Part shown: piece by piece, positions 1-5,821 of the stretch
How positions within the stretch are numbered: position 1 is the stretch's first letter
Layout of the letters: each line of letters starts with the position of its first letter
The notes under the pieces: model-generated
Seen by the model: the letters and a program-made list of their open reading frames with translations, nothing else
Told to the model about the DNA's origin: nothing
Databases searched by the model: none
Virus record (IMG/VR): IMGVR_UViG_3300045988_013492
Location: 1-5,821 of that record
DNA length: 5,821 bases
Direction: 5' to 3' (one strand)
Source: a virus
Translations under genes and position numbers: made by a program

Positions 1-95
1 ATTTTTTTTGTTACATACCCTGCAACATATCTATATGTTTCTGGAACTGCTTGCGCAATCTGTATTTGACCCATTCCCCACAGGTTTGCTAGCCA
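1..95. repeat. Terminal redundancy of a linearised circular genome. Positions 1-95 are identical to 5727-5821, giving a unit genome of 5,726 nt.
   Basis: Direct comparison: the string a + 8 t + gttacataccctgcaacatatctatatgtttctggaactgcttgcgcaatctgtatttgacccattccccacaggtttgctagcca occurs at 1-95 and again at 5727-5821, with offset 5726. Confidence 0.95.
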
Positions 96-662
96 TTTGC
101 TGTTATAGTATCCGTTGTGGTGAATCTTGTATAGATTTTCTAGGTCTGTTGGTTTCCAGCCATATAGAATCATGTGGTAATGCGGTCTTGCTGTCTGCTC
201 TCCGTACTCACCCGCCACAAAATAGCGTAGCTTGCCCCTGTAAGCCTTTCTGAGACGTTTTAAGAATTTCTGAATATCTTCATACAGTAAAATTTGTACG
301 CTTTCTGGGCGCTTCTCTCCCGGCTTCCACGTGTACTGTACTTTGCGCATGATCTCACCTGTTTTTACTATCATGCCCGGTACATGGTCATCATCATAAG
401 TTAGCGTGATAAACCAGACTTCTTCTTTTGGATAGTCTTGTGCTTCCAATTCGATGCGCGTTGTCCAGTCCTCTCGTTGTCTTATTCTGCATCCAATACA
501 TTGCCCGCATGGAATTAACATGACTTTCGGATTATACATCAAATCTTCATACTTTAGCTGTTTCCCGCTTAACTCAGAAAAGCGGGCGAGTGAATATACC
601 CGCCCGCTCTGTTCTTTATCGTCCGGGTTGTACAGCCTTATTAGTGGCTTGTAGCAACTCAT
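1..662 (-). CDS. Replication initiation protein VP4 (HUH rolling-circle Rep), 5' portion. ATG at 662..660. The ORF runs off the window start and continues at 5726..5369 across the circular junction. The full gene is 1020 nt (339 aa).
   Basis: My own translation of complement 662->1 is [96 protein letters not shown]...[13 protein letters not shown]...[11 protein letters not shown]. It joins in frame to the track ORF 5369..5800 ([30 protein letters not shown]...). It carries the gokushovirus VP4 hallmarks: the CGxCxxCR zinc-finger-like N-terminal motif, FITLTY (motif 1), HYHMILY (motif 2, HuHuuu) and YVAGYVTKK (motif 3, catalytic Tyr). The start overlaps the VP2 stop as ATGA, and AGGTGA lies 9 nt upstream. 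Confidence 0.93.
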
Positions 663-1543
663 TTCAAATAATCACCTGGCTTTCTTTTTGCTCCATAGTC
701 TCCTGTTTTATTCTGCATTAGGTTGTCTGTTTTGTGTCCTACTTTGGTATTGCCTTTTGCTTTCTTCCCCATTTTATTTGTGATGTCTTCAATTGTTTCG
801 CTTGTTTTGTTATCGATATTCGTTAGTGCTTTCATTAAGCCGTAGGGAGTTAGATGCGTTTCAGCTAGCATTTGATTCCAGCTTTGAGAGGCGTTATACC
901 ATTCTGATTTACTCCAGCTTGAGCTACTGTATGAGTTTGGAACAAAACCACTGCTTCTGCTAATTCCTAGTGCGCTACTGCTTGCTAGTCCCATACTTGC
1001 TCCGCTGATTGTTCCTGCTGATCCTCCCGGTGTGCTTGCTCCGCCGTTTGCAAATGCCAGAATTGGGTTTATGCCTGCTTTTTTCATGTCTGCAACTGTT
1101 CTCTGGTATGCTGTGTTGCTCATTCTTTCTTGGAACTGCCTGTTTGCCAGTGCTTCTGCGCTGTTGTAATTCATTGCGGCTGTGTTTTCGATGTGGTTAT
1201 AAATACCTTGCTGAATTGCCGATAGGGTGTTATAGCCCATCTGTTCTAACATGCTTTTCTTGTTGTATTTTTGCTGTGCTATTCCTTCTGCGCTTTGGTA
1301 TCCGTATGCTTGCTGTAAATATTTTGCAATTTGTTCGTCATTTGTTCCGGATTGACTTCCGCTTTGGGATGCTCCGCCGCCTTGACCTACACTCCCTCCG
1401 CTACTTTGAGTTGTACCTTCGTTTCCCCAACCGCCAAAACTGCCTGTAACGTTTTTTACGGCGTTTGTTATGCTTCCTATACTTGTTGCAACATTTCCAA
1501 GTAAGTTTGCTCCTTTTATAATTGCTCCCCATGGAATTGCCAT
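659..1543 (-). CDS. Minor capsid / DNA pilot protein VP2 (294 aa).
   Basis: Track ORF. The protein is Gly/Ser/Gln-rich and carries the highly conserved gokushovirus VP2 block [20 protein letters not shown]. The C-terminus is basic. The TGA stop overlaps the Rep ATG as ATGA. ATG is at 1543. Confidence 0.88.
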
Positions 1544-1551
1544 TTGAAAAT

Positions 1552-1580
1552 AGCCCGGTTTTCCCGGGCTCTCCTTTCTT
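1552..1580 (-). promoter_or_regulatory. Split ribosome-binding site and hairpin upstream of VP2. AAGGAG (1576..1571) abuts a 7-bp GC-rich hairpin (1570..1552: AGCCCGG-GAAAA-CCGGGCT) that is followed by ATTTTCAA and then the ATG. It is a candidate partial intrinsic terminator or attenuator after VP1.
   Basis: Seen in sequence. Plus 1552-1570 is agcccgg ttttc ccgggct, a perfect inverted repeat with 6 of 7 GC pairs. On the coding strand it is followed by ATTTT. The only Shine-Dalgarno for VP2 lies 27 nt upstream of the ATG, which shortens to 8 nt when the stem is formed. Confidence 0.45.
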
Positions 1581-1619
1581 TCATTTTTTGAAGTTGGTAG
1601 ATCTGTTGTTCTTCATTTT

Positions 1620-3353
1620 TTATAGTTTTTCCAGACCCGGCACGCTATACAGCGGCATACAGCGTGTTGTTTTGTTCATTACTCGGATTGCGCCGAAAAA
1701 CTGTGGTTCATTCTGTACGATGAGTGTCCGTGCGATTTCGTTTTTACCTTCTTTCATCCAATCTTGACTGAGTGTCGGCACGGTTTCATAGTTGTCTGCA
1801 TAGTGCCAGAAGTCGAGCGTTCCTGGTACGTTACTGCGCATTTTGCCGCTTACACGGTTTGGCTTCATTCTATAGTCTGCCCAAGCTTCCTGATATCCGA
1901 ATGTTTCATCATCTGTGCTTGTACCTGTACACATGATTTCGCGTTTTTTGACAGGCTGTTCGCCCAGATTTGCAAACTGTGGAAAGTAGTAGTCCAGTCG
2001 GTCTGTTCGGCTCCAGAATCTTTCAAGGCCTTGCTGATAGCTGCGGTCGTGACGTACACACATGACACCGATAATAAACCCGTGTTCTTCAAAACTCTTT
2101 GTGAAGCTGCTCTCGTTGATAGGTGTGATCGACATTGCACCCGTTTCTCCGATAGGCGTTCCATTGTCTGCTTCTTGACCGCTTGTCTGTACGATCTGGT
2201 TCATGTTGACGTGGTAGCGTCCACCACCCAAATATTCCGGAATCTGAACAGTTTTGTCACTGATGCTTACGCCAAACAGTGCTCGCACCTGTTCGCGGTA
2301 GCGGCTACCGCCACGTGCCAGCGCTTCGTAGTAGTGTTGTACTGCGAAGGCCTGGCGTAACTGGTTGATTGTTGCTGCTTCGATGTTGCTCATGTCTGTT
2401 CCCAACCATGCGTCAAAGAAGTTTGCATCGTCTTGGCTCATTGTTTGGATTCGCTGTCCGTCTACTACCGGCGCTGTGTTTCCGTTGTTGTTTTTGTTTA
2501 CGCTGAATTTCGTTCCTTGGTTTGTGAATGAGATGTTTGTGTGATTTACTATTCCGGTGTTATATTCGTTGTTGAAAAATCCTGTTCCAATTTTTCTGTT
2601 GCTTAGATTGCTTTCGCTGTAGGCTCTTAACGGTGCATTTCCGGTGAGTGCAATTGTCACTTCCGGTCCTCGCTGAGGATACGGCAGACAGGACGAGAAA
2701 TAATCATGGAATCGGTTTACTGGTAAGCATCGTCCTCCGTGTACAGCATATAGGAGGATTTGTTCTGTTTCTTCGTTGACTATGTCCTTGTAATCGATGT
2801 CTTCATCGCCTGTTTTCATTACTGCCGGGTTTCCTACGTTTTGATCTCGGAAAAATTCGTTCCAGATTTTTACATATGCTCTTATCGGCAGCGCGTTTAT
2901 CTCGACCCTTCTATTTTGATGGTTTGCGAACATTCTTGTTGGTACTCCCATATAGTCTAGGATTGAGGCTTCATATGGTACGATTGTTACTTCATCTGCT
3001 TGGGTTTTGATAATGAGTTTGGGCACTTTATAGGTTTTTGTAGGCTTCCACGGCACTTCATCTGCTTCGCCCATGAAGTGTTTGAAGTTGTCCCACAGGA
3101 TACGGTTTGGACAGAAGAAATAGTAAAAGTCGATGTATGCATCGTCCATTACAGGATATTTTGGCGTTGTCATTCGGATGATTGCTGCCGTGTCTACGCT
3201 GAATGTATCACCCGGTAGAACCTCATCAACGTAAAATGGAATCAGTTTGCCTGCATCGAAGGTTGTGAGAATGTTCTGATCTCGTTTGAAACGTGTTCGG
3301 CTTACGTGTGTTTCTGGTACTTGGTTGAAGTGCCGTTCATTATTCCGATTCAT
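1620..3353 (-). CDS. Major capsid protein VP1 (577 aa), Microviridae F-protein family.
   Basis: Track ORF. The N-terminus is FNQV...TTFDAGKLIPFYVDEVLPGDTF, the canonical gokushovirus VP1 start. Conserved blocks INQLRQAFAVQHYYEALARGGSRYREQVRALFGV and C-terminal YSVPGL are present. AAGGAG (3366..3361) sits 7 nt upstream of ATG 3353. An Asn-rich insertion at residues ~236-316 corresponds to the gokushovirus surface 'mushroom' loop. Confidence 0.95.
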   Translation of the reverse strand: MNRNNERHFNQVPETHVSRTRFKRDQNILTTFDAGKLIPFYVDEVLPGDTFSVDTAAIIRMTTPKYPVMDDAYIDFYYFFCPNRILWDNFKHFMGEADEVPWKPTKTYKVPKLIIKTQADEVTIVPYEASILDYMGVPTRMFANHQNRRVEINALPIRAYVKIWNEFFRDQNVGNPAVMKTGDEDIDYKDIVNEETEQILLYAVHGGRCLPVNRFHDYFSSCLPYPQRGPEVTIALTGNAPLRAYSESNLSNRKIGTGFFNNEYNTGIVNHTNISFTNQGTKFSVNKNNNGNTAPVVDGQRIQTMSQDDANFFDAWLGTDMSNIEAATINQLRQAFAVQHYYEALARGGSRYREQVRALFGVSISDKTVQIPEYLGGGRYHVNMNQIVQTSGQEADNGTPIGETGAMSITPINESSFTKSFEEHGFIIGVMCVRHDRSYQQGLERFWSRTDRLDYYFPQFANLGEQPVKKREIMCTGTSTDDETFGYQEAWADYRMKPNRVSGKMRSNVPGTLDFWHYADNYETVPTLSQDWMKEGKNEIARTLIVQNEPQFFGAIRVMNKTTRCMPLYSVPGLEKL

Positions 3354-3741
3354 TGTTTTTCTCCTTTTCCTTTGTCTCGGTCTCGTTTGCGGCCTCTTCC
3401 TGCATTCTCTGCAGTTCCATTGCCTTGACCTTTGCTGTTGCCATCATGGCGTGATACTCGTGAATGTTTGTAGGCCATTCGGTAATATCTATGGTCTCGT
3501 TTGTTTTTGCGCTGTCTACCAGACTTTTCGCAAATTCCGGGTCAAAGCTGGCTTTTCGGACGATGTTTTTGATGTCACATTCATCTGCGTAGCTTTCAAT
3601 TTCGCTCTGAATGTCGATTGGTTCGGTTTCAATCAATTCTTCGTTGCCTTTTTCGTCTTTGCCCCAGACGTACTGTTTGCGCATTTTTTCGCCCGGATTT
3701 GAAAAGAAGGGCTCTCGCCCTTCCTCATATCGTTTATTCAT
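3340..3741 (-). CDS. Internal scaffolding protein VP3-like (133 aa), starting at ATG 3741. The track's 193-aa version begins at a TTG at 3921 and is probably an over-extension.
   Basis: Protein from ATG 3741: MNKRYEEGREPFFSNPGEKMRKQYVWGKDEKGNEELIETEPIDIQSEIESYADECDIKNIVRKASFDPEF...ELQRMQEEAANETETKEKEKNNESE. The block IQSxxESYADECDIKNIV resembles the Chlamydia-phage scaffold (Chlamy_scaf) signature. The tail is acidic. ATG 3741 overlaps the TAA of the upstream 80-aa ORF as ATGAATAA. I checked that the 3921 'start' of the 193-aa model is TTG. The gene's 3' end overlaps the VP1 start by 14 nt. Confidence 0.65.
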   Translation of the reverse strand: MNKRYEEGREPFFSNPGEKMRKQYVWGKDEKGNEELIETEPIDIQSEIESYADECDIKNIVRKASFDPEFAKSLVDSAKTNETIDITEWPTNIHEYHAMMATAKVKAMELQRMQEEAANETETKEKEKNNESE

Positions 3742-3976
3742 GCGGTTTGCCCTCCCAGACCTTATCCGGATCGATGCTCTTAAACTCTCCGGTTTCATCG
3801 TTGAAGTTTGCGATGTGGTAGCCCTTGTAGTCCTCGGGGCTCTGTCCAAGGAACGTTTTATCGTCTTTTGCCATAATTTCGCACATCCGTGCAAACGTTT
3901 GGTCGCTCTTGCTTTCACCAATGTAGCAGTAGCTCTTTGCTACGCTGTCGTAGATGCCATAGTAATTGTGAATCAT
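3734..3976 (-). CDS. Hypothetical small protein (80 aa, acidic).
   Basis: Track ORF with ATG at 3976. AAGGAG (3990..3985) lies 8 nt upstream. Its stop is coupled to the VP3-like start. I recognise no family. It lies in the same frame region as the spurious TTG-extended 193-aa model. Confidence 0.6.
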   Translation of the reverse strand: MIHNYYGIYDSVAKSYCYIGESKSDQTFARMCEIMAKDDKTFLGQSPEDYKGYHIANFNDETGEFKSIDPDKVWEGKPHE

Positions 3977-4074
3977 TTTCTTTTCTCCTTTACAGTCTGA
4001 TGCCGCCCCTCATGGGTTTCTGGCTGAGGTTGATACTCTTCGTTTTTCGTGCCGTTGTGTTGAACATTCGCTTG

Positions 4075-4320
4075 TCAGTGCGTACCGGCATGCGCTGTCT
4101 GTGCTTCATCTGTGTACTCCCTTCTGAGTAGCTCTAGCTCGATGTCGTTGGCCCATTTCTTCATAACCCAGATTCGGTCAATGGTTTTTTTGGCATCTTC
4201 CAGCTTGGATACTTTTTTTATCATCTTGTATCCGGCTTCTATTTGCTTGTATAGCCTTTCGGTTTCTTGCCTGAGCGTTTCTTCGGTCTGGTCTCTCACA
4301 TTCCATGTTTTGTGTAGCAT
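4075..4320 (-). CDS. Hypothetical small protein (81 aa), predicted helical and Lys/Glu-rich.
   Basis: Track ORF with ATG at 4320. AAGGAG (4331..4326) lies 6 nt upstream and overlaps the stop of the upstream 34-aa ORF. The sequence MLHKTWNVRDQTEETLRQETERLYKQIEAGYKMIKK... matches no family I recognise. Confidence 0.6.
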   Translation of the reverse strand: MLHKTWNVRDQTEETLRQETERLYKQIEAGYKMIKKVSKLEDAKKTIDRIWVMKKWANDIELELLRREYTDEAQTAHAGTH

Positions 4321-4323
4321 GGT

Positions 4324-4428
4324 TTACTCCTTTTCCTTCAGGATGTGGTAAATTTCGTCCAGCTTCTCGAGGACATTTTTAATTAGCTGGATTGCTTCCC
4401 GCAGGTCTTTCACCTTAATCAATGCCAT
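4324..4428 (-). CDS. Possible micro-ORF (34 aa): MALIKVKDLREAIQLIKNVLEKLDEIYHILKEKE.
   Basis: Not in the track because it is too short. The ATG at 4428 lies 3 nt after the peptidase TAA (TAACCAATG). GGGGG sits ~8 nt upstream. Its TAA is embedded in the next gene's Shine-Dalgarno. It fills the only otherwise unassigned coding-strand gap in a tightly packed genome. It has an amphipathic helix pattern. Confidence 0.3.
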   Translation of the reverse strand: MALIKVKDLREAIQLIKNVLEKLDEIYHILKEKE

Positions 4429-4431
4429 TGG

Positions 4432-4815
4432 TTATACCCCCTTTCTGTATCGTTCTTCACGCACATCAATGTGTACAAAGTTTGTGTATTTGATTACGCC
4501 GCCTTGTTCCATGATGCTATCTGCGTATTTTGCAACTTCTTGACTTGAGTGTCCTTTTACTACAATGTCTGCTGCCATTCCTTTGCAGTGCATTGAGTTT
4601 GGTGCTCCGTTTACTTTGCTGTTCCAGCTCGGTGTTCTGTATCCGCTGTTAATTTTTACCGGTGCTTTGAAGTGTTCTCTTATTGTTTCTAGGATTGTTA
4701 ATAGCTCTTTGCAGATTAGCAGTTTTTTGTTTCCGTCTTTGCATTGAAACTCTTTTGCTTTGAAGTGTTGGCTTAGTTTCCCGTAGTCTGCATTGATGTA
4801 TACGATATTTTTCAT
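4432..4815 (-). CDS. Peptidase M15 (Peptidase_M15_3-type zinc D,D- or L,D-peptidase), a putative endolysin of 127 aa starting at ATG 4815. The track's 156-aa model starting at 4902 is probably over-extended.
   Basis: SGYRTPSWNSKVNGAPNSMHCKGMAADI (SxHxxGxAxD, the zinc ligand motif) and the C-terminal FVHIDVRE are the PF08291 signatures. AAGGAG (4826..4821) lies 5 nt upstream of ATG 4815. A sigma70-like promoter sits inside the supposed N-terminal extension. Confidence 0.85.
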   Translation of the reverse strand: MKNIVYINADYGKLSQHFKAKEFQCKDGNKKLLICKELLTILETIREHFKAPVKINSGYRTPSWNSKVNGAPNSMHCKGMAADIVVKGHSSQEVAKYADSIMEQGGVIKYTNFVHIDVREERYRKGV

Positions 4816-4860
4816 GGCTGTCTCCTTTCTTTTGTATTGTGCTCTTTGTGCTTTGTCTAT

Positions 4861-4889
4861 ATTATAGGTTTTGTCAAGCCTTTTTTCAA
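4861..4889 (-). promoter_or_regulatory. Sigma70-type promoter for the peptidase / small-ORF transcript. -35 TTGAAA (4889..4884), 17-nt spacer, -10 TATAAT (4866..4861).
   Basis: I read the '-' strand directly: ATTGAAA AAAGGCTTGACAAAACC TATAAT. The -10 is a perfect consensus, the -35 matches 5 of 6, and the spacer is the optimal 17 nt. The predicted transcription start near 4854 gives a ~38-nt leader containing the AAGGAG. Confidence 0.5.
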
Positions 4890-4980
4890 TATTTGTAATC
4901 ATTTTGTAATATTATCTATGCAAACTGTCAAGGTTGCCGTAGGCAATTTTGACATTTTGCGTAGATGCCCGCGGCAGGCG

Positions 4981-5145
4981 TTTTCAACATTTTCCACATA
5001 GTTTTCAACATTTCAACATTGTTAAACTTTAACACAACAGAGTGTTTCAACATTTCAACAAGTTTTCAACAAATCTTTCAACATTCTTTTTGGTGCTTTT
5101 TCTTCGTACCAACGTAAAGAAAAAGCACTTTTCAACTTTTCCACA
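4981..5145 (+). repeat. Array of ten head-to-tail 9-mer repeats TTTTC(A/C)ACA. Two are exact DnaA-box consensus TTTTCCACA (4990-4998 and 5137-5145). Eight are TTTTCAACA or TTTCAACA variants (4981, 5002, 5011, 5045, 5053, 5063, 5076, 5129). They are arranged as doublets around a perfect dyad, TGTTAAA-C-TTTAACA (5020-5034).
   Basis: Seen in sequence. Copy spacing of 8-12 bp is roughly helical phasing. The region is non-coding on both strands. Confidence 0.8.
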
Positions 5146-5150
5146 TACTC

Positions 5151-5165
5151 TACTACTACTACTAC
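5151..5165. repeat. (TAC)5 trinucleotide microsatellite.
   Basis: tactactactactac, seen directly, in a non-coding region. Confidence 0.9.
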
Positions 5166-5249
5166 AACAAGTTATATAATAAAGGCGAAGTGTTATCCCT
5201 TGAAGCGAAGCGAATAGGGATTATAGGGTAGAACGTACTCTCCATTTTA

Positions 5250-5290
5250 CCGTGCGCGTGTACGTGCGTTTCGCGCGTGCGCGTGCGCGG
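5250..5290. repeat. GC-rich alternating pyrimidine/purine tract, (CG/TG)n, with three copies of GTGCGCG. It can form a 19-bp hairpin (5250-5268 with 5272-5290, TTT loop) made of 14 Watson-Crick pairs plus 5 G.T wobbles. It is a candidate Z-DNA former or origin / single-strand initiation hairpin.
   Basis: I mapped the pairs base by base. Every non-Watson-Crick position is a T opposite a G. Both arms are perfect Py-Pu alternations of 18 nt. The tract sits in an otherwise AT-rich genome. Confidence 0.6.
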
Positions 5291-5309
5291 TCTAACGCCT
5301 TAAGCACAC

Positions 5310-5356
5310 TCTTAAATCAATAAAAGCCCAGTGCCTTACTTGATAGGTACTGGGCT
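5310..5356 (-). terminator. Rho-independent terminator downstream of Rep. The stem is AGCCCAGT / ACTGGGCT (5356..5349 with 5332..5325) with a 16-nt loop. On the coding strand it is followed by TTTATTGATTT.
   Basis: A perfect 8-bp inverted repeat, seen directly. A T-rich run follows immediately on the '-' strand, 13 nt after the Rep stop at 5369. Confidence 0.5.
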
Positions 5357-5368
5357 AGGTGACACTGA

Positions 5369-5821
5369 TTACAAAATACCACGTTTTTTCGTTTGTTTTT
5401 TGGTTACACGCTCTTTGGTCTCTAAGATGGTTTTATAGTCTTGACCCTCTAACTGTAATCTTTTTTGCCCCATTGCGTTTTTCTGTCGGTTTCGCTTGAT
5501 TCTCCATAGTCTTTCCGGGTTTTCTGCTTCCATCTGTTTTTCATAGTACCTTGGAATTTGTGCTTGTTTCCCGTTGGTACACTGAATGTAGCCTTGCTTC
5601 CAGATTTCTGCCTTGTGCTCTTGATAGTAGTGATCTCCGAGACCTGGTTTTAAACTCATGCATGCAAAAGGTTTTGTTTGCCCTAGTTCATAGTATTGAT
5701 TTGCTTTCTTGCCGTCTATTTCGTACATTTTTTTTGTTACATACCCTGCAACATATCTATATGTTTCTGGAACTGCTTGCGCAATCTGTATTTGACCCAT
5801 TCCCCACAGGTTTGCTAGCCA
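5369..5821 (-). CDS. Replication initiation protein VP4, 3' portion (C-terminal 119 aa, plus 31 codons duplicated from positions 3-95). The stop is at 5371..5369.
   Basis: Track ORF 5369..5800. It extends upstream in frame to the window end and is continuous with complement(1..662) once the 5726-nt circularity is applied. The 5726 offset preserves the reading frame. The C-terminus is basic (KRNRQKNAMGQKR...KKQTKKRGIL). Confidence 0.9.
   Translation of the reverse strand, partial: WLANLWGMGQIQIAQAVPETYRYVAGYVTKKMYEIDGKKANQYYELGQTKPFACMSLKPGLGDHYYQEHKAEIWKQGYIQCTNGKQAQIPRYYEKQMEAENPERLWRIKRNRQKNAMGQKRLQLEGQDYKTILETKERVTKKQTKKRGIL

Follow-up and report, generated by a model that had tools for sequence, protein, structure and literature searches.

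The stretch of DNA analysed here (the window, 5,821 nt), from a gut gokushovirus, carries on its minus strand the gene of the major capsid protein VP1 (577 aa, positions 1620 to 3353 in the ORF list, with its TAA stop at 1622-1620) as the upstream cistron of the junction under study, followed by the gene of the DNA-pilot protein VP2 (294 aa, 659 to 1543, with its ATG at 1543-1541). These identities, which the preliminary description of the window had proposed, were confirmed by profile matches to Pfam Phage_F for VP1 (E = 3.6e-134) and to PHROG 8742, 'pilot protein for DNA ejection', for VP2 (E = 6e-112, residues 7-291 against profile positions 6-287). Read on the minus strand, the junction begins with an A-rich insertion of ~40 nt (1580 to 1619), located between the VP1 stop and the Shine-Dalgarno sequence (SD), outside the conserved module, and containing an 11-codon mini-ORF (ATG at 1616 to TGA at 1581). 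It is followed by an extended SD, AGAAAGGAG (1571 to 1579), recognized by its complementarity to the 16S rRNA and with the core AAGGAG at 1576-1571, which directly adjoins the 5' arm of a hairpin, AGCCCGG-GAAAA-CCGGGCU (1552 to 1570; 5' arm 1570-1564, loop 1563-1559, 3' arm CCGGGCT 1558-1552). A U-rich tail on the same strand, AUUUUCAA (1544 to 1551), then leads to the VP2 ATG; this tail is a candidate terminator U-tract and, with the hairpin looped out, would separate the SD from the AUG as a spacer.

The arrangement first noticed at this junction is real, as the AAGGAG core lies 27 nt from the VP2 ATG with a perfect 7-bp stem in the gap, although the stem is made of six G-C pairs and one A-U pair and not of G-C pairs only, and the UUUU run reported after it is preceded by an A. 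The accompanying claim that AAGGAG precedes every other gene by 5-9 nt has to be corrected, since the other eight genes of the window have the cores AGGAG, GGGGG, GGGAG, GGAGG, or AGGTG at 6-10 nt. AGAAAGGAG is the sole SD upstream of the window VP2. An alternative VP2 start was considered and rejected, because the PHROG profile aligns from residue 7 and 1543 is the first ATG/GTG/TTG after the in-frame stop in the window ORF table; likewise, no in-frame ATG, GTG, or TTG was found between the upstream stop and the VP2 ATG in those of the relatives examined in which VP2 aligns from its N-terminus. The hairpin, with a 5-nt loop and -14.1 kcal/mol, appears in both the MFE and the centroid structures of RNAfold (local z = -2.8). 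Furthermore, it is the only example in the window genome of a perfect 7-bp stem with at least six G-C pairs and a loop of 3-8 nt, and among dinucleotide-shuffled versions of the entire genome only 3% contain such a stem at any position.

With respect to the wider genome context, the genes of the scaffold protein VP3 and of the capsid protein VP1 are located upstream of the hairpin, and those of the pilot protein VP2 and the replication protein VP4 downstream of it. Folding revealed a second terminator-like hairpin on the minus strand just past the VP4 stop (5321 to 5355; AGCCCAGUACC...GGCACUGGGCU followed by UUUUAUUGAUUU), where the transcription unit probably ends. On the same strand, the sequence that scored highest as a sigma-70-like promoter, TTGAAA-17-TATAAT (4861 to 4889; 11/12, a match to consensus only), lies upstream of the first minus-strand gene, and the 458-nt non-coding region 4903-5360 contains repeats and palindromes. 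All the other genes in the genomes of the clade have an SD at 6-10 nt, and this uniformly strong SD usage suggests that the host is SD-dependent and probably Firmicutes-like rather than a member of the Bacteroidota. A search of genome contigs with VP1 alone gave no match, and an alignment-based search of genome contigs found only distant relatives (VP1 identity 37-46%), the nearest genome-embedded ones being located in Clostridia and Peptostreptococcaceae MAG contigs. The module is absent at the six VP1-VP2 junctions read in L161-L166, and the covariance model described below found no copy in L161-L167.

In addition to the window, 100 distinct contigs carry the same module, once per genome and invariably at the VP1-VP2 junction; most of them belong to a single, very large gut data set (IMG/VR 3300045988). 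Their VP1 proteins show ~44-91% identity; together with the window they contain 64 distinct element sequences, and a pattern scan of IMG/VR gave at least 120 contigs with the module among the matches listed. The preliminary description had taken an absence of the hairpin from relatives as evidence against its own proposal, and this objection falls, since the hairpin is present in the 100 contigs with compensatory changes. Stem variants of this kind include AGCCCGGA/UCCGGGCU, AGCCGGGA/UCCCGGCU, AGGCCGGA/UCCGGCCU, and AGCCCGCA/UGCGGGCU, as well as AGCCCCG/CGGGGCU and GCCUGGG/CCCAGGC. In our alignment A1 of the element, 94.8% of cells are paired and five of the eight pairs show both-sided changes, and its covariation score was 0.264 versus 0.074 in shuffles, none of 500 reaching the observed value (controls slid along the alignment gave at most 0.049). 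A covariance model matched the window with 50.9 bits (E = 7e-7) and gave one match per genome, only at the VP1-VP2 junction. Mismatches in the stem comprise about five G-U pairs and, at its outermost pair, roughly as many losses of pairing to A-C or U-U. Across the 101 genomes the hairpins have stems of 7-9 bp, loops of 3-7 nt, a total length of 19-21 nt, and energies of -12.4 to -19.3 kcal/mol, and the loop varies in both sequence and length (GAAA, CAAAA, UUU, AUAA, and others). The module is therefore not a product of chance; its covariation, as read from the alignment, would fit a folded RNA and the packaged sense-strand ssDNA alike. Insertions of ~16-100 nt, found in the window and in L024, L029, L096, L100, and L106, are without exception located after the VP1 stop and before the SD, none of them inside the module, and in the closest relatives only 4-5 nt separate the VP1 stop from the GGAG core. 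The insertion of ~40 nt is specific to the window genome, and a search for its source turned up neither an identical stretch in IMG/VR nor, within the loci, a local duplication or a donor. Mini-ORFs reading through the hairpin in two of the genomes with insertions (L029 and L100) were attributed to chance, as they are not conserved across the clade. No Rfam family overlapped 1541-1580 at E <= 1 when permissive E-values were used, and we found no description of the module in the literature searched on terminators, hairpins, and intergenic regions of gokushoviruses and Microviridae.

The geometry on both sides of the stem is equally constant. The SD of the relatives is mostly GAAAGGAGG, which we take to be the sequence of the STAB-SD element discussed below, and 9-10 nt of it are complementary to the 16S rRNA. 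[quoted passage not shown] Stem and SD are separated by 0-3 nt in 101 of 101 genomes, and the tail between the stem and the AUG measures 6-11 nt, most often 8; it consists of A and U only, and no other SD was found in these genomes, either between the hairpin and the AUG or elsewhere before VP2. The linear SD-AUG spacing is thus 27-37 nt, and looping out the hairpin reduces it to 8 nt in the window and to 8-14 nt in the clade (mode 9, at most 11 nt in 96 of the 101). The module shows the features of a hairpin-bridged ribosome-binding site (RBS) that sequence comparison can reveal: a distant SD (>15 nt), no SD at the canonical distance, a stable hairpin wholly in between whose looping-out would restore the spacing (expected at ~5-11 nt), and compensatory change in its stem.

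The tail also has a marked composition. Among the 8 nt that precede the VP2 AUG in the clade, at least four are U in 95% of the genomes and UUUU occurs in 85%, versus 3% and 0.7%, respectively, of the 8-nt spacers of 134 other SD-led ORFs from the same genomes, where the spacers are A-rich. Most relatives have AUUUUUAA, with five or six U in eight, and the window tail, with four U among its 8 nt (five if the outer A-U pair opens), stands at the weak end of the family. Intrinsic terminators are expected to have a U-rich tract of ~7-9 nt directly 3' of the stem. With only four U in the window tail, a simple terminator scan called the window palindrome on the non-coding strand only; in the relative L011 no terminator-like site other than the module was called on the coding strand. 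The stems of the window and of the clade have the build of intrinsic terminators (G+C-rich, ~5-14 bp, with a loop of 3-8 nt). With few exceptions the nucleotide next to the stem on its 3' side is an A, which would make termination less efficient. In a few relatives the U run is degraded (AAAUUUAU, AUAUUAUU, and ACUUUAGA) and the hairpin is kept, so termination cannot be the sole constraint on the stem. A canonical hairpin with a U-tract after VP1 and before the SD is found in unrelated gokushovirus lineages, namely in L062 and in the Intestinirhabdus prophage L165.

Split ('accommodated') RBSs of the T4 genes 25 and 38 were reportedly described by Nivinskas et al. in 1999 and by Malys and Nivinskas in 2009. 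In gene 38 a hairpin shortens the SD-AUG distance of 22 nt to 5 nt, and in gene 25 that of 27 nt to 11 nt (PMC3014915). The VP2 module resembles them in having a stable hairpin wholly between the SD and the AUG, in a linear spacing that in the window equals the 27 nt of gene 25, in a looped-out spacing of 8-9 nt (11 in gene 25 and 5 in gene 38), and in being kept within one phage clade and absent from more distant phages. It differs in belonging to ssDNA Microviridae, an unrelated family, with no similarity of element sequence apparent by inspection, and in an SD that is unusually long in its 16S complementarity (9-10 nt); its role as an RBS is suggested here by sequence comparison. The hairpin also looks like an intrinsic terminator, because a conserved U-tract follows it and it is positioned directly after the capsid gene. 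In phiX174, of the same family, the leaky Rho-independent terminators TJ, TF, TG, and TH (PMC3335065) are likewise intercistronic, located after structural genes (VP1 being the homologue of F), and made of a hairpin and U's within a polycistronic unit, and in both cases a graded drop of downstream mRNA and a stabilization of the upstream mRNA would be expected. However, the SD of the downstream gene comes after the terminator in phiX174, whereas here the SD precedes the hairpin and the AUG comes right after the U-tract. Moreover, the TF and TG hairpins have been called weak (PMC3335065) and the module, with -12 to -19 kcal/mol by RNAfold, looks stabler, although the scoring methods differ and the values are not directly comparable.

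The reading that we favour, and to which we give about an even chance, places a leaky terminator within a split RBS, one fold with two functions on a single polycistronic sense transcript; the behaviour of the RNA polymerase and the ribosome of the host may differ. The module is compact and consists of four parts: a very strong SD, a GC hairpin of 19-21 nt, a U-rich tail of ~8 nt, and the start codon of VP2. Its hairpin and tail would together act as a leaky intrinsic terminator, much like those of phiX174, and in addition protect the 3' end of the VP1 mRNA, so that the genes needed in bulk (VP3 and VP1) would lie before the terminator and those needed in low amounts (VP2 and VP4) after it, with less message; the gene order fits such dosage control. 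In the read-through transcripts the hairpin would refold and loop out ~20 nt, which would shorten the SD-AUG distance from 27 nt to an effective 8 nt and make the SD usable by the 30S subunit, and the terminator U-tract would double as the SD-AUG spacer. We infer both the termination of RNA polymerase at the hairpin and the need of a folded stem for VP2 initiation. The preliminary description had offered the same two roles as non-exclusive, and its interpretation is borne out in part. All of its predictions that sequence analysis could address came out in its favour: the U-rich tail specific to this junction supports a terminator, and the strong and sole SD adjoining the stem and the looped spacing of ~9 nt support a split RBS, but the U-tract of the window is weak, and rival roles (a stabilizer of an mRNA 3' or 5' end, a STAB-SD-like anchor, or an ssDNA element) keep some probability. 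A more elaborate version, which we consider improbable, would combine a hairpin formed behind the polymerase that ends the transcript before the VP2 AUG, the same hairpin as an obligatory part of the VP2 RBS upon read-through, and a hand-over of ribosomes from the VP1 stop. As this stop lies 4-8 nt before the GGAG core in ~95% of the genomes, a ribosome ending VP1 could be caught by the extra-strong SD and passed over the hairpin to the start codon of VP2. Caliciviruses use tethered termination-reinitiation (TURBS), and a hand-over from VP1 to VP2 would be its bacterial counterpart.

If the module were a split RBS only, the hairpin would bring the distant SD to the VP2 AUG and perhaps tune translation, with no useful termination and the U-run serving as a flexible spacer or in weak pairing with the SD purines. 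All the evidence on SD strength and geometry applies equally to this possibility, which is also consistent with the hairpins kept over a decayed U-run (L103, L106, and L134) and with the window tail falling short as a terminator on the coding strand. RNAfold structures often show the stem lengthened by G-U pairing of GGAGG with UUUUU, as weak SD pairing would have it, but this extra helix adds only ~1-2 kcal/mol. Against it we also count that U-richness is nearly invariant and unique to the VP2 spacer (TTTT in 85% versus 0.7%) and that canonical terminators occupy the VP1-VP2 junction of other gokushovirus lineages, and we regard a split RBS alone as unlikely. An extended SD may have another task, since stabilization of the mRNA 5' end is a further candidate role: the STAB-SD of Bacillus thuringiensis cry3A is a 5' mRNA stabilizer, reportedly described by Agaisse and Lereclus in 1996. 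Gram-positive bacteria have STAB-SD elements, whose extended 16S complementarity does not serve initiation (PMC4113751), and the nearest genome-embedded relatives of the phage are found in contigs from such groups as the Clostridia and Peptostreptococcaceae. The hairpin would then terminate or protect the 3' end of the VP1 mRNA, as its terminator-like features allow, GAAAGGAGG would be a STAB-SD-like anchor of the 30S subunit against 5'-to-3' decay of the VP2-VP4 RNA, and VP2 would start either independently of an SD on the A/U-rich leader or by re-initiation. The module does share with cry3A an extended complementarity to the 16S 3' end at a position too far upstream for a normal SD (PMC4113751), but cry3A has its own separate RBS and VP2 has none in the 101 genomes, and the module SD is locked beside the hairpin that bridges to the AUG. 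Moreover, the other genes are all led by an SD at 6-10 nt, which points to an SD-dependent host, and yet VP2 has no other SD; the SD-stem gap and the tail length stay within 0-3 and 6-11 nt, respectively, in 101 genomes, constraints that neither a stabilizer nor a terminator alone requires, and no insertion comes between the SD and the hairpin. We therefore hold a role in termination or stability alone to be unlikely.

A role at the DNA level, as a hairpin of the packaged sense-strand ssDNA in complementary-strand priming or packaging, appears very unlikely to us, even if the stem also folds under DNA parameters (z = -2.8). The PriA site of phiX174 and the origin of G4 both lie in the intergenic region after the capsid gene F. 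Hairpins after the capsid gene are considered candidate minus-strand origins in Microviridae (PMC9865509), and like these and the F-G origin hairpins of phiX174 and G4 the module is conserved, covarying, and downstream of the capsid gene, but it is much smaller, its loop is unconserved, and signals of translation and transcription surround it. In another gokushovirus clade (L064-L080), VP1 is followed by a covarying hairpin that lacks a U-tract. Nevertheless, the element has just 19-21 nt and known complementary-strand origins are much larger; a loop without conservation of sequence or length argues against sequence-specific recognition, and neither a conserved recognition sequence nor a larger multi-hairpin ssDNA structure was found, only the pairing being conserved. 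The fixed embedding between the SD and the AUG and the U-tract are RNA-level features, and the 458-nt non-coding region offers a better origin candidate. Finally, a perfect palindrome with CCCGGG/CCGG-type motifs might suggest a chance occurrence or a protein-binding DNA site (e.g. of the recombinase or restriction type) with no role of the folded strand. This is hardly credible, as the arms covary instead of keeping their sequence, with 3-7 nt between them, and a stem that is so rare in shuffled genomes is kept in position in at least 100 genomes. An operator of the MS2-coat type, a site for proteins binding duplex DNA, and a XerCD/dif-like site were rejected as well, because loop and arm sequences are unconserved and only the pairing is kept.

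Gut gokushoviruses are among the most abundant phages of the human and animal gut and almost none has been cultured, and to the best of our knowledge nothing is known about how they set their protein ratios. A conserved, single-copy, covarying module provides a concrete handle on gokushovirus gene expression. It also means that gene finders and RBS models that expect an SD within ~15 nt will mis-score the VP2 starts of this clade. If both functions proposed here for the hairpin are true, the module would be a natural terminator built into an RBS, with the U-tract doubling as the spacer, and it would be the third hairpin-bridged RBS after those of T4 genes 25 and 38, independently evolved and much more widespread.

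The window holds the whole circular genome of a gokushovirus (Microviridae): its ends are identical (1-111 and 5711-5821), a 111-nt terminal redundancy from the cut, and the circle measures ~5710 nt. In GenBank, the nearest records come from gokushoviruses of the human and pig gut, which match parts of the genome at ~76-82% nucleotide identity. Every gene is encoded on the minus strand, the order of transcription being M15 peptidase (ATG at 4815), a 34-aa ORF (4428), an 81-aa ORF (4320), a 39-aa basic protein (4109), ORF5 (3976), the scaffold protein VP3 (3741), the major capsid protein VP1 (3353-1620; Pfam Phage_F, E = 4e-134), VP2 (1543-659; PHROG 'pilot protein for DNA ejection', E = 6e-112) and the replication protein VP4 (ATG at 662, across the cut, to a stop at 5369). 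The large non-coding region at 4903-5360 (458 nt, with repeats) is likely the origin and promoter region. It contains TTTCAACA seven times on the plus strand within 4982-5083 (chance expectation, 0.42), along with a 13-bp palindrome (4926-4954) and an alternating run rich in GC/GT (~5251-5290); the top sigma-70-like promoter match (11/12 to the consensus) is at 4889-4861 on the gene strand.

At the VP1-VP2 junction, reading along the minus strand, the VP1 stop UAA (1622-1620) is followed by an extended Shine-Dalgarno (SD) sequence AGAAAGGAG (1579-1571), the hairpin arms AGCCCGG (1570-1564) and CCGGGCU (1558-1552) around a GAAAA loop, the tail AUUUUCAA and the VP2 AUG at 1543. The preliminary description placed the SD core 27 nt from this AUG with a perfect 7-bp stem filling the gap, and both the sequence and RNAfold, in which the stem is present in the MFE and centroid structures alike, confirm it. 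No other perfect stem in the genome reaches 7 bp with six or more G-C pairs and a loop of 3-8 nt, and among dinucleotide-shuffled genomes just 3% have such a stem anywhere. The other eight genes do have their SD close to the ATG, as had been proposed, but the cores are not all AAGGAG (AGGAG, GGGGG, GGGAG, GGAGG or AGGTG) and the spacing is 6-10 nt instead of 5-9. The UUUU run reported after the stem is also there, but it is short and preceded by an A, so that a consensus terminator scan flags the palindrome on the non-coding strand only. An A-rich, genome-specific insertion of ~40 nt (1580-1619, minus strand) separates the VP1 stop from the SD; it holds an 11-codon mini-ORF (ATG 1616 to TGA 1581), the stop codon of which shares bases with another ATG (ATGA at 1584-1581). 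The insertion is matched exactly nowhere in IMG/VR, and a search for its donor found none.

Searching IMG/VR with VP2 and VP1 yielded 159 loci, among which the module of SD, GC hairpin, U-rich tail and VP2 AUG is found in every junction-covering locus with a VP1 identity of at least ~43%. Whether relatives keep a hairpin between VP1 and VP2 had been raised in the preliminary description; it is found in 100 distinct contigs besides the window, with 64 distinct element sequences. The order is always VP1 stop, GAAAGGAGG (GGGGG in 10 and GGAG in 7 carriers), a gap of 0-3 nt (mode 1), a GC stem of 7-9 bp with a loop of 3-7 nt (mostly GAAA), AUUUU... and the VP2 AUG, 6-11 nt from the stem (mode 8). 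Stem variants are compensatory (GCCCGG/CCGGGC, GCCGGG/CCCGGC, GGCCGG/CCGGCC, GCCCGC/GCGGGC, GCCCCG/CGGGGC and GCCUGG/CCAGGC). In a MAFFT alignment of the elements (65 distinct rows), 94.8% of cells are paired, five of the eight pairs show changes on both sides, and the covariation score is 0.264 compared with 0.074 for shuffles (none of 500 reaches the observed value) and no more than 0.049 for slid controls. The covariance model derived from this alignment gives exactly one match per genome, always at the VP1-VP2 junction, and none in more distant gokushoviruses or genome-embedded relatives. A pattern scan found the module in at least 120 contigs, with one match each among the matches listed (contigs of ~4-11 kb, nearly all 4-6 kb), and ~24 GenBank gut gokushovirus records contain it unannotated. 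At this junction, most of the more distant gokushoviruses carry a plain TAAGGAG-N6-13-ATG or a TAATG overlap instead. The hairpin is thus genuine, is maintained by selection and marks out a single large gut clade.

As the most likely mechanism we favour, at even odds, a dual function of the module, inferring both termination and structure-dependent initiation from its structure and comparison. The hairpin and U-tract would act after VP1 as a leaky intrinsic terminator and 3'-stabiliser, and in read-through RNA the same hairpin would bridge a split ribosome binding site (RBS) of VP2, the U-tract serving a second time as the SD-AUG spacer; the optimal length for either role is ~8 nt. Transcripts that terminate here would extend no further than the AUG, and hence no truncated VP2 would be made from them.

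Regarding termination, hairpins across the clade are typical of intrinsic terminators in their stem, loop and energy (-12.4 to -19.3 kcal/mol), and the decisive comparison concerns the tail. Ahead of the start codon, 134 other SD-led ORFs in these genomes have an A-rich stretch of 8 nt (14% T; at least four T in only 3%; TTTT in 0.7%), whereas VP2 tails have 59% T, at least four T in 95% and TTTT in 85%, so U-richness is specific to the position directly 3' of the hairpin and is not a general spacer property in these phages. In one related locus (L011) no site on the coding strand other than the hairpin resembles a terminator. Terminators downstream of the capsid gene recur: two unrelated gokushovirus lineages (L062 and L165) have a canonical hairpin and U-tract after VP1 (AGGCCTC-tccg-GAGGCCT TTTTGTT), then an ordinary SD and the VP2 ATG. 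In L165, a prophage on an Intestinirhabdus alba scaffold, this junction lies at 8582-8626. The position also makes biological sense for dosage, with VP3 and VP1, needed in bulk, upstream and VP2 and VP4, needed in low amounts, downstream. The layout, with one hairpin after VP1 and a second after VP4, mirrors the leaky terminators TJ, TF, TG and TH of phiX174 (PMC3335065). The second terminator-like hairpin, directly after the VP4 stop (5321-5355, minus strand; AGCCCAGUACC...GGCACUGGGCU, then UUUUAUUGAUUU), shares the AGCCC start and GGGCU end of the first and probably marks where the transcription unit ends. The VP2 stop overlaps the VP4 start (ATGA at 659-662, minus strand), which suggests that VP4 is translationally coupled to VP2; whatever limits VP2 translation would then limit VP4 too.

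Regarding initiation, VP2 has no second SD in any module genome, every other gene has one, and the distant SD of VP2 is the strongest in the genome (mean duplex with the 16S 3' end of -15.7 kcal/mol versus -8.9 for other genes, taking the best SD of each). The linear SD-AUG distance varies (27-37 nt) because hairpin size does, and the looped-out distance is held at 8-14 nt (mode 9; 8 in the window). Six lineages, window included, have gained insertions of ~16-100 nt in the intergenic region, all at one spot downstream of the VP1 stop and upstream of the SD; those of the other five differ from that of the window, and the SD-hairpin-AUG unit is never interrupted. This architecture is that of T4 genes 38 and 25, in which folding was shown experimentally to shorten the spacing from 22 to 5 and from 27 to 11 nt, respectively, and which is likewise clade-restricted (PMC3014915). 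In E. coli thrS, the ribosome accommodates a folded hairpin inside a split site (PMC3936740).

A split RBS without any terminator role, which we consider fairly unlikely, would agree with the decayed U-runs of a few genomes and the weak U-tract of the window itself, but not with a U-richness that is near-invariant and junction-specific. It is also unlikely that the module is only a terminator or stability element whose SD works as a 30S anchor, for which STAB-SD sequences offer a precedent (PMC4113751), because VP2 would then have no SD at all in a genome that depends on SDs, and because both spacings, SD to stem and stem to AUG, are kept within narrow limits. The stem folds as DNA too, as an element of the packaged ssDNA would, for example a complementary-strand origin like those discussed for other microviruses (PMC9865509); we find this very improbable, as the hairpin is tiny, has an unconserved loop and is embedded in expression signals, and the 458-nt repeat-bearing region is a better origin candidate. 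Chance, or a protein site in duplex DNA, is contradicted by the covariation and hardly credible.

The nearest genome-embedded VP1 relatives (41-46% identity) are in Peptostreptococcaceae and Clostridia MAG contigs, but lack the module, L161, L163 and L164 included. L161, with VP1 within a 317-kb contig of a Peptostreptococcaceae MAG, is a possible prophage; L163 and L164 (Clostridia MAGs), with VP1 on short contigs of 12.8 and 7.5 kb, could instead be phage genomes that were binned with the MAGs and are not integrated. The three loci point tentatively to Firmicutes as hosts of related lineages. From the uniformly strong SDs we infer that the host is SD-dependent and probably Firmicutes-like. 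Another clade, of 4.3-kb gokushoviruses (L064-L080), bears a separate covarying hairpin of 12 bp immediately 3' of VP1, within the first ~60 nt after the stop (e.g., L064), with arms GGTTGTGTGATC/GATCGCATAACC versus GGTTGTCGAGTT/AACTCGATAACC, including G-U pairs, and no U-tract, followed by CCCCGAAGGGAAAAACAATG; it is another conserved post-capsid structure, of RNA or DNA.

No Rfam family covers the hairpin site, and the element is undescribed in the full-text literature on gokushoviruses and Microviridae searched with terminator, hairpin and intergenic terms. The literature searched describes no terminator hairpin between an SD and its start codon, and we know of no such case. In function the module may be likened to a T4 gene-25-type split RBS combined with a phiX174-type leaky terminator; it is apparently homologous to neither. 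Its components have precedents, and the element is not categorically new. In a phage group that is abundant but uncultured, it is a regulatory element that is widespread, has good support and lends itself easily to testing.

Follow-up and report, generated by a model that had tools for sequence, protein, structure and literature searches.

The window analysed here, a 5,821-nt stretch of viral DNA, contains the circular genome of a gut gokushovirus, with 5726 nt of genome followed by a 95-nt assembly overlap. Window bases 1–95 are identical to bases 5727–5821 and the frame of the replication gene VP4 is unbroken across this overlap, indicating that the genome is circular and 5726 nt long. The credible genes are all encoded on the minus strand, hereafter the coding strand, which is poor in T (18.6% T). 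VP1 was matched to Phage_F (Pfam, E 4e-134), the VP3 scaffold protein to Chlamy_scaf and VP5 to Phage_ORF5, and VP4 shared 89% and 80% identity with VP4 of KX513868 over two aligned parts spanning the circular junction. With VP1, VP2, VP3, VP4 and VP5 on a circular genome of the ~4.5–6 kb type, the virus belongs to the Gokushovirinae (Microviridae), and in GenBank it comes closest to gokushoviruses from the human and pig gut, with ~76–82% nucleotide identity over parts of the genome. An Rfam search of the window gave no match above noise, and neither its ORF list nor the Pfam search contained lysogeny genes. The features of the locus are collected in Table 1.

Table 1. Genes and predicted regulatory features of the gokushovirus genome (window coordinates).
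Feature	Coordinates	Strand	Remarks
VP4	ends 5369; begins 662 (across the circular junction)	-	
Terminator-like hairpin and U-run	5318..5356	-	just past the VP4 stop; -21.2 kcal/mol, z -2.5; stem followed by UUUUAUU
Non-coding region			553 nt between VP4 and M15; sole large one in the genome
Second, weaker promoter-like site TTGACA-17-TACAAA	4903..4931	-	10/12; predicted start ~4896
Non-coding leader and promoter (predicted)	4816..4902	-	read by longest-ORF callers as a 29-codon N-terminal extension
-35 TTGAAA	4884..4889	-	in 9/10 alignable sub-clade sequences; TTGAGA in L039
-10 TATAAT	4861..4866	-	17-nt spacer; in 9/10 alignable sub-clade sequences; TACAAT in L040
Shine-Dalgarno AAGGAG	4822..4827	-	6 nt before ATG 4815
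M15_3 zinc peptidase (putative endolysin) CDS	4432..4815	-	127 aa + stop; PF08291, PHROG 894
orf34	4324..4428	-	34-aa heptad-repeat peptide
orf81	4320–4075	-	
Basic 39-aa ORF (orf39)	4109–3990	-	
VP5	3976–3734	-	VP3 next, before VP1
VP1	3353–1620	-	
VP2	1543–659	-	

The first gene downstream of the large non-coding region was supplied as a longest-ORF form of 156 aa (4902..4432, minus strand). Both this form (E 4e-24) and the 127-aa form starting at ATG 4815 (E 3e-24, 85.7 bits against a curated cut-off of 23.2) matched PF08291, Peptidase_M15_3, with profile positions 2–108 of 108 covered; the domain begins at residue 46 of the 156-aa form. A weaker additional match was found to PF05951, PHROG 894 ("endolysin") was matched with E 1e-38, and tblastn returned annotated endolysins of Vibrio, Proteus and Escherichia podoviruses and of Faecalibacterium phage Aster. 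The protein carries the motifs SMHCKGMAAD and FVHID, which fit the pattern SxHxxGxAxD ... H, and 23 homologues all retain H76, D83, H115 and D117 (127-aa numbering). Of these, H76 and D83 correspond in the alignment to H154 and D161, zinc ligands of 1LBU, which is the M15A holotype and the sole solved structure that a sequence search could detect (E 1e-4 to 4e-4). A sequence-only reading of this DNA had proposed a bona fide M15_3 zinc peptidase, which was confirmed by PF08291, PHROG 894 and the conserved zinc motif; PF13539, proposed alongside, had no match in the Pfam search. The gene product is thereby assigned to the single-domain M15_3 (LAS-type, clan MD) zinc peptidases. The AlphaFold model was calculated from a 23-sequence alignment that was too shallow, every row being at least 76% identical; it reached a mean pLDDT of only 66, with residues 58–80 and 105–114 below 50 and a disordered active-site loop, and Foldseek against the PDB with this poor model returned noise only and no meaningful match.

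The nearest matches from cellular genomes (45–55% identity) belong to Lachnospiraceae, Ruminococcaceae and Oscillospiraceae of the Clostridia, the best being the N-terminal domain of a secreted 1334-aa surface protein with a signal peptide. The strong Shine-Dalgarno sites of the genome and its Clostridia-like peptidase point weakly to Firmicutes hosts. A match to "Bacteroides sp. CAG:545" (L045) was discarded as host evidence, as it comes from a 5.7-kb contig of a microvirus that had been placed in a MAG bin. The Clostridia-like affinity of microvirus M15 proteins had already been described by Roux et al. 2012 (PMC3394797), with which the present result agrees; that study found M15_3 peptidases in 5 gut Gokushovirinae and 6 Alpavirinae, proposed their horizontal acquisition and a role as endolysin, and speculated on Firmicutes hosts. 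M15 peptidases were reported in marine Occultatumvirinae in later work. The M15 peptidase of gut gokushoviruses is therefore a feature known since 2012, and the sequence-only reading had rightly called it known; its attribution to Gokushovirinae holds, that to Pichovirinae found no support, and its description of the enzyme as a minority solution is doubtful for animal-gut gokushoviruses, considering that the gene is present in dozens of microvirus records in GenBank.

A partner for lysis was sought throughout the genome. None of the 29 coding-strand ORFs of at least 25 aa reaches a Kyte-Doolittle hydropathy of 1.6 over 19 residues, the level taken for a transmembrane segment, and the M15 protein itself attains a maximum of 0.55 over 19 residues and has no hydrophobic N-terminus. 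The earlier statement that this peptidase has neither a signal peptide nor a holin partner is thus upheld. Neither a holin, a spanin, a signal peptide nor an SAR domain was found in the window, and the transmembrane candidates seen in relatives are not conserved; the arrangement differs from a canonical holin-endolysin cassette in that no transmembrane gene is adjacent and the enzyme bears no signal or SAR sequence. Several candidates were rejected. A 99-aa ORF inside VP1 (2164..1865, hydropathy 1.42), considered as a holin or amurin, is interrupted by 1–6 stops in every relative covering it. An ORF of ~50 aa over the 3' end of VP4 ("CHLAQYLSSKVLGIIILIA") is truncated in the window and its closest relatives and has no Shine-Dalgarno site; its conservation can be ascribed to that of the terminator hairpin. 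Hydrophobic ORFs are frequent on the plus strand (28/53), which is attributable to its being the T-rich complement of the A-rich coding strand, and these were likewise rejected as lysis candidates.

The small ORFs downstream of the peptidase, which the sequence-only reading had proposed to search for a holin or spanin helix, fared no better, as orf34 and orf81 contain no transmembrane segment. For orf34, the lack of a membrane segment and its occurrence in genomes without M15 mark it, by comparison among relatives, as a gene of the clade rather than an M15-specific partner. Its product has a clean heptad repeat and is 88–100% identical in the closer relatives (L005–L015, L037–L044), where the peptidase is only 76–83% identical, and 47–59% identical in L001–L004. 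It occurs in 29 GenBank microvirus records and is unannotated in nearly all of them.

Under the most likely mode of action, the 127-aa protein would act as a cytoplasmic zinc peptidase that cuts the peptide part of the host peptidoglycan and so releases the progeny, M15_3 (LAS-type) being the family that many tailed phages use as endolysin. How a soluble endolysin would operate without a holin is a puzzle recognised since 2012, which sequence analysis alone does not advance, and no account of M15 export in these phages, nor of their promoters, was found in the literature. The puzzle would vanish if the enzyme destroyed peptidoglycan precursors in the cytoplasm, for instance by cutting back the D-Ala-D-Ala terminus of UDP-MurNAc-pentapeptide or lipid II, so that wall cross-linking is starved and growing cells lyse. 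Such an enzymatic counterpart of the phiX174, Qbeta and M "amurins" would need no holin, in line with the lack of a signal peptide, an SAR domain, a holin or a conserved transmembrane ORF in the genome and its relatives, and the sole solved sequence relative, 1LBU, is a muramoyl-pentapeptide D-Ala-D-Ala carboxypeptidase. The related M15 enzymes VanX and VanY act on peptidoglycan precursors, and other small phages with ssDNA or ssRNA genomes bring about lysis by cutting off the supply of precursors, both of which count in its favour. If true, it would explain why a single soluble protein suffices for a 5.7-kb phage to lyse a host with a cell wall. We nevertheless regard it as unlikely, since the closest homologue of cellular origin is a domain of an extracellular surface protein that bears a signal peptide, and since tailed phages, whose endolysins give the best family match, have holins, the M15 genes of (pro)phages of this kind lying in lysis cassettes with a holin (PMC3394797).

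Where this peptidase begins was decided by comparison with relatives. Five agreeing lines of evidence, namely upstream stops, absent codon periodicity, pN/pS, the Shine-Dalgarno site and homologue lengths, place the predicted real start at ATG 4815, giving a protein of 127 aa and leaving the 29 upstream codons untranslated; the earlier judgement that the 156-aa model is over-extended is thereby sustained. An in-frame stop lies at most 30 nt upstream of the conserved Met in 7/15 relatives from GenBank and IMG/VR (L001, L003, L006, L007, L010, L013 and L014), in which the homologous Met or Val is thus the only possible start and a longer form is impossible. A length of 127 aa is the modal one among the best 120 database homologues, most of which have it, and the GenBank annotations of relatives give 126–130 aa. 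The exact 127-aa sequence of the window is recorded in ENA beside a 156-aa call, and the identical protein is already present in JGI, ENA and Logan assemblies.

Another possibility is that both forms are made, with read-through or upstream transcripts yielding a 156-aa isoform (176 aa in relatives) whose charged N-terminal extension is regulatory or targeting, and with the 127-aa form arising from an internal promoter. The upstream frame is indeed open in the window and in several of its closest relatives (P0002–P0008, 156–179 aa), remaining so for 29–49 codons in L005 and L037–L040, and L005 and L038 have GTG instead of ATG at the conserved start. The DNA of the window's own sub-clade, gathered because its members tend to keep this frame open, nevertheless speaks against translation of the extension. 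Over 75 nt of it (-87 to -13), the variable sites among 9 sequences were distributed 11/11/11 over codon positions 1/2/3, versus 46/34/74 in the peptidase core, and pN/pS between the window and L005 was 1.07 for the extension versus 0.36 for the core. In-frame stops or a frameshift interrupt the extension in 3/9 sub-clade members (L006, L041 and L043), and the ATG at -87, corresponding to ATG 4902, is missing in 5/9. In the window, a TAA lies four codons upstream of ATG 4902, through which the 176-aa forms read, and no Shine-Dalgarno-like site precedes ATG 4902. With the coding strand so poor in T, few stop codons occur, and chance alone should give long ORFs. Moreover, the residues that seem conserved in the extension (IEK.LDK.YNID) fall exactly on the promoter hexamers described below and are simply these hexamers in translation. 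As the terminator-like hairpin after VP4 would also limit read-through, the production of two forms appears very unlikely. The 127-aa form would instead be translated from ATG 4815 behind AAGGAG, the 29 codons upstream corresponding to a promoter and a leader (4854–4816) that is essentially unstructured, with a fold of -0.4 kcal/mol.

The promoter TTGAAA-17-TATAAT (4889..4861) and the AAGGAG site were found where the sequence-only reading had located them, and the promoter is kept in relatives; its predicted transcription start lies at ~4854. It matches the sigma70 consensus, a standard that presupposes a host with promoters of this type, at 11/12 positions and ranked first in the window scan. 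A coding-strand match of at least 11/12 arose in 4.6% of dinucleotide shuffles of the whole genome and in 0.6% of those of the 553-nt intergenic region, and the number of promoter-like sites in the window (7 found, 8.4 expected) is not above chance, so that the site taken singly is only modestly beyond chance. What makes it convincing is its conservation in relatives and not its single-site score. In 13/16 genomes, a site of at least 10/12 is found no more than 150 nt upstream of M15 and is usually the best or second-best on the coding strand. When the 200 nt upstream of M15 were aligned for the 16 genomes, little was conserved except TTGACA/TTGAAA, a 16–18-nt spacer, TAnAAT and the Shine-Dalgarno site, the flanks being unalignable; within the sub-clade, both hexamers are kept and the neighbouring bases vary. 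These observations argue for a conserved sigma70-type promoter that is presumably active.

The segment from TTGACA to the -10 is 12 nt shorter in the sub-clade than in several relatives, so that a gap of only 5 nt separates the ancestral-looking TTGACA from the -10 and the upstream TTGAAA, now at 17 nt, can serve as the -35. The inner TTGACA (4877–4872) was accordingly rejected as a -35, being too close to the -10 and variable in the sub-clade. The only other coding-strand match of at least 10/12, the weaker site at 4931..4903, falls in the same 553-nt intergenic region; its predicted start is also downstream of ATG 4902, and its -35 forms the 3' arm of a hairpin at 4960–4920. When viral contigs were scanned for exact matches to the promoter core, just two microviruses, both already known, and chance matches in large phages came up.

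The sequence-only reading had assigned this promoter to the peptidase alone, a view that the organisation of the genes contradicts. The stop of M15 (4432) is 3 nt from the start of orf34 (4428), by reason of which orf34 is probably co-transcribed and translationally coupled with M15, and the genes beyond are tightly packed, with GGAG-type Shine-Dalgarno sites before orf81, orf39, VP5 and VP1 and a G-rich GGGGG before orf34. On the coding strand, terminator-like hairpins occur nowhere except after VP1 and after VP4. The former, between VP1 and VP2 at 1570–1552, has a folding energy of -17 kcal/mol; the latter corresponds to inverted repeat I4, is conserved in sequence in relatives, and likely marks the end of a genome-length transcription unit starting at the 4889 promoter. 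In several relatives the -35 hexamer is located in the loop of a terminator-like hairpin, so that transcript end and start overlap. In addition, the complete, M15-less genome MG945157 carries TTGACT-17-TAGAAT in the corresponding position, with two unrelated small ORFs lying between it and orf34. This promoter before other ORFs, together with the tight packing and the hairpin positions, suggests that the promoter heads the whole gene string and that M15 fills its first, variable slot.

These results suggest a simple course of transcription. Most likely, the 4889 promoter would give one long transcript covering M15, orf34, orf81, the basic 39-aa protein, VP5, VP3 and VP1, followed, past an attenuating hairpin after VP1, by VP2 and VP4, and ending at the hairpin with its U-run after VP4. 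M15 would be a horizontally acquired gene in the first "cargo" position of this string. The variability of that position and the absence of M15 from related genomes with all other genes could also suit a virion-associated entry enzyme that digests the wall at infection, or a non-lytic accessory (moron) benefiting a lysogen, with another, unrecognised gene responsible for lysis, but this is scarcely credible, as no place for a 14-kDa enzyme is known in the T=1 microvirus capsid, the window has no lysogeny genes and the tailed-phage homologues are annotated as endolysins. The one further point in its favour is that gokushovirus lysis genes in general are not established (PMC3394797, PMC11499846). 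The explanation that we hold to be probable overall is a 127-aa M15_3 lysis peptidase behind a conserved promoter that heads the whole gene string.

What is added here to the known peptidase is, first, a well-supported correction of its gene model and, second, evidence for reading the "extension" as a conserved promoter heading an operon before a variable cargo slot. By longest-ORF calling, the main predicted promoter of these phages is turned into 29–49 false N-terminal residues, and long and short versions of the same protein both sit in public databases. The promoter and the variable first-gene slot together would provide a simple transcription map for abundant uncultured gut gokushoviruses, and the slot may mark where they take up foreign genes.

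The closest known systems are the M15_3 proteins of gut Gokushovirinae and Alpavirinae (PMC3394797; KX513868 "peptidase M15", MG945334 "similar to peptidase"), which belong to the same Pfam family and are single-domain proteins of 126–130 aa. In genomes of the KX513868/MG945334 type, the gene occupies the same slot between VP4 and the VP5/VP3/VP1 block and likewise has no adjacent holin. The M15 protein of the window is 41–73% identical to the GenBank microvirus copies, and the promoter of its sub-clade lacks the 12 nt found in several M15-bearing microvirus relatives, the upstream TTGAAA being used as the predicted -35. More distant are the M15 endolysins of tailed phages (PHROG 894), comprising those of Vectrevirus/K1-5-like coliphages, Proteus phages PM85 and PM93, Vibrio podoviruses and Faecalibacterium phage Aster, which share the catalytic domain with 39–50% identity over ~110 residues. 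M15 genes of (pro)phages of this kind are typically found in lysis cassettes with a holin, whereas the window genome encodes no transmembrane protein on its coding strand. With 1LBU, the D-Ala-D-Ala carboxypeptidase of Streptomyces albus G, the SxHxxGxAxD motif aligns residue for residue, but only ~40 residues align and 1LBU is a secreted two-domain protein of 213 aa, whose specificity is not transferable. Finally, as a putative lysis determinant of a small ssDNA phage without a holin, M15 resembles phiX174 protein E and the "amurins". Protein E, whose gene lies within another one, sits in the membrane and inhibits MraY, in contrast to the M15 of the window, which is predicted to be a stand-alone soluble enzyme with no transmembrane segment, in a genome where no conserved embedded hydrophobic ORF was found.

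Repeated and folded elements lie upstream of the peptidase gene, and the features located in this genome are collected in the table. TGTKGAAA, expected 0.62 times in the whole window, occurs in nine clustered copies on the coding strand of the non-coding region between the end of VP4 and the peptidase gene. The cluster lies within a non-coding block of about 200 nt that retains about 80% identity across gokushovirus records of otherwise little nucleotide similarity, where its counterparts are without annotation, and the block could represent iterons of Rep (VP4) or an origin, or binding sites for a regulator. The same non-coding region contains the imperfect GC-rich repeat D5 and the perfect 12-bp inverted repeat I3, with the arms GTGCTTTTTCTT and AAGAAAAAGCAC. 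The GC palindrome GCCTGCCGCGGGCA is common to many relatives, even those whose upstream regions otherwise differ, and is followed by a stable hairpin; the hairpins of this stretch (4920-4978) could provide a complementary-strand origin in a packaged ssDNA strand.

Features located in the genome, with their positions and basis
Feature	Position	Strand	Basis or remark
TGTKGAAA cluster	4982-5145, inside the block 4981-5183	minus	motif count
Imperfect GC-rich repeat D5 (GCGCACGCGCACGCGCG...) and I3	5250-5290 and 5093-5128	minus	non-coding region
GC palindrome GCCTGCCGCGGGCA	4978-4965	minus	conserved
Stable 41-nt hairpin	4960-4920	minus	fold, -17 kcal/mol, z -4.7; after the palindrome
GC-rich hairpin between VP1 and VP2	1552-1570	minus	-17 kcal/mol, z -3.7
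Hairpin with U-run, 3' of VP4	5318-5356	minus	fold
orf34 (MALIKVKDLREAIQLIKNVLEKLDEIYHILKEKE)	4324-4428	minus	heptad-repeat peptide
Very basic 39-aa ORF, conserved	3990-4109	minus	PHROG 10695 match, E 1e-10

Upstream of the peptidase gene in four M15-carrying microvirus relatives (L002, L007, L009 and L011), the -35 box TTGACA is placed inside the loop of a GC-rich hairpin, which is followed by a T-run in L007, L009 and L011 (e.g., CCGGAG-TTGACAA-CTCCGG-TTTTTTT), and a terminator-like element thus overlaps the promoter. Two further hairpins in the present genome likely act on the long transcript, the one between VP1 and VP2 as an attenuator and the one 3' of VP4 as a terminator; the former stands immediately before the VP2 start, which is without a Shine-Dalgarno sequence.

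The M15-less relative MG945157.1 holds two other small ORFs between the promoter and orf34 (at about 1440-1830), one of which is Cys-rich (CDRQCDKCPNKDISYYCSY), and this occupancy suggests that the slot is a hotspot for cargo genes. The gene bordering the slot, orf34, is more conserved than either the peptidase or orf81, is likewise carried by M15-less genomes, and is contained in 29 GenBank microvirus records, nearly always with its annotation missing.

The two ends of the window, positions 1-95 and 5727-5821, repeat each other exactly and in direct orientation over 95 nt; this is the assembly overlap of a circular genome with a true length of 5726 nt. The apparent split of VP4 into ORFs of 222 and 143 aa is due solely to this duplication.

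Among cellular sequences, the homologue closest to the peptidase lies in a Lachnospiraceae protein of 1334 aa (5800-9804 of the clostridial locus L046), whose N-terminal domain is 55% identical to it. This protein carries a signal peptide at its N-terminus, its C-terminal regions are long and repeated, and a paralogous protein of 1112 aa adjoins it. To the eye, the C-terminal repeats look like lectin- and dockerin-type modules. On the viral side, the basic 39-aa ORF, which overlaps the 3' end of orf81, keeps 85-95% identity in most relatives and 47-82% in the most distant ones, and it probably encodes the VP8/J-like small protein of gokushoviruses that binds DNA and functions in packaging.

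Follow-up and report, generated by a model that had tools for sequence, protein, structure and literature searches.

A candidate chromosomal-type DnaA origin module in the intergenic region of gut gokushoviruses

Microviridae are textbook rolling-circle replicons that combine their own Rep with host elongation and priming factors, and phiX174 shares the nick site CTTG^ATA with plasmid pC194. Recruitment of host DnaA is known from other replicons: the P1 oriR, F, pSC101 and RK2 origins have DnaA boxes beside their own initiator, and oriC minichromosomes and plasmids (E. coli, Mollicutes) exist as laboratory constructs. DnaA-box clusters also titrate or regulate, as in datA, the B. subtilis DnaA-box clusters and dnaA autoregulation. 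On the viral single strand, an ABC-primosome signal requires a DnaA box within a duplex hairpin stem.

The basal unwinding system (BUS) of Firmicute oriC (Richardson 2016/2019; Pelliciari 2021) comprises, in B. subtilis incC, DnaA-box#6/#7, DnaA-trios and an AT-rich region; published rules for it call for tandem DnaA boxes, a spacer length peaking at 10–13 and at least three DnaA-trios. Reversal of boxes 6 and 7, whose orientation is essential, kills the B. subtilis origin, and the strand opposite the trios forms the DnaD recognition element, a series of TnnT repeats. In C. difficile the trios read CACCTACTACTATTACTACTATGA. As the BUS reference set we used Table S1 of Pelliciari et al. 2021 (PMC8287927), which gives, in the order box / box / gap / trios, TTATCCACA / AATCCACA / GGCC / CTACTATTACTTCTACTA for B. 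subtilis, TTATCCACC / AATCCACA / GCAC / CTACTACTATTACTA (starting CTACTACTA) for S. aureus, TTATCAACA / AATCCACA / CTCC / CTACTACTATTACTACTT (starting CTACTACTA) for C. acetobutylicum and TTATTAACA / TATCAACA / AGCC / (CTA)6 for C. botulinum. In all four bacterial examples, 12 nt separate the upstream box from the first trio (PMC8287927).

Here we analyse the 5,821-nt IMG/VR record IMGVR_UViG_3300045988_013492 (the window, meaning this whole stretch), which consists of a complete gokushovirus genome, circular and 5726 nt long, and an assembly overlap of 95 nt. We consider it likely that positions 4981–5182 form a chromosomal-type BUS origin module of host-DnaA sites that copies or mimics the dnaA–dnaN origin of Oscillospiraceae/Ruminococcus. 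With the P1 oriR, F, pSC101 and RK2 origins the phage module would share the recruitment of host DnaA to a mobile replicon through boxes; those origins, however, have few boxes, which flank plasmid-Rep iterons, and lack chromosome-mimicking trios, whereas in the phage the whole module is of chromosomal type and the sole phage initiator is an HUH nickase. The phage resembles oriC minichromosomes in being a small circle with a chromosomal-type origin, whose replication could depend only on host DnaA, but it is a natural virus, for which autonomous replication is a hypothesis. The searchable literature holds no report of DnaA boxes in gokushoviruses or other Microviridae, in line with the statement of an earlier, sequence-only note on this DNA that none of the functions it considered for the array was known to be described for Gokushovirinae, and no description of phages with DnaA-trios or oriC-like modules. 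A chromosomal-type DnaA origin module in a single-stranded DNA (ssDNA) phage thus appears to be new.

Genome context, box array and conservation

All genes of the window lie on its minus strand, and the repeats therefore read TTTTCAACA on the strand antisense to the genes. VP1 occupies 3353–1620, VP5, VP3 and VP2 are likewise on the minus strand, the peptidase M15 gene runs from 4902/4815 to 4432, and VP4/Rep wraps around the window ends with its stop codon at 5369. Pfam matches comprise Phage_F, REP_ORF2-G2P, Chlamy_scaf, Peptidase_M15_3 and Phage_ORF5, and the phage encodes a complete HUH Rep. Relatives in GenBank are gut gokushoviruses of humans, pigs and monkeys with nucleotide identity of ~72%. 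The array is located in the intergenic region of 466–550 nt between the Rep stop codon and the late promoter, a sigma-70-type TTGAAA-17-TATAAT for the peptidase M15/late genes (4861–4889, minus strand) ~90 nt from box B1, and a strong ribosome-binding site, AAAGGAGA, stands upstream of the ATG at 4815. An Rfam scan of 4700–5500 returned only two sub-threshold chance matches.

The TTTC(A/C)AC core occurs in ten copies at 4982–5144, all on the plus strand. In the whole window there are 12 copies against 2.09 expected, a count reached in none of 200 shuffles, and the comparison with shuffled sequence that the earlier note had proposed thus excludes chance; the largest same-strand cluster per 165 nt was 3 among 2000 Markov-simulated genomes versus the 10 observed. 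That note had described ten copies of TTTTC(A/C)ACA in 165 nt. Ten core copies are present at the coordinates it gave, but the full 9-mer is exact in only five of them (4981, 4990, 5002, 5063 and 5137; 0.20 expected in the whole window). Two copies, 4990–4998 and 5137–5145, match the TTWTNCACA consensus exactly, as claimed; the others had been said to differ at one position, but this holds for three (C6->A), and the remaining five have two mismatches.

The ten copies form five doublets with start-to-start spacings of 8, 9, 11 and 12 nt, and they are direct repeats only, with no inverted partner. Boxes B1–B4 (4981–5018, plus strand; TTTTCAACA, TTTTCCACA, TTTTCAACA and (A)TTTCAACA) make up two doublets that are conserved in relatives. 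They are followed by a spacer between box groups containing the 15-nt palindrome TGTTAAAcTTTAACA (5020–5034), which only close relatives keep; distant relatives and host origins have another spacer of similar length in its place. Boxes B5–B8 (5044–5083, plus strand) read (G)TTTCAACA, (A)TTTCAACA, TTTTCAACA and (C)TTTCAACA, and the run AGTTTTCAACAAATCTTTCAACA in this region has near-identical counterparts in the oriC of Ruminococcus/Oscillospiraceae. A spacer of ~45 nt ahead of the last doublet holds a perfect hairpin (5093–5128) with 12-bp arms, GTGCTTTTTCTT and AAGAAAAAGCAC, and a 12-nt loop.

The doublets had been described as flanking a single perfect dyad. The doublets are real, but there are two dyads, at 5020–5034 and 5093–5128, and the second forms a perfect hairpin only in the sublineage of the window, other relatives having a weak dyad around ACG..CGT. 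The folding z-scores of 119 unique spacers had a median of −0.3 and lay below −1.5 in only 25%, so the perfect dyad is lineage-specific and we rejected the hairpin as a conserved structural element.

The array itself is kept. Segment 4981–5189 has matches in 46 GenBank phage records, essentially all IMG/VR relatives with a contig spanning the region carry the array, and in all it is retained in >130 non-redundant gut genomes, bearing out the conservation on which the earlier note had made its reading depend. The module was assembled independently in >130 circular genomes, and we rejected misassembly or chimerism as its source. A phage-derived pattern was found in at least 119 IMG/VR contigs, and among the 80 matches listed all but one were 4.0–6.2 kb long. 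In an alignment of 68 unique modules, the boxes approach 100% conservation and the spacers vary. The cultured gokushoviruses Chp2, phiMH2K and SpV4 yielded neither a box cluster nor a box-plus-trio module, which points to a clade-specific acquisition. Since these phages replicate without the module and the HUH Rep of the window's phage is complete, the module would be accessory to the basic cycle of the family.

Among 72 unique modules, each with 8–12 boxes in a single direction, the box profile is T.54 T.92 T.98 T1.0 C.94 [A.87/C.13/G0] A.99 C.99 A.82. Variation is confined to the degenerate positions of DnaA boxes, namely position 3 (T or A, with TTATCAAC in several relatives) and position 6 (A or C), and one distant relative has a perfect TTATCCACA. 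The profile bears on the proposal that the repeats are iterons for a host regulator, that is, an operator array bound by Spo0A (0A box TGTCGAA) or by an OmpR-type response regulator on direct repeats. TGTTGAA is one base off the 0A box, and phage phi29 carries Spo0A sites. The 72 modules, however, contain no 0A box and never a G at the critical position, which disposes of the Spo0A case; the 8-nt doublet period misfits response-regulator sites, and an operator would explain neither the trios nor the link to host origins described below. We regard such an operator as extremely improbable.

Unwinding layout and bacterial chromosome origins

Downstream of the last doublet lies a CTA/AT-rich feature that is absent from the earlier note. 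The last two boxes, B9 and B10 (5129–5145, plus strand), are a 9-mer and an abutting 8-mer, TTTTCAACT/TTTCCACA, and correspond to DnaA-box#6/#7 of the B. subtilis BUS. They are followed on the plus strand by the 4-nt gap TACT (5146–5149), the counterpart of the BUS 'gap/GC-cluster', although it is not GC-rich in the window, and by (CTA)5 (5150–5164), which gives five putative DnaA-trios (3'-GAT-5') on the complementary strand. The upstream box is thereby separated from the first trio by 12 nt. The AT-rich tract CAACAAGTTATATAATAA (5165–5182, plus strand) takes the position of the unwinding element; its part TTATATAATAA (5172–5182) is AT-rich beyond the trios, as in all relatives, a judgement made on composition.

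The phage module thus shares with Firmicute BUS elements the 9-mer plus 8-mer, the 4-nt gap, the 12-nt spacer, the orientation of the tandem boxes towards the trios, more than the minimum of three trios, the AT-rich tract and the upstream boxes. Its boxes match the host consensus, with TTTTCAACA as the predominant variant, and clostridial BUS elements likewise include boxes that have A at position 6. A box followed by (CTA)3 was found in none of 2000 simulated genomes.

These spacings are strictly maintained. No indel separates the box pair from the trios in 70 of the 72 unique modules, the two others (L065 and L068) having one extra CTA unit, and CTACTACTAC is invariant in the unique phage modules, the gap varying in sequence only. 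All relatives keep the first three CTA units unchanged; the fourth is variable, being CGA or CTC in many of them.

We scanned bacterial genomes, one per species for 185,579 species, with the 23-base phage-derived pattern TTCAACNTTTCMACNNNNNCTACTACTAC and obtained 60 loci, none of them phages. In 58 of the 60, dnaA and/or dnaN lies beside the match, which has the 17-mer class of the B9/B10 pair, in the same orientation (tblastn), and where the fetched stretch spans both genes the order is dnaA, boxes, trios, AT-rich tract, dnaN; Pfam confirmed DnaA and beta-clamp for two loci (L107 and L104). Matched taxa include Oscillospiraceae, Ruminococcus, Ruthenibacterium, 'Eubacteriales' MAGs, Lachnospiraceae, Selenomonas isolates and a few others. 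Ahead of the match, origins of Ruminococcus/Oscillospiraceae have 11–18 TTYCMAC-type boxes and only 0–3 of the strict, E. coli-type TTWTNCACA, arranged in doublets with spacers as in the phage (agt..., aatc..., attt...). These boxes concentrate in the dnaA–dnaN spacer, which holds 21 of 22 boxes within 8 kb in L106, 39 of 44 in L107 and 21 of 21 in L145.

The phage module is colinear with the origin of a Ruminococcus flavefaciens MAG (L107) over ~185 nt (136/191 identities, E=6e-19), an alignment that runs end to end and includes GCAC before B9. BLAST of the module against 72,556 plasmids gave chance matches of 35–40 nt only. Because pattern, box variant and colinearity are shared with bacterial origins, the repeats read as host-type DnaA boxes and the ~200-nt module, judged from its sequence, copies or closely mimics the unwinding half of an Oscillospiraceae chromosomal origin. 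The earlier suggestion that the repeats are DnaA boxes is thereby strongly supported, in the form of an Oscillospiraceae/Ruminococcus origin variant with DnaA-trios following at canonical spacing. Neither VP1 nor Rep adjoins the origin in any of the 60 bacterial loci, and on this ground we rejected homology-driven phage integration at the host origin.

Most phage boxes have A at position 6, an invariant C in the E. coli consensus, and predicted DnaA binding therefore rests on the analogy with host origins. In DnaA of hosts with TTTTCAACA-type boxes the recognition helix reads GGRDHSTIVY versus GGRDHTTVIH in B. subtilis DnaA (8BTG), whose DHTTVIH core is identical in Aquifex DnaA; the changed helix fits an altered preferred box. 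TTTTCAACA would be the working DnaA-box variant of Oscillospiraceae/Ruminococcus, alongside a changed recognition helix. The matches, mostly from metagenome-assembled genomes, suggest that the hosts of these phages are Oscillospiraceae/Ruminococcus bacteria, and the module would allow the hosts of a large uncultured clade, with at least 119 contigs in IMG/VR and dozens of genomes in GenBank, to be predicted from sequence as Oscillospiraceae/Ruminococcaceae.

Colinearity with host origins also suggests capture, and the module could be a functionless passenger, a host-origin fragment gained by recombination. Against this, functional positions are kept while spacers diverge across >130 non-redundant genomes whose Rep identity falls as low as 45%, every genome in which the region is covered has the module, and a 5.7-kb ssDNA genome is under strong size constraint. 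A functionless fragment is, in our view, scarcely credible.

Probable nick site, orientation and single-strand readings

A conserved hairpin lies directly after the Rep stop codon (5325–5356, plus strand), with loop TTACTTGAT followed by AGGTGA. It is kept even in distant gokushoviruses, and the Chlamydia phage Chp2 has a homologous hairpin with a 14-bp stem, loop TCTACTTGAT and then GGTGA. Its ACTTGAT motif (5337–5343) is antisense to the genes in 168 of 201 loci of the window's clade and on the coding strand in Chp2. Candidate nick sequences are TTACTTG^ATAGG in this hairpin loop (plus strand) and TATAACTTG^TTGTAG (minus strand). With its HUH Rep and a conserved hairpin with loop ACTTGAT, the phage resembles phiX174/pC194-type origins, and the element at 5325–5356 is the probable rolling-circle nick site. 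The element lies 180 nt from the array and is a separate feature, of which the array forms no part.

The location of the nick site bears on whether the repeats could be iterons for the phage Rep (VP4), a rolling-circle binding locus like the iterons of pMV158 or CRESS viruses, as the earlier note had offered. Direct repeats do lie near a candidate nick region, with AACTTG on the minus strand at 5167–5172, but 5325–5356 is the better nick-site candidate. Rep iterons would be specific to their own initiator and co-vary with it; instead, the motif stays constant while Rep identity spans 45–97%, and identical repeats and spacers fill bacterial dnaA–dnaN spacers, where the phage Rep is absent. Both observations contradict the claim and leave Rep iterons very improbable.

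Among 139 non-redundant genomes, the module is oriented as in the window in 131 and inverted as a whole block in 8, which marks it as a self-contained unit. Inversions occurred in at least three lineages (Rep identities ~85%, 52% and 46%), and one genome has the module between VP2 and VP4. The window has an alternating purine/pyrimidine GC tract, (GCGCGTGC)n (5252–5291), in the flanking context outside the origin-like core; in some relatives alternating GC tracts form inverted repeats that bracket the module at the inversion breakpoints.

Orientation and folding together bear on the possibility that the module is a complementary-strand origin on the packaged single strand, either through a DnaA ABC primosome, the function favoured in the earlier note, or through DnaD on the CTA/TnnT run recruiting the Firmicute primosome. 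Phages with ssDNA require a priming signal, the plus strand of (CTA)5 presents five TnnT-spaced thymines like the DnaD recognition element, and the CTA/TnnT strand is the strand of the ACTTGAT hairpin loop in 131 of 139 genomes; base composition did not indicate the packaged strand. In centroid structures of both single strands, however, no box is paired or in a hairpin stem, and the sole stable structure is the 5093–5128 hairpin (z-scores −1.6 and −2.4), which is not conserved across relatives. R6K ssiA, an ABC-primosome signal, likewise involves DnaA and a small replicon with a single-stranded stage, but it needs a DnaA box in an ssDNA hairpin stem, whereas the phage boxes are unpaired. A single-strand origin is orientation-specific, but the module is found both ways round (131 versus 8 genomes), with inversions in at least three lineages, and ten conserved double-strand recognition sites would be left without a role. 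Unpaired boxes, direct repeats only and the two orientations argue against both the ABC primosome and a strand-specific single-strand origin, and we hold a complementary-strand origin to be quite unlikely. By its sequence layout, the module instead has the architecture of a double-strand unwinding element.

Proposed function on the replicative form

Box array, trios and host-origin likeness suggest that the phage recruits the host initiator DnaA, and the module most likely acts on the double-stranded replicative form. By the known BUS mechanism, DnaA-ATP would occupy the boxes on this form and oligomerise from the B9/B10 pair onto the GAT-trio strand, and the oligomer would open the AT-rich tract, where the host loaders DnaD/DnaB/DnaI could then load the replicative helicase. 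The gain for the phage may be DnaA-dependent initiation, amplification or maintenance of the double-stranded form, a ready-melted region that assists its own Rep, or DnaA titration.

A narrower possibility, raised in the earlier note as a DnaA sink, is that the boxes bind DnaA but replication is not started there: the multicopy replicative form might titrate DnaA and disturb host initiation, or DnaA bound upstream of the late promoter might act as a switch coupling phage transcription to the replication state of the host. With ten boxes on a molecule present in many copies, ~90 nt upstream of a strong promoter, the array would suit either variant, and titrating or regulating DnaA-box clusters are known in bacteria. 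Titration or an operator would need boxes alone, however, leaving the three invariant trios, the 12-nt spacer, the box orientation and the colinearity with the unwinding half of host origins unexplained, and the position and orientation of the module relative to promoters vary. The phage module resembles datA-type titration loci as a DnaA-box cluster outside a chromosomal origin, but those loci lack both trios and an unwinding element at a set distance. A sink or switch without initiation therefore stands as an unlikely rival, and strict spacing and trio conservation favour real unwinding over titration alone.

If the module unwinds the replicative form as proposed, a conserved host-initiation module would add a second, DnaA-dependent replication layer to Microviridae. 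Such a layer is relevant to the long-term persistence reported for gokushoviruses in the human gut; no lysogeny mechanism is known in the gokushovirus clade of the window. More tentatively, and with some doubt on our part, the double-stranded form could be a natural DnaA-driven minichromosome that is inherited and replicates by the theta mode from a captured host origin. If so, it would provide an integrase-free carrier or lysogeny-like state in Oscillospiraceae and would be the first known virus with a chromosomal-type DnaA-box/DnaA-trio origin beside rolling-circle replication. A compact candidate origin of 200 nt might also yield replicating vectors for genetically intractable gut Clostridia.

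The module differs from chromosomal BUS elements in lacking a neighbouring dnaA or dnaN, in residing on an ssDNA phage of 5.7 kb, in being invertible relative to the genes and in carrying an invariant CTACAACAAGTTA after the trios. Origin function alone is insufficient to explain this invariance. Because CTACAACAAGTTA is invariant in the phages and nothing corresponds to it in host origins, an additional role specific to the phage is probable.

Genome ends and module orientation

The genome is circular: the exact 95-nt direct repeat at the ends of the window (1-95 = 5727-5821) is the assembly overlap, giving a true length of 5,726 nt, and the Rep gene (VP4) crosses the junction. In 8 of 139 non-redundant genomes (L026, L040, L056, L057, L084, L086, L087 and L224), the entire module of DnaA-box-like repeats, trios and AT-rich tract (~215-230 nt) is flipped relative to the genes, and these inversions span at least three lineages. 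Inversion breakpoints in L001/L040-type genomes fall within GC tracts of alternating purines and pyrimidines, arranged as inverted repeats. A Z-DNA-prone, GC-rich alternating purine/pyrimidine tract with GCGCGTGC repeats also adjoins the AT-rich end of the module in the window (5252-5291), and is kept in relatives. The relative L085 carries its module between VP2 and VP4 (L085 5004-5250).

One close relative, the oversized 8,781-nt contig L055 (IMGVR_UViG_3300045988_086966; Rep 85% identical), has unrelated sequence past the Rep hairpin, at the module's expected place (L055 3518-4700); either an insertion or a chimera could account for this.

Conserved elements flanking the boxes and trios

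Beyond the trios, the motif CTACAACAAGTTA(T/A)ATA (window 5162-5178) is invariant across all phage modules and has no counterpart in the host origins. With TATAAT on its + strand and AACTTG on its - strand, it may be a phage-specific site, either for Rep or a promoter.

Past the Rep stop lies a conserved hairpin (window 5325-5356 (+), also 5357-5365) with the loop TTACTTGAT, followed by AGGTGA; the loop motif is similar to the phiX174/pC194 nick site CTTG^ATA. The loop reads CAACTTGATA in L086, one of the genomes with a flipped module. Within the window's clade the hairpin-loop motif lies on the strand opposite to the coding strand of every gene at 168 of 201 loci, whereas the homologous hairpin of Chlamydia phage Chp2 (L330, 2904-2946) is on the coding strand. 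Either the non-coding strand is packaged in the window's clade, or the element acts differently there.

On the other side, a hairpin with a 13-bp stem (TGTCAAGGTTGCC-GTA-GGCAATTTTGACA, window 4926-4954) separates the array from the late promoter; it shows covariation in relatives (GGTCGCC/GGCGATT) and presents TTGACA on both strands. The promoter itself, TTGAAA-17-TATAAT (4889-4861), falls within the longer ORF call for peptidase M15 (ORF region 4815-4902), the start of which is probably the internal ATG at 4815, preceded by AAAGGAGA. Promoter and ribosome-binding-site style look Firmicute-like.

DnaA boxes in large viral contigs and probable bacterial hosts

Canonical TTATCCACA box clusters, ending ATCCACA-N4-CTACTACTA and accompanied by an AT-rich tract, were found in IMG/VR contigs of 10-160 kb (L265, L275, L277, L282, L287, L289, L296, L300, L303, L306 and L319), with no dnaA or dnaN match near the clusters. 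Judged from these sequences, DnaA origins resembling the Firmicute basal unwinding system may be common also in dsDNA phages or prophages.

Among the host loci, the C-termini of Oscillospiraceae/Ruminococcus DnaA proteins with TTTTCAACA-rich origins (L106, L107, L109, L114, L133 and L145) carry GGRDHSTIVY in the DNA-recognition helix. At loci with few TTTCAAC boxes, among them those of B. subtilis and Selenomonas, the helix instead reads GGRDHTTV(I/L)H. This difference may be what switches DnaA specificity to the C6->A box variant.

Follow-up and report, generated by a model that had tools for sequence, protein, structure and literature searches.

What is the function of a short, GC-rich alternating tract in the only large non-coding region of a gokushovirus-type genome, and on which of the two strands does it act? 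The DNA analysed here, called the window, is the 5,821-nt record IMGVR_UViG_3300045988_013492. It represents a circular gokushovirus-type microvirus genome with a unit length of 5696 nt and a terminal redundancy of 125 nt (window 1-125 = 5697-5821), and VP4 spans the junction. All recognisable genes lie on the '-' strand of the window: VP1 (Phage_F, 3353-1620), VP2 (1543-659), Rep/VP4 (REP_ORF2-G2P, 662-1 and then 5696-5369), an M15_3 peptidase (4902 or 4815 to 4432), and ORF5-like and scaffold genes. Between the stop of VP4 and the peptidase gene is the sole large non-coding region (~4816-5368), which holds the tract; the G+C content of the tract is 76%, against 43.5% for the genome as a whole. 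At the other end of this region a strong promoter-like sequence, TTGAAA-17-TATAAT (11/12), is found at 4861-4889 (-) within the 156-aa peptidase ORF, and the real start of the peptidase is probably the ATG at 4815 (MKNIVY), which has AAAGGAG ahead of it. Peptidase_M15_3 is known in gut gokushoviruses and has been tied to Faecalibacterium (Roux et al. 2012).

Positions 5250-5290 read C CGTGCGCGTGTACGTGCG TTT CGCGCGTGCGCGTGCGCG G. By sequence and folding, the 5' arm (CCGTGCGCGTGTACGTGCG, 5250-5268, '+') pairs with the 3' arm (CGCGCGTGCGCGTGCGCGG, 5272-5290, '+') across a 3-nt loop, TTT (5269-5271, '+'), which interrupts the purine-pyrimidine phase between them. Pyrimidine-purine alternation is perfect in both 18-nt arms (5251-5268 in the 5' arm). 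The stem has 19 pairs, or 20 if A5249-T5291 is counted, and its five non-Watson-Crick positions are all G.T (four T.G and one G.T); in the mRNA sense the same stem carries five A.C mismatches. Folded as DNA, the '+' strand forms the full stem at -17.6 kcal/mol (z -3.15, with 3 of 200 dinucleotide shuffles equally stable), against -8.1 kcal/mol (z +1.6) and no dominant structure for the '-' strand. The corresponding RNA values are -35.6 kcal/mol (z -5.8, none of 200 shuffles as stable) for '+' and -16.9 kcal/mol (z -0.8) for '-'. In a scan of 50-nt windows the GC hairpin is the most stable of the '+' strand, at -19.5 kcal/mol compared with a genome mean of -2.9 (sd 2.4), a distance of ~6.8 sd, and it is absent from the 12 most stable windows of the '-' strand. 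The preliminary description of this locus, a GC-rich alternating tract with a 19-bp G.T-wobble hairpin at 5250-5290, is therefore exact, and its claim of a strand asymmetry (G.T on '+', A.C on '-') holds. Its view that the hairpin is not a terminator also stands: the sequence after the hairpin is TCTAACGCC on '+' and TAAAATGGAGAG on '-', with no T-run on either side, and a terminator scan of the window did not report it. Genome-wide, the '+' strand is no more structured than the '-' strand.

Folding of one sequence has its limits here, as (C/T-G)n arms always pair once G.T is allowed, and composition explains part of the fold, a share that the single-sequence shuffle test understates. The decisive evidence is comparative, and the informative positions of the tract are its rare A residues together with the asymmetry between T and A. 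BLAST of the intergenic region returned 46 phage records, comprising gokushoviruses of the pig, human and monkey gut, of which 14 were read in detail. A two-arm (C/T-G)n tract of ~40-50 nt occurs in all 14 of these GenBank relatives, in the same intergenic region and with differing sequences, flanked by a conserved CTACTAC..CAACAAGTTA block on one side and, on the other, by a conserved hairpin beside the VP4 stop. All related IMG/VR genomes of the window's clade likewise carry a two-arm (YG)n tract of varied sequence, and the tract is also found in a second, only distantly related gokushovirus clade (VP1 33-38% identical).

Pairs were counted in 76 distinct tracts from the two clades, each taken on its T-rich strand and with the register chosen so that G.T and A.C scored equally. 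They comprise 974 G-C, 258 G.T, 78 A-T and 3 A.C pairs, with 4 others; pyrimidine positions hold 415 T and 957 C, and purine positions 129 A and 1181 G. A is opposite T far above the 21% background (Fisher p 2e-45 over the 76 tracts, a value that overstates independence because the sequences are related). Compensatory change in relatives, on which the preliminary description had let its hairpin depend, is evident in the ratio of A-T to A.C pairs in these 76 variants. A central phase break separates the two alternating runs in 71 of 72 tract variants, the runs are within 2 nt of each other in length in 58 of these, and the alternating runs are 12-26 nt long (median 19). There is no conserved loop or flank sequence among the tracts, the loops including TTT, TCTA, CTAT, TTC and ATTAA. 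Taken together, the pair counts, the A residues facing T and the two near-equal arms with a central break indicate that pairing is under selection in one polarity only, and that a single-strand hairpin rather than Z-DNA is what would be selected.

The second clade helps to place this selection at the level of the nucleic acid. There the tract lies within the last ~20 codons of VP4, and its other strand encodes ..ARA-x-NARAR... The window's non-coding tract, when read on the '-' strand, gives AHAHARNARTRAR, which is clearly related to this VP4 tail. Judged by these sequences the tracts are one element, coding in the second clade and non-coding in the window's clade, and since it is coding in one and non-coding in the other, the conserved feature is in the nucleic acid.

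A second hairpin, referred to here as the origin-type hairpin, lies beside the tract at 5325-5356 (+), and is defined by its conservation, its folding and its analogy with phiX174. It has a stem of AGCCCAGTGCCT and AGGTACTGGGCT and the loop TACTTGAT, and folds at -11.3 kcal/mol (z -5.1). At its 3' base and flank (5355-5365, '+') is a CTAGGTGACAC box that is conserved across the Gokushovirinae and stands in register with CTATAGACCAC of the phiX174 origin. The alignment of the phiX174 origin (CAACTTG/ATATTAATAACACTATAGACCAC, the slash here and below marking the nick) with the origin-type hairpin is free of gaps; ACTTGATA is identical at the nick, and CTA and CAC, 12 nt downstream, are likewise in register. 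The two differ in that the phiX174 motif is inside the rep gene, whereas the gokushovirus motif is in the loop of a 10-14 bp intergenic hairpin and, in the window's clade, on the non-coding strand. According to the phiX174 GenBank record, viral-strand synthesis starts at the A after AACTTG. By analogy, the origin-type hairpin would be the best candidate for the Rep nick site, with the nick predicted between G5342 and A5343 (motif ACTTG/ATA, 5338-5345).

The same element (stem, (T)TACTTGAT, stem, CTAGGTGACACC) was found in Chlamydia phage Chp2 and in 42+16 uncultured gokushoviruses, with looser versions in phiMH2K (loop CTACTTGTTG) and SpV4. Most relatives have no T-run on the coding strand after this hairpin, which argues that it is not simply a terminator of VP4. 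It is almost perfectly Watson-Crick (G.T 13, A.C 7) and so carries no independent strand signal. A search for its sequence in 185,579 genomes, made with the host in view, gave no match. The main clade also has a block on the coding strand, at 5173-5162 (-), that may be a further nick-like motif (AACTTG/TTGTAG), opposite in strand to the first. The block reads AACTTGTTGTAGTAG, of which the part ACTTGTTGTA recurs in the origin-type hairpin loop of phiMH2K; it lies ~170 nt from the first nick motif, points away from it, and is not present in the second clade.

The orientation of the origin-type hairpin differs between groups of gokushoviruses. In Chp2 and 58 other genomes it is on the strand of VP1 and VP4. 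It is opposite to the genes in the window, in the 14 GenBank and 39 IMG/VR relatives (the former oriented by their depositors' own VP4 annotation) and in most of the second clade, and in rough neighbour-joining trees of VP1 and VP4 these two 'inverted' clades fall apart from each other. The polarity of the GC tract goes with the orientation of the origin-type hairpin. Of the 78 genomes in which both were identified none is discordant: the G.T-forming (T-rich) polarity of the tract is on the origin-hairpin strand in every one, an agreement that amounts to about three independent lineages, so that the raw count overstates its statistical weight. Within each lineage the tract sequence keeps changing while the polarity stays constant.

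The sole informative reversal of polarity comes from one tight subclade of six genomes (L267, L268, L270, L271, L272 and L279), which have the origin-type hairpin on their coding strand. In this subclade the tract is in the same VP4 codons as that of the sister genomes, but where the sisters vary between G and A on the coding strand (GCA and CAC codons) it varies between C and T (CGT codons), a switch of the tract on that strand from CA-type to TG-type. Folding agrees with this, L279 giving -15.8 in the coding polarity and -11.2 in the other, compared with -11.8 and -16.1, respectively, for L254. The same subclade contradicts a rule that had at first appeared to hold, namely that (YG)n tracts occur only where the origin hairpin is antisense to the genes (0 of 42 genomes with the coding-strand hairpin, as against all with the antisense one). 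Further members of this type were sought without additions, as a pattern scan of metagenomes gave chance matches only and protein-based retrieval yielded none. One member, L270 (the same contig as L328), has 7809 nt with two copies each of the origin-type hairpin and the GC tract, ~4.3 kb apart, and looks like a more-than-unit-length (concatemeric) assembly of two slightly different copies.

For the six-genome subclade, base composition of the whole genome was considered and rejected as an explanation of the TG polarity, since its coding strands are still A-rich (AT skew +0.19 to +0.26) and yet carry a T-type tract. The coding strand of the window is also A-rich and T-poor (A 38%, T 18.6%), and its AT skew of +0.34 exceeds that of all 42 ordinary gokushoviruses, whose coding strands range from -0.30 to +0.22. 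When referenced to the origin-hairpin strand all gokushovirus groups are T-rich, the AT skew being -0.10 (range -0.30 to +0.22) in the ordinary gokushoviruses and -0.34 and -0.38 in the two tract clades; the value for phiMH2K is +0.29, on the strand that has both its genes and its origin-type hairpin.

What, then, is a hairpin that follows the origin and not the genes likely to do? In a microvirus the one nucleic acid that stays single-stranded for long is the circle that is displaced and packaged, and a hairpin selected in one polarity, which keeps to the origin hairpin rather than to the genes, most simply belongs to that circle. Replicons of single-stranded DNA all require a signal for complementary-strand initiation. 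In gokushoviruses no such signal is known (PMC9865509). With this need, and with the hairpin being the strongest local structure, we tentatively favour the view that the tract folds as a strand-specific DNA hairpin when the strand with the origin is a single-stranded circle, and that it most likely signals where the complementary strand is to be initiated, a view that we put somewhat short of an even chance. The origin or priming hairpin that the preliminary description had offered beside a structured RNA is still the better half of its proposal.

In this mechanism Rep (VP4) would nick the loop of the neighbouring hairpin at its ACTTG/ATA motif, and rolling-circle synthesis would then displace the '+' strand, antisense to all genes. 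On the displaced strand the 19-20 bp GC stem would snap shut, free of single-strand-binding protein, and the folded stem may mark the start of complementary-strand synthesis by the priming machinery of the host, for which primase, a PriA-type primosome and RNA polymerase are candidates. The complementary-strand origins of G4 and phiX174, and the single-strand origins of rolling-circle plasmids, act in this way. The G.T pairs would then be C-to-T changes tolerated on the folding strand, while G-to-A changes would persist only if a T compensates. The single-strand origins of rolling-circle plasmids usually sit just 5' of the nick, and the tract is 52 nt 5' of the predicted nick in the window. 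Like these origins, it folds in one polarity on the origin strand, the strand displaced being deduced from homology with phiX174.

The probable identity of the packaged strand would follow from the same observations. The preliminary description had taken '+' for the complementary strand that is not packaged, and this is probably wrong; since the phiX174-like nick hairpin is on '+' and the polarity of the GC hairpin follows it in 78 of 78 genomes, '+' is more probably the strand that is nicked, displaced and packaged, and the hairpin would form on virion DNA. To our knowledge, all characterised Microviridae package the coding strand. That the '+' strand of the window is the virion strand, antisense to all genes, is accordingly a claim to which we give slightly less than even credence. 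The same credence extends to the wider proposal that the strand replicated and packaged by the window's clade, and by most of the second, is the one antisense to their genes, with the (C/T-G)n hairpin as complementary-strand origin, and that gokushovirus origins have changed orientation relative to the genes on at least two occasions, with the wobble polarity rewritten by point substitutions on each. Several observations count against a complementary-strand origin, namely the lack of an excess of structure on '+', the lack of wobble asymmetry in the origin-type hairpin and the second nick-like motif on the coding strand. The distance from tract to origin-type hairpin, which varies from ~20 nt to ~1 kb among genomes, and the lack of a conserved loop sequence count against it also, and it leaves unexplained the strict purine-pyrimidine alternation, which a priming hairpin does not need.

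The non-coding region of the window holds several other features. At 4982-5145 (+) are 10-11 copies of TTTC[A/C]ACA in a single orientation, when ~6 are expected genome-wide on both strands; this array, which includes two exact relaxed DnaA boxes (TTTTCCACA) at 4990 and 5137 (+), looks like an iteron or DnaA-box cluster. From the second of these boxes a block extends over 5137-5183 (+), in which TTTTCCACA is followed by a 4-nt spacer, (CTA)5 and the AT-rich CAACAAGTTATATAATAAA; in the 14 relatives the spacer is constant in length and variable in sequence. CTA is the start triplet of Firmicute primase. The basal unwinding system of bacteria consists of a DnaA box, a short spacer, DnaA-trios and an AT-rich region (PMC8287927), and the block at 5137-5183 has the same order and orientation. 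Directly 5' of the block, at 5093-5128 (+), is a perfect 12-bp inverted repeat (GTGCTTTTTCTT and AAGAAAAAGCAC, with a 12-nt loop) that is kept in several relatives. Just upstream of the main '-' promoter, at 4914-4964 (+), is a long hairpin of ~23 pairs, three of them G.T on '+', whose inner part (4926-4954) scored as terminator-like on '+' with a T-run. Perfect 10-nt inverted repeats at 4892-4910 and 5366-5377 (TTTGTAATCA and TGATTACAAA; ATTTTGTAAT and ATTACAAAAT) flank the whole non-coding region, and could be due to chance or a trace of inversion of an origin cassette.

Among the alternatives, the one that survives best would give the tract a part in the viral-strand origin within the double-stranded replicative form. 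As an auxiliary element, the '+' strand would extrude its hairpin on melting while the '-' strand stays single-stranded, so that the bubble is locked open and one strand is presented to replication proteins. One-sided foldability is just what such a device would need, and many main-clade tracts abut an AT-rich block that comes after DnaA-box-like repeats and (CTA)n, a layout that resembles the bacterial basal unwinding system (PMC8287927). In the second clade, however, the tract is inside the VP4 ORF, with neither AT-rich nor box context and ~1 kb away from the origin-type hairpin, and between tract and AT-rich block the window and some relatives have 65-130 nt of sequence with other hairpins in it. 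We consider such an auxiliary role, triggered by the opening of a nearby AT-rich segment by Rep, supercoiling or host DnaA, unlikely.

It is distinctly unlikely that the tract is instead a Z-DNA or cruciform element of the supercoiled replicative form, in which CG/TG arms absorb or signal superhelical stress near the origin and promoter. Classic formers of Z-DNA are (CG)n and (TG)n, and the arms of every variant are perfect alternating purine-pyrimidine runs of 18-26 nt, rich in G+C, a strictness that is otherwise unexplained; each 18-nt arm of the window exceeds the ~12 bp of uninterrupted G+C-rich alternation expected of such DNA, and Z-DNA formation in the replicative form is physically possible. 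But Z-DNA is strand-symmetric, TG and CA steps being equally acceptable to it on either strand, and it does not predict 258 G.T against 3 A.C pairs, A opposite T, or a polarity linked to the origin hairpin, while a central phase break and two near-equal arms in 71 of 72 variants are the layout of a hairpin. The preliminary description was right to call the arms Z-DNA-type in their perfect alternation, but it does not appear to be as Z-DNA that they are selected. A cruciform would be penalised by the 3-6 A.C mismatches in its other arm, and the tract differs from a perfect palindrome, in which both strands fold, in that its '-' strand has no dominant fold.

A structured RNA, the other half of the earlier proposal, fares less well and is in our opinion very doubtful. 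A '+' transcript antisense to the 3' end of VP4 could regulate Rep or serve as primer RNA, and the tract is indeed at or just past the VP4 3' end in both clades; its RNA hairpin is very stable, and G.U pairing is typical of RNA stems. Against this, there is no sigma-70-like promoter site upstream on '+' (a TATAAT at 5175-5180 has no -35 box) and no terminator after the hairpin, and a search of the whole window with Rfam 15 covariance models at E up to 1 found no match overlapping 5200-5400. In the L267/L279 subclade, moreover, the polarity flips to the sense strand with the origin hairpin while the genes stay fixed, which is unexpected for an antisense regulator. Least probable of all is a functionless relic, in which a (GCN-CGN)n Ala-Arg tail of VP4, as still encoded by the second clade and echoed by the '-' reading of the window, has turned non-coding and owes its shape to slippage of dinucleotides and to a strand bias in C-to-T mutation; against this, the full-length two-arm hairpin persists with A-T compensation in >45 diverged non-coding variants and the polarity of the L267-type tract opposes the composition of its genome.

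Gokushovirinae are the most abundant single-stranded DNA phages of the gut. In the literature searched, coverage of which was incomplete and whose silence is absence of evidence only, there was no description of the GC hairpin, the origin-type hairpin or an origin inversion, and neither the viral-strand nor the complementary-strand origin was defined for this subfamily. The phiX174-like nick hairpin and the strand-specific GC hairpin offer concrete candidates for both origins, and the wobble polarity of the latter may serve as a reporter of which strand is single-stranded. If the proposal is true, it is the non-coding strand that is packaged in a common group of microviruses of the human and pig gut; these would be the first 'negative-sense' Microviridae, overturning the 'positive-sense' definition of the family, with consequences for strand-aware virome methods, analyses of mutation bias and annotation.

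Comparison with characterised systems helps to define what kind of element the tract may be. With d(CG)n and d(TG)n Z-DNA tracts it shares perfect alternation, high G+C and arms long enough to flip under negative supercoiling, but unlike these elements it has a break in mid-phase, equal complementary arms and a strong strand asymmetry of T versus A. It is closer to the complementary-strand origins of single-stranded DNA phages. The G4 oric stem-loops (primase), the phiX174 n'/PriA primosome-assembly hairpin and the M13 ori(-) hairpins are likewise stable hairpins of one strand and, as the tract appears to be, are situated on the displaced strand at a site outside the origin and are kept by structure rather than sequence. 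It differs from them in being a single short stem of almost pure (C/T-G)n with no internal loops, in lying inside a coding region in one clade, and in the putative nature of its priming role; G4 has a CTG start site and M13 promoter mimicry, neither of which the tract has. The single-strand origins of plasmids (ssoA, ssoU, ssoT and ssoW) have in common with it orientation specificity, folding in one polarity and a position just 5' of the nick. These, however, are imperfect palindromes of 130-200 nt with RSB and CS-6 motifs, and family-specific motifs of this kind (RSB and CS-6 of ssoA, the G4 CTG start beside stem-loop I, a PriA site) are all absent from the tract. On this comparison we infer that the tract, lacking the known sequence motifs, would be a single-strand origin-type hairpin of simpler architecture, recognised by its fold and by the strand on which that fold can form.
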